64,000 nt of DNA from Rhodomicrobiaceae bacterium (lineage in GTDB: Bacteria; Pseudomonadota; Alphaproteobacteria; Rhizobiales; Rhodomicrobiaceae), in assembly GCA_050330195.1 (NCBI GenBank), contig JBHJOB010000025.1:649-64648 (forward strand). Reading direction: 5' to 3'. Made by a program: the position numbers and the translations under genes. Positions 1 through 64,000 of this stretch are shown here, piece by piece; the stretch's first letter is position 1; the number at the start of each line of letters is the position of its first letter. The notes under the pieces were generated by a model that saw only the letters and a list, made by a program, of their open reading frames with translations, did not search any database and was not told where the DNA came from.

Positions 1-962
1 TTGGTCATGGATGACACGCCGGTAATTCGCGGGTTCAACTCGCCCAGATAGATCTCGCCGGTGCCTTCCTCAATCAGGAAGTCCAGCTCGAAATAGCCGC
101 GATAACCCTCGGAGCGAAGCTGCTCACCAAATGCGAACGTGTACTCCTTGGCCTTGTCGCGCACTTCCTGCGAGAAGCTATCGGCGAAGATCTCGTTGCC
201 GCACCAGCCGCCGCGATAGGGCGTCAGCTCCTTGAAGCCGACCAACTCGGTCATCAGCGGACCGACGATGGTGCCTTCCTTCGTCGCGCAGGCTTCGATC
301 GCGGAACCACGGCAGACCAGCCGCTTCATCACCTTGATCTCGCCCTGTCCGACGATTTCCTTCTCGTGCTTGCGGTAGTCCGCCTCGGTCTTGATGAAGA
401 AGGTCGTGTGCCCGCTGTCGCCGAAGGCCGATTGCAGCACGAGATCGTCGCCCAACCCGGCATCGCCCGCCACCTGCTGAAGCTGCTCCCAGCTATCGAT
501 AACGGAAAGCGTGTTCGGCGCGGAGGGTACGCCGGCCTTGTTCCCGATACGGACGGTTTCGATCTTGTTGTCGACACGGGTCCGCAGCTCCGCTTTCGGA
601 AACCAGACTTCGGCGCCCAGTTCGCTGGCGAGCTTTTCCGTTTCGTCATCGAACATCAGGAAGACGAATTTAGGGTCGTCGCCGCGCGACTTCACGAAGT
701 CGACGACCTGCTTGTGCTGGAGCAGATAGTTGTTGATGTCCTCGATCGAGGTGAATTCGTCATGCGGCGTTTCAGGCGGCACGAGAACGTTGGGATGCCG
801 GCCGTCATAACAGTCGATGTAGTTGACATACTTGAAATTCTTCACCCATTCGTCGAGGCCGAGCAGGTTGAAGTTCGTCGCGCTGATGAAGTAGATCGGG
901 GTCTCGTTCCGGTGAAAGAAACGGCGGATCTCGGAAATATTGTTCAGTTTTTTCGGGGACAT
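1..962 (-). CDS. ATP-grasp domain protein (biotin-carboxylase-like). N-terminal ~320 aa only; the C-terminus runs off the left edge
   Basis: Absent from the ORF track because it has no in-window stop. Hand translation from ATG at 960-962, preceded by GAGGAGGAAAGCC, gives MSPKKLNNISEIRRFFHRNETPIYFISATNFNLLGLDEW...GYRGYFELDFLIEEGTGEIYLGELNPRITG. This is an ATP-grasp-type core with high third-position GC. Confidence 0.7.
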   Translation of the reverse strand, partial: MSPKKLNNISEIRRFFHRNETPIYFISATNFNLLGLDEWVKNFKYVNYIDCYDGRHPNVLVPPETPHDEFTSIEDINNYLLQHKQVVDFVKSRGDDPKFVFLMFDDETEKLASELGAEVWFPKAELRTRVDNKIETVRIGNKAGVPSAPNTLSVIDSWEQLQQVAGDAGLGDDLVLQSAFGDSGHTTFFIKTEADYRKHEKEIVGQGEIKVMKRLVCRGSAIEACATKEGTIVGPLMTELVGFKELTPYRGGWCGNEIFADSFSQEVRDKAKEYTFAFGEQLRSEGYRGYFELDFLIEEGTGEIYLGELNPRITGVSSMT

Positions 963-1012
963 GGCTTTCCTCCTCAGTCAGCGCGGGGGCAATGGGTGTC
1001 GGGCGATACTCA

Positions 1013-3784
1013 CTATTCGGCGGCGGTTGACAGCGGCAGGGAGAGCGACTCGAGCGCCTCCTCGGTGAAGACGCGCAAGCCCAGCTCGGGGCGATAGCCG
1101 TGGATCTCCTTCACGTCCAGCGCGCGCATGAAGCCAAGGATCTCGCGCGAGATGACCTGCCCCGGCACGAGGATCGGAAATCCCGGCGGGTACGGAATAA
1201 TGAAGGCGGATGATACGACGTCGCGTCCCGACTCGATGGCGCGGTCGAGAGCACCACTCTCTAGCGGCATGTACTCGCATTTGTCCTCGTCATAAGCGAG
1301 GAAGAAGGCGGAGCGCACGTCGCCCTCCGGCGTGCCGCTGGCGTCGGTCGAACGGAACGCATCGTGGAAGCGGCTGAAATCCGGCAGCGGCGGCAGCGTC
1401 TGAGTGAGCGATTTCACGCGATGGTCGAACGAAATCCGCTCCATCTTCGAGGCGTCGTCGAGCAACTCGTCCAGCTCGTTTGCGATCTGCACCAGAACCT
1501 CGATCAGATAGGCGACCGAGGAGCGCGTCGTGCCGATATTGGTCATGAACAGCACGGTGTTGCGGGAGGTCTTGTTGATCTGGATGCCGTATTTATCCAT
1601 CAGGATGGTGTTCTTGAACGTGTCGCCGTCATAGCCGGTGCCGCCGACGGCGAGCGTCACGCGGGTGGCGTCGAGCACGAATTCATCCGTCGCCCACGAC
1701 TCCCAGATGTCGTTCCAGCCCTGGCCGGGCTGATAATACGAGGTGATGCCGCTCTCGCGGTACTCCTCCGGAATCATGTCCCCGGCGGTGAGCACCTTGA
1801 AATATTTCTGCAAGCGCGGATGGGTCGCAATCGCCCGGCGCATGGCCATCGCGGCTTCCACCTGCTTCTGCACAAGCTCGAAGCCTTCAAGCTCCACCTG
1901 TCGCCGGCCGACATCCAGCGAGGCGATGATCTGGTAGTTCGGCGACGTGGAGGTATGCGTCATATAGGCTTCGTGGAAGACCTGCTCGACCTCGCCCTTG
2001 AAGTCCTGATCGTTGACATGGATCATCGAGCCCTGACGCAGCGCGGTCAGCGTCTTGTGCGTGGACTGCGTCGCGTAGACGCGCACGCGCGCATTCGGCG
2101 GCGGGACCAGCCGGGTGTTGAGCAGCGTCTCGTCATCGGCGTCCTTGAGCTGGGCCTGCTGCGCGTCATATTCCGCCTTGTGTTCGGGCGAACGCAGACG
2201 CTCGCGCAGGACGTTGGCGGCATTCATGCCGGTGCGCTGGCGATAGGTCGGACCGAAGCGGGCAAAACCGAACCAGGCCTCATCCCAGAGGAAGACAAGG
2301 TCCGGCTTGATGGCGAGACATTCCTCCATCACCCGCTCGACATTATAGACCAGCCCATCGAATGTGCAGTTGGTCAGCGTCAGCATCCGTACACGGTCAA
2401 GCTTGCCGGCGGCCTTGAGCTTCAGAAGCGCGTGCTTGATTTCACGGAGCGGCACCGCGCCATACATCGAGTACGGATTAAGCGGATAGCTGTCGAGATA
2501 GACGACATGCGCTCCCGCCAGCACCATGCCGTAATGGTGCGACTTGTGGCAATCCCGGTCCACCAGCACGATATCGCCGGGGCGGACGAGCGCCTGCACG
2601 ACGATCTTGTTGCAGGTCGAGGTGCCGTTGGTGGCGAAGAAGGTCTGTTTCGAGCCGAATGCGCGAGCCGCCAGCTTTTGCGCATCGCGGATCGGCCCAT
2701 GCGGCTCCAGCAGGCTGTCGAGCCCGCCCGACGTTGCCGAAGTCTCCGCCATGAAGATGTTCGGCCCGTAAAACGCGCCCATATCCTGAATCCAGTGCGA
2801 GCGCGAGATCGACTTGCCGCGGCTGATCGGCATGGCATGGAAGACGCCCGTGGGCTGCTTGGAATACTCCTTCAACGCGGTAAAGAACGGCGTCTTGTAG
2901 CGGGAATTGACGCCGCGAAGAATGTTCAGATGCAGCTCGGTGAAGTCTTCCTGATTGTAGAAGACGCGACGGCAGCCGCCCAGATCCTTGCCCGCAATAT
3001 CCTCGACCGAACGATCCGTCACCAGGTAGACGTCGAGCTCGGGCCGCACCTTCGCGATCAGCCGTGACAGCTCCGGTCCGTATTCGGACGGCTCAAGCGC
3101 GTTCACATCTTCCTCGTCGCCAATGCGGCTCAAATAGCGCTTGAGGATCGGCAGCTTGTTGCGCGATTTGAGCGTCAGTCCGGGGCGAATAACGATCGCC
3201 TGTATGTTGTGGTTGAACAGGATCGCGATCAGCGCATCCTCAAGGCTCGGCACAAAGACGGTTTCGTAGTGAAACGGATCTTCGGCGCGGCGCATCCGGG
3301 CCAGATTGTTGCGTTGCCAACGTTCCTGCGCCTCGCTGATCTGATCGACGACGAGCACCTCGAAATAGGGCCGGTGCATGGCGCGCGCTTCAAGGCTCTC
3401 ATGATCGTCGTCATTGTCGTCGGCGTCGGTATCGTCGCGCATGAGCGGGATCGTACGGCGGCGGTAGGCTCCACTGGTCAGCGCACGGAAAATCCGTTTT
3501 GTCGTGAATGCAAGTTCGTCGAAATGCTGGTTGGTGAGCAGGCGCTGGAGATGTTCGAACCCGCCTCGCCCGGGAAACGCCCAGTACATCTCGATGGTTT
3601 CGAGCGAGTTCAGCAGATCCCTGGCCGCCGTTACATGCCGGGCCGTCGAGCGTCCGGCAGCATGATCTCGCGCAAGCCGGTCGGTCGTCTCGCGCAGTGA
3701 ACTCCAGCGGTCGGCGCGCAACTGAACCGCGCTGTAATAGTCGCTGAGAGACGCGGGTTGCGGCAGGGTTGCGTTTTGCGACAT
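1013..3784 (-). CDS. Orn/Lys/Arg decarboxylase family protein (large PLP-dependent, AAT-fold, with N-terminal receiver-like wing domain)
   Basis: Track ORF 1013..3862. The PLP-lysine motif YATQSTHKTLTALRQGS is present. Start placed at M27 (MSQNATLPQ, ATG 3784) because GGAGGAAGCGAC precedes it. Confidence 0.88.
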   Translation of the reverse strand: MSQNATLPQPASLSDYYSAVQLRADRWSSLRETTDRLARDHAAGRSTARHVTAARDLLNSLETIEMYWAFPGRGGFEHLQRLLTNQHFDELAFTTKRIFRALTSGAYRRRTIPLMRDDTDADDNDDDHESLEARAMHRPYFEVLVVDQISEAQERWQRNNLARMRRAEDPFHYETVFVPSLEDALIAILFNHNIQAIVIRPGLTLKSRNKLPILKRYLSRIGDEEDVNALEPSEYGPELSRLIAKVRPELDVYLVTDRSVEDIAGKDLGGCRRVFYNQEDFTELHLNILRGVNSRYKTPFFTALKEYSKQPTGVFHAMPISRGKSISRSHWIQDMGAFYGPNIFMAETSATSGGLDSLLEPHGPIRDAQKLAARAFGSKQTFFATNGTSTCNKIVVQALVRPGDIVLVDRDCHKSHHYGMVLAGAHVVYLDSYPLNPYSMYGAVPLREIKHALLKLKAAGKLDRVRMLTLTNCTFDGLVYNVERVMEECLAIKPDLVFLWDEAWFGFARFGPTYRQRTGMNAANVLRERLRSPEHKAEYDAQQAQLKDADDETLLNTRLVPPPNARVRVYATQSTHKTLTALRQGSMIHVNDQDFKGEVEQVFHEAYMTHTSTSPNYQIIASLDVGRRQVELEGFELVQKQVEAAMAMRRAIATHPRLQKYFKVLTAGDMIPEEYRESGITSYYQPGQGWNDIWESWATDEFVLDATRVTLAVGGTGYDGDTFKNTILMDKYGIQINKTSRNTVLFMTNIGTTRSSVAYLIEVLVQIANELDELLDDASKMERISFDHRVKSLTQTLPPLPDFSRFHDAFRSTDASGTPEGDVRSAFFLAYDEDKCEYMPLESGALDRAIESGRDVVSSAFIIPYPPGFPILVPGQVISREILGFMRALDVKEIHGYRPELGLRVFTEEALESLSLPLSTAAE

Positions 3785-3835
3785 GTCGCTTCCTCCAGAT
3801 TTTTTTGCGCCGCTATGTTTTTGCGAAGGCGGCTG

Positions 3836-3937
3836 GATCAGGATCATTCCCTGCGGAAACAATCCTGATCTTCATCTATTTGTTTCAAGCTCGATTTTTC
3901 CGAAAAATGGTGTCCATTTTATCGGATCTCGCTCTAG
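3836..3937 (+). repeat. 102-bp intergenic repeat element, copy 1 (two-hairpin REP/RIME/MITE-like)
   Basis: GATCAGGATC..N..GATCCTGATC hairpin, then CATCTATTTGTTTCAAGCTCGATTTTTCCGAAAAATGGTGTCCATTTTATCGGATCTCGCTCTAG. Near-identical copies lie at 10371-10472 (reverse) and 37330-37431. The same pseudo-peptide FFRKMVSILSDLAL appears in three spurious track ORFs. Confidence 0.85.
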
Positions 3938-4929
3938 GTTCGTTTTGGCCTTTCCGGTCTGAAAGGCTTCGTCTTGAGCGGTTGCTCCGCAGGCAGATCT
4001 GCGTGCGAGGGCTGATGCTGCGCATGGGCGGCAAGCGCCTCGGCCGGCGTGCGCCCGGACAGACCTGCCGTCGAGCCCCGCTCGGGAATAGCCAGCTTGC
4101 CGAGCGTGTGCAGATAGGCATCGCTCCCCGACGCGCGGTCGTAGACAGGAAAATCCGCCGAGCGCTCGCGGAAGCTTTTCAGCACCTGGCCGAGCCCGTT
4201 CAGTCCCGTCTCCCGCTGACGCCGGACGAGATCCAGATCCACCTCGAAAGGGAACATGTCCTCCTGTCCGCCCGCCTGGTGGAGCACGCGCGCCGCCGGA
4301 TCGACCACGAGCGACTTGCCGACGCCGCCCGCGCCGAGGCCGTTCACGTCGAACACGTAGCACTGGAACTGGGCCGCCGTGGCCCGCGTGATCGCAAGCT
4401 CCGCGTCCCGGTCCGTCGTCCCCGTCAGCACCGGATGCAGAAGCACCTCGACGCCCTGCGAGGTAAGCTGCCGGGTCGTCTCGGGGAACCAGATGTCGTA
4501 GCAGATCGAAACGCCGAAACGCCCGACCTTGGGCACGTCGAAAATGCAGAACTCGGTGCCTGCCGCCGCTTCCTGCTCATAGGGGCAGAAGGGAAACATC
4601 TTGCGGTAGCGTGAGATGACCTCGCCTTCCGGATTGATCACCGGGGTCGTGTTGTAGATGCGCCCGTCTTCGGTTTTCTCGAACATCGAGCCGGGAATGA
4701 GCCAGACCCCGTGCCGCTGCGCCGCCACCTGAAAGCGCTGCTCGGTTTCGCCTGGCATCGGTTCCGCCGTGCGCGTCAGCGGACCATGCGGCGCGAGTTC
4801 GCTGAACAGGACCATCTGCACCCACGGAAAGCGCGCCATCAGAATGTCGAGCCGGTGTTCCATCGCGGTGACATTCTCGTGCAGCGCCGAGACATGCATC
4901 TGTATTCCGGCTATCGCGAATGGGGTCAT
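3934..4929 (-). CDS. Carbon-nitrogen hydrolase (nitrilase superfamily amidase)
   Basis: Track ORF 3934..5097. Glu-Lys-Cys triad context is present (VLFSELAPHG, RYRKMFPF, VSICYDIWFPE). Start moved to MTPFAIAGIQMH (ATG 4929), which is preceded by AGGAGCAACC. The stop TAG lies inside the terminal CTAG of repeat copy 1. Confidence 0.8.
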   Translation of the reverse strand: MTPFAIAGIQMHVSALHENVTAMEHRLDILMARFPWVQMVLFSELAPHGPLTRTAEPMPGETEQRFQVAAQRHGVWLIPGSMFEKTEDGRIYNTTPVINPEGEVISRYRKMFPFCPYEQEAAAGTEFCIFDVPKVGRFGVSICYDIWFPETTRQLTSQGVEVLLHPVLTGTTDRDAELAITRATAAQFQCYVFDVNGLGAGGVGKSLVVDPAARVLHQAGGQEDMFPFEVDLDLVRRQRETGLNGLGQVLKSFRERSADFPVYDRASGSDAYLHTLGKLAIPERGSTAGLSGRTPAEALAAHAQHQPSHADLPAEQPLKTKPFRPERPKRT

Positions 4930-5175
4930 GGTTGCTCCTGGGTTCTGTCCTTGACCGGACATGTTAACTCGTGCGGTTGAATCAAACGGAACGGTCCCAA
5001 GTCGCGTAGCCCCTGCCCAAAACGAATTGAAGAACTCCTTTACGCAATACTCGCGCACGGCCTGATAATGAAACGTGCGGAACACGAATTTCAGCAACTG
5101 CTAATAGATAAGTGTCGCCCAGCAATGCGAGAAAGGCAAGCGCCGCCCCCTGCCTCTCACGCTTTTATAGCCGGA

Positions 5176-6453
5176 TCAGGCGGCTCTGAGGGCGGAGGCC
5201 AGCGCGTCCAGCCCTTCTTCCAGATGGGCGTCCTCGATGGTGAGCGGGGCGAGCAGCCTGACAGTGTTGGCGTAATAGCCGCATGACAGAATGATCAGCC
5301 CGTGCTCAAGCGCCTTCGCGGTCACCGCCTTCGTCGCATCCGCATCGGGCTCATGCGCGCCACGCTCCTTCACAAGTTCGAACGCCACCATCGCGCCAAG
5401 ACCACGCACATCGCCGATGGGCCGCGTATCGTTGGAGCGCTTGATCTCCTCGATCCGCTCCATCATCCGCGCGCCGATGCGCTGCGACCGCTCGCACAGC
5501 CCTTCGCTCTCGATCGCATCGAGCACGGCGAGCGCCGCCGCACAGGCAATCGGATTGCCGCCATAGGTGCCGCCCAGACCGCCCGGATCGGGCGCGTCCA
5601 TGATCTCCGCCTTGCCGATCAGCCCCGAAATCGGGAAGCCGCCGCCAAGCGCCTTGGCGATGGGGATCAGATCCGGCTCGACATCGTAATGCTCGATGGC
5701 GAAGACCTTGCCGGTGCGCGCAAAGCCGCTCTGCACTTCGTCGGCGACGAGGCAAATACCGTGGGCGTCGCAAATCTCGCGCAGTTTTTTCATGAAGCCC
5801 TTCGGCGTCAGATAGAAACCGCCCTCGCCCTGCACCGGCTCGATGACGATGGCCGCAACCTGATCCGGCGGCATGTCGGCCTTGAAGATGTGCTCCAGCG
5901 CGCGGAGGCTGTCGGCGTCGGTCGTGCCGTGATGCGGGATCGGAAAAGGCGCGTGGAAAATGCCGGGCGGCATCATGCCGAACTTGTTGCGGTAGGGCGC
6001 GGACTTGCCGGTCATGGCCATGGTCAGCAAAGTGCGGCCGTGAAATGCGCCGGTGAAGGTGATGATTCCGGGGCGGCCGGTATGGGCGCGGGCGATCTTG
6101 ACTGCGTTTTCGGTGGCTTCCGCGCCGGTCGTGAAGAAGATCGACCTGGCGTTCCGGATCGGGGCGAGCGCGTTCAGCTTCTCGGCGAGTTCCACATAGA
6201 CATCATAGCCTGCAACCTGAAACGCAACGTGGGCGAAGCGCTCCATCTGCGCCTTGGCGGCAGCGACGATCTTCGGGTGCAGATGGCCGGTATTCGTCAC
6301 GGCGATGCCCGAAGCGAAGTCGATATAGCGCCGGCCTTCCACGTCCCAGACTTCGGCATTCCTTGCACGATCCACAAAGATCGGCGACGCCGTCCCGACG
6401 CCGCGCGGAATTGCGGCTTCCCTGCGCTGGAGCAGTTCGGCATTCGTGGTCAT
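5176..6453 (-). CDS. gabT: 4-aminobutyrate--2-oxoglutarate transaminase (class III aminotransferase)
   Basis: Track ORF 5176..6465. GabT-like N-terminus (NAELLQRREAAIPRGVG) and DEVQSGFARTG...AKALGGGFP PLP region. ATG 6453 is preferred because GGAGAACGCC lies upstream; ATG 6465 is the alternative. Confidence 0.85.
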   Translation of the reverse strand: MTTNAELLQRREAAIPRGVGTASPIFVDRARNAEVWDVEGRRYIDFASGIAVTNTGHLHPKIVAAAKAQMERFAHVAFQVAGYDVYVELAEKLNALAPIRNARSIFFTTGAEATENAVKIARAHTGRPGIITFTGAFHGRTLLTMAMTGKSAPYRNKFGMMPPGIFHAPFPIPHHGTTDADSLRALEHIFKADMPPDQVAAIVIEPVQGEGGFYLTPKGFMKKLREICDAHGICLVADEVQSGFARTGKVFAIEHYDVEPDLIPIAKALGGGFPISGLIGKAEIMDAPDPGGLGGTYGGNPIACAAALAVLDAIESEGLCERSQRIGARMMERIEEIKRSNDTRPIGDVRGLGAMVAFELVKERGAHEPDADATKAVTAKALEHGLIILSCGYYANTVRLLAPLTIEDAHLEEGLDALASALRAA

Positions 6454-6499
6454 GGCGTTCTCCATTAACGCTTGTGAAGTGACGTTCTTTCCTAATCGG

Positions 6500-6539
6500 A
6501 TTGATAAGAATACTAAACATCATCTATATTCTAATCAAT
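6500..6539. promoter_or_regulatory. 13-bp inverted repeat (12/13 match) in the gabT / XRE-cupin divergent promoter region; candidate operator
   Basis: ATTGATAAGAATA (6500-6512) - N14 - TATTCTAATCAAT (6527-6539) in an AT-rich 99-bp intergenic region. Confidence 0.4.
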
Positions 6540-6564
6540 TCAATAATTTTTCTAAGCAGGGCAT

Positions 6565-7197
6565 ATGTCGGACCGGAACGGAGAAATGGCTGTGGCAGAA
6601 ACGCAGACACACGCGATGGAGCTGGATGTCGGCCAGCGGCTCAAGGCCATCCGGACGGCCCACGGCCTTTCCCAGCGCCAGCTTGCGGCGAAGGCGGGCG
6701 TGACAGGCGGCATGATTTCCATGGTCGAGCAGAACCGCATCAGCCCGTCCATTTCCTCGCTGAAAAAGATCCTTCAGGCGCTGCCGATGACCCTTTCGGA
6801 ATTCTTCAGCGCCGAACTCGACGGAACGGACAAGGTTTTCTACCGCTTTGGCGAACTGCGCGAGATCAACCCGACCAGCCTTGCCGGCCGCCCGGCCAGG
6901 AAGCGCGGCGCGGCAATCTCGTTCCGGCAGGTCGGCGACGCGGCCAAGCATGCGCTGCAAATCCTGCATGAAAGTTACGAGCCGGGCGCGGACACTGGCG
7001 AAGAGCTTTACGCGCACGAGGCCGAGGAGGGCGGCATCGTCATTTCCGGGGAAATCGAGGTGACTGTCGGCAATCAGGTCGAAACGCTCGGTCCGGGCGA
7101 TGCCTATCTGTTCGACAGCCGCATTCCGCACCGCTTCCGCAATACAGGTGAGGAACCCTGCATCATCGTCAGCGCCTGCACACCGCCCTCGTTTTAA
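6565..7197 (+). CDS. XRE-family HTH + cupin domain transcriptional regulator (PuuR-like architecture)
   Basis: HTH segment GQRLKAIRTAHGLSQRQLAAKAGVTGGMISMVEQNR. C-terminal cupin-like HAHEAEEGGIVISGEIEVTVG...GDAYLFDSRIPHRFRN. Divergent from gabT. Confidence 0.85.
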   Translation: MSDRNGEMAVAETQTHAMELDVGQRLKAIRTAHGLSQRQLAAKAGVTGGMISMVEQNRISPSISSLKKILQALPMTLSEFFSAELDGTDKVFYRFGELREINPTSLAGRPARKRGAAISFRQVGDAAKHALQILHESYEPGADTGEELYAHEAEEGGIVISGEIEVTVGNQVETLGPGDAYLFDSRIPHRFRNTGEEPCIIVSACTPPSF

Positions 7198-7289
7198 TCG
7201 CACCGCGACTTGCTTGCGGCCCCGCGAGGGATCATTTCACGCTCTGATGCGTTACATAACGTCCCCGCAATTCTCCCTATGGGTTTGCC

Positions 7290-7799
7290 ATGCGCGCTTT
7301 TCTGATCGCCTGCCTGCTTTTTCTCTCGGCAAGCGTCACTCCCGCTTCCGCCGATGACGGTCCCGACCTGATCTTCAAGAAGACGACCGTGTGGAAATTT
7401 CTTTCTCCGGACCACAAGCTGGCGACCTACGCCATCGACGATCCGAGGGTGGAAGGCATCGCCTGCCATTTCACCGTGCCCGAAAAGGGCGGCTGGATCG
7501 GTTGGGCGGGGCTGGCCGAGGAATTGTCGAACGCTTCGCTCGCCTGCCGTCAGATCGGCCCGGTCAAGTTCAAGACAAAATTCGAGCAGGGCGAGGAGAT
7601 GTTCCGACAGCGCCGCTCACTCTTCTTCAAGAAGATGCGCATCGTTCGGGGCTGCGACCCGAAGCGCAACGTGCTCGTCTATCTTGTCTATACCGACAAG
7701 CTGATCGAGGGCAGTCCACAGAACTCCACATCGACCGTGCCGATCATGCCATGGGGAGACCAGCAACCCGAGCGCTGCGCCGACTGGGTCACCAAGTAG
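7290..7799 (+). CDS. creA: CreA family protein (signal peptide)
   Basis: Signal peptide MRAFLIACLLFLSASVTPASA, plus the CreA-like core RIVRGCDPKRNVLVYLVYTDKLIEGSPQNSTSTVPI. Confidence 0.75.
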   Translation: MRAFLIACLLFLSASVTPASADDGPDLIFKKTTVWKFLSPDHKLATYAIDDPRVEGIACHFTVPEKGGWIGWAGLAEELSNASLACRQIGPVKFKTKFEQGEEMFRQRRSLFFKKMRIVRGCDPKRNVLVYLVYTDKLIEGSPQNSTSTVPIMPWGDQQPERCADWVTK

Positions 7800-7888
7800 G
7801 CCTGCCCCCTCGGCCACAACGCTTTGACACCGGTCAGTCCGCAATGATAAGGGCGGGTGCACACGCGCAACAGGAGACAGGGCAGGAC

Positions 7889-8926
7889 ATGGTGACGAAT
7901 TGGAGCGCGCGCGCAAACCGCTATGAACAAATGCCGTACAAGCGCTGCGGCCGCTCCGGACTGAAGCTGCCCGCCATCTCGCTCGGCCTCTGGCATAATT
8001 TCGGCGCGACGGCGTCTCTCGCCAATGCCCGCGAAATGATCCTGCGCGCCTTCGATCTCGGCATCACGCATTTCGACCTGGCCAATAATTACGGTCCGCC
8101 TCCCGGGTCGGCCGAGGAAAATTTCGGCCGCATCCTGAAGAGCGACCTTGTGCGCTACCGCGACGAGATGGTCATTTCCACCAAGGCGGGCTATCTCATG
8201 TGGCCCGGCCCTTACGGCGAATGGGGGTCGCGTAAATATCTTCTGTCGAGCCTCGACCAGAGCCTGAAGCGGATGGGGCTCGACCATGTCGACATCTTCT
8301 ATTCGCACCGGGTCGATCCCGATACGCCGCTGGAGGAAACGCTCGGCGCGCTCGACACCGCCGTCCGCCAGGGCAAGGCGCTATATGCCGCCATCTCCTC
8401 CTATTCGCCGGAAAAGACCGCTGAAGCCGCAGCCATTTTGCGCGATCTCGGCACGCCCTGCCTCATCCACCAGCCATCCTATTCGATGCTCAATCGCTGG
8501 ATCGAGCGCGGCCTGCTCGACACGCTGGAAAAGGAAGGCATCGGCTGCATCGTCTTCTCGCCGCTGGCGCAGGGCCTGCTGACAAACAAATATCTGGGCG
8601 GCGTACCCGAGGGATCGCGCGCAACCAGCGGGACGCCAGCCTTCAGGCCGAATTTCCTCAACGAGGCGACGCTTGAGAAGATCCGGGCGCTCAACGGGAT
8701 TGCCGAGAAGCGCGGGCAAAGCCTTGCACAGATGGCCATTGCCTGGGCGCTTCGCGATCCGCGCGTGACGACCGCACTGATAGGCGCAAGCAGCGCCGCG
8801 CAGATCGAGAACAGTCTCAAGGCTCTGGACAGGCCCGACTTCTCCAGCGAAGAGCTTACCGAAATCGACCGCTACGCGACGGATAGCGGCATCGATATAT
8901 GGGAAAAATCCTCATCGATCGCGTAA
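7889..8926 (+). CDS. Aldo/keto reductase (YghZ / L-glyceraldehyde-3-phosphate reductase-like)
   Basis: In frame with track ORF 7391..8926, whose 5' part overlaps creA. Realistic start is MVTNWSARANRYEQMPYKRCGRSGLKLPAISLGLWHNFG. AKR motif GITHFDLANNYGPPPGSAEENFG is present. Confidence 0.85.
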   Translation: MVTNWSARANRYEQMPYKRCGRSGLKLPAISLGLWHNFGATASLANAREMILRAFDLGITHFDLANNYGPPPGSAEENFGRILKSDLVRYRDEMVISTKAGYLMWPGPYGEWGSRKYLLSSLDQSLKRMGLDHVDIFYSHRVDPDTPLEETLGALDTAVRQGKALYAAISSYSPEKTAEAAAILRDLGTPCLIHQPSYSMLNRWIERGLLDTLEKEGIGCIVFSPLAQGLLTNKYLGGVPEGSRATSGTPAFRPNFLNEATLEKIRALNGIAEKRGQSLAQMAIAWALRDPRVTTALIGASSAAQIENSLKALDRPDFSSEELTEIDRYATDSGIDIWEKSSSIA

Positions 8927-8983
8927 GCTGCGCATCATCTGTTATCCTCGTCGCAGGAAATGTCCGAGGGGGGCGAGCACGGC

Positions 8984-9898
8984 ATGTATTTGGTCTGCGG
9001 CGAAGCGCTTTATGATTTCTTTCTGACCGGGAGCGCCAATCCCGGCGCGCTGACCTTCGATGCGCGGGCGGCGGGCTCACCGTTCAATACCGCCATCGGG
9101 ATCGTCCGGCAGGGCGGGAAGTCGGCGCTGTTCACCGGCGTCTCGACGGACATGCTGGGCCGCCGCCTCATGGAGGTGCTGGACGCGGAGGGCGTGGAGA
9201 CGCGCTATCTGGTGCGCTCGGACCGGCTGACCACGCTCAGCCTCGTCGATCTTTCAGCGGGACAGCCAGCCTATGCCTTCTATGGCGCGGGCGCGGCGGA
9301 TCGCAGCCTGACCGAAGCCGACCTGCCCGTTCTCGGCGACGAGATCACCGGGCTGCATTTCGGCTCCTATTCGATCGCGGCGGAGCCCGTCGCCACGGCG
9401 CTTGCCGCACTCGCCGAACGCGAGCGCCATCGCTTCATCTCTCTCGATCCAAACATCCGGCCAACCGTGGTGCCCTCGCCCGACATCTGGCGGCAGCGCA
9501 TCGAACGGCTGCTCCCGCTGGCGGATCTGGTCAAGATCAGCTCGGAAGACCTGGAACTCGTCTATCCCGGCGCGACCGCCGAGACAATCGCGGCAGAATG
9601 GCTCGGTCGCGGCCTCACGCTGATCGTCGTTACCGATGGGGGAAAACCGGTTCGGGCGTTCCGGGGCGCGGACTGTATTTCCGTGACGCCGCCCGAGGTC
9701 GAAATCGTGGATACGGTCGGAGCGGGCGATGCATTTCAGGCCACGCTCCTGGCGCGGCTCGCCGAATTGGGCGACCCGGCAAACGCGATCCGGACGAGGA
9801 ACAACACCGAACTTGAGGGCATCCTTCTCGACGCCGCCAGCATCGCGGCCGCGAACTGCGCCAGACGCGGCTTCGACATTCCCCGCCGGGCGCAATAG
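8984..9898 (+). CDS. PfkB-family carbohydrate kinase (fructokinase-like)
   Basis: Track ORF 8960..9898. MYLVCGEALYDFF N-terminus typical of fructokinases, plus the DTVGAGDAF motif. The start could also be 8960. Confidence 0.8.
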   Translation: MYLVCGEALYDFFLTGSANPGALTFDARAAGSPFNTAIGIVRQGGKSALFTGVSTDMLGRRLMEVLDAEGVETRYLVRSDRLTTLSLVDLSAGQPAYAFYGAGAADRSLTEADLPVLGDEITGLHFGSYSIAAEPVATALAALAERERHRFISLDPNIRPTVVPSPDIWRQRIERLLPLADLVKISSEDLELVYPGATAETIAAEWLGRGLTLIVVTDGGKPVRAFRGADCISVTPPEVEIVDTVGAGDAFQATLLARLAELGDPANAIRTRNNTELEGILLDAASIAAANCARRGFDIPRRAQ

Positions 9899-9937
9899 AT
9901 GACGACCACCTGACCGTGCGTTTTAGCAGAAGTCAAA

Positions 9938-10081
9938 GCCGTGAGAGAAGCGTCATCGAACCGGCACCACCGCGCGCAGGGGTAGTGTGGCGGCGGCGCG
10001 CAAGCAAATGGTGGAGGTGAGAGGAGGATCCTCGAACCGGAACCCGCCGGTTGGGTTGGCGGGCGGCAACCGGCAAGCAAA
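9938..10081 (-). repeat. Two decayed ~73-bp tandem copies derived from the 3' end of tRNA-Tyr (not functional tRNAs)
   Basis: GCAAGCAAATGGTGGAGG occurs at 10000-10017 and again at 10073-10090, where it overlaps the real tRNA 3' end. The proximal copy keeps a GGTTCGAGGATCC...CACCTCCACCA 3'-end-like sequence. A more degenerate copy (GTGAGAGAAGCGTCATCGAACCGGCACC...) lies at about 9938-9999. Confidence 0.6.
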
Positions 10082-10166
10082 TGGTGGAGGGAGTTGGATT
10101 CGAACCAACGTAGGCATAGCCAACGGGTTTACAGCCCGTCCCCTTTAGCCACTCGGGCATCCCTCC
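10082..10166 (-). tRNA. tRNA-Tyr (anticodon GTA), class II with long variable arm, CCA encoded
   Basis: Reverse complement is GGAGGGATGCCCGAGTGGCTAAAGGGGACGGGCTGTAAACCCGTTGGCTATGCCTACGTTGGTTCGAATCCAACTCCCTCCACCA. It folds as acceptor GGAGGGA/TCCCTCC, anticodon stem ACGGG/CCCGT with loop CTGTAAA, and T arm GTTGG-TTCGAAT-CCAAC. Confidence 0.93.
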
Positions 10167-10370
10167 AGGGAGTGTCGCCTCATTCCGGTCGGAAAATTGC
10201 GGCGGGCGAGGCCCATCCGCAAAAGGCGAGAGGTTGATAACATTCCATCGCGAGGGATGCAATGCCATCCGAACCTTGATATCGACATCTTATAGGCAGG
10301 ATATTCGCGCCGCGCAATGATGAACGCGAGGCGCGCAAAGCTTTCTTGCAAACAGGGCGCGGTGAGCCGC

Positions 10371-10472
10371 ATAGGGCGAGATCCGATAAAATGGACACCA
10401 TTTTTTGGAAAAATCGAGCTTGAAGCAAACAGATGCAGATCAGGCCCGTTTCGTTAAGAAATGATCCTGATC
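10371..10472 (-). repeat. 102-bp intergenic repeat element, copy 2 (reverse orientation)
   Basis: The reverse complement aligns end to end with copies 1 and 3. It ends (GATCCTGATC) one nucleotide before ATG 10474. Confidence 0.85.
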
Positions 10473-10473
10473 T

Positions 10474-11304
10474 ATGACAGTCAACAAGCGGGATCTGGCG
10501 GCAATGAGAGGCAGAACGTCGAAGCAGGGTTTCAGGAAGTTGCAGGCCGGAGCCCGGCAGGGCAAGCAGCGGCGGGACGCGGATCATGTCCGCATTTACG
10601 GGCTGCACGCCGCGGAGGCCGCGCTCGCCAATCCCCGCCGCGAAATCCGGCACATCCATGCAACGCCGAATGCCGCGCAGCGCCTCTCTGCCGCGCTCCG
10701 CCCCGGCCACCCGCAAATCACACCCGTGATCCCCCGCGATCTCGACCGGATGCTCGGCGGCGACAGCGTGCATCAGGGCGTTCTTATCGAAGCGCAAGCC
10801 CTGCCGGATGTCGGCCTCGCCGATCTTCCCGAGGCGCGGCTGGTGCTGTTCCTCGACCAGATCACCGACCCGCATAATGTCGGCGCGATCCTGCGGACGG
10901 CGGCGGCTTTCGGCGTCGATGCGCTGGTGATGACCGCGCGAAACAGCCCGCCGCTCGATGGCACGCTGGCGAAGGCTGCGTCCGGCGGCCTTGAGCATGT
11001 GCCGGTCGTGCTGGTTCCGAATCTGTCGCGGGCGCTGGCCGAGGCGGAGGAATTGGGCTTTACCCGGATCGGTCTGGACTCTGATGGCGATGGGCTGCTG
11101 GACGAGGCGGAAGCCCCGGAGCGGCTGGCGCTGGTTCTGGGGGCGGAGGATCGGGGACTGCGCCGGTTGACGCGCGAGCATTGCGAACACGTGCTTGCGC
11201 TTCGCACCTTTGGGCCGATTGCCAGCCTCAACGTTTCCAATGCCGCAGCAATTGCGCTTCAGATCATGACGCAGAAAATGCGCCAGCGTTCGCAACCGGC
11301 CTGA
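10474..11304 (+). CDS. TrmH/SpoU-family RNA 2'-O-methyltransferase (RlmB-like)
   Basis: HVRIYGLHAAEAALANP N-terminal substrate-binding-like region and a C-terminal SpoU core (DQITDPHNVGAILRTAAAFGVDALV, LVLGAEDRGLRRLT, SLNVSNAAAIAL). The start is uncertain: ATG 10474 abuts the repeat and has no SD, and ATG 10504 is the alternative. Confidence 0.8.
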   Translation: MTVNKRDLAAMRGRTSKQGFRKLQAGARQGKQRRDADHVRIYGLHAAEAALANPRREIRHIHATPNAAQRLSAALRPGHPQITPVIPRDLDRMLGGDSVHQGVLIEAQALPDVGLADLPEARLVLFLDQITDPHNVGAILRTAAAFGVDALVMTARNSPPLDGTLAKAASGGLEHVPVVLVPNLSRALAEAEELGFTRIGLDSDGDGLLDEAEAPERLALVLGAEDRGLRRLTREHCEHVLALRTFGPIASLNVSNAAAIALQIMTQKMRQRSQPA

Positions 11305-11314
11305 TGGCGGCGCG

Positions 11315-12139
11315 CTACTTCATCGTCTCGTGCATCTGTCTGGCCCACTCCGTATTGTAGCCGAGCCATTTTTTCTCCAGCTCAAGCAGCCGGCCAGCCT
11401 TGTGCCAGTCCCTCACGATTCCGGCGAGGCGCGTTTGCAACTCGGCATTTGCCGCGCCCGGCTGAACGGCAAGCGCCCAGGGGAGCGGGGCGAGTTCCAA
11501 CTCGACGAGATCGTAATCGTCCCATCGCGCGGTCTTGTGGTTTTGCAACTGGTACAGTTCCACGTGCTCTTCCGCCAGAGCCTCGCAGCGACCTTCGGCA
11601 AGGGCCATTGCCGCCTGATGCAGGTCGCGGAATTCGACAAGCTCCGTCTTCGGAGCGTTGGCTGCCAGCAACGGATTGAGATAGCGGTTCAACAAGGTGC
11701 AGATTTTCGCGCCCTCAAGATCGGCGAGCGTTTTGACGCCGGAATCGCGGCGGACGAAAAGGGACGGTGTGCTGGCGTAATAATGGGGCTCGACAAGATG
11801 CGCCTCGCTTTGCCGATGGGCCGTGACCGCAAGCGTCGCGATCAGAAGGTCGAGGCGGCCAAGTCCCAGAAACTGCATCCGGCTCGTGGAGGTCACGGGA
11901 AACAGCTCGATTCCGACGCCGAGTTGGGCGGCAATGTCATTCGCCAGTTCGACTTCCAGGCCGGTCAACTCGCCGTGTTCGTTGCGGAAGCCGAAAGGCG
12001 GCGCGGTATCCTTGACGCCCACAACGATCTTGCCGCGCGCCTTGATTTCAGCGAGCGATCCCGCCGCCGCCATGCCGGCGAGCGAGGCGAAAATGGTGGT
12101 AACAAGTCCCGCCGCAAAGAGCGCTGATCTGCTGAACAT
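11315..12139 (-). CDS. ABC transporter substrate-binding protein, family 3 (polar amino acid type)
   Basis: Track ORF 11315..12208. Start moved to MFSRSALFAAGLVTTIFASLAGMAAAG (signal peptide). GKIVVGVKDTAPPFGF is typical of SBP_bac_3. Confidence 0.8.
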   Translation of the reverse strand: MFSRSALFAAGLVTTIFASLAGMAAAGSLAEIKARGKIVVGVKDTAPPFGFRNEHGELTGLEVELANDIAAQLGVGIELFPVTSTSRMQFLGLGRLDLLIATLAVTAHRQSEAHLVEPHYYASTPSLFVRRDSGVKTLADLEGAKICTLLNRYLNPLLAANAPKTELVEFRDLHQAAMALAEGRCEALAEEHVELYQLQNHKTARWDDYDLVELELAPLPWALAVQPGAANAELQTRLAGIVRDWHKAGRLLELEKKWLGYNTEWARQMHETMK

Positions 12140-12240
12140 CGAAAAATCTGACCTTACGCATGTGACGAGAAAATCGAGCCGCCATCCTTCATATAATTGC
12201 GCTTGCATAAAGGCTGGATGAACGCCGCTCCATGATGGCT

Positions 12241-14184
12241 TCAGCCTGCACCGTCTTTGGCGGTAGCGCGCAATGCGGAGGTGACGAGCACCGCGAGGGC
12301 GCGCTCCTTCAGGCTGGACGGCGCGTCCAGGTTCATCCGGAGGAGCGCTTCGCGTTCGGCTTCCCCCGGCGCGCGGAATATGCCGCCGCGCGCGACCATG
12401 CCGGCCAGCTTCGTCCAGCTTGGCGCGATGTCGCGCAGATTTCCAAGCGCACGAGCCAGCGATTGCTCGACCTCGGTCATCTGCGAGCCCAGCGGATATT
12501 CGACGAGCAGGCCGCTGGCGAAGGCGGGGGCAAGCAGCGCCTCCACCCGCTCTGGATAGTTTCGCCGGAAGCTCTCCGGGACCGCATGATCTTTCTCGAT
12601 CTTGCCGGCCTTTTTTGCCCGCGCCAGCAAGCCGTCCTGAAAGCGGCTGTCCGCGAGATTGAGCATGGCGGCGATGCAGTCGCGGTCGGACAAGCCGCGC
12701 AGATCGGCAAGCCCGTGCTCGGTAACGATCATGTCGCGCAGATGGGCGGGGATGGTCTGCGCGCCGTAGTTCCAGCGGATGTTCGATCGCGGTTTGCCGC
12801 CGGACATGCGGATCGCCTTGACCTCGATGATGGCGCGGGCGTCGTCCAGCTCATGAGCCTGCGCGACGAAATTATACTGTCCGCCCACGCCGCTCACCAC
12901 ACCGCCATCGTCAAGCTGGTCGGAGACGAGCGCGCCCTTGAGCGTCGCCATCATGGCGCTATTGATGAAGCGGCCATGCTTGCGGTGCGCGCGCCGCAGT
13001 TCTTCGCCGCCATAAAGCTGGTTGATGAAGGAGATGGCCGTCATCCGCAGCGCGGCGCGGCCTTCGTCGTCCAGCGTGTGAAGTCCTTCGTAGAACCCCG
13101 TAGAGCCGACGAAAAAACCCGCGTGCAAGACCGCGCCCTTCAAATAGTCCTCCGCGGTCATCCCGCCATCATCGGCAAGCTGCTGCTGCTCGACATTGTC
13201 GAAGACGCGGCGCTTCAGGATCCCGGCGCGGTACAGTTCCAGAAATCCGTCCACGAACATTTCGCTCGCGCCGTAAAGCCCTTTCTCGAACGGAGCCAGC
13301 TCTAGCGGCAGATGCGGGCAATTGTGACCGACGCCAAGGCTCGTCACCAGTTCGCGGAACTCCTCGTTCCGCTCGTGACGCAGCTTGAGGATATGCGTCA
13401 GCGCATCGCCGAACGCGCCGATGCCGAGCTGGATCGTGCCGCCATCCTTGATGGTCGGCACGACGTGAAGCGCGGCGGCATAATCGGCGGCGGAAACGGG
13501 CTGTTTGGGCGGCGCAAAGAGCGGGAATTCATAGGCCGGATCGTCGAGAATATGATCGAATGCGGAAGCGGAAATCTCGGCATCGCCCGTCATGAACGGC
13601 AAAGCGCGGTTTGCCTGCCCTGCAATGGCGATCTTCTGGCCCGCATCGCGGCGTCTGGCCAGTTCAGGCAGTACGTCGAGCGTCATGTCGGTGTTGCCCG
13701 ACAGGCTGTAGGATTTGCCGTCGGCTGCCGGCGCAACGAGTTGGGCGATGACATTGACGCCGAGGTTGAGGAGGTGCCGGGCGACGTGGGTGTAATTCAG
13801 GCTGACATAGCTTTGCTGGGCTGAAGGCGATGACAGCATTGCCCCGGCCTGAAGGAAGAATTCGTGCACCTGTATGTTGGCGGGCAACTCGCCGCGCTTC
13901 TGCGCCAGCGCATAGTCGAGATCCGGATAGCCGCCGAAAAGCCGTTCGACGAGCGGGCCGGCAAAGCGCTTTTGCAGTTCGTTGCCCCCGGACGGCTTGA
14001 CCAGCGTCAGTCCGCTAAAGATCGTCAGCCGGAGCGATCTGTCCTTCATCGCGCGGGCGAACAATTCATTAACGATGTGATTGGCCTTGCCGATGCCGAT
14101 GGGCAATCCGAGCACGATATTCGGCCCGACCGCCGCCAGAATGGCGTCGGCGCAACGGGAGACGTCCTTGTGAATGGCAGGCAT
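12241..14184 (-). CDS. Acetyl-CoA hydrolase/transferase family protein
   Basis: 647-aa ORF with coherent composition and high GC3. The family call rests on overall resemblance (VLGLPIGIGKANHIVNELF..., GGQYNFVAQAH) and is less certain than the gene call itself. Confidence 0.65.
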   Translation of the reverse strand: MPAIHKDVSRCADAILAAVGPNIVLGLPIGIGKANHIVNELFARAMKDRSLRLTIFSGLTLVKPSGGNELQKRFAGPLVERLFGGYPDLDYALAQKRGELPANIQVHEFFLQAGAMLSSPSAQQSYVSLNYTHVARHLLNLGVNVIAQLVAPAADGKSYSLSGNTDMTLDVLPELARRRDAGQKIAIAGQANRALPFMTGDAEISASAFDHILDDPAYEFPLFAPPKQPVSAADYAAALHVVPTIKDGGTIQLGIGAFGDALTHILKLRHERNEEFRELVTSLGVGHNCPHLPLELAPFEKGLYGASEMFVDGFLELYRAGILKRRVFDNVEQQQLADDGGMTAEDYLKGAVLHAGFFVGSTGFYEGLHTLDDEGRAALRMTAISFINQLYGGEELRRAHRKHGRFINSAMMATLKGALVSDQLDDGGVVSGVGGQYNFVAQAHELDDARAIIEVKAIRMSGGKPRSNIRWNYGAQTIPAHLRDMIVTEHGLADLRGLSDRDCIAAMLNLADSRFQDGLLARAKKAGKIEKDHAVPESFRRNYPERVEALLAPAFASGLLVEYPLGSQMTEVEQSLARALGNLRDIAPSWTKLAGMVARGGIFRAPGEAEREALLRMNLDAPSSLKERALAVLVTSALRATAKDGAG

Positions 14185-14284
14185 GAAAAATCCCGGGACT
14201 CGGCTTTTGATCAGATCGACTGATTTGGGTGTGTCGATGCAAGAACAAAATGACCGCCTGTGTGGTTCCCGGAGGGCCGCCTTT

Positions 14285-15196
14285 TCAGCCTGTGCGGCGC
14301 GCGATCATGCGCGAGGCGATGCGCAGGACGCCAGCCGGAGCGAAAACCAGAATGTTGCCCATCGCAATCAGCATGAGCCCGACAACGGCGGCCGGCGTCC
14401 ATTGATAGCCCTCGAAGAAGGTCGAGACCGTCAGCGCAATGGCCGGGTAAAGCACGGTGGAGAAGGCCGCGAGCGGCGCGCCGATGCGCTTGACCACCTC
14501 AAGATAGGTCAGAAAACCGATGACCGTTCCGGGGATCGCCAGATAGAGCAGCGCCAGATAGAAATCGGCGGAGAAATCCGTCGGGAAACCGTGGCCGCGC
14601 GCCAGCGTGTAAATGGTCAGGAACAGCGTCCCCCAGACCATGCTCCAGGCCGTCGTCGTCGGCATATGCAGACCGGCGCTGTTATTGCCTCGCGAGGTCA
14701 TGTTTCCGAGCGAAAAGATATAGGTGCCCGCCAGCACGAAACCCGCGCCAATGATAGCCTCGCTGGCAAGGTCCAGCGCGGCTAGATCACGCCAGAACAG
14801 GCAGCCAAGTCCGGTCATGCCGCACACCGCCCCCGCGATGAAGCGCAGCGTCTGCCGCTGGCCGAACAGCACCATGCTGTTGAAAGCGTTGAAGACGGTT
14901 GCGGTCGAGAAAAGCAGCGCTACGACGCCGCTGGCGATATAGGCAGCGCCGTTATAGACCAGCAGGTAGTTGAGCGAGAACAGACAGAGTCCGGTGAGCG
15001 CCATTACAGGCTGCCTCCGCAACGGAACCGGCCGCAGCCGCCCCGTCACCGCGAGAAAGGCGAAAAGTGTGATTGCGGCGAGCGCCACGCGGTAGAGCAA
15101 GGCGATTTCGGCCGGAGCTTCCCCGATCTGAACGGTGATGGCGATCCAGGAGAAGCCCCAGACAAGAACGTTGATCAGGAAGAGAAAGGCCGTCAT
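14285..15196 (-). CDS. EamA/DMT-family transporter (10-TM type)
   Basis: Polytopic hydrophobic protein with two EamA-like halves. ATG 15196 is preceded by GGAG. The track start TTG 15211 is the alternative. Confidence 0.75.
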   Translation of the reverse strand: MTAFLFLINVLVWGFSWIAITVQIGEAPAEIALLYRVALAAITLFAFLAVTGRLRPVPLRRQPVMALTGLCLFSLNYLLVYNGAAYIASGVVALLFSTATVFNAFNSMVLFGQRQTLRFIAGAVCGMTGLGCLFWRDLAALDLASEAIIGAGFVLAGTYIFSLGNMTSRGNNSAGLHMPTTTAWSMVWGTLFLTIYTLARGHGFPTDFSADFYLALLYLAIPGTVIGFLTYLEVVKRIGAPLAAFSTVLYPAIALTVSTFFEGYQWTPAAVVGLMLIAMGNILVFAPAGVLRIASRMIARRTG

Positions 15197-15385
15197 ATCG
15201 CGACGCTCCAAGCGTGTCCGGAGATCAGCTAATATGGAACGGCGGCCACGGTCTCTCGCGATTTTGCGGCGTTTGTCCTGATCTTGCGGTAAATTGCGTG
15301 GGCGAAGGACGGCTGTGATTTCGGCGCGAGCCTGCCCGGATTAACATGCGGCCCGAGGCGACGCGCGGCTTTTTGAGGACGAGGA

Positions 15386-16276
15386 ATGCCGGATTCGATC
15401 CAGTATGACGTGTTTCGTCAGCTTGCCAGCGAGGGGGTGACGCTGTGCGCCGCCGCGCATTTCGGCGAGGGGCTGGCGGCTGCGCGGTGGGCAAGAAACG
15501 AAACGGCCGAGACGAGCTATATCCTGCCGAACCATCATACGCTCAGCCTTTATGCCTCGGGCGGCGACCAGATCAGGCGGCGCGGTGCGGGCCGCGAGTT
15601 GCGCAGCTTCGGGACGGGTTCGCTCTGCCTCATGCCGGAGGAGGTGACGAGCGACTGGTACATTGCCGGGCCGGTCGATCTGTTTCACCTTTACATCCCC
15701 AAGCGCCTGTTCGAGCGTGTCGCGGCGGACGCGCTGAACCGCGATCCGGCGCTCATCCGGCTGCCGGAGCGCACTTTCTTCGCCGATCCCGCGCTGGAAG
15801 CCATGATCCGGCTGAGCTTCCTCGACAGGAAGTGGGACGAACCGGCCGAAAGCCTGGCGCTGTCCTCTGCCGGACACATGCTGATCGCATATCTGATCGG
15901 CCATTACAGCACGGCGAGCGAGCGGATGCTCCTTGCCCGGGGCGGCCTGCCGCCGCGCGTTCTGCGCCGCGTCGAGGATTATGTCGAGGCCCACCTTGCC
16001 GAGCCGATGCGCATTTCCGATCTGGCGGACGTCGCCGGCCTCAGCGAATTCCACTTCGCCCGCATGTTCAAATCTGCGCGGGGCGAGTCGCCACACAGCT
16101 TCGTCATGCGCCGGCGTATCGAGCGCGCCAAGCGGCTGCTCGCCGAAAGCGGGAAGCCCGTCGCGGAGATCGCACTGGCCTGCGGCTTCGCCAGCCAGAG
16201 TCATTTTGCCGCGAATTTCCGCAAGCTGACAGGCGTGACGCCCCGGCGTTACCGGGCGGCGCGCGGCTCGCTCTAA
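15386..16276 (+). CDS. AraC-family transcriptional regulator
   Basis: C-terminal AraC HTH: MRISDLADVAGLSEFHFARMFKSARGESPHSFVMRRRIERAKRLL...IALACGFASQSHFAANFRKLTGVTPRRYR. Confidence 0.88.
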   Translation: MPDSIQYDVFRQLASEGVTLCAAAHFGEGLAAARWARNETAETSYILPNHHTLSLYASGGDQIRRRGAGRELRSFGTGSLCLMPEEVTSDWYIAGPVDLFHLYIPKRLFERVAADALNRDPALIRLPERTFFADPALEAMIRLSFLDRKWDEPAESLALSSAGHMLIAYLIGHYSTASERMLLARGGLPPRVLRRVEDYVEAHLAEPMRISDLADVAGLSEFHFARMFKSARGESPHSFVMRRRIERAKRLLAESGKPVAEIALACGFASQSHFAANFRKLTGVTPRRYRAARGSL

Positions 16277-16917
16277 CCCCTCATCAGCAGGGCCAGCGCC
16301 ATGAGCGAACTGGCTGCAATCCACGCGGCCACTACGCGCACCAGCACATCGGCCCATTGCGGCAGCGGGCGTGAAACAAGCGAGCCAATTGCCAGTATGA
16401 TCAAAGCGCCGGTGAGGAATGTCGCTGCGGCGGCCTGCGCCATGTCGGAAAATGCCGGCCCTTCGCCCTGCGTATCCAGTCCGATGACAGCGCCCAGAAG
16501 CGCCACGATCGGGATCGAGACAAGAGCGGGCAGCCGTCCGAATGCGGCGACCGTGGCGCTTGCCGCGAGAATAACCACGAGCGTCATATGCCAGAAATAC
16601 CAGAATAGCGACGGTGCGGCTGAGGACAACCACTGTCCGGCGACGAGGCCAACGGCGAAAGCGGGAAGAAATCCCCATGCGGCAACAGACTGCGTCCGCC
16701 CGGCGGCAAGGCCGGCGAGCACGATGCACGCCAATTGATGCGTGAGGAAGACCGGGTGCAGCATCAGCGCCGGAAACCCGGTTACGCCGGGGATGAATTC
16801 GTGAGCCTGTGCGGGGCTGCCGAGTAACACTGTGCTTGCAAGGCAGGCCGGGGCGATCCGGAGCCGTGCCGCGGCGCGCCAATTACGCGGCAAGAAATCC
16901 GATCCCGACAGCGGCAA
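16273..16917 (-). CDS. HupE/UreJ-family membrane protein (divergent second paralog)
   Basis: Signal-like segment ending AQA|HEFIPGVTGF, followed by multiple TM segments. Overlaps the upstream paralog by 35 nt if TTG 16917 is used, so the true start (for example TTG 16893) is uncertain. Confidence 0.6.
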   Translation of the reverse strand: MPLSGSDFLPRNWRAAARLRIAPACLASTVLLGSPAQAHEFIPGVTGFPALMLHPVFLTHQLACIVLAGLAAGRTQSVAAWGFLPAFAVGLVAGQWLSSAAPSLFWYFWHMTLVVILAASATVAAFGRLPALVSIPIVALLGAVIGLDTQGEGPAFSDMAQAAAATFLTGALIILAIGSLVSRPLPQWADVLVRVVAAWIAASSLMALALLMRG

Positions 16918-17485
16918 TCACAGCGCCCCCCGTGCGCACCGCGTATCGACCCAGAGGCCAGACGACGAGGAGCCCGAGAGCAATGCCCGCCAGATGCAGC
17001 AGCCCGGTGGAGACGACGAACCCGAGGCTGTAGGCGAGCGGATCGGCGGCCTGAGGCAATTCGGTTCCATGCGCATGGCCGTGAAAGATGGCGAAAGCGC
17101 CGACAATCAGTGCCGCAATCCAGATGGGCGGCCTGACCGCGAACGCCACCATGAGGCCAAGGACGACAGCGGACCCTGCAATGCCCGCCTCCACATACGG
17201 AACAGGCAGCCCCATGACGCCAAGCGCTCCGCCCAGCGCCATGACGAAGGGAAATACGATCGGAAGCGTCCAGATCGCGGGTGAACCGAGAAATGCGCCC
17301 CACAAGCCAACCGCGATCATGGCGACGAGATGGTCAAGCCCGAAAAGCGGGTGAAGAAATCCGCTTGTGAGCCCGCCCATGACCCCGACGGCTTCATGTG
17401 CGACGGCCGGTTGCGACGAGATCGTCAAGACGCCGAGGAACAGAGCGATCTTGTACCGCATTCGATGAGTCAGCATCGGTTGCAT
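16883..17485 (-). CDS. HupE/UreJ-family protein (Ni/Co transporter-type accessory membrane protein)
   Basis: ISSQPAVA|HEAVGVMGGLTSGFLHPLFGLDHLVAMIAVGLW is the characteristic HupE/UreJ N-terminus. Alternative starts are at 17476 and 17461. Confidence 0.8.
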   Translation of the reverse strand: MQPMLTHRMRYKIALFLGVLTISSQPAVAHEAVGVMGGLTSGFLHPLFGLDHLVAMIAVGLWGAFLGSPAIWTLPIVFPFVMALGGALGVMGLPVPYVEAGIAGSAVVLGLMVAFAVRPPIWIAALIVGAFAIFHGHAHGTELPQAADPLAYSLGFVVSTGLLHLAGIALGLLVVWPLGRYAVRTGGAVIAAVGIGFLAA

Positions 17486-17608
17486 CCCCCGACAGTCGCC
17501 ATCAATGGCCTTCGTGATCCGACTTATGGGACTTTCGCGCCTGGCCGCTCCCCTGTCAATAAAACGTCACGACATGGCTCCGCCCGGCAAGCCTGAGAAG
17601 ACTTCGCG

Positions 17609-18934
17609 TCAATTGATCAGGACGACGAAACCGGATTCATCGCTCGTCAGCGGGCCAAGGCCGCCATCGGAAATGATGAGGGACGAGCCCGGAGTGAGCA
17701 GTTTTTCGAGGCGCTCGCGAACGGCGTCGGGAATGGCGATACGGTTCAGCGCACTGCTCGCGGTTTCGTCCGCCGTGGCATCCGCGGTCATCGCAAGCCA
17801 CTTCGCCTTGTTGTCCGATGGCTCAAAGCCGAGCACGGAATAGAGATGGGTGCCGAGCGGCCGTTGCGCATCGAGTATGCTGATGGGCGCGTCGAACAGC
17901 GGATCAAATCCCTGCCTGACGTAAAGATGGCCCGTTGGAGCCGGTCTTTCATTCACCGCCTGATAGAGCGCGTTGATCACGGCCGGGGTCATCTCCCCCG
18001 TGGCCTCGATGCCTTTCGCTTCCTCGAACGCCTTTATCGCGGTCCGGGTCTGCTCTCCCCGGTAGCCGTCGACCGGTCCAGGATCGTAGCCGAGTTTTGC
18101 CAGCAAACGCTGCACGTCCCGGACCCGCTCGGGCCCCTGTCGCTGGGTGATCAGGATGCGCAAGGGCTCCGAGGATTTTTTCGCGTAGAATTTGAGCTGC
18201 TCAAGGTCATATTCCAGATCCGCCATTCGCAGCGACGCCTCTTCGGGCGAGAGCTTTTTCGCAGCGGCCGGGATGTTGTCGTCTTTTCCGGCAGTTGCAG
18301 AGGTCATATCGGAACGGTCCGCTGATCGCACCGGAAGCGGCACCCAATATCTCGCCGGCTTCGTCTTTCTCGTCCAGTTGAGCAGGCCTTCGCGCTCATC
18401 CATGGTGAGAAGCGTCAAGGGGCGCGGCTGCAACAAACCGGGATGTGTGAGCGGGCTGGGCGACGTCTCGTCCTGCGTCACCACGACATGCGCGCCGATA
18501 TTCGTTGTGGAGAACAGTTGCCGCGCGAATTTTCCGGGCAGACGGATGCAGCCGTGAGAAGCCGGATAGCCCGGCACATGGCCCTCATGCAGCGCAATGC
18601 CCGACCATGTCAGCCGTTGCATATAGGGCATGGGCGCATTGCTGTAGATATTGGAGCGGTGCCATTTGCGCTTCTGCAATATGCTGAACACGCCCGCAGG
18701 CGTCCGGTGGCCGGGCTTGCCGGTCGACACGCGGGTCGAGGAAATCCGTTCTGCGCCGCGATAGACATCAAGCCGCTGCTTCTTCAGCGACACGACGATC
18801 TGGAGCGGGTCGGCAGCGCCGCCTTCATCCTTGTCGGTTGAACTATTCGCCGGCGCCGTCTGGGAGGCGAGAACAAGCGTTCCCATCATGAAAACAGCGG
18901 CCATGCGGCCCCCGCATAACGGCAACCACCCCAT
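17609..18934 (-). CDS. L,D-transpeptidase (YkuD domain) with peptidoglycan-binding domain
   Basis: YkuD catalytic motif HEGHVPGYPASHGCIRL, and PG_binding_1-like LLAKLGYDPGPVDGYRGEQTRTAIKAFEE. Confidence 0.85.
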   Translation of the reverse strand: MGWLPLCGGRMAAVFMMGTLVLASQTAPANSSTDKDEGGAADPLQIVVSLKKQRLDVYRGAERISSTRVSTGKPGHRTPAGVFSILQKRKWHRSNIYSNAPMPYMQRLTWSGIALHEGHVPGYPASHGCIRLPGKFARQLFSTTNIGAHVVVTQDETSPSPLTHPGLLQPRPLTLLTMDEREGLLNWTRKTKPARYWVPLPVRSADRSDMTSATAGKDDNIPAAAKKLSPEEASLRMADLEYDLEQLKFYAKKSSEPLRILITQRQGPERVRDVQRLLAKLGYDPGPVDGYRGEQTRTAIKAFEEAKGIEATGEMTPAVINALYQAVNERPAPTGHLYVRQGFDPLFDAPISILDAQRPLGTHLYSVLGFEPSDNKAKWLAMTADATADETASSALNRIAIPDAVRERLEKLLTPGSSLIISDGGLGPLTSDESGFVVLIN

Positions 18935-19412
18935 CCCTGATACTCCTGACTATACTCTTGAACACGACGAAGGGACGTATCAGTACGAGGCCCCCGCTAG
19001 CACCTCGATTATGATAGCCAACGGTTTAGTAGAAATACTAGATGACCAAATGGCTAACAAAATCAACGGCTTAGCACCCAATTTACACCAAGTTTAAGAC
19101 ACTACATCTAAAGAGTCGTTAAAGAGACAAACGCAATTGCAATATGCAGCATAGGCTTGCGAAAGCCAAGTCCCTGCGCTATAAAGCGCACGGCTTAAGT
19201 AGGCATGGAAACTGCCGCAGGATGCGGGTGCCTGCTTGAGCCAGTGAACTGATTTCTTATGAGGACTGCCACATAGGTCGCTTAGAGGCTTCATTCTCTA
19301 GCGGCCGTTTCATCACAGCCTTGGCTTGCTCCAAGGCTAGGCACGTAGTTTGCGCCAACGTGATTGCTCGCAGCAATCGCGATCATGGGTGCATGTCCAA
19401 AGGATCAGTTTC

Positions 19413-19697
19413 ATGCCTACCAAAACCATCCCCCGCGTTCGTCTGAACGATCACCAGCCCGCGAGAGCTCGCAAGAAAATTCCAGCGAAAATTCAGCGTG
19501 TCCGGTTCGACCACACGCCGCACCCTCTCCGTCTGTACCGCATCACCCGGCTGGCGGCCCTGTTGGACGTTCACATCACCACAATCTGGCGATGGGTCCA
19601 AGAAGGCATCCTGCCTCAGCCCATCGAGATCAGTCCCGGCGTCCGAGGCTGGCCTGAGCCTGTGTTAGTCGCCTGGCTCGACAAGCTGCAAGGCTAG
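19413..19697 (+). CDS. alpA: AlpA-family / MerR-like HTH phage transcriptional regulator (excisionase-type)
   Basis: Track ORF 19350..19697. Start placed at MPTKTIPRV (AAGGA upstream). HTH_17-like LYRITRLAALLDVHITTIWRWVQEGILPQPIEISPGVRGWPEPVLVAWL. Confidence 0.7.
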   Translation: MPTKTIPRVRLNDHQPARARKKIPAKIQRVRFDHTPHPLRLYRITRLAALLDVHITTIWRWVQEGILPQPIEISPGVRGWPEPVLVAWLDKLQG

Positions 19698-20057
19698 AGC
19701 GGCGTTCTGACGGACGGACGAGACGAGGGCGGCTGAGATAGCGTAAATCTGCTTCGAGCCGCGCTCAACCCAGCTCGACCAGCTCAACCCCGGTTTCCTG
19801 AGACGGACGGAATGGCATCTTCGCCTATGATCGGCAGGGAGATGAATTTCGTCCGTCATACAGCCAGATGCTGGCGATGAAGGCCCATCCGTGAACGAAT
19901 GAAGAAGAAGTCATCAAGGAAAAAAATTCGCGGCTGCGATTGTCAGCGCAGGGAGCTATAATGCAAAAAGCCCCCAAGTGTCTTGCCGGGCACTTGAGGG
20001 CTCAATACAGAAAACGTACTCAAACCAAAGGGACTTCCCCAACCACAAGGACGCCCA

Positions 20058-20948
20058 ATGAGAAAGCATAATAGCGGCTCGCTGCGTGCTACGCAAGCTG
20101 AGCCAGTCCGCGCCAATCTGCGCTTCGACAAGATCGAGCTTCGCTCGAAACGAAAGCTCACTGATCGGCAGCAATACCTTCTTCAGCGAACCTGTGACAG
20201 CGCAGATTTTGAAATCCGGGGCGCGCCAACGCGAGGCCCAGCAAGTGGCATGAAAGAGTTCGTCCGCATCGTCTCTCCAAATCCGCAAGCGCTCGAATTT
20301 CTGTCATCAAAAAGCTATGTCGTTCCAACGTCCGTCGAGATCGCATTGGACATCCCAACGGAGGATCACCAGCAGGCGATGGAATGGGTCTCATTTTTCG
20401 ACCGACACTTCGCCCAGCGATGGCATGGCAGTAGCCGGTGCCTGCAGATCGGATACGGGACGTACACGAAGCGGAGCGGCAGCGCGCGGCTCTTCGTCTG
20501 GTACGGGGGAAAGAAACCGCTCAAGGGCACCAAGACACCCGGCTTCCATATCGAGTGCCGATTGTCAGGAATAGCAGCCTTGAGGGCGATAGGTATCGAG
20601 ACATCAGCCGACCTGCTGAATTTCGATCACAGAGCTTTCTGGGATAATCACCTAACGTTGTACGAAGTCGACCAAGCGAAGCTGGGGAGGCTCTACAGCA
20701 AACTCTTTCCAGACGACATACCCAGGCCACATGCGCGCTACGACGTGGAGGCTCGACTTGGCAGTCTGGCCATGCATTTCAACTCATATAGGTCGCGCGA
20801 CGAGGACCAGTACAGGGTCAAAGGTCAGCCTACAGAAGATCAGTTCGAATGGCGGGAACCAAAGCTTATGCAGCACTTGGTGGATCGGTTCAGGCATGGC
20901 GATTATCTGCAAAGACTAGCGATTCCCATCTTAACCGGGTTTCGTTAG
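20058..20948 (+). CDS. Hypothetical protein with rolling-circle replication-initiator (Rep_trans-like) motif pattern
   Basis: Three motifs occur in the order expected for Rep_trans-type initiators: VEIALDIP; GYGTYTKRSGSARLFVWYGGKK (Tyr-x-x-Lys context); GFHIECRLSG. Iterons follow immediately. This is motif-level only and was not confirmed by any search. Confidence 0.45.
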   Translation: MRKHNSGSLRATQAEPVRANLRFDKIELRSKRKLTDRQQYLLQRTCDSADFEIRGAPTRGPASGMKEFVRIVSPNPQALEFLSSKSYVVPTSVEIALDIPTEDHQQAMEWVSFFDRHFAQRWHGSSRCLQIGYGTYTKRSGSARLFVWYGGKKPLKGTKTPGFHIECRLSGIAALRAIGIETSADLLNFDHRAFWDNHLTLYEVDQAKLGRLYSKLFPDDIPRPHARYDVEARLGSLAMHFNSYRSRDEDQYRVKGQPTEDQFEWREPKLMQHLVDRFRHGDYLQRLAIPILTGFR

Positions 20949-20975
20949 CATTTTCAGTCGCTTGCGGCTCACGCT

Positions 20976-21127
20976 TATTATGCGTACGAGAAATGAGCTA
21001 GAAACACAAATTATAACGTAACTGGGTACAAGCTAGAAACAAATTATGCGCACGAGAAATGAGAGAAATGAGAGAAATGAGAGGAATGCAAGCTGATCTA
21101 ATTATCATGCGTAAGAGAAATGCTAGA
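20976..21127. repeat. Iteron-like direct repeat array (candidate replication origin / Rep-binding sites)
   Basis: ATTATGCG[T/C]ACGAGAAATGAG at 20977-20997 and 21043-21063, with a degenerate third copy at 21104-21124. AGCTAGAAAC(A)CAAATTAT at 20996-21014 and 21031-21047. Four tandem 9-mers GAGAAATGA at 21054-21089. Confidence 0.8.
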
Positions 21128-21152
21128 TCACCGCCATGCAAATAGATGGTCC

Positions 21153-21189
21153 AAAAAAAAGGTGACAGCTCTCAACCCCAGCTATCACC
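21153..21189 (-). terminator. Rho-independent terminator-like hairpin (or origin hairpin) downstream of the 57-aa ORF
   Basis: On the minus strand: GGTGATAGCT-ggggttgag-AGCTGTCACC followed by T8. The stem is 10 bp with one mismatch. Confidence 0.55.
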
Positions 21190-21219
21190 CTCCTTGTTGT
21201 TGGATACCTAGCGAGATAC

Positions 21220-21393
21220 CTAAGAGGACTTCAAGGTCGAGTCGCGAGCATCGAGTGCTTCAAGCAAGTCCATCATAGTCTCAACCCATTGACATTCGTC
21301 CGTCGGCTGATCGTCAGTCAAGAGATTTGCTTCATCTAGAAGTAGGCCGAGTTCGCGTCGAATCTCTTTCAGGCGTTGGCTGCGTGCGTCCAT
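21220..21393 (-). CDS. Hypothetical small acidic protein (57 aa)
   Basis: Below the track's 60-aa cut-off. Hand translation gives MDARSQRLKEIRRELGLLLDEANLLTDDQPTDECQWVETMMDLLEALDARDSTLKSS. AAGGA lies 9 nt upstream and a terminator hairpin lies downstream. Confidence 0.4.
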   Translation of the reverse strand: MDARSQRLKEIRRELGLLLDEANLLTDDQPTDECQWVETMMDLLEALDARDSTLKSS

Positions 21394-21644
21394 TCCAAAC
21401 TATCCTTGTACAGAACAATCTACATCGCAGCTTAGCGCCAACCTACTAGGTCTAAAAGCGATAACTGTCTGTCAACGGATAAAAATGCTCGGAGTCACCA
21501 ATTGGGAAAAGACGCTGTCAGCCATCGGAACGTTTTACTACGTCAACACTGCAAGGAACGTCTCAGCGGGTTACGGGTGAGTGTTATCTAAAGATGTCAC
21601 TCTTTGTACTGAAGGTTTAAAGAGCAATTTTTGAGGAGTGAGTT

Positions 21645-22136
21645 GTGCACGGATGTGTTTACAGAATTCTCTGTCTAGTGACTGGTAAGGAGTACGTGGG
21701 AGCTACTTCGCTGTCATTGCGCCAACGGCGGTACAACCATCTCTCTGAGGCTCGGAGAAGTATCCATCCAGACTATCCCTTCTACAACGACATCCGAAAG
21801 TATGGTGCAGAGAACTTCGTGTTCAAGGTCATCCGATACCGATCCACTAAAGAGCTACTCTTTGAATCAGAGAGGTACTACATCAGCCAGCTGGATACAA
21901 TTCATCCGTACGGGTACAACCGTAATTCAGGTGGTCAAGGTAGTACTTCTGAAGGGGGTCGGAAGAGTCAGGAAACGAAGCGAAAGCGATACACACCTGA
22001 GGAGATCTCTGAACGATACAGAAAAGGGGCTCAAAAGAGATGGGCAAACATGACACCTGAACAACGAGCTGCGCACATGCAGAAGATGCACGCTGCGAGA
22101 CGAGCAAAGAACGCCAAGCGCGGCCCCTTCCAATGA
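21645..22136 (+). CDS. GIY-YIG nuclease domain protein (free-standing homing-endonuclease-like) with basic C-terminal tail
   Basis: GTG start preceded by GAGGAGTGAGTT. GCVYRILCLVTGKEYVGATSLSLRQRRYNH...YGAENFVFKVI...ESERYYISQL...YGYNRN matches the GIY-YIG motif order (GIY, YIG, Arg, His, Glu, Asn). Confidence 0.75.
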   Translation: MHGCVYRILCLVTGKEYVGATSLSLRQRRYNHLSEARRSIHPDYPFYNDIRKYGAENFVFKVIRYRSTKELLFESERYYISQLDTIHPYGYNRNSGGQGSTSEGGRKSQETKRKRYTPEEISERYRKGAQKRWANMTPEQRAAHMQKMHAARRAKNAKRGPFQ

Positions 22137-22317
22137 TCACGAAAATACCACCGTAGGTAATCTGCCCATAGAAAGATGTAACAGCAAGTCATCAGGTAAA
22201 TCATCTTGTGCATCAAGGATATTTATTTCGTTTTCGTGAATAAATAAAATCTCCGGTCTCTCGAAATCTTAAGTTTTCTATAATGCTTCAAGAGTAGAAT
22301 AGCGAACGAGCAGTGCT

Positions 22318-22545
22318 ATGCGTAGCGACGATCCGGTTGATGAATCCAAAGAACTGCCCCACGAATTCCTCGCCCGCGTCGCCAAGGGCGGAATGGTCAA
22401 AGGAAAGCGTCCTTGCAAAACGCATCAATTGGAGGCGGCAGAGCACGTTCGCGCCTTCACAGAGCCTGTCTTCAATCCATTCGGAGTTGGGAGCACTTCA
22501 GCGCTCAAGCAAGCGATCGCTGAGCACAGGCGCATGAAACGATGA
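22318..22545 (+). CDS. Hypothetical protein (75 aa)
   Basis: ORF downstream of an AT-rich region containing TATAAT (22279-22284). No recognisable motif. Confidence 0.35.
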   Translation: MRSDDPVDESKELPHEFLARVAKGGMVKGKRPCKTHQLEAAEHVRAFTEPVFNPFGVGSTSALKQAIAEHRRMKR

Positions 22546-22726
22546 GGGCGAGCGCGGCAACAGGGCAGCCCGTAGCGCAGACGCTGCGAGCGCCGCACGA
22601 GCGCTGGCGAGACGGGCAGTGGCCCCTATGCTGGTACCAGAAACAGCTTCCGGCCGTGACAGCGCCCCTATCGCGGTCAGATCGCAGCCGAGAAATTGCG
22701 AAATTTATGAAAGTGAGGAAATTTCG

Positions 22727-23437
22727 ATGACACAGAAAAAAGCAGCCACGCCCCGAGTGAGACTGAGCGGCCCGCCAGACACCTCCCCTGTCGTCACACG
22801 CGGACCGATTCTGCGACCCGGACAATCCGGAGCGACGCTGCGCATTCAAGGTGATGTTCAGAAGCTCCAAGCGCGCTTGAATGGCGTTGAGGAAAAGATC
22901 AAAGCGAGTGAAGGCGAGCAGGAGCGCTTGGCCTATGAAATGTCAACCGTCTCCAATGCTGACGCTCGCAAGAAGGAGCTGAAGATCGACCGGTTGGACA
23001 AGGTCATCGCCGATCTGAAAAAGCAGCGTGTACGAACTGCTCAAGCTCTTAAGGGAGCGAAGCAGCAGCTTGCGGACCAGCGCGAAGCTGAAGCAAGAGC
23101 CAAGCGGGACGCGCTCGTTGCGCACACCAAGCAAGTCATCGTGACCGAGCTGAAACATCTCCCCGGCTTGGCTAAGCGAGATCTCGTTGGTTATGATCGG
23201 GAAGATCGGAGCATGGAACGTCTCCATGGTGCCATCCACGGCAGACTTCCTGAACAAGACGACCGGCAGGTCGCAGTGCTCAAGCGGCAGATCGAGAACT
23301 ATTCCAAAGCGCTCCTCGCGATTGATGAAGGTCGTATGCTGATCAGGCCCGACGATACCGTCTGCACCTTCATGTCTCAGCTCAGCCAGCGGCTCGCTGT
23401 CGCTGAAAATGTGACTGTCCTTGAGGGAGCCGCATAA
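22727..23437 (+). CDS. Hypothetical coiled-coil protein (236 aa)
   Basis: In frame with track ORF 22619..23437. Start placed at MTQKKAATPRV (GAGGAAATTTCG upstream). Long heptad-like charged segment: KLQARLNGVEEKIKASEGEQERLAYEM...ADLKKQRVRTAQALKGAKQQLADQREAEARAKRD. Confidence 0.55.
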   Translation: MTQKKAATPRVRLSGPPDTSPVVTRGPILRPGQSGATLRIQGDVQKLQARLNGVEEKIKASEGEQERLAYEMSTVSNADARKKELKIDRLDKVIADLKKQRVRTAQALKGAKQQLADQREAEARAKRDALVAHTKQVIVTELKHLPGLAKRDLVGYDREDRSMERLHGAIHGRLPEQDDRQVAVLKRQIENYSKALLAIDEGRMLIRPDDTVCTFMSQLSQRLAVAENVTVLEGAA

Positions 23438-23568
23438 TGAGCCTCGCCAGAGATAATGCTGTCGCCTTGCTCAGCCTCGACCCCACGATGTCGAAAGCGC
23501 AGCGCCGCAACCACTGAGGGAGCGGCAGTTGCATGGCTGCGCGGCTCAGAGAAGGCTGGGAGTTGAGG

Positions 23569-24789
23569 TTAAGGATACCTGTTGTATACGCCCTTCACCC
23601 CGCCCAGCTTATGGGCAAGGCAGCGCTCGACAATTGAATCATCAACACCGAGTGAATTCATCATGGTGCTGGCTGTTCGGCGCAAGTCCCTGAACTGCCA
23701 CGCTGGCACCTTATGCCCGAGGACAGCACTCATCTTCTTGTCGAGGACGAGCTTCGTGGTTGCCCAGCCATTGTAAGGTTTGATTCCATCGGTGCTGAAA
23801 ACGAAGTCAGCAGCCCGCCGACCAGCATCAATGATTGGAACCGAATTGATCAGCTCCAAGGTGAATGGCGTCAAGGGCACGAACGAAACCTGTTTATTTT
23901 TAGGATCACCGTCCTCGCGCGCATCCCATATGCCGTTCTCGATTTGACTGCGCCGCATATGTCCAACCTTGTAGAAGCGTTGGGCGGTGAGCAGCGCTAC
24001 TCGAATGCAAGCGCCAGCCATCCCCATCTCTTCTGTCGCTTTCCACATGGCCTTGATCTCGTCGTAGCTCATCACCCGATTGCGCTCGCCCGCTGACCAG
24101 CTCTTGTTGTACATGCCCTCAACGATAGGCGACACGTAATCATCCGAGGGAGAACGGTTAGCGGCAAACCATCTAAAAAGGCTTCTGATCTGTTGGTGAA
24201 CGATGCCCGCGACGTTCGGCGTACCGTAGGTCTTTCCGTTCCGTTCGACCTTGCCCTTGGCAATCCGTTGCAGCAGCGCAGCGACTTCCGAACGCTTGAT
24301 TTCCTCAAGCCTGCGCTCCTTCCATTCTGGCTCGATGTAGATTGATATGATGCGGCGGGTCTCGGCCTCGCTCTTCTTCCCTGTCAGCATCTCATCGCAA
24401 TAGGCGGCGATGAGTTCGGCAGCATCGTTCTTCACCTTCGGCTTCTTCGGATCTTCACCGACCTTGGCAGCGTTACGGATATTAGAGCAGCGAGTACGAA
24501 CAGCTTCGATGTCGCCGCAATCAAGCTCGTGAAGCTCACCGTACACGTCTCGGTAGTAGACCGTTTCGCCGTACCGGCCGATCTTCGTGTATCGAGGAAA
24601 GCCAGGACGGCTCGGCAAGTAGTAGCAAGCTTGAAAGGTGACGGTGGCATCGGTCCTGTGTTGGGCTCCGGGAGAGTGCAGTATGCACAGGCCCGTCTGC
24701 TTGGCGTCCCAGATGGTGACCTGCTTCTCTGGCTTCTCTCGAAGCAGCTTATCTAGAAATGGCTTGGTGAATTTGACTGCATTCGGCAT
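23569..24789 (-). CDS. int: Tyrosine recombinase / phage integrase (P4-like, with N-terminal arm-binding DUF4102-type domain)
   Basis: C-terminal catalytic signature WQFRDLRRTASTMMNSLGVDDSIVERCLAHKLGGVKGVYNRY (R...HxxR...Y). N-terminal KFTKPFLDKL...TIWDAKQTGLCIL is typical of this integrase class. Confidence 0.9.
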   Translation of the reverse strand: MPNAVKFTKPFLDKLLREKPEKQVTIWDAKQTGLCILHSPGAQHRTDATVTFQACYYLPSRPGFPRYTKIGRYGETVYYRDVYGELHELDCGDIEAVRTRCSNIRNAAKVGEDPKKPKVKNDAAELIAAYCDEMLTGKKSEAETRRIISIYIEPEWKERRLEEIKRSEVAALLQRIAKGKVERNGKTYGTPNVAGIVHQQIRSLFRWFAANRSPSDDYVSPIVEGMYNKSWSAGERNRVMSYDEIKAMWKATEEMGMAGACIRVALLTAQRFYKVGHMRRSQIENGIWDAREDGDPKNKQVSFVPLTPFTLELINSVPIIDAGRRAADFVFSTDGIKPYNGWATTKLVLDKKMSAVLGHKVPAWQFRDLRRTASTMMNSLGVDDSIVERCLAHKLGGVKGVYNRYP

Positions 24790-25024
24790 CTGTCCCCCAT
24801 CTCAATAGGCACTAACCACCTTGAGATTGTATTTAAAATGCGATGCAATCGAAGTAAATGTATATGATACTGAAAAACCTAGGTTTTCTGAGAAATCGCA
24901 ATCCTATCAAATGCCATAAAATAGCGTCCTCCCCACCGGTTTGCCGGGAAGATCCTATGACAAGGTGAACACCTTATCGTGAACAGCCGGGTTGAGCAGC
25001 GGCAATGTTGCGCCAGTGCCGCCG

Positions 25025-25312
25025 TCACCGTCCGCCGCATTGCACGACGCAGCGGCGCACGCAAATCTGGAATTGCGTCCGGCAGCTTCCTGCATTCTCC
25101 CCCGATGCAAGGCACGCCGATTGCGCTGACCGGCACTGCGCCATGCAGCTCTGGGCGCAAGCGTTGCCGGAACGCTGTGCAAGACGCGGCAGCTTGGTGA
25201 AATTTTCCTCCAGATCCGCCGCACGCCCGACACCGGCAAATTCCACGCAAAGCGTCAGCCCCAGCACGGCTGCAAGCGCGCAAATGCACGATTTCTGGAT
25301 CACATCCGGCAT
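25025..25312 (-). CDS. Small secreted Cys-rich protein (95 aa precursor, 8 Cys in the predicted mature part)
   Basis: In frame with track ORF 25025..25342. ATG 25312 is preceded by GAGGGAGGCGCGG. Signal peptide-like MPDVIQKSCICALAAVLGLTLCVEFAGVGRA. Mature Cys pattern is C-x3-C-x3-C-x6-C-x9-C-x6-C-x3-C-x3-C, with high GC3. Confidence 0.6.
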   Translation of the reverse strand: MPDVIQKSCICALAAVLGLTLCVEFAGVGRAADLEENFTKLPRLAQRSGNACAQSCMAQCRSAQSACLASGENAGSCRTQFQICVRRCVVQCGGR

Positions 25313-25325
25313 CCGCGCCTCCCTC

Positions 25326-27248
25326 TTACGCCGTGCCCGCATTCTGCGTTCCCCCGCGCGCCTGTTCGTAGCGCTCGGACGCCTCCAGCCAAAGCATCTC
25401 CGCTTCCCCCAGATCCTTGGCGAGCGCTCCGCGCTCCTTCATGAGCTTCAAGGCGCGCTCGGGCTGCTGATCATAGAGCGCATGATCAGCCAACGCATCA
25501 TCCAGCTTAGCAAGCTTTCGCGTTATCGTCTCGATTTCCCGCTCATAGCTGTCGACACGCTTCTTCAGCGGGGCAAGCTCTGCCCGCGCATTGGCCGCCA
25601 GACGGCGCTCTTCCTGTTTCGTCAGGTTGCTTGCGGCGCGTTTCGCCGCCGCGCCATTGCCGCCGGTCTTGCGCGCTTCGCGGGCACGGGCGAGCAGATC
25701 GGCATTGTAGCTGTTCAGATCGCCCTCATAGGTCACGACCTTGCCGTCGCGGACGAGCCAGAGCCGGTCGGCGGTCGCCTCAATGAAATGGCGGTCATGG
25801 CTGATGATGACGACCGCGCCCTCATAGGCGTTCAGCCCGTGAATCAGGGCCTCGCGGCTGTCGACGTCGAGATGGTTCGTCGGCTCGTCGAGGATCAGCA
25901 GCGATGGTTTGTGAAAGGCGGCCAGCGTAAACAGCAGCCGGGCCTTTTCACCGCCGGAAAGCTTCGCCGCGGGCGTGTCGGCCTTGTCCGCGCCGAAGCC
26001 TGCCGCCGCCGTGCGCGAGCGTTTCTGCGCCTCGGTTGCGTCCGGCATCAGCTCGGCAATGTGGTCATAGGCGGACTGTTGCGGCTTCAGTTCGTCGAGC
26101 TGGTGCTGGGCGAAATAGCCGAAGGTGAGCTTCTTCGACGCGCGCCGGTGGCCTGAACTCGGCTCCAGCCGCCCACACAGCAGCTTGGCGAGCGTCGATT
26201 TGCCGTTGCCGTTCGCGCCGAGCAGCGCAATCCGGTCGTCGCTGTCAAGCCGCAGATTGAGGCCGCTCAGGATTGGCCGTTCCGCCTCATAGCCGACGCT
26301 GACCTCCTCCAGCTTGATGAGCGGATTGCCGAGCTTTCCTTCGGGGCTGGGAAAATTCAGCGGCATCACGTCATTTTCGATCTCGGCTGCAATCGGCTTC
26401 ATCTTCGCCAGCGCTTTCAGGCGGCTTTGCGCCTGCGTCGCCTTCGAGGCCTTGGCGCGGAAACGCTCGACGAAAGCCTCCATGTGGCGGCGCGCATCGT
26501 CCTGCTTCTTCTTCAATTTCAGCTCAAGCCGCTGGCGCTCGCGCAGTGTCTCCTCGAAATCATCGTAGCCGCCCGCATAGAGCGTCAGCTTGCCGCCCGT
26601 GAGATGCAGGATCGCGCCGACGCAGGTGTTCAGCAGGTCGCGGTCATGGCTGACGATCAGCACGGTATAGGGATAGGTCGCGAGGAAGTTCTGGAGCCAG
26701 AGCGTGCCTTCAAGGTCGAGATAGTTGGTCGGCTCGTCGAGCAGGAGGATGTCGGGCGCGGTGAACAGCACGGCCGCCAGCGCCACGCGCATCCGCCAGC
26801 CGCCGGAGAATTCGCTGCACGGCCGCTGCTGCGTTTCTTCGTCGAAACCGAGGCCGGCAAGGATCTGCGCCGCCCGCGCTGGAGCGGCATGGGCGCCGAT
26901 ATCGCCGAGCCGGAGCTGGATCTCGGCAATCCGTTCGGGGTCTTTGGCAGTTTCGGCCTCCGCCAGCAACGAGGCCCGCTCCTTGTCCGCCGCCAGAACC
27001 GTGTCGATCAGGCTGTCCTCGCTGCTGGGCGCTTCCTGCGCGACCCCGCCGACTTTCGCGGTCCTCGGCCAGCCGATCGTGCCGTCATCCGGGGCCAGAT
27101 CCCCCGAAATGAGCCGCAAGAGCGTCGTCTTGCCGGTGCCGTTGCGCCCGACAAGGCCAACCTTGTGCCCGGCCGGGATCGCTGTCGTCGCCTTGTCGAA
27201 CAGCAGGCGGCCTTCAATACGGTGCGTGAGATCGTTGATATGCAGCAT
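25326..27248 (-). CDS. ABC-F family ATPase (two ABC domains, no TM; Uup/YheS-like)
   Basis: Track ORF 25326..27296. Start at MLHINDLTHRIEGRLLF. Walker A twice (GRNGTGKTT, GANGNGKST), signatures LSGGWRMR and LSGGEKAR, and a C-terminal coiled-coil tail. Confidence 0.9.
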   Translation of the reverse strand: MLHINDLTHRIEGRLLFDKATTAIPAGHKVGLVGRNGTGKTTLLRLISGDLAPDDGTIGWPRTAKVGGVAQEAPSSEDSLIDTVLAADKERASLLAEAETAKDPERIAEIQLRLGDIGAHAAPARAAQILAGLGFDEETQQRPCSEFSGGWRMRVALAAVLFTAPDILLLDEPTNYLDLEGTLWLQNFLATYPYTVLIVSHDRDLLNTCVGAILHLTGGKLTLYAGGYDDFEETLRERQRLELKLKKKQDDARRHMEAFVERFRAKASKATQAQSRLKALAKMKPIAAEIENDVMPLNFPSPEGKLGNPLIKLEEVSVGYEAERPILSGLNLRLDSDDRIALLGANGNGKSTLAKLLCGRLEPSSGHRRASKKLTFGYFAQHQLDELKPQQSAYDHIAELMPDATEAQKRSRTAAAGFGADKADTPAAKLSGGEKARLLFTLAAFHKPSLLILDEPTNHLDVDSREALIHGLNAYEGAVVIISHDRHFIEATADRLWLVRDGKVVTYEGDLNSYNADLLARAREARKTGGNGAAAKRAASNLTKQEERRLAANARAELAPLKKRVDSYEREIETITRKLAKLDDALADHALYDQQPERALKLMKERGALAKDLGEAEMLWLEASERYEQARGGTQNAGTA

Positions 27249-27413
27249 GGGCGGAATTTGGACGAAATGCCGCAAAATGCAAGCCGTGTAAGCCACACGA
27301 CGCGCAAATCTTGCAGCCAGGTTATGCCCGCGCTATGGCTCTCATCTTGCAGCGCCCCTGCGCGAAGGCTATAAGCGCGCCGAAGGGCTCAATTTCTCAA
27401 CCAAGGAACTCCG

Positions 27414-27836
27414 ATGGCAGTCGAACGCACATTATCAATCATCAAGCCGGATGCGACCGAGCGAAACCTGACGGGCAAGATCATCGCCATGTTCGAGGAT
27501 GCCGGTCTCCGCGTCGTCGCGCAGAAACGCGCGCGCTGGAGCGAGGATGAGGCGAAGAAGTTCTATGCCGTCCACGCGGAGCGCCCGTTTTACGGCGAAC
27601 TTGTCTCCTTCATGACCTCCGGCCCGATTGTCATTCAAGTTCTCGAAGGCGAAAACGCTGTGGCGAGGAACCGTGAAATCATGGGCGCAACCAATCCGGC
27701 CGAAGCCGCGCCCGGCACGATCCGCAAGGAATTCGCCGAAAATATCGAGCGCAATTCCGTTCATGGCTCCGATAGCGCGGAAAACGCCGCAAACGAGATC
27801 GCCATGTGCTTTTCCGACGCAGAGATCGTCGGCTGA
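27414..27836 (+). CDS. ndk: Nucleoside-diphosphate kinase
   Basis: [23 protein letters not shown]...NSVHGSDS (active-site His), 140 aa. Confidence 0.95.
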
Positions 27837-28300
27837 GTCTTTCCGCATGTCCGAGCGCGCCGGAAAGCCTCACGGGGCAATTCCGGTGCGCAAACGCCTC
27901 GCGCCTCTCATCGCTCGCCACGCTCCGATATCCGGAAATGCCGCGCTCCCATCTGGCGCCGTATCCCCCCGTGCAGCGTCGGCAACCGCGAAATTCGCCT
28001 ATACTGCAGGTCGGCGTTGCGCTGTTCACGCTCGCGGGCGCACTGCATTTTCCATAATCCATCCAGCTCACATGACGAGCGCCTGCACGTTATTGCAAAT
28101 TATTGTTGTTTTTCAATGAACTAACCTGCCGCCCTCAATCCGTCGGGCAGATCTTGCACACGGATTTTCACGAAAGATCATCCCTCGATCACGGTTTCCT
28201 GAGGCCTCTTTATTCCTGGTTCGCGCATCCCTAATTCCCATTCACCGGCACGCAAAAAGCGGCCGAACCGACAAAGACAATCGAGAATCAGGAGATGATC

Positions 28301-28462
28301 ATGAGCACATTTATCCGTTCCGCAGTTGTTGCATTGGCAATGGTTGCCGGCGCTTCCTCCGCAATGGCTTACAGTGGCGACCGCTACGACTTCACGGTCG
28401 GCGTGGACGTCTCCGCCAATGCCAAGACGTTCTTCGAGCAGCTGGACCGCAACGGCAGCTAA
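28301..28462 (+). CDS. Small secreted hypothetical protein (53 aa)
   Basis: Below the track cut-off. AGGAGATGATC precedes the ATG. Translation is MSTFIRSAVVALAMVAGASSAMA|YSGDRYDFTVGVDVSANAKTFFEQLDRNGS, with a clear signal peptide. Confidence 0.5.
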   Translation: MSTFIRSAVVALAMVAGASSAMAYSGDRYDFTVGVDVSANAKTFFEQLDRNGS

Positions 28463-28680
28463 TCCGCGTTCCGGCCTGAACGAGCCTACACACGATACTC
28501 TCCTCCCAAGTCCTGCCGCTGAAGCTTCGCGCTTCGGCGGCGGGATTTTTTGCGCTTCGAGTTGCTCCACGAAACAGTTTTTCGACCTGAGCTTGGCATG
28601 CCCCGGCAAATCGGCGAGGAATGAGAGAGGGCCGCGCCGAAGCGCCCGCCAGCGAGACGAATGACAAGGAGAGCGCCCGA

Positions 28681-29286
28681 ATGAGCAAAGCCGTGATCTT
28701 CGATATTGGAGCCGTGCTGATCGACTGGAACCCGCGCTATCTTTATGCCAAGCTGTTGCCGGACAATGCCGCAATCGAAGCATTTCTCCATGAAGTCGGC
28801 TTCGATGCATGGAACCGGGCGCTCGACGGAGGGGGACGCTGGGGACCGGCGGTCATGGAGCTGTCCGAGCGCTTTCCGCATCGGCGGGAACTGATTGAAG
28901 CCTCGCATTCGCGATGGCATGAGATGCTGCCCGGCGCGATCGACGGCACCGTCACAATTCTGGAGCAGCTTGCGGCGAACAAGACCCCGCTCTATGCGAT
29001 CACGAACTATTCCTCGGAAAAATGGGCGGAAACGTTTCAGCGTTTCCCGTTCTTCCGCCATTTCCGCGACATCGTCGTCTCCGGCGATGAAGGCTTGCTG
29101 AAACCGGAGCCGGAAATTTTTCAACTCTGCCTCGAACGCAACGGACTGAGCGCCGAACGCTGCGTGTTCATCGACGACTCCGCAAAAAACGTCGCTGGCG
29201 CGGCTGCACTCGGCATTGACGCCATCCTTTTTCAGTCTTCGGAGCAATTGGAGAGCGATCTCGCTTCGCGAGGAATCCTGCCATGA
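28681..29286 (+). CDS. HAD-superfamily hydrolase (subfamily IA)
   Basis: Track ORF 28621..29286. Start at MSKAVIFDIGAVLIDW (AAGGAGAGCGCCCGA upstream). Motifs FDIGAVL, ITNYS, and SGDEGLLKPEPEIF...FIDDSAKN. Confidence 0.85.
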   Translation: MSKAVIFDIGAVLIDWNPRYLYAKLLPDNAAIEAFLHEVGFDAWNRALDGGGRWGPAVMELSERFPHRRELIEASHSRWHEMLPGAIDGTVTILEQLAANKTPLYAITNYSSEKWAETFQRFPFFRHFRDIVVSGDEGLLKPEPEIFQLCLERNGLSAERCVFIDDSAKNVAGAAALGIDAILFQSSEQLESDLASRGILP

Positions 29287-29783
29287 CGGCGAAAGCGCCT
29301 TCAGGATATGTGATCCGGAAACCGGGACCGGAGCAGGCCGACGACGCCGTGCGCCTGCTCGACGCGCTGCTGCCGGACGACTGGCGCGAAGGCCCCATGC
29401 GCGATGCCGCGTCAATGGCCGAAACGTTACGTTTTCCCGGAACGATCCTGATCGGTGCATGGGATGTTGACCAAAGGCCCGCAGGCTACGTTTCGGGCCT
29501 GGTCATGCCGGCGCTGACGCAAATCGGCGAAACGGCTATGCTTGACGATCTCTTCGTCGCCGCGCCTGCTCGCGGCAAGGGACTTGGTTCCGCGCTTGTC
29601 CGCGCTTTCCGCAAGGCGGCGCTTGCCAGGCGCAACGGTCCTCTCGTCATGTGGGGCGCGACAGCCACGGACAACGCAGCCTGCGATCGCGCGTTCCGCG
29701 CGGCAGGCGGTTCACCGGACGATGGCGAGATCTTCAGGGAATATCGCTGGCCGGCCGAGCCGGACGAAGGAACAGGCGGATGA
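29283..29783 (+). CDS. GNAT-family N-acetyltransferase
   Basis: 4-nt ATGA overlap with the HAD gene. Acetyl-CoA motif A-like LFVAAPARGKGLGSALVRAF. Confidence 0.8.
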   Translation: MTAKAPSGYVIRKPGPEQADDAVRLLDALLPDDWREGPMRDAASMAETLRFPGTILIGAWDVDQRPAGYVSGLVMPALTQIGETAMLDDLFVAAPARGKGLGSALVRAFRKAALARRNGPLVMWGATATDNAACDRAFRAAGGSPDDGEIFREYRWPAEPDEGTGG

Positions 29784-30012
29784 CCGCGCGCCCGGCACCC
29801 ACGATGCGGCGGTCCGGGCAGGACATCACCCACCGCTTGGTAATTCTCCTTATGCTCGCGCAGACAGTTATGACAAGATTTGTGATAGGCTGACAAAGGG
29901 TACTGTCAACACCGCCACGGTTTCGTCAACTTGTCAGGAACGAAGCGTAAATTGGCACGTTACCTGCTCAACGGAGCGTTGGGGAAGCCGTCGAGGAGTG
30001 AAGCGCGTGCGA

Positions 30013-32115
30013 ATGACATTCAAACCGATGAAACTGCCGCCGCTATCGCGCGCCACCTATTACTGGGTTGCCTTCAGAGAATACGCCGAACGCCTCCGCC
30101 ATTACGGTTTCCTTTCCGCCAGCGTCAACGCCCTGATCATCTTCAGCCTCGGCACTCTGGCCATGCTGACCTCGCTGGGCGCGCCCGTCAGCGAACTTTA
30201 CCCGCTGGAGAAAACGCTGAGGCCCGCTGAAAACCGTCCGCTCGTCATGCTCGCCGCCAACGGCCAGCCATTCGCGAAGCGCGGTGACTGCGTGGCCGAT
30301 GCCGTCACGCTCAAGGAATTGCCGCCTCACCTCATCGACGCCGTTCTCGCTATGGAAGACCGCCGGTTCTACAGCCATTGGGGCGTCGATCCGATCGGCA
30401 TCACGCGGGCAGCATTGCGCAATTACGAGGCCGGAACCATACGGCAGGGCGGCAGCACGATCACGCAGCAACTCGTGAAGATGTCCTATCTCTCCGGCGT
30501 GAAAAGCTTCGACCGCAAGGCGCAGGAAGCCCTCCTGTCGCTCTGGCTCGAAATCCGGCTCGGCAAGAACGAGATCCTTGAGCGCTATCTGAGCAGCGCC
30601 TATTTCGGCGAAGGCTGTTACGGCGTTCGCGCGGCGGCTGCGCACTTTTTCGGCAAGCCCGTCGGTGAACTGAGCATTCCGGACTCCGCATTCCTTGTCG
30701 CCCTTCTGAGTTCCCCGACCCAACTGGCAAACAATTTCGACGACGCCCGCTCGCGCGCGAAGCTGGTGCTTCAGGCGATGGTTGACGACGGCCGGCTGGA
30801 ACGGCAACGGCTTGCAACGATTGCGCCAATCACATTGAGCAGGGATACCAGCAAGGAGCACGGCGGCTATTATGCGGACTGGCTGGCAGGCGAGGTGCGG
30901 AAAGACCTCGCCGAACCCCGATCCCGTCAGCCGGTGCCGATCTACACGACCTTCGAGCCGGGGCTCCAGCAGATGGCCGAGGACGCCGTTCGCGATATTC
31001 TCGTCAAGCGCGGCAAGCGCGCGCACGCCAGCCAGGCGGCGCTCGTCGCCATGCGGACCGATGGGCGCGTCCTCGCAATGGTCGGCGGCATGGACCATTC
31101 GCTGAGCCAGTTCAACCGTGCCGTCCAGGCTAAGCGGCAGCCCGGCTCGGCTTTCAAGACATTCGTCTATCTCGCGCTCCTGCGCGCCGGCGGCGACAGC
31201 GACATGCTGATTTCGGACCAACAGGTCTCGATTGACGGGTGGGAACCTGCAAACTACAGGAGCGAGTTTCGCGGCACGCTGTCACTGACGCAGGCATTTG
31301 CTTCATCCATCAACACAATCGCCGCAAAAATCGGAGACGCAATCGGCCCGGACGCTGTTGTCAGGGCGGCGCGGGATCTCGGCATTGCCTCGCCGCTGAC
31401 GGCGACACCGAGCATCGCGCTGGGTTCGTATGAAGTGAACCTGCTTGAGATCACATCCGCCTATGCCTCCATTGCCGCGGGCGTCTACCCCGTAAAACCG
31501 TGGGGCGTAAAGGGTCTTGGCGCACAGCAGGTGAATGACGGGGAGCCGCCGCGCGACGCCGGCATCTGGAAACTGCGCCATACCGAGGAAATGCGTGACC
31601 TGCTGAGGGCCGTGGTCCGGCGCGGTACCGGCAAAGCCGCCCGGCTGCGTGTCACAAGCTACGGCAAGACAGGTACGAGCCAGGACTATCGGGACGCGTG
31701 GTTCATCGGCTTCTCGGGTAATCTGGTGGTCGGCGTATGGGTCGGCAATGACGACGATTCACCGATGCGGCGCGTCACGGGCGGCGATCTCCCGGCGCAG
31801 ATCTGGGCGAAGTTCATGCGGTCGGCGATCAAGGAAGATCCCGGCTTCGAGCGTAAATTGCCCGAAATACCGGTTTTTGCAGCGCGTAGCCAGGAGCCCG
31901 CTGAAGACTTCGAGAATTACGCGGCGATCGACAGTCTGGAAGCGCCGGCGGTCTTTATCCCGCGGGAAGCCACCAATTACGAGCACCGGACGACGCGCGG
32001 CGCGTATGAATATGACGACCGCCCTACAGTAAGGCGCGCTCCCAACAGGCGGTCAACCGTCAGCCGGAATTTTCAGGAAAGGCTGAACGACATGGGATGG
32101 CCCGGAGGGCGGTAA
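30013..32115 (+). CDS. Class A penicillin-binding protein (glycosyltransferase GT51 + transpeptidase)
   Basis: In frame with track ORF 29542..32115, whose 5' part overlaps the GNAT gene. TM anchor; GT51 motifs EDRRFYSHWGVDP and RQGGSTITQQLVK; transpeptidase motifs SAFKTF (SxxK), SIN (SxN) and KTGTS. The start may be 30013 or 30028. Confidence 0.88.
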   Translation: MTFKPMKLPPLSRATYYWVAFREYAERLRHYGFLSASVNALIIFSLGTLAMLTSLGAPVSELYPLEKTLRPAENRPLVMLAANGQPFAKRGDCVADAVTLKELPPHLIDAVLAMEDRRFYSHWGVDPIGITRAALRNYEAGTIRQGGSTITQQLVKMSYLSGVKSFDRKAQEALLSLWLEIRLGKNEILERYLSSAYFGEGCYGVRAAAAHFFGKPVGELSIPDSAFLVALLSSPTQLANNFDDARSRAKLVLQAMVDDGRLERQRLATIAPITLSRDTSKEHGGYYADWLAGEVRKDLAEPRSRQPVPIYTTFEPGLQQMAEDAVRDILVKRGKRAHASQAALVAMRTDGRVLAMVGGMDHSLSQFNRAVQAKRQPGSAFKTFVYLALLRAGGDSDMLISDQQVSIDGWEPANYRSEFRGTLSLTQAFASSINTIAAKIGDAIGPDAVVRAARDLGIASPLTATPSIALGSYEVNLLEITSAYASIAAGVYPVKPWGVKGLGAQQVNDGEPPRDAGIWKLRHTEEMRDLLRAVVRRGTGKAARLRVTSYGKTGTSQDYRDAWFIGFSGNLVVGVWVGNDDDSPMRRVTGGDLPAQIWAKFMRSAIKEDPGFERKLPEIPVFAARSQEPAEDFENYAAIDSLEAPAVFIPREATNYEHRTTRGAYEYDDRPTVRRAPNRRSTVSRNFQERLNDMGWPGGR

Positions 32116-32149
32116 ACGACCCTGTTGCGCCGGCTCTGGTGAAACGCTT

Positions 32150-32761
32150 CTACCACAGCGTTGCCTTCGCGCGCTCCGACCATTCCCTGTCATATGACTC
32201 GCCGCCAACTTCGTTTCCGCTCAGTTCGGCCAGAATCTGTCCGACCGATGGCAGGCTTGCAGGATCGGCGTGACGTTCCGGGTTCCATAGTTCCGAACGG
32301 ACAATAGCGCGGGAGCACTGGAAGTAGACCCGCTCGACCTCGATCACCATGACCGAGCGCGGCGGCTTGCCCTCGACGGCGAAGGATTCCAGCAGTCCGG
32401 GATCGACGGAAAGCTTCGCCCGTCCATTCACGCGCAGGGTCGTGCCGGAGCCGGGGATCAGAAACAGCAGCGCCATCCGCGGATCGGTGATCAGATTACG
32501 CAGCGAATCCACGCGGTTGTTGCCGCGCCGGTCGGGCATCATCAGCGTTGTCTCGTCATGAATGCGCACGAAACCGGCCTTGTCGCCGCGCGGCGTGCAG
32601 TCCAGCCCGTCCGGCCCGGAGGTGGCCAGCGCGACGAAGGGCGAAGCCTCGATGAAGGCTGCGTAGTGCGGCGTGATCCGCGCCACTTCCTTGACCAGGG
32701 AGGTCTTGCCCGGCTGGCCGTAAAGGGCTTCGAGCTGCTCGATGGTGTCGATTGTCGTCAT
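32150..32761 (-). CDS. Pyridoxamine 5'-phosphate oxidase-family (PPOX-class FMN-binding) protein
   Basis: Track ORF 32150..32803. Start at MTTIDTIEQLEALYG. Core FVALATSGPDGLDCTPRGD...MPDRRGNNRVDSLRNL...ALLFLIPGSGTTLRVNGRA. Confidence 0.75.
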   Translation of the reverse strand: MTTIDTIEQLEALYGQPGKTSLVKEVARITPHYAAFIEASPFVALATSGPDGLDCTPRGDKAGFVRIHDETTLMMPDRRGNNRVDSLRNLITDPRMALLFLIPGSGTTLRVNGRAKLSVDPGLLESFAVEGKPPRSVMVIEVERVYFQCSRAIVRSELWNPERHADPASLPSVGQILAELSGNEVGGESYDREWSERAKATLW

Positions 32762-32875
32762 CTGTCCGTCCGTTCTGTCATCTCGGTCCAGACACTTTCT
32801 CACGGCAACGGCCCGGAATCCACATTCAGGAATGAGCGAGATCGATGCTCCGCAAATTGGTAGCGGCGACGGGGT

Positions 32876-33157
32876 TTAGACCCAGCGGAAAACGGCGAAT
32901 GCGAATATCAGCGAAACTGCAAACGCGCCCCAGAGTGGCTGCCCCAGCGTCGCCAGCCATCCAAGATGAATGAAGGCGCTGCCGAGCAGGGAAATGAACA
33001 GCCGGTCGCCGCGCGTCGTCTCTATGCCGAGCACGCCATTGCGCGGCGCGCCGCCGGGCACGCGCAACTCCCAGATGGTCATCGCGATGAGGAGTACGGC
33101 GATGACGGCGAAGAACAGCCCCGTCTGCCAGGTCCATGCCATCCAGCTCAAGCCCAT
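32876..33157 (-). CDS. Small integral membrane protein (DUF2160-like), last gene of the glycerol-type ABC operon
   Basis: 93 aa with 3 TM-like segments and GGAGGCACCG upstream. Proteins of this type accompany this transporter class in rhizobia. Confidence 0.7.
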   Translation of the reverse strand: MGLSWMAWTWQTGLFFAVIAVLLIAMTIWELRVPGGAPRNGVLGIETTRGDRLFISLLGSAFIHLGWLATLGQPLWGAFAVSLIFAFAVFRWV

Positions 33158-33287
33158 CGGTGCCTCCGTTTCCGTCTTGCAGATTTGCCGAAACTCCCGT
33201 GCAGGCAGGAGCCTCCTGATGCATTTATTCCGGACCGCTGGGAGATCCCCGCTTGCGCGGGGATTTCGATAAAGCGGCCATTAAGCA

Positions 33288-34088
33288 CTAAACACGACCC
33301 AGCGCGAAGCCCTTGGCGATGTAGTTGCGCACGAAATAGATCACGATCGCGCCGGGGATCAGCGTCAGCGTCCCAGCCGCCGCGAGGAGGCCCAGCTCAT
33401 AGCCCGACGTGCTCGCCGTTCGCGTCATCGTCGCCGCAATCGGCTTGGCATAGACCGAGGTCAGCGTCTTGGCCAGCAGCAACTCGACCCACGAGAACAT
33501 GAAGCAGAAGAAGGCGGCGACGCCTATCCCTGCGGCAATCGTCGGGATGAAGATCTTGATGAAGAAGCGCCAGAAGCCATACCCATCCACATAGGCCGTC
33601 TCGTCCAGCTCCTTGGGAACGCCCGACATGAAGCCTTCCAGAATCCACACAGCCAGCGGCACGTTGAACAGGCAATGCGCCAGCGCGACGGCGATATGCA
33701 TGTCGAACAGCCCGATGGCTGAGTAAAGCTGGAAGAACGGCAGCGCGAACACGGCGGCCGGCGCCATGCGGTTCGTCAGGAGCCAGAAGAACAGATGCTT
33801 GTCGCCGATGAAGCGGTATCGCGAGAAGGCGTAAGCCGCGGGCAGCGCCACGGCCACCGCCATCACCGTGTTGATCGACACGTAGATCAGCGAATTAAAA
33901 TAGCCATTGTACCAGGTCGGATCGGTGAAAATCGTCCGGTAATTGTCCAGCGTGAAGTTCTGTGGCCAGAGCGTCAGACCGCCCAGGATTTCGTTGGTGG
34001 GCTTGAATGACATGCTGATCAGCCAGTAGATCGGCAACAGCAGGAACACGATGTAAAGCGTTGGAACCAGCCAGGTGAAACGTCTCAT
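33288..34088 (-). CDS. Carbohydrate ABC transporter permease (MalG/UgpE-like)
   Basis: In frame with track ORF 33288..34373. Start at MRRFTWLVPTLYIVFLLLPIYWL, with an ATGA overlap with the upstream permease. EAA-loop region VPKELDETAYVDGYGFWRFF. Confidence 0.88.
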   Translation of the reverse strand: MRRFTWLVPTLYIVFLLLPIYWLISMSFKPTNEILGGLTLWPQNFTLDNYRTIFTDPTWYNGYFNSLIYVSINTVMAVAVALPAAYAFSRYRFIGDKHLFFWLLTNRMAPAAVFALPFFQLYSAIGLFDMHIAVALAHCLFNVPLAVWILEGFMSGVPKELDETAYVDGYGFWRFFIKIFIPTIAAGIGVAAFFCFMFSWVELLLAKTLTSVYAKPIAATMTRTASTSGYELGLLAAAGTLTLIPGAIVIYFVRNYIAKGFALGRV

Positions 34089-34954
34089 GGAATGCCCCTC
34101 CGGCCGGTCATGACGGTGTAGAAGATCCATGACATGGCGAGGATGATCAGGAAGTAGATGATCGACATGGCAGCCGCCGGACCGAGATCGAACTGGCCGA
34201 GCGCAACCTTGACGAGGTCGATGGAGAGCAGCGTGGTCGCGTTGCCGGGACCGCCGCCGGTGAGCACCGAAGGCTCGGTATAGATGTTGAAGCTGTCCAT
34301 GAAACGGAGCAGCACGGCGATGGTCAGCACATGGCGCATCTTGGGCAACTGGATATAGCGGAACACCGCCCATGAGGACGCGCCGTCGATCTTGGCCGCC
34401 TGATAATAGGCGTCGGGGATCGAGGACAGCCCCGCAAAGGCCAGCAGCACCACGAGCGAGGTCCAGTGCCAGACATCCATGGCGATCAGGGTGATCCAGG
34501 CGGAAACCGGCTGGCGCGTGTAATTGTAGTCGATCCCCATCGCGTTAATTGTCTTGCCGAGCAGCCCGATCTCCGGCAGCGCGAAGATGTTCCACATCGC
34601 GCCGACGACGTTCCACGGAATGAGCAGCGGCAGCGCCATCAGCACGAGACAGATCGAAAGCCAGACGCCCTTGCGCGGCATGGCGAGCGCGATGGCGACG
34701 CCGAGCGGGATCTCGATGGCGAGAATAGTGAAGGTGAAGAAAAGCTGCCGCCCCAGCGCGTCATGGAAGCGCGGCGAGCTCAGCACTTCCTCGAACCATT
34801 TCAACCCTTCGAAAAAGAACACATTGTTGCCGAATGTTTCCTGTACGGAGTAATTCACCACTGTCATCAGCGGGATGATGGCGTTGAAGGCGACGAGGAT
34901 CAGCACAGGAAGCACGAAGAGCCAGCCCTTTTGATTCTCGACTTTGGTCTGCAT
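34085..34954 (-). CDS. Carbohydrate ABC transporter permease (MalF/UgpA-like)
   Basis: Polytopic protein. EAA-loop SIPDAYYQAAKIDGASSWAVFRYIQLP. Confidence 0.88.
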   Translation of the reverse strand: MQTKVENQKGWLFVLPVLILVAFNAIIPLMTVVNYSVQETFGNNVFFFEGLKWFEEVLSSPRFHDALGRQLFFTFTILAIEIPLGVAIALAMPRKGVWLSICLVLMALPLLIPWNVVGAMWNIFALPEIGLLGKTINAMGIDYNYTRQPVSAWITLIAMDVWHWTSLVVLLAFAGLSSIPDAYYQAAKIDGASSWAVFRYIQLPKMRHVLTIAVLLRFMDSFNIYTEPSVLTGGGPGNATTLLSIDLVKVALGQFDLGPAAAMSIIYFLIILAMSWIFYTVMTGRRGIP

Positions 34955-35021
34955 GACGCTCTCCTAATTCAAGAAACTCATCGCCAGCGGCAAGAGCTGA
35001 GCCGGCATTTCCATTCGCGGC

Positions 35022-36095
35022 TCAGCCGCGATCCACGAGCCAGCCATCCGCGTACAGTCTCGTCTGCGCCGGATCGAAGGCAACGCGCGCGCCCGTCGCC
35101 GGAACGTCCGCGCCTTCAGAGACCAGCAGATTGATCCGGCTCTCGCCGTGCCGCGCATCGACGATGCGGTGACGCCCGGCATCGCTGACCTTTGCGATCT
35201 CGACCGGTATGCCCTCATCGGCGAAACGCACGAATTCCGGCCGGATGCCGATCTCGGTCCGCTTTCCGCCAAGGTTGCCGCTGGCGGGATTGGCGACGTC
35301 AATCCTGTGACCGTTGAAATGCGCCGCGCCATTCTCGAACCGGCAGGGCAGCACATTCATGCCCGGCGAACCGATGAAATGGCCGACAAAGGTGTGATGC
35401 GGGCGCTCGAACAGCTCCAGCGGCGTCCCCATCTGCACGACCTCGCCCTCATGCATGACGACGACCCTGTCGGCGAATGTCAGCGCCTCGGTCTGGTCGT
35501 GGGTAACGTAGATCATCGTCACCTTGATGCGGGTGTGCAGCTCCTTCAGCTTGGAGCGCAACTGCCATTTCAGATGCGGGTCGATCACCGTCAGCGGCTC
35601 GTCGAACATGATGACGTTGACGTCCTCGCGAATGAGGCCGCGGCCCAGCGAGATTTTCTGCTTGGCGTCGGCGGTCATGCCTTCCGCGCGCCGCCCGAGC
35701 ATCTCGCTGAGCTCCGTCATCTCGGCAATCACCTCGACGCGGGCGCGGACATCGGCTTCGCCAACGCCGCGATTGCGCAGGGGAAAGGCCAGATTGTCGA
35801 ACACCGTCATCGTGTCGTAGACGACCGGAAACTGGAAGACCTGCGCGATGTTGCGCGCATCCGGCGGCAGCGTCGTCACATCGGTCCCGTCGAACAGCAC
35901 GCGGCCATCGCTCGGCTGCAACAGGCCGGAAATGATGTTGAGCAAGGTCGTCTTGCCGCAGCCGGACGGTCCGAGCAGCGCATAAGCCCCGCCGTCGTCC
36001 CATGTCACATCGAGCTGCTTGAGCGCATAATCGGCAGGCGTCTTGGGATCTGGCAGATAGGAATGGCGCAGATTGTCCAGAGTGATCTTCGCCAT
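35022..36095 (-). CDS. ABC transporter ATP-binding protein (MalK/UgpC-like), second of two
   Basis: Walker A GPSGCGKTT, Walker B IMFDEPLT, and a C-terminal regulatory/TOBE-like domain. Confidence 0.9.
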   Translation of the reverse strand: MAKITLDNLRHSYLPDPKTPADYALKQLDVTWDDGGAYALLGPSGCGKTTLLNIISGLLQPSDGRVLFDGTDVTTLPPDARNIAQVFQFPVVYDTMTVFDNLAFPLRNRGVGEADVRARVEVIAEMTELSEMLGRRAEGMTADAKQKISLGRGLIREDVNVIMFDEPLTVIDPHLKWQLRSKLKELHTRIKVTMIYVTHDQTEALTFADRVVVMHEGEVVQMGTPLELFERPHHTFVGHFIGSPGMNVLPCRFENGAAHFNGHRIDVANPASGNLGGKRTEIGIRPEFVRFADEGIPVEIAKVSDAGRHRIVDARHGESRINLLVSEGADVPATGARVAFDPAQTRLYADGWLVDRG

Positions 36096-37177
36096 CAGCT
36101 TGCCTCCCCGCCAGCCAGACGCTGCCCGTCCTCGGCGAAATAAAGACAGCGCGCCGGGTCGAAATGAAAACGCGCCGTCTCGCCGACCTCGAAGGAGCGC
36201 AGCCCGTGAAATTGCGACACCCAGCCCTTCCCTGCATGATCGAAATGGATCACGCTCTCCGAACCGCTGAGCTCGGCGATCTGTATTCGGCCGTAAATGG
36301 CCACGCCGGTTTCCACGCCACTGTCGGCGGGCGTCACGAAATGCGGGCGGATGCCGATGATATAGCGGCCATCGGCAAGACTGGCGGCATCGCCTTCAGC
36401 CGTCCATGTCACGCCGTCGCTCAGCCGGATCTCGCTGCCCGACTTGGTCACGGCCGCAACATTGATGGGCGGTTCGGAAAAAACCTTCGCGGCCTGAAGA
36501 TCGCCCGGCCGCCGGTAGAGCTTGCCCGTCGGCCCGTATTCGACCACGCGGCCTTGATGAAGGATTGCGGTATGGCCGCCGAACAGGAGCGCCTCGCTCG
36601 GATCGGCAGTCGCATAGACGACGGTGCAGCGCCGGTCGGCAAACAGCCTCGGCAGTTCGTCGCGCAATTCCTCGCGCAGCTTGAAATCGAGATTGGCGAG
36701 CGGCTCGTCGAGCAGCACCAGATCGGTGCCCTTGACCAGCGCGCGCGCCAAAGCCGTGCGTTGCTGCTGCCCGCCGGAAAGCTCGTTCGGTTTACGCTGA
36801 AGCATGGGCGTCAACCGCAGCAACTCCGCCATGCGGCCGACGCGGTTCTGGATTTCCGCCTTCGGCATTCGCACGACGCGCAATGGCGAGGCGATATTCT
36901 CGAACACCGTGAAATTCGGATAGTTGATGAACTGCTGGTAGACCATCGAGACCTCGCGCTTCTGCACGGGCACGCCCGTCACATTGCGCCCGTTGAACCA
37001 GATCTCGCCCGTAGTCGGCTTGATCAGGCCCGCCATCAGTCGCATCAGGGTCGTCTTGCCCGCCAGCGTCGTGCCGAGCAGCAGGTTGAAGCCATCGTCG
37101 GCCAAGGTCACGCTCGCCGGATGGATATGCGTCTCGGATCCAACGCGCAGACTGACATTTTTCAGCTCGAGGGTCAC
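36095..37177 (-). CDS. ABC transporter ATP-binding protein (MalK/UgpC-like), first of two
   Basis: Degenerate Walker A GTTLAGKTT, signature LSGGQQQRTALARAL, Walker B LVLLDEPLANLD. Confidence 0.9.
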   Translation of the reverse strand: MTLELKNVSLRVGSETHIHPASVTLADDGFNLLLGTTLAGKTTLMRLMAGLIKPTTGEIWFNGRNVTGVPVQKREVSMVYQQFINYPNFTVFENIASPLRVVRMPKAEIQNRVGRMAELLRLTPMLQRKPNELSGGQQQRTALARALVKGTDLVLLDEPLANLDFKLREELRDELPRLFADRRCTVVYATADPSEALLFGGHTAILHQGRVVEYGPTGKLYRRPGDLQAAKVFSEPPINVAAVTKSGSEIRLSDGVTWTAEGDAASLADGRYIIGIRPHFVTPADSGVETGVAIYGRIQIAELSGSESVIHFDHAGKGWVSQFHGLRSFEVGETARFHFDPARCLYFAEDGQRLAGGEAS

Positions 37178-37329
37178 GGATGAGGGTCCATTGATACTGG
37201 CCGGACAATCATGACGGCGCCCTCCGGCAGCAAGTTACGAAGCGAGATGCGCTCTTATTGGCGCGAGAACGTTCCCCGTCCGGCAAAGCGTCCGGGGAAC
37301 GCCGCGTGTTCAGTCCGCAGCCGTCGCCG

Positions 37330-37431
37330 GATCAGGATCGTTTTATCAAGGAAACGATCCTGATCCGCTCGATTTGTTTCCAGCTCGAGTTTTCCGAAAA
37401 ATGGTATCCATTTTATCGGATCTCGCTCTGG
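37330..37431 (+). repeat. 102-bp intergenic repeat element, copy 3, inside the ABC operon between the SBP and ATPase genes
   Basis: GATCAGGATCGTTT-tatcaagg-AAACGATCCTGATC (14-bp stem), followed by the conserved TTTGTTTCCAGCTCGAGTTTTCCGAAAAATGGTATCCATTTTATCGGATCTCGCTCTGG. Confidence 0.85.
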
Positions 37432-37451
37432 CGGCGGACCGGGAGGAAAAC

Positions 37452-39194
37452 CTAGTTGGCGGTTTCCCAGCGCTTGATCAGCTCCTCATAGGCGATGGTC
37501 TCGCCCTGGGGTTTCTCGTTTTCGAGCTTGGCCCACGGCGCGCCGGGCTTGTTCAGCCATTCGGCCGGATCGACTTCCGGATTGAGGCGGGGACCGCAGC
37601 CGCTATAGGCGTTGGCGGCCTCGTCGGCAGCCTGCATGCGGGCCATCAGACCGTCCATCTCGGCCGCCAGACGGTCCATCGCCTCCTGCGGGGTGAAGGT
37701 GCCGGCATTGACGTCGCCGATGTGCTGCCAGAAGAGCTGGGCCAGCTTGGGGTAGTCGGGCACGTTGACGCCGGTCGGGGTCCACGAAACACGGTCGGGC
37801 GAGCGGTAGAACTCGATCAGACCTCCAAGCTTGGGAGCGCGTTCGGTGAAGCTTTCATGCTGGATCGTGCTCTCACGAACGAAAGTCAGGCCGACGTGGC
37901 TTTTCTTCAGGTCCACGGTCTTGGAGCTCGCAAACTGTGCCCACAGCCAGGCTGCCTTGCGGCGATCCAGCGGCGTGGACTTGAGGAGCGTCCACGAGCC
38001 GGCATCCTGGTAGCCGCGCTGCGAACCTTCTACCCAGTACGGGCCGTGCGGTCCCGGCGCCATCCGCCACAGGAGGTTGCCGTCATCGTCTACGGTGTTG
38101 TTGCCCTCGGTCTTGGGCTTGACCATGTCGGGAACGAAGGCCGAGTACCAGAAGACCTGCTGGGCTACGTTGCCCTGGCTGAGCGCCGGCAGCGACTGGT
38201 AGAAGTCGAGGTCGGCGGCGCCTGGAGGCGCGTATTTCCGCAGCCATTCGTCCCACTTGGCGACCGCGTAGACCGCTGCCGGGCTGTTTGTGGCGCCGCC
38301 GCGCGAGACCGACGCGCCGACGGGGTTGCAGGAGCCTTCCTCCATGCGGATGCCCCATTCGTCGACCGGCCGGCCATTCGGGAGGCCCGCATCGGCCGCG
38401 CCGGCCATGGACAGCCATGCGTCGGTCATGCGCCAGCCAAGGTCCGGCGCGCGCTTGCCGTAGTCCATATGGCCGTAGACGCGAACGCCGTCGATCTCCT
38501 TCACGTCGTTGGTGAAGAATTCGGCGATGTCCTCATAGGCCGACCAATCGACCGGCACACCGAGCTCGTAGCCGTACTTCTCCTTGAATTGCGCCTTCAG
38601 GTCCTCGCGATCGAACCAGTCCTTGCGGAACCAGTAGAGATTGGCGAACTGCTGGTCGGGCAGTTGCCATACGGTCCCGTCCGGCCCGGTGGTGAACGAG
38701 ATGCCGATGAAGTCATCGATGTCGAGTCCAGGATTGGTGACATCGGCGCCCTCGCCGGCCATCCATTCGGTCAGGTTGACCGTGAGACCCAGGCGGGCGT
38801 GCATCCCGATCAGGTCGGAGTCGTTCACGTAGACGTCGTACAGATTGCGTCCGGTCTGCAATTGCGTCTGGATCGCCTGAACAAGATCGCCCTCACCGAT
38901 GATCTGGTGATTCACCTTGATGCCGGTGATTTCCTCGAAGGCTTTGGCGAGGACCTGCGCCTCGTAATTGTGGGTCCCGATCGCTTCCGCCACCGAGTTG
39001 ATTTCCATGCCCTGGAAGGGTTCGGCAGCTTTAATGAACCATTCCATTTCCTTGAGTTGTTCTTCCTTGGAGAGCGCCGAGGGTTGGAACTCCTCGTTAA
39101 TCCACTTCTCTGCTTCCGCCATACCGGCGAAGGCTTGCGTCGATGCGGCCGCCAAGGCGATCGCTGACGCAGCAGCAAGCAAGCGTATCCTCAT
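37452..39194 (-). CDS. ABC transporter substrate-binding protein (large, ~580 aa, glycerol-type sugar/polyol SBP)
   Basis: Signal peptide MRIRLLAAASAIALAAASTQAFA. First gene of the operon, divergent from glpR. Confidence 0.85.
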   Translation of the reverse strand: MRIRLLAAASAIALAAASTQAFAGMAEAEKWINEEFQPSALSKEEQLKEMEWFIKAAEPFQGMEINSVAEAIGTHNYEAQVLAKAFEEITGIKVNHQIIGEGDLVQAIQTQLQTGRNLYDVYVNDSDLIGMHARLGLTVNLTEWMAGEGADVTNPGLDIDDFIGISFTTGPDGTVWQLPDQQFANLYWFRKDWFDREDLKAQFKEKYGYELGVPVDWSAYEDIAEFFTNDVKEIDGVRVYGHMDYGKRAPDLGWRMTDAWLSMAGAADAGLPNGRPVDEWGIRMEEGSCNPVGASVSRGGATNSPAAVYAVAKWDEWLRKYAPPGAADLDFYQSLPALSQGNVAQQVFWYSAFVPDMVKPKTEGNNTVDDDGNLLWRMAPGPHGPYWVEGSQRGYQDAGSWTLLKSTPLDRRKAAWLWAQFASSKTVDLKKSHVGLTFVRESTIQHESFTERAPKLGGLIEFYRSPDRVSWTPTGVNVPDYPKLAQLFWQHIGDVNAGTFTPQEAMDRLAAEMDGLMARMQAADEAANAYSGCGPRLNPEVDPAEWLNKPGAPWAKLENEKPQGETIAYEELIKRWETAN

Positions 39195-39357
39195 GCCGTT
39201 TCCTCCTGTTTAATTATGAGCCTAACGCTACATGTGAAAAAAAACGAATGTCAATCGAAATTTAACGCGCGTTCAGCTCTCTTTTTTTCATCTTCACATT
39301 AGGATACTACGGTAGCCATGGAGTTTTGCAATAAGAGCTTTGTCAGGAGTGCGCCCT

Positions 39358-40128
39358 ATGGAGGTCCTTTCTCCACGCCAGTCGGACATCGTCGCACTCG
39401 CCAAGATTGAAGGTCGGGTCAATGTCGAGGATCTGGCCGAACGTTTCGGCGTGACGCCGCAGACGATCCGCAAGGATCTGAACGATCTGTGCGACCGGGG
39501 GATGCTTGCGCGCTATCATGGCGGCGCGGTGCCGGCGTCAGGCGTCGCCAACGTCGGATATGAAGCGCGGCGCCAACTTGCCCCCGACGCCAAGCGCGCA
39601 ATCGGCGCGGCGGCGGCCCGGCTGATTCCCGACGGTGCGTCGGTTCTGATCAATATCGGCACGACGACGGAGCAGGTCGCCACGGCGCTGCGCGGCCGTC
39701 TCGGCCTCATGGTGATTACCAATAACATCAACGTTGCCAATATCTTGCAGGGACAGGAAGGCATCGAAGTCGTCGTTGCGGGCGGCGTTCTACGCCATTC
39801 AGACGGCGGAATTGTCGGCGAGGCGGCGGTGGACTTCATTCGCCAGTTCCGCGTCGATTACGCGATCATCGGCGCGTCCGCGATCGACCTTGACGGCACC
39901 CTGCTGGACTATGATTACCGGGAGGTGAAGGTCGCCAAGGCGATCATCGACTGCGCCCGCCATTCGATCCTCGTCGCCGACAGCATGAAGTACGATCGCT
40001 CCGCTCCGGTCCGCATCGGGCATATCTCCCAGCTCGATTTCTTCGTGACCGAATGCCGGCCTCCGAATGCGCTGACGCAACTCTGCAAGGAGGCCGACGT
40101 GCAGATCGAGATTGCGACGCCCGCTTGA
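39358..40128 (+). CDS. glpR: DeoR-family transcriptional repressor (GlpR-type)
   Basis: Track ORF 39340 (TTG). ATG 39358 is preferred because CAGGAG lies upstream. HTH RQSDIVALAKIEGRVNVEDLAERFGVTPQTIRKDLNDL plus a DeoR C-terminal sugar-phosphate sensor domain. Located next to glpD/glpK. Confidence 0.85.
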   Translation: MEVLSPRQSDIVALAKIEGRVNVEDLAERFGVTPQTIRKDLNDLCDRGMLARYHGGAVPASGVANVGYEARRQLAPDAKRAIGAAAARLIPDGASVLINIGTTTEQVATALRGRLGLMVITNNINVANILQGQEGIEVVVAGGVLRHSDGGIVGEAAVDFIRQFRVDYAIIGASAIDLDGTLLDYDYREVKVAKAIIDCARHSILVADSMKYDRSAPVRIGHISQLDFFVTECRPPNALTQLCKEADVQIEIATPA

Positions 40129-40153
40129 CCTTTCGAGAAAGCGCGATAATCTT

Positions 40154-40165
40154 CGTTTTAAAACG
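40154..40165. promoter_or_regulatory. Perfect 12-bp palindrome CGTTTTAAAACG in the glpR-glpD intergenic region (candidate GlpR operator)
   Basis: Its half-site TTCGTTTT (reverse complement AAAACGAA) recurs at 39241-39248 in the SBP/glpR divergent promoter region. Confidence 0.35.
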
Positions 40166-40243
40166 GGTTTGCCGTCGCGAGACGCGCAGAACCCTGCTGA
40201 GCGGCTTCGACACTGCCCAGCGCCAGACATACAGGAAAGGCGC

Positions 40244-41749
40244 ATGTACGATATCGCGGTGATTGGCGGAGGCGTGAATGGATGCGGAATTGCGCGTGAT
40301 GCGGCAGGACGCGGACTGTCGGTGCTGCTCGTCGAAAAGGACGATCTCGCAAGCGGCACCTCGGCCGCCTCGACCAAACTGATCCATGGCGGCCTGCGCT
40401 ATCTGGAGCACTATGAATTCGGGCTCGTGCGCGAATCGCTGAAGGAACGCGAAGTTCTCTGGGGGATGGCCCCGCACATCATCTGGCCGCTGCGTTTCGT
40501 GCTGCCGCATCATCGCGGCCTGCGCCCGGCGTTCATCATCCGGCTCGGCCTGTTCCTCTACGACCATCTGGGCGGCCGAAAGCTGCTGCCGCCAACGCGC
40601 ACGCTCGATCTGCGTGAGCATCCGGCAGGCAAGCCATTGAAACCGGAGTTCAAAAAAGGCTTCGAATATTCCGACTGCTGGGTCGAGGATGCGCGCCTCG
40701 TCGTGCTCAACGCGATGGACGCGGCCCAGCGCGGCGCGACTATCCGTGTACGAACGGAGCTGCTCAATGCGCGCCGTCAAGGCGATCACTGGGAAGCCGA
40801 GATCATCGACCGGGCAACCGGGCGCAGCGAGACGATCAGAACACGTATTCTTGTCAACTCGGCGGGTCCGTGGGTGGCGGACGTCCTCGCCCGGCGTCTG
40901 GGCCGCAACACCCGGTCCCGCGTCCGTCTGGTCAAGGGCAGCCATATCGTGGTGCCGCGCCTCACCGAGCACGACCGCGCCTATATTTTCCAGAATGCCG
41001 ATGGCCGGATCATCTTCGCCATTCCCTATGAACGCGATTTCACGCTGATCGGAACGACCGACGTCGAATTCACCGGCGATCCCGCCAATGTCCAGATCGA
41101 CGCGGCCGAAATCGCCTATCTCTGCAGCGCGGCAAGCGAATATTTCGAGACGCCCGTGGCGACCGATCAGGTTGTGTGGACCTATTCCGGCGTCCGCCCG
41201 CTTTACGACGACGGAGGCGAAGCGGCGCAAGCCGTGACGCGTGATTTCGTGCTGGAACTCGACGCGGCGGAGGGCCAGGCGCCGCTGCTCAGTGTCTTCG
41301 GCGGCAAGATCACCACCTATCGGCATCTGGCCGAGGAAGCGTTGAAAAAGCTCTCGGGATGGCTCGGCAATGCCGGGCCGACATGGACGCGCGGAGCTAC
41401 CTTGCCCGGCGGCGATTTCCCCGTTGGCAGCTTCGATGCGTTGACGGATGAAATTGCGGCGAGATTTCCCGGCCTGCCGCGCCCGCTGATCGAACGGCTC
41501 GCCCGCGCTTACGGGACGCGCACCGACCGGATCATCGAGGGCTGCCAGCAAGAGAGTGATCTTGGCCGCCGCTTCGGCGCGGATCTGTACGAGCGGGAGG
41601 TGGCCTATCTGACCGAGGCCGAATGGGCGCGCGAGCCGGATGACATTTTGTGGCGGCGCAGTAAACTGGGTTTGCGCTTAACGAGAGAAGAACGCGCGGC
41701 GCTGGAGGATTGGCTGAAGGCTCACGAGCCGGTCGCCGCAGCGTCATAA
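40244..41749 (+). CDS. glpD: Glycerol-3-phosphate dehydrogenase (FAD-dependent)
   Basis: In frame with track ORF 40112..41749. Start at [55 protein letters not shown]. Confidence 0.93.
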
Positions 41750-41771
41750 TGGCGTGTCAGGGAGGCAAAAG

Positions 41772-43265
41772 ATGCAGCGTTACGTCCTTGCGATCGACCA
41801 GGGCACAACATCCACGCGCGCGATTCTCTTCGATGAGGACATGCGCATCGCGGCTGTCGCCCAGGAGGAATTTCCGCAGCATTATCCACGCTCCGGCTGG
41901 GTCGAGCATGACGCGGAGGACCTTTGGCGCACCACCGTCTCCACCTGCAAGGCCGTGCTCGCCCAGAAACAGGCGACCGCCGCCGACATCGCCGCCATCG
42001 GCATCACCAATCAGCGCGAGACGACGCTCGTCTGGGATCGCGCGACCGGGCAGGCCATTCACAACGCCATCGTCTGGCAGGACCGGCGCACCGCCGAATT
42101 CTGCGCCCATCTCAAAGCTGCAGGTCACGAGCCGCAAGTGTCGGAGAAAACCGGCCTGCTGCTGGACCCCTATTTTTCCGCGACGAAAATCGCCTGGATG
42201 CTCGACCATGTCGAAGGCGCGCGGGCGAAAGCGGAGGCCGGCCAGCTCGCCTTTGGCACCGTTGACAGCTATCTGCTCTGGCGGCTGACCGGGGGCAAGA
42301 TTCACGCAACGGATGCAACCAATGCAAGCCGGACGCTGCTCTATGACATTGGCGAAGGCCGCTGGCGCGCCAGCCTGTGCGACCTGTTCCGTGTGCCTCA
42401 GTCCATGTTGCCGGAGGTTCGGGACAGCGCGGCCGATTTCGGCGCGACCGATCCGGAGCTTTTCGGCGGCCCGATCCGGATCGCGGGGATAGCCGGCGAC
42501 CAGCAGGCCGCAACCGTCGGCCAGGCGTGTTTTTCGCCCGGAATGCTGAAATCGACCTACGGCACGGGCTGTTTCGCCGTTCTCAACACTGGCGCGACGA
42601 TGGTTCGCTCGCAAAATCGTCTGCTGACAACCATCGCTTACCAGCTCGGCGGGCGTCCGACCTATGCGCTGGAAGGCTCGATCTTCATCGCCGGAGCCGC
42701 CGTGCAATGGCTGCGCGACGGCTTGCGGATCATCGACAACGCCAGCCAATCCGGCGAACTCGCGGCAAGCGCCGATCCCAGTCAGGACGTCTATCTGGTG
42801 CCCGCCTTCGTCGGCCTCGGCGCGCCCTATTGGGACGCCGATTGCCGCGGCGCCATGTTCGGCCTGACGCGCAATACGGGCCGCGCCGAGTTTGCCTGCG
42901 CGGCGCTGGAGGCGGTCTGCTATCAGACGCGCGACCTGCTGGAGGCCATGAAGCGCGACTGGGGTTCGGCGCGCGCCACCGTGCTGCGGGTCGATGGCGG
43001 CATGGTCGCCTCGGACTGGACCATGCAGCGTCTCGCCGACATTCTCAGCGCGCCCGTGGACCGTCCGCAAATCCTGGAGACGACCGCCCTTGGCGCGGCC
43101 TATCTCGCCGGGATGCAGGCCGGGTTTTATCCCGATCTTGACAGCTTTGCCGCGCGCTGGTCGCTCGAACGCCGCTTCGAGGCGGAAATGCCGCTGGAGA
43201 TGCGCGAGCGCAAATATGCCGGCTGGCGGGACGCGGTGTCACGGACATTGACACGGAGCGTTTGA
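41772..43265 (+). CDS. glpK: Glycerol kinase
   Basis: Track ORF 41754 (GTG). ATG 41772 is preceded by [28 protein letters not shown] and the rest of the FGGY kinase core. Confidence 0.93.
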
Positions 43266-43271
43266 GCCGGA

Positions 43272-44693
43272 TCAGGATGCTGGCTTGACGAGTGCATGAG
43301 GGTCTCCATCAACATCCGGAGTGACGGCACTCGCTGGCTCTGAAGCCTCCGCCGATGCCGTGTTCTCCGAGGCGACGTCTTCGCTCTGCTCCTGAACCCA
43401 TTCCGCATAAGCGGGCGCAAGGGAGGCCGTTCGCGTCGCCGCGCCGGGGTGATATGGCGACTGCTCCTCAAGGGGAACGCTTTCGCGCCGGGTCATGCGA
43501 TAAAGCGCGAAGGCAAAGAGGCCGGCGTGACCAAATGCCAATACGCCAAGAAAGCCCTGCGGGCCGGTCAGATCCATCAATACACCGACGAGCGGCGGGC
43601 CGATCACGGCGCCTGACCCGAAAATGAGCGTCAGCCTGCTGCTCGCCGCGACCATCTGCTCGGGCCGGAGATAATCGTTCGTATAGGCAATGAACAGCGA
43701 GTAAAGCAGGAACGGCGCGACCCCGAGTATCGCCGCCATCCAGAGGATCAGGCCCGGATCAACGCTGATGACGACATAGGTCACGACAGGCATGATCGCA
43801 CCGGCCAGAGCCAGACCTGTTATGACTTTCCGGCGGTCGATCAGGTCGGAGAGCTTGCCGACCGGCCACTGGAACAGTGCCGCGCCGCCGATGATCAGAA
43901 ACATGAAAATGGATGTATCGGCGATGCTGAGACCGATTGTACGCGCGTAGACCGCGCCCATGCTGAACACCGCGCCCTGCATCACGCCGCCTGCAAACGC
44001 CCCGACGACGCCCAGCGGCGAAACCCGGTACAACTCCTTGACCGAGAAATTCTCCGTCGTCTCCTGCACCGGCTGAGGTGTGATCGACAGCAGAATCGGG
44101 ATCGCCGCGAATGTAATCAGCACCGAACAGACGATGAAGAGGTCGTGATTGTCGGGCGAACCGCCGTTCAGAAGAAGCTGTCCGCCCGCAATGCCGCTGT
44201 AGGTTATGATCATGTAGACGGCCAGAAGCCCGCCGCGATGCTTATTGGTGACGCGGTCATTGAGCCAGCTCTCGGTGACGATATAGGCGCTCGCCAGGCA
44301 ATAGCCGGTCAGGATGCGCATGACCGCCCAGATCAGTGGGGTCACGAAGAGCGACTGTATCAGGATCGCAAGCGACGCCATGCAGGTCGCCGCCGCAAAG
44401 ACGCGCAAGTGCCCGACGCGCTTGATTGTCTTCAGCGCGACGAGCGAGCCCAGCAGGAAGCCGACGAAATAGCCGGTCATGACGAAGCCGGTGACGGTCG
44501 AACCGAAGCCCTCCGACGCCGCGCGCACGCCAAGCAAGGTGCCCTGCAAACCGTTTCCCAGCATCAGAAACGCCATGCCGAGGAGCAGCGCCCAGACGCT
44601 TCCGGCGGCGGAAAACACCGGATTGTACTGAAAGCTCGCCTGCAACTGACCTGCGGAGCGAGACAGGGATGGACGGCGCATGCGCGGCCTCAA
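43272..44693 (-). CDS. MFS transporter
   Basis: 12-TM-like profile, TTG start at 44693 (ATG 44681 is the alternative). Convergent with glpK, with only 6 nt between the stop codons. Confidence 0.8.
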   Translation of the reverse strand: MRPRMRRPSLSRSAGQLQASFQYNPVFSAAGSVWALLLGMAFLMLGNGLQGTLLGVRAASEGFGSTVTGFVMTGYFVGFLLGSLVALKTIKRVGHLRVFAAATCMASLAILIQSLFVTPLIWAVMRILTGYCLASAYIVTESWLNDRVTNKHRGGLLAVYMIITYSGIAGGQLLLNGGSPDNHDLFIVCSVLITFAAIPILLSITPQPVQETTENFSVKELYRVSPLGVVGAFAGGVMQGAVFSMGAVYARTIGLSIADTSIFMFLIIGGAALFQWPVGKLSDLIDRRKVITGLALAGAIMPVVTYVVISVDPGLILWMAAILGVAPFLLYSLFIAYTNDYLRPEQMVAASSRLTLIFGSGAVIGPPLVGVLMDLTGPQGFLGVLAFGHAGLFAFALYRMTRRESVPLEEQSPYHPGAATRTASLAPAYAEWVQEQSEDVASENTASAEASEPASAVTPDVDGDPHALVKPAS

Positions 44694-44792
44694 TCGAAAA
44701 TGATGATTTGGGGAAACCCTATCCGGCCCTGGTTACAAAACGTCAAAACACGCCCGAAGGCGTGCCCGGATACGTGCTCGTGTTTCGGCTGG

Positions 44793-45560
44793 TTACGAGT
44801 CGGCAGCGCCGACGCTGTCCATTGCTTGACCAGCCACGTAGCTCTCCAATCGCTTAAATGCGGTGGAAATGTGGCATCGGCGCAAATGGGCGGCTGCGTC
44901 CACGTCATCGCATCGCAGATAGCGGATTGTCTCGCCGATTTCGATGCTGAAAATGTCAGCCTCGCTGACGATCGCGGCTTCGGTCATCAGGGCGGGCCAC
45001 ATGCGCGCGGTCCGGTAAAACTGGAGTTCGAGCATCTCGCGGAGCGGCGCGTTGCCGACCAGCTTCATCAACACGCAGAAAAACGCGATGTTCATGCGCG
45101 AGAAGGCTTTTCTGGGTTCGTCGGCGTCGGAAATGGACCCGCACTGGCTCCGGATCGCCTCCATTTCCGCAAGAATGTCCGGCGTTACGGGATTGGGATC
45201 GAGAGTGCCGATCAGCGCGGCCAGTTCCTTGCGCAGCCGGTAAACCGCGCCCAGCTCATCCATGTCGATGCTGGTCACGAAAGTGCCGACGCCGTGGCGG
45301 CTTTCCAGCAGGCCCTCGACCTCAAGGCGTCCGAGCACTTTCCGCAAGGGCGTGCGGCTGACGCCGAATTCGTCGGCCAGATCGCCCTCCGACAGACGTT
45401 CGCCCGGCGCATAGTCAAGCAGCGCAATCCGCTCGCGAATCGCGCTGTAAATTGTCCAGAATCGTTCCTGAGCGGCGGAAAGTTCGCCTTCCACGGTCTC
45501 TGCGAGAGCGCCGTCACCCGGCCTGGAGTGCGCCGCTGAAATGTGGTCGAGCCCGCTCAT
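44793..45560 (-). CDS. GntR-family transcriptional regulator (FadR/FCD subfamily)
   Basis: wHTH YAPGERLSEGDLADEFGVSRTPLRKVLGRLEVEGLLESRHGVGTFV plus an all-helical C-terminal domain. Confidence 0.88.
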   Translation of the reverse strand: MSGLDHISAAHSRPGDGALAETVEGELSAAQERFWTIYSAIRERIALLDYAPGERLSEGDLADEFGVSRTPLRKVLGRLEVEGLLESRHGVGTFVTSIDMDELGAVYRLRKELAALIGTLDPNPVTPDILAEMEAIRSQCGSISDADEPRKAFSRMNIAFFCVLMKLVGNAPLREMLELQFYRTARMWPALMTEAAIVSEADIFSIEIGETIRYLRCDDVDAAAHLRRCHISTAFKRLESYVAGQAMDSVGAADS

Positions 45561-46009
45561 TTGTCGGATTTCCGAAAGTTCGTCGGCGATAATTCAAAGC
45601 CGGACGTTTCCATCATGGAAAAAATGCGCGCGGCCCCATGCGAAGGCAGGAACGGAACAATGAGTAAATCCTGAGCATTCGGCGCTCCACAAGCCCTTCA
45701 GCCTCGTTCCTATTGCAGAATGGTCTCACGTCCTGCAGGACCAGTCGAGCGTTGGCTTGAATAATCGGAGCAATACGGACGTTCCGACTGCAAACACTTG
45801 CTTTCCCCGCAGCCGGATATATTTCAATTCAGCCGCTTCCGTTTCATCGAACGCTTCCGAACACAGGACCAAACGCCCGTTATTCCTTCCCATCTCTGCT
45901 CAGGGGAGGATTGCAAATTTGGAACGCTGGAGCAACAGTTATATACAACTACGCGAAAATCCGTGACGTAAAGGCCGTTTTTATAGAGAATATCCTCGAA
46001 TACGTCGCT

Positions 46010-46021
46010 GTTGTGCACAAC
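46010..46021. promoter_or_regulatory. Perfect 12-bp palindrome GTTGTGCACAAC, candidate GntR-type operator
   Basis: Located 85 nt upstream of the M24 hydrolase start, in the 545-bp GntR/M24 divergent intergenic region. It fits the general GntR-family GT-N-AC palindrome style. Confidence 0.4.
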
Positions 46022-46105
46022 ATGACGCGGCACGTCCCTTGCATACAGAGATAATCGCAGCCTTGCCGGGCTTGCTCTGGCATTACATCCTGAGGGGATC
46101 ATGGC

Positions 46106-47284
46106 ATGAAACAGAACCGAGCGCGCTTTGAGACAGCCGAATATGAAGCTCGCCTTCTCAAGACACGCCAGGCCATGGAAAGCGCCGGGCTTGATGTGCT
46201 CATCGTGTCCGATCCCTCAAATATGGCTTGGCTGACCGGCTATAATGCGTGGTCGTTCTATGTCCATCAATGCGTGGTCATCTCGCTGAGTGGCGATCTG
46301 TTCTGGTTCGGCCGCGGCATCGATGCGTCCGGCGCACGGCTCACGACATTTCTCGGACCCGATCAGATCATCCCCTACCAGGACATTTACGTCCAATCGA
46401 CCGAGCTTCACCCCATGGACCGCCTTTCGGCCATTCTCCTCTCGAAGGACTGGGGACGGAGCATCATCGGCGTCGAGATGGACAATTACTATTTCTCCGC
46501 CGCCGCGATGAACTCGCTGCGCAACAATCTGGGCGAAGCGGGCTTTGCGGACGCGACCTATCTGGTCAACTGGCAGCGCGCGGTGAAATCCGAAACCGAA
46601 ATCAGATATATGCGCAACGCGGCCCGCGTCATCGAGAAGATCTACGAGCGCATCATGGAGATCGCCGAGCCGGGCATGCGCAAGAACGACCTCGTGGCGG
46701 AGATCTACCATTCCGGAATCAAGGGCACCGAGGAACATTATGGAGATTATCCGGCCATCGTTCCGCTGATCGGCAGCGGGGAAGAGGCGTCGGCCTGTCA
46801 CATGACGTGGGACGCCGGCATTCTCGAAAACGACAATGGCATGTTCCTCGAACTGGCCGGAACGCATAACCGCTATCATTGCCCCTGTTCGCGGACGCTC
46901 TATTTCGGCAAGCCGCCGGCCAAATATCTCGACGTCGAAAAGGTCATCCTTGAAGGGATCGAGAAGACGCTGGAGATGTTCAAGCCGGGCAATGTCTGCG
47001 GCGAGGTCGCACAGACCTTTTTCGACATACTGCACAGGCACGGCTATGAGAAGGACAATCGCTGCGGCTATTCGATCGGGCTCAGCTATCCGCCGGACTG
47101 GGGCGAGCGGACCATGAGCCTGCGGCTCAACGACCAGACGGAATTGCAGCCGGGCATGACATTCCATTTCATGCCGGGACTGTGGTTTGACGATTGGGGC
47201 TTTGAAATCACCGAGAGCATTCTGGTTACGGAAAATGGCGGTGAATGTCTCGCGAATGTGCCCCGGAAGCTTTTTGTCAAGTAA
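46106..47284 (+). CDS. M24-family metallohydrolase (creatinase / ectoine hydrolase DoeA-like)
   Basis: N-terminal creatinase-type domain (FETAEYEARLLKTRQAMESAGLDVLIVSDPSNMAWLTGYNAWSFYVHQ) and a C-terminal pita-bread fold. Confidence 0.8.
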   Translation: MKQNRARFETAEYEARLLKTRQAMESAGLDVLIVSDPSNMAWLTGYNAWSFYVHQCVVISLSGDLFWFGRGIDASGARLTTFLGPDQIIPYQDIYVQSTELHPMDRLSAILLSKDWGRSIIGVEMDNYYFSAAAMNSLRNNLGEAGFADATYLVNWQRAVKSETEIRYMRNAARVIEKIYERIMEIAEPGMRKNDLVAEIYHSGIKGTEEHYGDYPAIVPLIGSGEEASACHMTWDAGILENDNGMFLELAGTHNRYHCPCSRTLYFGKPPAKYLDVEKVILEGIEKTLEMFKPGNVCGEVAQTFFDILHRHGYEKDNRCGYSIGLSYPPDWGERTMSLRLNDQTELQPGMTFHFMPGLWFDDWGFEITESILVTENGGECLANVPRKLFVK

Positions 47285-47416
47285 GCGGGCGCGACTCCGA
47301 CGCGGAACAGGCCGCAGCGGAATCGCGAGACCATCCAGCGACAAGTGCAAAAATGGATTGCCGCTTCTTCGCAACGACGAGGAACCTCGCGCTCCGGCCT
47401 CGTTGTTTCCGCCACG

Positions 47417-47444
47417 AAAAAAGCCGCCAGTCGGGACCGGCAGC
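47417..47444 (-). terminator. Rho-independent terminator after pnp
   Basis: Minus strand: GCTGCCGG-tcccga-CTGGCGGC followed by TTTTTTCG. Confidence 0.7.
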
Positions 47445-47478
47445 TTGATGTTCTCATCGCGGCGGCGTCAGTCGCAGC

Positions 47479-49611
47479 TTAATTCGCAGCCGCTTCCGCG
47501 TCTTCCTGGGCAACTTCCTTGCCTGTCGTCTGATCGACAATCTTCATCGACAGGCGGACCTTGCCGCGATCGTCGAAGCCAAGCAGCTTGACGTAAACGT
47601 CCTGGCCTTCCTTGAGCACGTCCTTCACATTCTTCACGCGCTCCGCCGAAATCTGCGACACATGGACGAGCCCGTCGCGCGAACCGAAGAAGTTCACGAA
47701 TGCGCCGAAATCTACAATCTTGACGACCTTGCCCTTGTAGATTTCGCCGATTTCGGGGTCCATTGCGATCATGCGGATCCGGTCGAGAGCCGCTTCGATC
47801 GCCTTGGCGTTGGTGGCCGCCACCTTCACGGTTCCATCGTCATTGATGTCGATCTTGGCGCCGGTTTCCTCGACGATGCCGCGGATCACCGACCCGCCCG
47901 AACCGATCACTTCACGGATCTTGTCGGTCGGGATCGTGATCGTCTCGATGCGCGGGGCGTGTTCGCCAACGGACGAGCGCGCCGTATTGAGGGCCTTGGA
48001 CATTTCGTCAAGAATATGCAGCCGGCCGCCGCGCGCCTGATCCAGCGCGATCTTCATGATCTCGGAGGTAATGCCGGTGATCTTGATGTCCATCTGCAAG
48101 GAGGTCACGCCTTCCGACGTTCCCGCGACCTTGAAGTCCATGTCGCCGAGATGGTCCTCGTCGCCAAGAATGTCGGACAGAACGGCGTATCCATCCTCTT
48201 CCTTGATCAGGCCCATGGCGATGCCGGCGACAGGACGCTTGAGCGGAACGCCCGCATCCATCAGCGCCAGCGAGGTTCCGCAAACGGTCGCCATCGAGGA
48301 CGAGCCGTTGGACTCCGTGATCTCCGAAACGACGCGCAGCGTGTAGGGGAATGTCTCATTGTCCGGCAGAATCGGATGAACCGCCCGCCAGGCAAGCTTG
48401 CCATGGCCGATTTCGCGCCGCCCCGGCGTTCCGATGCGGCCCGTCTCGCCGACGGAGAATGGCGGGAAGTTGTAATGCAGCAGGAAGTTTTCCTTGTAGC
48501 TTCCCTCCAGCGCATCCATCCACTGCTCATCCTCGCCGGTGCCGAGCGTTGCAACGCAAAGCGCCTGCGTCTCGCCGCGCGTGAACAGCGCCGAACCGTG
48601 CGTGCGCGGAAGAATGCCGACCTCGCAGGCAATCTGTCGGACCGTCGTCAGGTCGCGGCCGTCGATGCGCTTGCTGGTCTTCAGGATAGAGCCGCGAACC
48701 ACATTCTTTTCGAGCGATTTGAAAGCGCCCGCGACATTGGCCGCAACGGATGGATCGGCGTCTTCGGGAACGAGAGCGGCAATAACCTTTTCCTTGGCCT
48801 CGCGAACCTTTTCCTGACGCTCGGCCTTCCCGACGATCTTGTAGGCTTCCTCCACGTCCTTCTCGGCAAGGTTCCGGACCTGCGCATCAAGGTCGCTGGT
48901 GTCCTTTTCCTCAATATCCCAAGGTTCCTTGGCGGCATGTTCGGCCAGATTGATGATCGCATCGACGACTGGCTGGAAACCTTGATGACCGAAATTCACG
49001 GCGCCGAGCATGATCTCTTCCGAAAGCTCCTTGGCCTCGGATTCGACCATGAGCACGGCATCGCCCGTACCGGCGACGACGAGTTCAAGATCGCTTTCCT
49101 TGATCTGGTCGATCGTCGGGTTGAGCACATATTCGCCGTTGATATAGCCAACCTTCGCGGCGCCGACCGGTCCCATGAACGGCACGCCGGACAGGGTCAA
49201 CGCCGCAGACGCGCCGATCAGGCCGACGATATCGGGGTCGTTCTCCATGTCGTGCGACAGGACGTTGATGATGACCTGGACTTCGTTCTTGAAGCCGGGA
49301 ACGAAAAGCGGACGGATCGGCCGGTCGATCAGGCGGCAAACCAGGGTCTCTTTCTCGCTGGGCCGGCCTTCACGTTTGAAAAAGCCGCCCGGAATCTTGC
49401 CGGCGGCGTAGGTCTTTTCCTGGTAATTCACGGTCAGGGGGAAGAAATCCTGTCCCGGGCGCGCTTCTCTTTGAGCGACCACTGTCGCCAATACGGAGGT
49501 TTCGCCATATTGCACGAGAACCGCACCCGTCGCTTGACGGGCCATATGGCCGGTTTCGATGATGAGCGGACGGCCGCCCCATGTAATTTCTTCGCGATGT
49601 ATTTCAAACAT
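47479..49611 (-). CDS. pnp: Polyribonucleotide nucleotidyltransferase (PNPase)
   Basis: Track ORF 47479..49632. Start at [16 protein letters not shown]. Two RNase PH domains, then KH and S1 ([29 protein letters not shown]). Confidence 0.95.
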
Positions 49612-49775
49612 TCGTATATTTCCGATATTCATATCGAACGCAGGATTGCGCCCGTTCTTACATTCATTTGCTTGTCATGCACGGATAGCTTTAGCCGAAA
49701 ATTCGGCATTAGAATAGTGTTGACTGTTGCCGAAAGCATGTTGTGCGGGATTACCCGCAAAAATCGTGCTCTTAC

Positions 49776-49807
49776 CTAGAGCGAGATCCGAAATAATGAT
49801 CCTGATC
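49776..49807 (-). repeat. Internally deleted copy of the 102-bp repeat (both termini joined), in the pnp leader
   Basis: The reverse complement GATCAGGATCATTATTTCGGATCTCGCTCTAG equals the left terminus (GATCAGGATCATT) fused to the right terminus (ATCGGATCTCGCTCTAG). Confidence 0.65.
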
Positions 49808-49830
49808 TGGAGCAGGCTGGCGTCATGAAA

Positions 49831-49857
49831 CAACACAAAAACTCCGGCTGACCGGAG
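49831..49857 (-). terminator. Rho-independent terminator after rpsO (rpsO-pnp intergenic)
   Basis: Minus strand: CTCCGG-tcag-CCGGAG followed by TTTTTGTGTTG. An alternative CGGCTG/CAGCCG pairing overlaps it. Confidence 0.7.
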
Positions 49858-49896
49858 CCAGCCGAATTTTGTAATCATGGATGCTAGACCGGAAAC

Positions 49897-50166
49897 TTAC
49901 CGGCGGATGCCAAGGCGCTCGATCAGGCTCCGATAGCGCGCATTGTCCTTCGACTTGACATAGTCGAGCAGGCGGCGGCGCTGGCTGACCATCTTCAGAA
50001 GGCCGCGGCGCGAATGGTTGTCTTTCTTGTGGCTCTTGAAATGCTCGGTGAGATTGACGATGCGTTCCGTCAGAATCGCCACCTGAATCTCCGGCGACCC
50101 GGTGTCGCCCTCTTTCGATCCGAAATCGCTGATGAGCGCCTGTTTGCGCTCCGCAGTTATCGACAT
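49897..50166 (-). CDS. rpsO: 30S ribosomal protein S15
   Basis: [36 protein letters not shown]...[24 protein letters not shown]. Confidence 0.96.
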
Positions 50167-50196
50167 CGTGTTCTCCTTAAGATTTGCCGATCGCCG

Positions 50197-51120
50197 TCAC
50201 AATGGGAGATTGAAAACCCGTGACGGTCGTAATTCGCCTTGAGAAACCTCGCCGAGCGCCACAAGCGTGCCGCCCGAGGTTGCGTACATAAGACCCTGAT
50301 GGATTGGAGCGTCACGTCCGCGAAGGATGATCGCCTTGCCTCGCCTCAGTCTCGCCGCGTCAGGCCCGCTGACGGCCAACGCCGGGATGCCGTCCAGCGC
50401 GGTCTCAACAGGCTGAAGCGCTCCGAGGAGCGTTTCGCGGCCGGCGTCACTATTGCTCATTTCACCGAGGCTTTCCAGCGAAATTGCATGGCTTTCCATG
50501 AACGGACCGACCCGCGTGCGCCGCAGCTCGCTGACATGGCCGTAGCAGCCCAGCTTGCGGCCCAGGTCGCGCGCAATGGCGCGGACATAGGTGCCCTTGC
50601 CGCATTCAGCTTCGAAAATGCAGCTGTCCGGCGAAGGGACCTCCGCAATATGAAGACTGTGGATTTCGACGGGACGGGCCTCGATTTCGAAGGTCTCGCC
50701 ATCGCGTGCAAGGTCGTAGGCGCGCTCGCCCTGGATCTTGATCGCCGAGAAACGGGGCGGAACCTGCATGACGGCGCCGCGAAATTCGGACATGGCGGCT
50801 TCGATGGCCTCACACGTCGGACGTTCCGCGCTTTCCGCGACTGGATCGCCCTCGGCGTCGTCCGTGTTCGTCTCGATGCCCCAGCGCACGGTGAAACGGT
50901 ATTCCTTGGCGCCGTCGACCGCGTGAGGGATCGTCTTGGTCGCCTCGCCGAACGCAATCGGCAAGATCCCGGTCGCGAGCGGATCGAGCGTTCCGGCATG
51001 GCCGGCCTTGGCCGCATCGAAAAGGCGTTTGACCTTGTTCAGCGCGTGGGTCGAGGTGATGAATTGCGGCTTGTCGAGAACGAGCCATCCATTGACGGTC
51101 GAGCCTTTGCGGCGGGCCAT
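50197..51120 (-). CDS. truB: tRNA pseudouridine(55) synthase
   Basis: GHAGTLDPLATGILPIAFGEATK catalytic Asp motif. Position between rbfA and rpsO. Confidence 0.93.
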   Translation of the reverse strand: MARRKGSTVNGWLVLDKPQFITSTHALNKVKRLFDAAKAGHAGTLDPLATGILPIAFGEATKTIPHAVDGAKEYRFTVRWGIETNTDDAEGDPVAESAERPTCEAIEAAMSEFRGAVMQVPPRFSAIKIQGERAYDLARDGETFEIEARPVEIHSLHIAEVPSPDSCIFEAECGKGTYVRAIARDLGRKLGCYGHVSELRRTRVGPFMESHAISLESLGEMSNSDAGRETLLGALQPVETALDGIPALAVSGPDAARLRRGKAIILRGRDAPIHQGLMYATSGGTLVALGEVSQGELRPSRVFNLPL

Positions 51121-51143
51121 GTCAAACTCCGGGGAAGAAGAGG

Positions 51144-51530
51144 TTAGTCGAGATCGCGCCGGACTTCGGGTGAACGCAGGATGGCTTCGATCCGCTCCGC
51201 CTCATCGAAACTTTCGTCGATCTCGAAAGACAAGCTCGGCATGTATTTCAGATCGACACGCTTGGCAAGCTCGCCGCGCAGGAATTTCCGGTGACGCTCC
51301 AGCGCGTCCTTCAGTTTTTTCGGATTGTCCTTGGTGAAGGGGACCGTGTAGATCGTCGCATTGCGCAGATCCGGGCTGACGCGAACCTCCGTCACCGTCA
51401 GGTCATGGCCGTCGAAATCGGGATCGACGATGTCGGATCGCATCATGATTTCCGCAAAGGCGTGGCGAATCATCTCGCCAACCCGCAATTGCCGTTGCGA
51501 CGGTCCCCGGGAGTTGCGTTGTTTGCTCAT
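51144..51530 (-). CDS. rbfA: Ribosome-binding factor A
   Basis: SQRQLRVGEMIRHAFAEIMMR...VTEVRVSPDLRNATIY. Confidence 0.92.
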   Translation of the reverse strand: MSKQRNSRGPSQRQLRVGEMIRHAFAEIMMRSDIVDPDFDGHDLTVTEVRVSPDLRNATIYTVPFTKDNPKKLKDALERHRKFLRGELAKRVDLKYMPSLSFEIDESFDEAERIEAILRSPEVRRDLD

Positions 51531-51599
51531 TCTGGCCCCCTTATCTGATGAGAGCGCCGCCCGCTCTTGTGGCGGCCGGCTGCTGTGGGGATTGGAGGA

Positions 51600-51995
51600 T
51601 CAGCTCAGGACACCCTGACGCGCTGCATAGGTCGAAAAGGCAAAGACCGCTGTGCTGACCATTGCGGCGCTCCAGATTTTACGTCCGCGCTCATCGCCGC
51701 CGCCCAGCTGCGCCTTGCCGCTGAGCCAGATCAGACCGTAAAAGCAGCCCTGCGCAAGCAGGCCGCAGCCAAGCAACCAGACGGCGGCGTGGCTTTTCAC
51801 GAGCAGCGCGATGCCCGCCGCGCCATAGAGGCATATGGAGAGCAGCGTGAATCCGAGCCATATGCGTTCATGGAAAGCGGGAGCCGCCACTTGCCGGTTT
51901 CCGCGTTTGGCCGACCATGCAGACCGAAGAGTCAACAGCGCCAGCAATGCGGCCGCCGAGTAAAACAGCCCCAAGCTCTGAGCGATCCAACTCAT
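51600..51995 (-). CDS. Hypothetical membrane protein (4 TM-like segments)
   Basis: Track ORF 51600..52076. Start moved to MSWIAQSLGLFYSAAALLALL so that it does not overlap the infB end. Hydrophobic helices throughout. Confidence 0.5.
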   Translation of the reverse strand: MSWIAQSLGLFYSAAALLALLTLRSAWSAKRGNRQVAAPAFHERIWLGFTLLSICLYGAAGIALLVKSHAAVWLLGCGLLAQGCFYGLIWLSGKAQLGGGDERGRKIWSAAMVSTAVFAFSTYAARQGVLS

Positions 51996-52083
51996 CGGTC
52001 TGGTTGCCTCCCGGCACATGCAATTCAGGCGACGCACAGGGAGGCGCAAAGCCCACGGCACGTCGCCTGAAATCATGTCTGAA

Positions 52084-54780
52084 TCACAGCGTCCGCTTCA
52101 CCTCTTCGACGCGGAAGCACTCGATGATGTCGCCCTGCTTGAGGTCGTGGTAGTTCTCGAAGCCCATGCCGCATTCCTGACCGGCCTGAACCTCCTTCAC
52201 CTCGTCCTTGAAGCGCTTGAGCGTGCCCAGCTTGCCTTCGTGGATCACGACGTTGTCGCGGATCAGGCGGACATGCGCGCCGCGCTCCACCTTGCCCTCG
52301 GTCACGCGGCAACCGGCAACCTTGCCGACCTTGGTGATGTTGAACACTTCGAGGATTTCCGCGTTGCCGAGGAACGTCTCGCGCAGCGTCGGATCGAGAA
52401 GGCCGGACATGGCCGCTTTGATATCGTCCACGAGATCGTAGATGATATTGTAATAGCGGATCTCGACATCGGAACGGTCCGCCAACTCCTTGGCCTGCGC
52501 GTTGGCGCGGACATTGAAGCCGAAGACCGCCGCGTTCGAAGCGCCTGCCAGCGAGATGTCGGATTCGGTGATGCCGCCGACACCCGTATGGACAAGCCTT
52601 GCGGCGACTTCGTCGGTCCCCAATCCATGAAGAGCCGCCGCGATCGCCTCGACCGAGCCCTGCACGTCGCCCTTGATGATCAGCGGGAACTCTTTCTTGC
52701 CCGCTTCACTGAGCTGACTCATCATCTGCTCAAGCGAGGAGCGCCGTCCCGCGCCGACAGACTTGAGATCGCGCAGCTTGCGCTGGCGATAGGCCGTCAG
52801 TTCACGGGCGCGAGCGTCATTCTCGACGACAGCCAACTGATCGCCGGCTTCCGGCGCGCTGTCGAAACCGAGAATTTCAACCGGCACCGACGGCCCGGCG
52901 GAAACGATGTGATCGCCCTTGTCGTTGATCAGCGCGCGAACACGGCCCCAGGCACGGCCTGCGACGACAATGTCGCCGACCTTCAGCGTGCCGCGCTGGA
53001 TGAGCACGGTGCCGACCGGTCCACGGCCGCGTTCCAGCTTGGCTTCGATGACGACGCCTTCGGCCGGACGATTCGGATTGGCCCGGAGTTCGAGAACTTC
53101 GGCCTGCAATGCGATCATCTCCAGCAGCTTGTCGAGATTGGTGCCTTCCTTGGCCGAAACCTCAATTTCAAGCGTATCGCCGCCCATGCTTTCGACGACG
53201 ATCTCATGCTGAAGCAGCTCGGTTCGCACACGCTGGGGTTCGGCGTCCGGCTTGTCGATCTTGTTGATCGCAAGAATGATCGGAACTTCCGCCGCCTTGG
53301 CGTGATTGATCGCCTCGACCGTCTGGGGCATCACGCCGTCATCGGCCGCGACCACGAGAATGACGATATCCGTCACCTTCGCGCCGCGCGAACGCATCGC
53401 CGTAAAGGCGGCGTGGCCCGGCGTGTCGATGAAGCTGATCGTGGCGCCGTCTTCGGTCATTACCTGATAGGCGCCGATATGCTGGGTTATGCCTCCCGCT
53501 TCACCGGCCACGACATTTGCCTTGCGAAGCGAATCGAGCAGCGAGGTCTTGCCGTGGTCCACATGGCCCATGATGGTCACGACAGGAGCGCGAGGCTGGA
53601 GATCGCCGGTATCGTCCTTCGTTCCGATGAAGCCTTCCTCGACATCGGCCTCCGAGACGCGCTTCATCGTATGACCGAACTCGTCGATGATCAGCTCGGC
53701 CATATCGGCGTCGATCACGTCATTGATCTTGTGCATCTGGCCTTGCTTCATGAGGAATTTGATGATGTCGACGGCGCGTTCCGCCATGCGGTTGCCGAGT
53801 TCCTGAATCGTGATGGCCTCGGGAACCTGCACTTCGCGAACGATCTTCTTGCGCGGCTCGGCTTGCCCCATCGCCTGCTTCTTGAGCCGCTCTCTCTGTC
53901 GGCGCAACGAGGCAAGGGAGCGCTCGCGCTGATTGTCGTCGAATGCGTTCGTGATGGTAAGCTTCTGGCGGCCGCGCCGATCGTCTTCAACCCGTTTGAC
54001 CGGAGGCGTGCGCTCGACCTTGCCGCCCTTCTTGGCGGCAGCGCCGGTGCGGCCCCGGCCAGGCGAATCATCATCGCGGGCAGCGGGCCCCTCATCGCCG
54101 CGCGTTTCGCGCAGCGGTCTGCGAGCCGTGTCTGCGGCCTTCTTGGCGGTTTCAGCTTCACTTTCAGCCGTCTTGGCCCCGCGCGCCGTCGTTGCCGCAG
54201 GCTTGGCCTTGCCACGCGCAGCGGCAGGCTTTGCTTCCGCGGCGGGCTCGGCCCTGGCAGCGGCTGGTTCTTCTTCCGTCACGGCAGGCTGTTCGGCAGC
54301 TTTCTTTGCGTCTTCCGCCGCCTGTTTCCTGGCCTCCTCGGCAAGACGCTTTTCTTCTTCGGCGTGCTGACGCTCCTGCTCCACGCGTTCGCGGCGTTCG
54401 ATTTCCTCACGCTTGCGGGATTCGACCAGAGCGCGGGCGCGGGCATCGACTTCGTCGGAGGAAAGCTCGCGCAGAACAGTTCGTGACTGCGGCTTGTCAG
54501 ACGGGCGTCCATCGGATCTGCGTCCGCGCACATCACGCGGCGGTTTCGCCGCAGGCGCGCGCGGCGCAGCAGGCTTGGTCTCCTGAGGGACGGCCGCGAC
54601 GGCTTCCTGCATCGTCAGGGGACGCTTGCTGCGCTTTTTCTCGACCACCACCGATTTCGAACGGCCATGACTGAAGTTCTGACGCACAACGCCAGACTCG
54701 ACCGTCCGTTTGACGTTCAAGCTCATGGTCTTGCGTCCGGTATTGGCGGATTTTTCTTCGGGATCTTTCGTTTCGCTCAT
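52084..54780 (-). CDS. infB: Translation initiation factor IF-2
   Basis: G domain [25 protein letters not shown]. Charged Ala/Lys/Glu-rich N-terminal region. ATGA overlap with the ylxR-like stop. Confidence 0.96.
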
Positions 54781-55514
54781 GCCTTGTCCTGTTCCGGCGT
54801 ATCCACAATGGGCCCTGTCGCCGGATGTGGTCCCATATAAACACTATAACGTCTGGCCGACCGAATGAATGTCTGGCCGGTGCCCCCATCCGCAACAGCG
54901 GCATGGTTAACATTCGATTTTCCCAGCGCCGCGCTCAGTTCGGCGGAGCCAAAACATGTAACCGGATCGAATTCCCGCGCCTGAGGCGGCAACAATGCGT
55001 GCGCCAGGCGATCCAGCTTGCGGCATCCATCGAAGGATGCGTCTGATGCGTGAACGAGAATGCGCGTATTCCCGCTTTTTATCGCTTTTTCGACCTTCGC
55101 GAAACCGGCCACGATATTGCCGGCCTTGTTCGCAAGAGCCAGATCCTGCATGGCCGCGCGGCGCAGCAGGCTTGCCACAAGATCGGCTAAATCCGCGTCG
55201 GCCGCAACAGCTTGTTTGAATCCGCGAGAAAAAGCCTGGCGGCGAACGGCTTCGGCAACAGCCTCCCGGTTCGCCATGATCCAAACGCCGCGTCCCGGCA
55301 GCTTCCGTTTTATATCTGGCACAACCCGCCCGTCGGGGTCCAGAACGAAGCGCAAAAGCTCCTCCTCCCGGACACGCGAGCGAGTAAGAGCGCACTGCCG
55401 AACCGGTATTCTCTTCTCTTTACCCTCTTCACAAACAGAATTCACGAACGCAATTGGCCTCAATAACAAAGTCTGTGCAAAGCTGTTTCCCTGACGACAC
55501 AGCCAAGGCTGCAA
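54777..55514 (-). CDS. YlxR/DUF448-family RNA-binding protein fused to an L7Ae-like domain
   Basis: [42 protein letters not shown] is the YlxR core. Located between nusA and infB. The start is uncertain (TTG 55514 per the track; no ATG in the N-terminal region). Confidence 0.75.
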
Positions 55515-55529
55515 ATCGAAGTGCTAATC

Positions 55530-57185
55530 TCAGCTATTGCCTGGCTCAACTTCTGTTTCGGCGACGCTTTCCGCCTCGCCATCAAATGCGTCTTCCTCGT
55601 CTTCCGCCTCATCAGGCTCGGGCTCCGGTTCCGGCTCGATCCAGCCTGCGTGAATCCGGGCATTCAGAATCAACTGCTCGGCTTCATCACGAGTTAAATC
55701 GAATTCTTCTAAAAAGCCCTTATGACGGGTCGACGCGCCGTCTTTTTTCTCGGTCCAGCCGATCAGGTCGTCCGTCGCGCAATCAGCCAGGTCCTCGACG
55801 GACTTGACACCGTTCTCGCCTAGCGAAACCAGCATCGAGCGGCTCAGTCCGGGCATCTCGGTCAGATCGTCCTCGACGCCAAGCTCTCGCCGTTTCTCGT
55901 CGAGTTCCGTCTCGCGGCGCTCCAGATACTCGACGGCGCGGTTCTGGATCTCGGACGCCATCGCCTCATCGAAGCCCTCGATCTCGGCGATCTCGGACAG
56001 TTCGACATAGGCGATTTCTTCAACGGAAGCGAAACCTTCGGAAGCAAGCAACTGCGCGATGACCTCGTCGACGTCGAGCGCTTCCATGAACATGTTGGAA
56101 CGTTCGTTGAATTCCTTCTGCCGGCGCTCGGATTCCTCTGCGTCGGTGAGAATGTCGATATCCCATCCGGTGAGTTGCGAAGCCAGCCGCACATTCTGGC
56201 CGCGGCGACCGATCGCAAGACTAAGCTGGTCATCGGGCACGACGACTTCAATACGTTCGGCATCCTCGTCGAGAACGACCTTGGAGACCTCCGCCGGCGC
56301 CAGCGCGTTCACGATGAAGGTTGCCGCATCGGGCGACCAGGGGATGATGTCGATCTTCTCGCCCTGCAGTTCATTGACGACGGCCTGAACGCGCGAGCCG
56401 CGCATACCGACGCAGGCGCCGACAGGGTCGATCGAGGTGTCGTTCGAGATCACCGCGATCTTCGCCCGGCTCCCCGGATCGCGCGCGACCGACTTGATCT
56501 GGACGACGCCATCGTAAATCTCCGGCACTTCCTGTGCAAAAAGCTTGGCCATGAATTCAGGCCGCGTGCGCGAGAGGAAGATCTGTGGTCCGCGCTGCTC
56601 GCGGCGGACATCGTAAATATAGGCGCGGATGCGATCGCCATAACGGTAGGATTCGCGCGGCAGCGTCTCGTCGCGCCGCACCACGGCTTCCGCGCGGCCC
56701 AGATCCATGATCACATTGCCATATTCGACGCGCTTGACGATGCCATTGGCGATGTCGCCGATGCGGTCCTTGTACTCCTCGAATTGCCGTTCGCGCTCGG
56801 CTTCGCGCACCTTCTGAACGATCACCTGCTTGGCGTTCTGCGCGGCGACGCGGCCGAAATCGAGAGGCGGGAGCGGTTCGGCGATGAAATCGCCAATGCT
56901 CGCTTCGGGGTTGCGCTTGAGCGCTTCCTTGAGCGAAATCTCCACGGCGTCCTGGACGACGTCCTCAACCACTTCCAGCAAACGGGACAGCCTGATCTCG
57001 CCGGTCCGGGGGTCGATCTCGGCGCGGATTTCATTCTCGCTGCCGTAACGCGATTTGGCGGCTTTCTGAATGGCGTCTTCCATCGCGGCAATGACGAGCA
57101 TCCGGTCAATCACCTTTTCGCGCGCCACCGCATCCGCGATTTGCAACAATTCCAGCTTATTCGCGCTAACACCTTGCTGCGCCAT
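55530..57185 (-). CDS. nusA: Transcription termination/antitermination factor NusA
   Basis: Track ORF 55530..57242. Start at MAQQGVSANKLELLQIADAVAREK, just after the rimP stop. S1 and two KH domains plus a C-terminal acidic repeat region. Confidence 0.95.
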   Translation of the reverse strand: MAQQGVSANKLELLQIADAVAREKVIDRMLVIAAMEDAIQKAAKSRYGSENEIRAEIDPRTGEIRLSRLLEVVEDVVQDAVEISLKEALKRNPEASIGDFIAEPLPPLDFGRVAAQNAKQVIVQKVREAERERQFEEYKDRIGDIANGIVKRVEYGNVIMDLGRAEAVVRRDETLPRESYRYGDRIRAYIYDVRREQRGPQIFLSRTRPEFMAKLFAQEVPEIYDGVVQIKSVARDPGSRAKIAVISNDTSIDPVGACVGMRGSRVQAVVNELQGEKIDIIPWSPDAATFIVNALAPAEVSKVVLDEDAERIEVVVPDDQLSLAIGRRGQNVRLASQLTGWDIDILTDAEESERRQKEFNERSNMFMEALDVDEVIAQLLASEGFASVEEIAYVELSEIAEIEGFDEAMASEIQNRAVEYLERRETELDEKRRELGVEDDLTEMPGLSRSMLVSLGENGVKSVEDLADCATDDLIGWTEKKDGASTRHKGFLEEFDLTRDEAEQLILNARIHAGWIEPEPEPEPDEAEDEEDAFDGEAESVAETEVEPGNS

Positions 57186-57189
57186 CAGT

Positions 57190-57789
57190 TCACTCCAGAG
57201 TTTCGCCGGTTTCGCCCATTGGCGCACCGGTATTTTCAGCATTGTCAGCCGTTTGGGCCAGTTTCAGAAGATCGTCGGTCAGCACAAGCTTGGCGTCGCT
57301 GATCATGGACACCGGCAAGCCGACAATCTGCGGCCCCTCAAAATCCTTCAACTCCATACGTAGCCGGGCCTCGCCATTCTCATATCCGTCGAGAATGCCG
57401 CGAAACCGGCGGCGGCCGTCAATCATCTCGCGCAATTCGATCTTGGCTTCGAATCCGGCCCAATCGTCGAAATCGGAGGGACGAACCAACGGCCGGGCGA
57501 TTCCGGGTGAGGAAACTTCCAGCACATAACCGCCCCGGATCGGGTCATGCGCGTCAAGCAACGGCGAAAGCTGTCTGCTGATATCCGCACAATCGTCAAC
57601 CGAGATCACGCCGCCCGGGCGGTCGGCCATGATCTGCACGGTTGTGCCGCCCTGAGACGAAATCGACACTCTGACCAGCCGCAATCCGAGATCCTCGATA
57701 ACAGGTTCGGCGAGCGCCGCGATCTGCGCCGCGACCCCGGATTCACGGATAAAGCGTTCTTGCAAATCGCCCCTCGCTGAGTCGGCCAT
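57190..57789 (-). CDS. rimP: Ribosome maturation factor RimP
   Basis: VIEDLGLRLVRVSI...LEVSSPGIARPL, immediately upstream of nusA. Confidence 0.9.
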   Translation of the reverse strand: MADSARGDLQERFIRESGVAAQIAALAEPVIEDLGLRLVRVSISSQGGTTVQIMADRPGGVISVDDCADISRQLSPLLDAHDPIRGGYVLEVSSPGIARPLVRPSDFDDWAGFEAKIELREMIDGRRRFRGILDGYENGEARLRMELKDFEGPQIVGLPVSMISDAKLVLTDDLLKLAQTADNAENTGAPMGETGETLE

Positions 57790-57832
57790 TCCAGCTAACG
57801 AGATACCCTACGTGTCGCGTTGGAGAAATCCC

Positions 57833-57866
57833 AAAAAGAAAGAGCGGACCCGTCCCGGGCCCACTC
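57833..57866 (-). terminator. Rho-independent terminator after the metK-trmB unit
   Basis: Minus strand: GAGTGGGCCC-gggac-GGGTCCGCTC (10-bp stem including G-U pairs) followed by TTTCTTTTTGGG. Confidence 0.7.
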
Positions 57867-57984
57867 TCCACAGTCGAGATGATCATGAGCACGGCTAATG
57901 TAAAAAACTTTTTTGGAATATGCAAGGCTGGCTTGCAGAAAATGCATATCGCTCGTGAAGAAATCTTTACGGCATTATCGCGCG

Positions 57985-58698
57985 TCAACTTCGCCGAAAC
58001 ACGAAAAACTCGCAGGCCCGCCCTGCGGCAATGGCTTTTTCGGCATATCGCGTCAAGGGCCAGTCTGCCGGACGCTCCGGAAGCAGTCCCGACTCCGACT
58101 CGAATTGCGCAGACGCATCAATGCCTTCAACGACCATTTCCGCATAATCGGCAATATCGGTTGCAAAGCGCAACTCCGCGCCGGGCTTCATGACGCGAGC
58201 CAGCAGCGCCAGACCTTCATCGGTCAGAATGCGGCGCTTGCGGTGCCTCTTTTTCGGCCAGGGATCGGGAAAAAGTACGAATACGCGACCGATGCTTGCC
58301 GGCGGCAGCCAGTCGAGCAGGTGCCGGGCGTCGTCGTCATAAAGCCTGACAGTCCGCAACCCCGCCTCATCAACACCCCGAACGGCCTTGGCCACGCCAT
58401 TTACGAACGGTTCGCAGCCGATCAGGCCGATCTCGGGATGTTCGCCAGCCTGCCACAGCAGATGCTCGCCGGCGCCGAAACCGATTTCCAGCCAGACCCC
58501 CTCTACGGGGATGGGAAAAAGCGCGGCGGGCTGTGCGGGCGGCGGCTGCGTCGGATCGATGCGCAGCGCCGGAAGTCTTGTGGCGAGCAACTCCGCCTGG
58601 TTCGATTTCAGCGGCCTGCCGACGCGCCGGCCATGCAGATGGCGGCGTTCTCTGAAGGTTTCGTCATTGCCCTTCAAGCTGAACGCCGCCTCACTCAT
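57985..58698 (-). CDS. trmB: tRNA (guanine(46)-N7)-methyltransferase
   Basis: WLEIGFGAGEHLLWQA (SAM-binding), FPDPWPKKRHRKRR, and the ATD motif (LRFATDIADY). Confidence 0.9.
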   Translation of the reverse strand: MSEAAFSLKGNDETFRERRHLHGRRVGRPLKSNQAELLATRLPALRIDPTQPPPAQPAALFPIPVEGVWLEIGFGAGEHLLWQAGEHPEIGLIGCEPFVNGVAKAVRGVDEAGLRTVRLYDDDARHLLDWLPPASIGRVFVLFPDPWPKKRHRKRRILTDEGLALLARVMKPGAELRFATDIADYAEMVVEGIDASAQFESESGLLPERPADWPLTRYAEKAIAAGRACEFFVFRRS

Positions 58699-58700
58699 GG

Positions 58701-59870
58701 CTACGTCAAAGCCGCCTTGATCGGCTCTACGAGATCGAGCTTTTCCCAGGAAAAGCCGCCATCATTGTCCGGCGTACGCCCGAAATGGCCGTAGGCTGCG
58801 GTGCGCTCGTAAACCGGACGGCTGAGGCCCAGATGCTCGCGAATGCCGCGCGGGCTGAGGTTCATGACCTCGTTCAACGCCTTTTCCAGCTTCATTTCAT
58901 CAACCCGGCCGGTTCCGTAGAAATCGACGTAGATCGAAAGCGGCTTGGAGATGCCGATGGCGTAGGATAGCTGGATGGAGCATTTCTCCGCCAGTTCGGC
59001 CGCGACGACATTCTTGGCCAGATAGCGTGCGGCATAGGCTGCCGAGCGGTCGACCTTGGTCGGATCCTTGCCGGAGAACGCGCCGCCGCCATGAGGCGCC
59101 GCTCCGCCATAGGTATCGACAATGATCTTGCGTCCGGTCAGACCGGCGTCGCCATCGGGACCGCCAACGACGAAACGTCCCGTCGGATTGACGTAGAATT
59201 CGTCCTCTGGCGGCATCCAGCCACGGGGAATGATGTCTTCCACGAAGCCGCGCACGACTTCGCGAACGCGTTCCTGACTGACATCTTCCTGATGCTGAGT
59301 CGAGACGACGATCGAGGTTGTCTTGACCGGCTTGCCGTTTTCGTAAAGCAACGTCACTTGGCTCTTGGCGTCGGGGCCAAGCTCGGGAACGGTCCCGGCG
59401 TGCCTCGCCTTGGCCATTTCGTGAAGAATGCGGTGAGCGTAATGGATGGGGGCGGGCATGTACTCCTCGGTTTCGGTGCAACCGTAACCGAACATGATGC
59501 CCTGATCGCCAGCGCCTTCATCCTTGTCTTCAGCGGCGTCAACGCCCTGCGCAATGTCGCTGGACTGTTCATGCACGTAGCACTGGAATTCAAGATTCCG
59601 CCAGTCGAAGCCGGGCTGTTCATAGCCGATTTCCCTGACGCATCGGCGGGCGGCTTCTTCCATCATCTCGTGGGTCACGCTTTCCGGCCCGCGGGTCTCG
59701 CCAGCCAGAATGACGCGATTTGTCGTTGTCAGCGTTTCAACCGCAACACGGGAATGTGGGTCCGCGCCTAAATAAAGATCGACGATTGAATCAGAAATCC
59801 GGTCGCAGACCTTGTCGGGATGGCCCTCAGACACGGACTCACTCGTAAACAGATATTGAGCGCGAGACAC
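58701..59870 (-). CDS. metK: S-adenosylmethionine synthetase
   Basis: GTG start. [33 protein letters not shown], and [32 protein letters not shown]. Confidence 0.96.
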
Positions 59871-59972
59871 TCAAAACCCCCTTTCACTAATCATGCAGGA
59901 AACAGCGCAAGAATAGGGGCTACGCCCGAAAGACGCAACCCTCCAGCAGAAAATCCCGCAAGTTATCACGAA

Positions 59973-60485
59973 TTAATCAGCAGGCTGAGCTGAAACCGCG
60001 CGCAGATTCGTTGCCTCGATGGCTACGTCTTCACTCAGAGCGCGGACGAGTTCAACAACACGTTTGCGGACTTTCGGATCGGTGATCTTGACGAATGCTC
60101 TATTAAGCTCCAATCCGTCGCGACTATTAAGGAAATCTAGTAAAAATGCTTCCGTTTTTGACTCCGCGAAGCCTGCATTCGGCGTAACGCCGCGGCTTGC
60201 CAGAAGCGCCTGAGCGTCCTCGAAGAAGAACTGTACGGGGACGTCCAAAATCTGAGAAAGCTGAAAAAGTCGACTGGCGCCGATGCGATTGGTGCCTTTC
60301 TCATATTTCTGGATCTGCTGGAATGTCAGACCCATTTTTTCCCCCAACTTTTCCTGGCTCATGCCGATGACCATGCGGCGAAGCCGAACCCGGCTCCCTA
60401 CATGAATGTCCATTGGATTGGGCTTGCGCCCTTGGGTTTCCAACTGATTTTCCGTGCCCCCCGGCGACGTTTGCTCGCGTCCCAT
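59973..60485 (-). CDS. XRE-family helix-turn-helix transcriptional regulator
   Basis: HVGSRVRLRRMVIGMSQEKLGEKMGLTFQQIQKYEKGTNRIGASRLFQLSQIL. The alternative start is ATG 60413. Confidence 0.85.
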   Translation of the reverse strand: MGREQTSPGGTENQLETQGRKPNPMDIHVGSRVRLRRMVIGMSQEKLGEKMGLTFQQIQKYEKGTNRIGASRLFQLSQILDVPVQFFFEDAQALLASRGVTPNAGFAESKTEAFLLDFLNSRDGLELNRAFVKITDPKVRKRVVELVRALSEDVAIEATNLRAVSAQPAD

Positions 60486-60699
60486 TGTCCCAATTGTGCC
60501 CTGTTCACTACGTGCTTCGACAACGCGCTGACTAATATATCAGCCCTACACAATGCTCGGTTGTAAGCCCCCGATGCCTCGCGCGTCAAGAAATAAGAAA
60601 CGCAACCATAAGTTGTGCCCAACGGCGCTCTTGACTTTCTGTATGTCCATCAACCGATTAGCTAAGCCGGATTACTCGCTTTGCTTGATAATTTTCAAA

Positions 60700-62379
60700 T
60701 CACTCAACTTTTATTGCAAGTCTATACAATATGAAAAAGCCACAGACCAACAAGATTAACCAATTTTCGCGAAAGAGCGTGAACGGAGTTGGCGAAAGAG
60801 CAACAGGCAGACCGGAATCGATCACGCCCATCTCGTTCAGGGGTATTCTCCGGGCAATTCGCCCATAGGGGTCGATAACGGCCGAGATGCCGGTGTTCGC
60901 CGAGCGTATCAGCGGAAGCCCTTCCTCAATGGCCCGCAGGCGCGTCTGGTGCAGATGCTGATAGGGGCCCGTCGATGTCCCGAACCAGGCGTCGTTCGTC
61001 AGGTTGAGCAGCCAGCCCGGACGTCCGCCCTCGCTTCCCGCCGCCCAGCCGGGAAAGATCGCCTCGTAGCAGATCAACGGCAGGAAGGGCGGCGCGCTTC
61101 CGGCGGTCATGAGAGGCTTCTTGTCCCCGCTGGCAAATCCGCTGTTTACATGGGTGAGTTGCGTGATGCCCAGCGCTGTGAGCGTCTCCTCGAAGGGGAG
61201 ATACTCGCCGAACGGCACCAGGTGAACCTTGTCATAGATGCCGGCCAGTCCGGCCTGCGCGCCGAGCATGAACAGGCTGTTATAGATGCGGTCGATATTG
61301 TAGCGGCCATCGTCGCGTTTGGCGCCCTCGACGCGTTCAGCGCCCAATAGCAGAGTGGCGTCGGTGGAGATAAGCTGGGCCAGCGCCTGCCGCACATCTT
61401 CGGAATGGATGCGCTTATTCAGCATGAACAGCACCGGGACCGCCGTTTCGGGCCAGATGATATGCGTTGGAGACGCCGGTTCCGCATCGCTTTCAGCCGC
61501 CGTTCGGCTCAGTGTCAGGAGGCGGTCGAAAATCCACTGGCGGTTTTCCGGCTTCCATTTCTCCGCCTGTGGGATGTTGCCCTGAACGATGCGCAGGCGA
61601 ACGCCCTCGACCGTATCAGTGGTGGCGCCGCCGAGCCGGACCGTGCCCCAACTCCATCCCATACCGAGAAGGAGAATGCAGAACGCAGGGAGCAGCCACC
61701 CTCGGGAATGATCGCGCGCCCTCGGCCCGGCAAGCGCGGCGGGGCTCGCAGCGATCAGAAGCGTTAGCAGCGTGAGGCCGTAAATGCCGATAAGCGATGC
61801 GCTCTGTGCAAGCGCGTCATTGCCGGCGAGTGCATATCCCCACACATTCCAGGGAAACCCCGTCAGAATATGGCCGCGCAGCCAGTCGGCGGCGAAGAAG
61901 GTGATGGTGAAGGCGAATATCCGGCTGACGCCGGGCCGCCAGAAGACGATAGCGATGCTCGCCGCAAGCGCGGGAAAAATCGCCAGGGCCGCCGGGAACG
62001 CCGCAACGCCGAGCGGGGCCAGAACCGCGAACTTGTCGGCCTCGACAAAGAAGGCAAATCCCAGCCAGTAAAGCCCGGCGAGGAAATATCCGAAACCGAA
62101 CCACCATCCGGCAACCGCCGCCTGCCGCCATGGTGCCTTCCGCGTGCCCATCCCCGCCGATGCTGCTGGCGCAGCAATGCCATCCAGCAACCAGATAAAG
62201 GCGGGTATTGTGATGAATAGGAGAGGCCAGAGGTGAAACGGCGCAAAACTGGCGACCGACGCAGCGCCCAGCGTGAAGCCGGCCGCCGCACGCCGCCAGC
62301 CGCGCAAGCCCGCCATGAAGCGAGCAGCTTCATCGAGAGTAGGAATCAGGACGCCCGTTTTGGGTTCGCTCAGGCTCAC
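60700..62379 (-). CDS. lnt: Apolipoprotein N-acyltransferase
   Basis: N-terminal polytopic domain plus a C-N hydrolase domain with Glu/Lys/Cys contexts (RIVQGNIPQAEKW, YDKVHLVPFGEY, PLICYEAIFP). GTG 62379 is preceded by GGAGGTGACCG. Confidence 0.9.
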   Translation of the reverse strand: MSLSEPKTGVLIPTLDEAARFMAGLRGWRRAAAGFTLGAASVASFAPFHLWPLLFITIPAFIWLLDGIAAPAASAGMGTRKAPWRQAAVAGWWFGFGYFLAGLYWLGFAFFVEADKFAVLAPLGVAAFPAALAIFPALAASIAIVFWRPGVSRIFAFTITFFAADWLRGHILTGFPWNVWGYALAGNDALAQSASLIGIYGLTLLTLLIAASPAALAGPRARDHSRGWLLPAFCILLLGMGWSWGTVRLGGATTDTVEGVRLRIVQGNIPQAEKWKPENRQWIFDRLLTLSRTAAESDAEPASPTHIIWPETAVPVLFMLNKRIHSEDVRQALAQLISTDATLLLGAERVEGAKRDDGRYNIDRIYNSLFMLGAQAGLAGIYDKVHLVPFGEYLPFEETLTALGITQLTHVNSGFASGDKKPLMTAGSAPPFLPLICYEAIFPGWAAGSEGGRPGWLLNLTNDAWFGTSTGPYQHLHQTRLRAIEEGLPLIRSANTGISAVIDPYGRIARRIPLNEMGVIDSGLPVALSPTPFTLFRENWLILLVCGFFILYRLAIKVE

Positions 62380-62507
62380 CGGTCACCTCCGCATCTGCAA
62401 TGCTTCGCATGACCGATTGGCCGGAGAATGACAAGCCTGTCGGCGCCGGCTCCGCGATGGTATTGGGGAAAATGCGGACAACCGGGCATCCGCCGGCCAG
62501 GATCGCC

Positions 62508-63479
62508 TTAACGCCCGGCGGGGCCAAGCTCGGGAGCAGCGGCTTCGTCACTGCCGGGCAGTTTCAGCTTCAGTTTCTTCACACGGCGGCGGTCGGCATC
62601 GAGGACGATGAACTCCACACCTGCGGGATGATGCATGACTTCGCCGCGCACGGGCACCCTGCCCAGCATTGTAAAAACCAGCCCGCCAAGCGTGTCCACA
62701 TCCTCGTCTTCGGGCGAAGAAAGGCTGAAACCGATCATGGCTTCGACATCCTCGATCTCGGCGCGCGCATCGGCGACGATGGTATTGCCTTCAGCCTGCA
62801 GCATCGGCTCGTCATCGGCGTCATGCTCGTCCTCAATGTCGCCCACGACCTCCTCAAGCAGATCCTCGATCGAGACCAGACCGTCCGTGCCGCCATGCTC
62901 GTCGATGATCAGGGCGAGATGGATGTGCCGGCTCTGCATCCGCACAAGCATATCGAGCGCGGACATGGAGGGCGGCGCGAAAATCAATTCACGCATTATG
63001 TTGGCCTGCGCAACCGGCGTCGTCAGGTCCGCCGCGCCAAGATTGAGCTTGAGGCCCTCGCCCGCGCCGGCCTTGCCTTCGGCAATCACCCAGCCCATCA
63101 GATCCTTTACATGCACCATGCCCAGCGGCTCATCGAGCGTGTCGCGGTAGATCGGAACGCGCGAATGCCCGGCCTCGGCAAAAACGTCGAGCAGATCGCC
63201 GAGCGTCGTGTTTTCCTCGACCGCCACGATCTCGGCGCGCGGCACCATTACATCCTCGACGCGCAACTCCTTGAAGCGCAGCGTCTTTTGCAGCATGGCG
63301 CGCTCGCGCGGCGAAAAGGATGCGCCGTCATCATCATTGCGCAACGCCTCCTCGATCACCGTACGCGCATCGAGCTGCGTGGAAAAACCAACCTTGACGG
63401 CGAGGCGGTCGAGCCAGCTTGGGCTTCCTTCCTGACGTTCGCTCGAATGCAAGCCGTTATAATTATTGCTCAGTGCCAT
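62508..63479 (-). CDS. CBS-pair + CorC/HlyC domain protein (CorC/TlyC-like Mg/Co efflux-associated, hemolysin-family annotation)
   Basis: Tandem CBS domains (VEDVMVPRAEIVAV..., MGMVHVKDLM...) and a C-terminal transporter-associated domain. Conserved lnt-corC-ybeY order. Confidence 0.88.
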   Translation of the reverse strand: MALSNNYNGLHSSERQEGSPSWLDRLAVKVGFSTQLDARTVIEEALRNDDDGASFSPRERAMLQKTLRFKELRVEDVMVPRAEIVAVEENTTLGDLLDVFAEAGHSRVPIYRDTLDEPLGMVHVKDLMGWVIAEGKAGAGEGLKLNLGAADLTTPVAQANIMRELIFAPPSMSALDMLVRMQSRHIHLALIIDEHGGTDGLVSIEDLLEEVVGDIEDEHDADDEPMLQAEGNTIVADARAEIEDVEAMIGFSLSSPEDEDVDTLGGLVFTMLGRVPVRGEVMHHPAGVEFIVLDADRRRVKKLKLKLPGSDEAAAPELGPAGR

Positions 63480-63488
63480 AATCTTCCA

Positions 63489-64000
63489 TCAGCCGGTTAC
63501 GACGGGCTGTTCTTCCATAGGTGTGAGGTAAGGGTCGGGAATGCCAAGTGACGCGAGAATTTCGCGTTCGAGATTTTCCATGTGTTCGGCGTCTTCATCC
63601 GTTTCATGATCGCACCCAGCCAGATGCAGAATGCCATGAATGACGAGATGAGCGAGATGCGAGAGGGGTGGCTTGTCCTCCGCACGCGCCTCCTGCATGA
63701 CGGTCTCATATGCGATGATAATGTCGCCCAAGAGGGGATGTTCCGAGCCCGACGCTGCAAGACCGTCCGATGCCGGGAATGAGAGGACGTTTGTGGGTTT
63801 GGGCTTGCCACGGTAGCGGCCATTCAGTTCCGCCACGGCATCGTCGGACGACAGTGCGATGGAAAGCTCGCGGCCGGCGATTCCGCTAATCCGTTCCGCG
63901 CAAGCCTCGTAGGCGCGGCGCACCATGTGCTCCACGCCGTCAAGCCCGCGCCAGCCTTGGAATTCGATCAAAAGATCGACGTGCCCCTGCTCGAATTGAA
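63489..64000 (-). CDS. ybeY: Endoribonuclease YbeY (rRNA maturation). The 5' end is probably outside the window
   Basis: HGILHLAGCDHE zinc motif. The reading frame stays open upstream of the track's TTG (63971) to the window edge (QFEQGHVDLLIEFQGW). The VDLLIEF strand normally lies within YbeY, so the real start is likely beyond 64000. Confidence 0.85.
   Translation of the reverse strand, partial: QFEQGHVDLLIEFQGWRGLDGVEHMVRRAYEACAERISGIAGRELSIALSSDDAVAELNGRYRGKPKPTNVLSFPASDGLAASGSEHPLLGDIIIAYETVMQEARAEDKPPLSHLAHLVIHGILHLAGCDHETDEDAEHMENLEREILASLGIPDPYLTPMEEQPVVTG

Follow-up and report, generated by a model that had tools for sequence, protein, structure and literature searches.

The low-GC islet of about 6.0 kb described here, located in a Rhodomicrobiaceae genome, is best explained as a horizontally acquired integrative element with an integrase/AlpA-like/Rep_trans-like core, of which this copy is most likely grounded (probability of roughly 0.55). 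As part of the same explanation, the functional core would consist of a P4-type tyrosine integrase, an AlpA-like HTH protein and a Rep_trans-like protein of 296 aa encoded beside iterons. In this view, neither the GIY-YIG homing endonuclease nor the orphan ORFs belong to the core; they would be cargo or have entered later. The window denotes the whole stretch of DNA that was analyzed (64,000 nucleotides), and the features of the islet are the following:

18940..24925, no strand, low-GC islet, ~6.0 kb, boundaries from composition only
18935..19412, no strand, AT-rich non-coding left end, GC 0.485-0.515
19413..19697, + strand, AlpA-like HTH protein, 94 aa, putative excision activator or excisionase
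20058..20948, + strand, Rep_trans-like protein, 296 aa, putative rolling-circle initiator/nickase (fold and conserved residues)
20977..21124, + strand, iteron array, putative origin/Rep-binding site (21-nt repeats and 9-mer array)
21220..21393, - strand, orphan ORF, 57 aa (called in other assemblies)
21645..22136, + strand, free-standing GIY-YIG homing-endonuclease-type nuclease, 163 aa (PF01541, TIGR01453)
22318..22545, + strand, orphan ORF, 75 aa (called in other assemblies)
22727..23437, + strand, coiled-coil protein, 236 aa, function unassigned (236-aa form called in L082)
23569..24789, - strand, P4-type tyrosine integrase, 406 aa (phrog_1, E-value = 1e-26)
24790..24925, no strand, AT-rich right end upstream of int, GC ~0.50

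Composition and Gene Content of the Islet

The islet is foreign, horizontally acquired DNA. The flanks have a GC content of 0.61-0.66, against 0.45-0.58 at about 18,900-25,000, and the islet as a whole (18,940-24,925) has a GC of 0.530 vs. 0.613 for the remaining window, bearing out the sharp drop described in an earlier, sequence-only reading, whose AT-rich rows coincide with the lowest-GC bins. Across the other 6-kb segments (n = 231) the mean GC is 0.613 (sd 0.013, minimum 0.580), placing the islet about 6 sd lower. Codon usage, which had been proposed as a check together with GC, also sets the islet apart from its flanks, with a GC3 of 0.53-0.66 in its genes (0.72 in the AlpA-like one) vs. 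0.69-0.81 in flanking genes. On its left side, the islet borders directly on the L,D-transpeptidase start codon (18934), and the right edge precedes a weak hairpin/T-run, itself located downstream of the Cys-rich gene. If the element was formerly mobile, its left end, for which Rfam gave no match, would carry attL and promoters, while the right end would carry the int promoter and attR.

All genes listed by the sequence-only reading are present in the islet. The HMM searches that it suggested matched the integrase, the AlpA-like HTH and the GIY-YIG nuclease and left the 296-aa ORF unmatched; no capsid, terminase, conjugation or transposase gene was detected with Pfam, PHROGs, NCBIfam or PADLOC, in agreement with the claimed absence of structural and transfer genes. 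The AlpA-type HTH protein proposed for one islet end is supported by phrog_66 ("excisionase and transcriptional regulator," E-value = 8.6e-8), with a sub-threshold match to Pfam HTH_17 (E-value = 5.2e-5, 23.9 bits, cut-off 27). Its 94-aa form is the one called by gene callers on other assemblies, and small HTH ORFs that precede rep in two relatives (L087 and L095) share 32-33% identity with the protein. PF01541 (30.9 bits) and TIGR01453 (E-value = 6.9e-19) agree with the free-standing GIY-YIG nuclease of the earlier reading, and phrog_314 (E-value = 1.2e-24) and the PADLOC HEase model (E-value = 5e-8) were matched as well. Homing endonucleases from 172 phage records share 30-34% identity with the nuclease. 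Its gene lies in the lowest-GC segment of the islet (local GC 0.45-0.49) and probably came in as cargo or as a secondary invader. The orphan ORFs were also found as claimed (57, 75, and 236/272 aa). The 57-aa one has no family match in Pfam, PHROGs or NCBIfam, and the 75-aa one has only a marginal match to phrog_25697 (E-value = 0.006). The longest ORF of the coiled-coil gene begins at 22619 (272 aa); its product has only weak coiled-coil-type matches (SMC/JetC and phrog_530, E-value ~0.002-0.006) and no match to phages by tblastn.

The P4-like, PICI or PICMI architecture attributed to the islet did not hold against the gene-content definitions of these groups, and membership in all three was rejected, as primase, sid, psu, terS, and ppi are missing and the islet is not adjacent to fis (PMC10803314).

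A Rep_trans-Like Protein beside an Iteron Array

The 296-aa protein was previously unannotated and matched no Pfam, PHROG or NCBIfam model, while a profile search retrieved 1,070 cluster representatives (E-value ≤ 1e-3). Two domains are predicted from its AF2 model (pLDDT 87), a catalytic one at about residues 17-205 and, C-terminal to it, a helical one at about 206-296. The best PDB match by Foldseek is 4cij (RepSTK1, Rep_trans; E-value = 7.5e-5, probability 1.0), followed by TBP; Rep_trans proteins have a TBP-like sheet (PMC4797284). The TM-scores are about 0.4. In BFVD the best matches are Inoviridae Rep/G2P proteins (E-value = 3e-6), one of which (A0A345MNV4) is stated to contain PF02486 (PMC13107129).

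Conservation, counted over 163 family members, is complete for Y149 (162/162) and for an acidic residue at E166 (E/D, 162/162), and nearly so for E94 (E/D, 156/160) and D24 (131/136); H123, H164, and R168 are conserved too. In the model, the invariant Tyr is placed on a beta-strand and D24, E94 (ExAxD), and E166 (HxExR) on three other strands, a predicted layout that mirrors the catalytic set Y191/D46/D142 (RxDxAxD)/E214 (RxE) of RepD/RepDE (PMC4797284). The Rep-like call made earlier is upheld by the predicted fold and the conserved residues; a classical HUH motif set is absent. The suggested link to Rep_trans comes from the predicted structure and the conserved residues, with no sequence similarity detectable: the Pfam Rep_trans HMM matched 0 of 66 family members, and hhalign against pT181 RepC gave no significant result. 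The gene is under purifying selection (dN/dS = 0.12 against the relative L001), and we infer that its product nicks DNA and drives rolling-circle replication. At the sensitivity used, searches of 72,556 plasmids, 50,697 phages and IMG/VR turned up no family member; this is unexpected of a replicon initiator and lends no support to a virion-borne lifestyle.

Three 21-nt repeats (at 20977, 21043, and 21104) directly follow rep, and their 19-mer core occurs three times vs. 0.02 expected by chance, confirming the iteron array noticed immediately after this ORF. Between 21054 and 21088 lies a 9-mer tandem array of GAGAAATGA (3.9 copies), the copy number of which varies among assemblies, L082 being longer by 18 nt. 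Comparable repeats are found directly 3' of rep in the relatives L001 and L096, and those of the islet may function as an origin. A nick-site hairpin is a usual part of Rep_trans origins, and folding of the iteron region was no better than that of its shuffles (z = -0.04).

Recurrence of the Module in Relatives

The sequence-only reading also proposed a search for syntenic modules, and the int/HTH_17/Rep arrangement does recur in unrelated metagenomic contigs. P4-type integrase, AlpA-like HTH and Rep occur together in 6/8 independent related contexts examined, and these three genes are the only ones common to the different elements. Integrase and Rep share one orientation and lie within about 2 kb of each other in L087-90, L091, L095, and L096/97, with an HTH_17 or AlpA-like ORF between them; in L092/93, Rep comes after a 94-aa ORF at the island edge, as in the islet. 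Because of this recurrence, a fair reading is that the trio constitutes a real, undescribed integrative-replicon module. In L087, a TerL gene (phrog_2, E-value = 7.5e-30) follows rep at a distance of about 1.5 kb, and a second context has a TerL_ATPase-like gene in the vicinity of rep. Neither coupling protein nor T4SS genes were found near the module in the eight independent contexts.

Integrase Truncation and Mobility of This Copy

The tyrosine integrase claimed for one islet end is present (PF00589, 26.8 bits, cut-off 27.1) and keeps its catalytic residues, but its gene ends four residues beyond the catalytic Tyr402. All 85 homologues that reach this Tyr continue for 15-80 residues, and the nine closest, when aligned, each go on with DYLxEKRxAFxxLAxLIERIV... 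No significant remnant of the lost tail was detected downstream of the gene. The integrase is thus not intact, its conserved C-terminal segment having been lost, a disruption that the sequence-only reading had itself named as counting against its proposal, along with absence of att repeats. Between the left and right islet ends no common repeats beyond chance, att or arm-type, were detected either. There is no tRNA target at the islet, which occupies the identical site in 4/4 assemblies, all of one and the same organism, and no empty site turned up among them. The integrase may be non-functional, and this copy is most likely immobilized, stuck in place because its integrase has been cut short.

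Proposed Life Cycle and Alternative Explanations

In its mobile form, the element would be excised as a circle by Int and the AlpA-like protein. The helical C-terminal domain of Rep would then bind the repeats just downstream of rep, and one strand would be nicked via Tyr149, with D24, E94, and E166 coordinating a metal, which would start amplification of the circle by the rolling-circle mode. Lacking transfer genes, the element would depend on another vehicle to export the resulting, possibly concatemeric DNA; phage packaging would be the more likely route, given the terminase-like gene near the module in two relatives.

The latter point is shared by a phage satellite, in which a helper phage would induce excision, replication and packaging in helper capsids as in PICMI, PICI, and P4. 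A ~6-kb islet with integrase, AlpA-like and replication genes parallels the mandatory int, alpA, and prim of PICMI (PMC10803314), the cargo is a phage-type homing endonuclease, relatives of the module adjoin a terminase large subunit gene, and rolling-circle concatemers would suit headful packaging. We nevertheless consider it rather unlikely, as the islet lacks a capsid-remodeling gene besides the hallmark genes listed above and the fis neighbor, IMG/VR and INPHARED gave no family member at the sensitivity used, neither a prophage nor a helper lies within the window, no tie to a helper phage was found, and the integrase is truncated with no visible att. What stands of the satellite interpretation is the ~6-kb int/AlpA-like/Rep/iteron islet as a new integrative replicon module; that this copy is an active minimalist satellite is unlikely. 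Somewhat less probable still is an integrative mobilizable element, with the protein acting as a MOBT-type relaxase on an oriT formed by the repeats and exploiting the mating pore of a co-resident conjugative element. Rep_trans-fold proteins are indeed relaxases of Firmicutes ICEs and IMEs (PMC6499999, PMC7563843, PMC5704250), small size with integrase and nickase but no transfer genes is the IME pattern, and absence from plasmid and phage collections suits a chromosomal hitcher. However, the MOBT relaxases in the retrieved literature come from Firmicutes, the protein matches no known relaxase family, and nearby coupling protein or T4SS genes were seen in 0/8 independent contexts, two of which have a terminase-like gene instead.

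The truncated integrase, the invisible att and the site fixed in all assemblies would also fit an old island that survives only as an inert remnant. Its 296-aa protein would then be no nickase; it could, for instance, be a DNA-binding regulator of TBP-like type that uses the repeats as operator. TBPs as second-best fold matches and a Rep_trans link undetectable by sequence point the same way; yet a mere DNA binder needs no invariant Tyr with three conserved acidic residues on a concave sheet, rep is under purifying selection, and the protein is persistently integrase-linked across diverse contexts, so that we hold this to be improbable, slightly more so than mobilization. Finally, a decayed integrated filamentous (inovirus-like) prophage is very improbable: Inoviridae replication proteins give the best structural matches among viruses and the islet is small with a replication protein of rolling-circle type, but it has neither a Zot/pI-type morphogenesis ATPase nor small hydrophobic coat proteins, 0 of its ORFs match inovirus PHROGs, and relatives carry a tailed-phage-type terminase instead. 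The integrative element with a grounded copy is the reading that we retain.

Comparison with Known Systems

By fold, the closest known proteins are Rep_trans (PF02486)/MOBT, including RepC/RepD of pT181-family plasmids, RepSTK1, and CTXphi RstA. The islet Rep is predicted to have the same crescent TBP-like beta-sheet, with 4cij top in Foldseek, and a catalytic Tyr on a strand with three acidic residues, each on a strand of its own and in the same sequence order (PMC4797284), while its helical C-terminal domain could confer origin specificity. It differs by the lack of detectable sequence or profile similarity, by its Tyr motif ((R/N)xxxxYGDRPSK vs. RxYxK), by direct repeats with no obvious nick-site hairpin after rep, and by a family residing on integrase-bearing chromosomal islets rather than plasmids or phages. 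Rep-Arvir/RepSNJ2 (DUF7845) of archaeal pleolipoviruses is likewise related to Rep_trans visibly only by structure, matches the same BFVD protein A0A345MNV4, and combines an invariant Tyr and three acidic residues with a cis element directly after rep on an integrase-bearing temperate element (PMC13107129). In contrast, the islet Rep is bacterial, about half the size, has no wHTH or extra C-terminal domain and no Pfam DUF7845 match, and is followed by iterons instead of a conserved hairpin.

Among islands, the PICMI (phage-inducible chromosomal minimalist islands) of Vibrionaceae are also ~6 kb and combine an integrase, an AlpA-type regulator, one replication gene and few unknown or cargo genes with no packaging or capsid genes, but the replication gene that is mandatory for them encodes a primase (prim) rather than a Rep_trans-like protein, they integrate beside fis, and their helper dependence has been demonstrated (PMC10803314). 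The truncated integrase is a further difference. The pSAM2-type elements of actinomycetes are int-xis-rep islands with transient replication of the excised circle, and RepSA of pSAM2 is HUH-type, belonging to another Rep family than the islet Rep. SGI1 is similarly an integrated island with int, an excision factor, and its own Rep and origin, whose excised circle replicates transiently (PMC7433901); its RepA with an iteron oriV is again of another family, and SGI1 and pSAM2-type elements carry mobilization or Tra functions that are absent from the islet. A matching gene order is found in the int-alpA-YfjJ/YagK ("inovirus Gp2-like") islands, such as E. coli CP4-57 and the Pseudomonas tmRNA islands, in which a P4-type integrase, alpA and a putative rolling-circle-type initiator-like protein follow in the same order with no transfer genes, and for one of which transduction by a jumbo phage has been demonstrated (PMC12595487). 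These islands are larger and inserted at tmRNA (PMC12595487), and YfjJ belongs to YagK_YfjJ_C/REP_ORF2-G2P, unrelated to the islet Rep family (hhalign probability 0.1). Small islands uniting an integrase, an excision regulator and a replication initiator have precedents in PICMI (PMC10803314), SGI1 (PMC7433901), and the Rep-Arvir/integrase pair of SNJ2 (PMC13107129).

Composition and gene content of the islet

The islet lies between an L,D-transpeptidase gene on one side and a Cys-rich/ABC-F pair on the other, and its GC content is 0.45-0.58 across about 18,940-24,925, against 0.61-0.66 outside. Taken whole, it has a GC content of 0.530 compared with 0.613 for the remaining window, which is more than 6 sd lower than the other 6-kb windows (n = 231; mean 0.613, sd 0.013, minimum 0.580). 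GC3 is also displaced, at 0.53-0.66 for islet genes (0.72 for the AlpA-like gene) versus 0.69-0.81 for flanking genes. The sharp compositional drop described in the sequence-only reading is thus borne out by both GC and GC3, and its gene list was recovered:

19413-19697 (+), AlpA-like HTH protein
20058-20948 (+), 296-aa ORF (Rep296, gene rep), with repeats directly after it
21645-22136 (+), GIY-YIG nuclease
23569-24789 (-), tyrosine integrase
Orphan ORFs of 57, 75 and 236/272 aa

As that reading had also held, capsid, terminase, conjugation and transposase genes found no match in the islet in Pfam, PHROGs, NCBIfam or PADLOC. At the left border (18934-19100), only a few bases separate the L,D-transpeptidase start codon from the onset of low-GC DNA, so that either this housekeeping promoter lies inside the islet's foreign sequence or composition places the left border too far to the left. 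The Cys-rich 95-aa protein on the other side (25025-25312, minus strand) is encoded immediately downstream of the ABC-F gene; gene callers predict it in three other assemblies as well, and it matches no family in Pfam, PHROGs or NCBIfam. Scans for promoter and terminator consensus sequences were uninformative, with counts no higher than those expected from shuffles.

The GIY-YIG protein belongs to the free-standing/intron-associated homing-endonuclease group (TIGR01453, E-value = 6.9e-19; phrog_314; PADLOC HEase) and is 30-34% identical to homing endonucleases from 172 phage records. Together with the 57-aa ORF it occupies the segment with the islet's lowest GC (21000-22400, 0.45-0.49, versus 0.54-0.60 elsewhere in the islet), an indication that this segment was acquired separately and later, nested within the islet. 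A PADLOC search for defence-system cargo matched homing-endonuclease models only, and neither the coiled-coil protein (236/272 aa) nor the small ORFs could be assigned to a family by PHROG, NCBIfam or phage searches.

Rep296 and its family

Searches of Pfam, PHROGs, NCBIfam, PADLOC and PDB sequences with Rep296 gave no match, and a word-seeded search returned three relatives only. When 1.84 billion cluster representatives were searched exhaustively with a profile, 1,070 relatives were recovered at E ≤ 1e-3, of which 423 reached E ≤ 1e-10, counted as clusters at 50% identity. None of the 66 family members examined matches any Pfam or PHROG family, PF02486 (Rep_trans) included (0/66 at E ≤ 0.01), and every member with a retrieved source name is 'hypothetical' or unnamed. 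For rep, a dN/dS of 0.12 against its closest relative, L001 (83% identical), indicates purifying selection.

AlphaFold2 was run on a 66-sequence alignment (pLDDT 87, pTM 0.85), and an earlier model from a three-sequence alignment was set aside (pLDDT 52.8). The predicted structure shows a crescent-shaped, TBP-like beta-sheet catalytic domain, as in Rep_trans proteins. Its top Foldseek matches in the PDB are four chains of 4cij, the Rep_trans rolling-circle initiator RepSTK1 (E-value = 7.5e-5 to 1.5e-4, probability 1.0, TM 0.39-0.43). The next best are TATA-box-binding proteins, whose fold alone, besides that of Rep_trans, has this sheet topology according to the authors of the Rep_trans structures (PMC4797284). 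Among predicted viral structures, the best matches are Inoviridae replication proteins ('GST REP', 'Replication-associated protein G2P'; E-value = 3e-6 to 6e-5); one of the viral matches, A0A345MNV4, carries PF02486 (PMC13107129). Comparison of the family profile with pT181 RepC was not significant (hhalign probability 0.25), so the predicted kinship with Rep_trans is detectable by structure alone.

Across 163 family members, Tyr149 is invariant (162/162), and acidic residues hold their positions at Glu166 (E/D in 162/162), Glu94 (E/D in 156/160), Asp98 (D/E in 153/161) and Asp24 (131/136); His164, Arg168 and Lys156 are nearly invariant. In the model, Y149, D24, E94 and E166 are placed on four different strands of the sheet. 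Rep_trans proteins are reported to hold a metal beside the nucleophilic tyrosine with three carboxylates, each on a separate strand, in the order D46, RxDxAxD (D142), Y191, RxE (E214) (PMC4797284). The order in Rep296, compared along the sequence and without 3-D superposition, is Asp (strand 1), ExAxD, Tyr, HxExR, and on the predicted fold this would parallel the Rep_trans active site. The 'Rep-like' label of the sequence-only reading therefore stands on predicted fold and conserved residues, while all sequence and profile searches for it were negative.

Two other assignments were tried and rejected. Kinship with the YfjJ/YagK 'inovirus Gp2-like' proteins (PF11726/PF23343) was ruled out by an hhalign probability of 0.1 against YfjJ and the lack of a Pfam match. 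An iteron-type theta replicon (RepA/Rep_3) would agree with the presence of iterons, but the predicted fold is Rep_trans/TBP-like and not winged-helix.

Repeats downstream of rep

An iteron array had been proposed directly after the 296-aa ORF, and it was confirmed. Three 21-nt iterons are present, the first beginning 29 nt past the rep stop codon, with a 19-nt core at 20977, 21043 and 21104 (three copies versus 0.02 expected). They are accompanied by a tandem array of the 9-mer GAGAAATGA (3.9 copies, 21054-21088). In L001, two tandem 21-22-nt repeats of related sequence (TTATTAACGWATTAGAGAAAT) are found at the matching position after rep, and two repeats of about 20 nt follow rep in another relative, L096; more distant relatives have no obvious repeats there. 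These repeats are putatively the Rep-binding part of an origin. Folding of 20940-21200 was no better than that of shuffles (z = -0.04), giving no indication of a hairpin.

The copy number of the GAGAAATGA array is polymorphic between assemblies of the same organism: the islet of GCA_964606445.1 (L082) differs from the window only by two extra units (18 nt). Two Logan contigs (L083 and L085, SRR3311145) break in this array and overlap there by exactly 30 nt. Additionally, a 15-nt inverted repeat, GCATGGCGATTATCT (20894-20908) and AGATCACCGCCATGC (21125-21139), 87% complementary, flanks the whole iteron array, one arm falling within the 3' end of rep.

A recurrent integrase, AlpA-like and Rep module

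The genomic contexts of eight independent relatives were read, and the syntenic int-alpA-rep modules that the sequence-only reading had thought worth searching for were found in several of them.

Gene order in contexts that carry Rep296 relatives
L087-L090: integrase (Arm-DNA-bind_3 + Phage_integrase), 163 aa, HTH_17, 125 aa, Rep
L091: integrase, 123 aa, HTH_17, Rep
L095: integrase, 117 aa, AlpA-like 72 aa, 90 aa, Rep
L096/L097: integrase, HTH_17, 122 aa, 67 aa, Rep
L092/L093: 94-aa ORF then Rep, bordering host genes, as in the window
Two further contigs: small ORFs upstream of Rep

Across the islet and the related elements, the only genes in common are the integrase, the AlpA-like gene and rep. 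Because this trio recurs while all remaining genes differ, integrase, AlpA-like HTH and Rep_trans-like protein constitute a conserved mobile module with variable cargo.

A terminase large subunit of 504 aa is encoded about 1.5 kb downstream of rep in L087 (phrog_2, E-value = 7.5e-30; Pfam TerL_ATPase above cut-off), and a TerL_ATPase-like gene lies near rep in a second context, the JGI contig of protein P0163. In L087 (9947-14239, and likewise in L088-L090) a 153-aa ORF overlaps the terminase gene from upstream and four unassigned ORFs come after it, the region lacking any recognisable capsid or portal gene; in our view a terminase lacking recognisable head genes is an unusual pairing for an element of 9-10 kb. 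Concerning the integration site, both ends of L095, an 11.35-kb Logan contig, are parts of one tRNA gene (1-90 and 11264-11353) and have 14 nt in common (GATTCGAACCAGCG), the right end consisting of the T-arm and acceptor ...GGAGCCA on the minus strand. Either integration targeted to a tRNA 3' end or a circular or repeat-bounded assembly would account for this.

Integrase truncation and the state of this copy

The catalytic R, H/R, H and Y of the integrase are all kept, while the C-terminal segment is missing: the protein ends in ...GVYNRYP, 4 residues past Tyr402. All nine of the closest homologues (43-56% identity) go on with a conserved DYLxEKRxAFxxLAxLIERIV... segment, and all 85 homologues aligned through the Tyr have 15-80 residues after it (median about 38). 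No tail-like coding follows the stop codon in frame, and downstream or in other frames tblastn gave fragments with E-values of 0.3-1.1 and the tail HMM 1.3 bits, a score equalled or beaten by 18 of 500 shuffles. Hence it was by rearrangement, not by a recent point mutation, that the tail was lost. One stretch in another frame (23412-23508, minus strand), RRCAFD...LARLIMRLPQG, faintly resembles the EKRxAFxxLAxLIERIVxPPxG of the tail and was rejected on these same values.

In tyrosine recombinases such as lambda Int, Cre and XerCD, the segment after the Tyr packs on the neighbouring protomer, and coordinated strand exchange depends on it. By analogy, we infer from its loss that this integrase is defective in recombination.

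The deduction of attL and attR from the two flanks, which the sequence-only reading had envisaged, did not succeed: the ends have no direct or inverted exact match of at least 9 nt, although a core below 9 bp may exist. The 7- and 8-mers common to both ends are at or below chance, and no arm-type repeats are in common. Neither border carries a tRNA, tmRNA or other Rfam RNA. The islet occupies an identical site in 4/4 assemblies of this organism, and exact-protein look-ups of the flank genes returned the same organism only (three other assemblies, each with the islet). A search for an empty site through the flanking L,D-transpeptidase in 185,579 species genomes gave a best match of 44% identity, not syntenic, and none with an adjacent ABC-F gene, and thus yielded no empty site. 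Since the integrase is cut short, no att repeat or border RNA was found and the site is the same in all assemblies, this copy is probably grounded and dead.

Proposed mechanism and alternatives

We consider it slightly favoured (probability about 0.55) that the islet is an integrative element designed to leave the chromosome, multiply as a circle and be transferred with the help of another element. Int and the AlpA-like protein would excise the element, rolling-circle replication initiated by Rep from the iteron region would amplify the excised circle, and another element would supply transfer. For this last step phage packaging is the favoured route, in view of the terminase linkage in relatives and the homing endonuclease in the islet. 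Conjugative mobilisation, in which Rep would serve as MOBT-like relaxase and the repeats would be the oriT, is possible on the predicted structure, as the Rep_trans fold would permit such a role; however, Rep296 matches no recognised relaxase family in the Pfam search, and no T4SS or coupling gene lies nearby in any context read.

That Rep296 is a pure DNA-binding protein is hard to reconcile with its invariant Tyr and carboxylates, which fit poorly with a mere binding role. A decayed inovirus or filamentous prophage (Inoviridae) is unlikely, given that neither matches nor ORFs for a Zot/pI morphogenesis ATPase or small hydrophobic coat proteins were found in the islet. Counting against all replicon readings, the excising and amplifying element included, is the absence of the family, at the sensitivity used, from 72,556 plasmids (PLSDB), 50,697 phage genomes (INPHARED) and IMG/VR; a metagenome pattern scan for relatives gave one short contig.

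A broader proposal, which we put forward tentatively and hold at well below even odds, is that the Rep296 family is a large, sequence-invisible branch of Rep_trans (no fewer than 1,070 clusters at 50% identity, none of them named). It would define undescribed tyrosine-integrase-borne rolling-circle 'integrative replicons' (int, AlpA-like HTH, Rep and iterons), some with their own TerL, as a satellite-like lineage outside P4, PICI, PLE and PICMI. If true, a widespread and wholly unannotated family of replication initiators/nickases would be added to bacterial mobile elements, as a bacterial parallel to the archaeal Rep-Arvir description of 2026. The minimal three-gene integrative replicon, missed by current satellite, IME and plasmid finders, would be a path by which genes move unnoticed through environmental bacteria, this Rhodomicrobiaceae host being one example. 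A family profile would allow thousands of 'hypothetical' islets to be annotated. The present locus, as a probably grounded copy, serves chiefly as a seed sequence, and its value rests with the family it revealed.

Comparison with known systems

A recombinase, an excision regulator and a replication initiator form a familiar combination; new is the unannotated Rep_trans-like family at its base. Functionally similar arrangements occur in PICMI (int, alpA and prim in about 6 kb; PMC10803314), in SGI1 and actinomycete int-xis-rep modules, in the int-alpA-Gp2-like islands of enterobacteria and Pseudomonas (PMC12595487) and in the SNJ2 integrase/Rep-Arvir system (PMC13107129). The islet belongs to none of these: it lacks the genes that define P4, PICI and PICMI, PF02486 is unmatched and YfjJ is unrelated to Rep296. 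Specifically, the MacSyFinder model of PICMI makes co-localised int, alpA and prim mandatory, with fis adjacency as an optional marker (PMC10803314); the islet shares int and an AlpA-like gene with it but has no primase by Pfam, PHROGs or NCBIfam and is not fis-adjacent. P4-like elements combine int and alpA with psu, delta, sid, alpha (primase-helicase) and epsilon; of these the islet has int and the AlpA-like gene alone. PICIs carry int, alpA (or stl/str), pri-rep and packaging redirection (terS, ppi or rpp, capsid morphogenesis), and no primase, terS or morphogenesis match was found in the islet with Pfam, PHROGs or NCBIfam. For the archaeal Rep-Arvir family, the relation to Rep_trans is likewise visible by structure only (PMC13107129). 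Of the satellite-like or integrative replicon originally suggested, the likeness to P4, PICI and PICMI does not extend to their defining genes, while the module of integrase, AlpA-like protein and Rep recurs in relatives.
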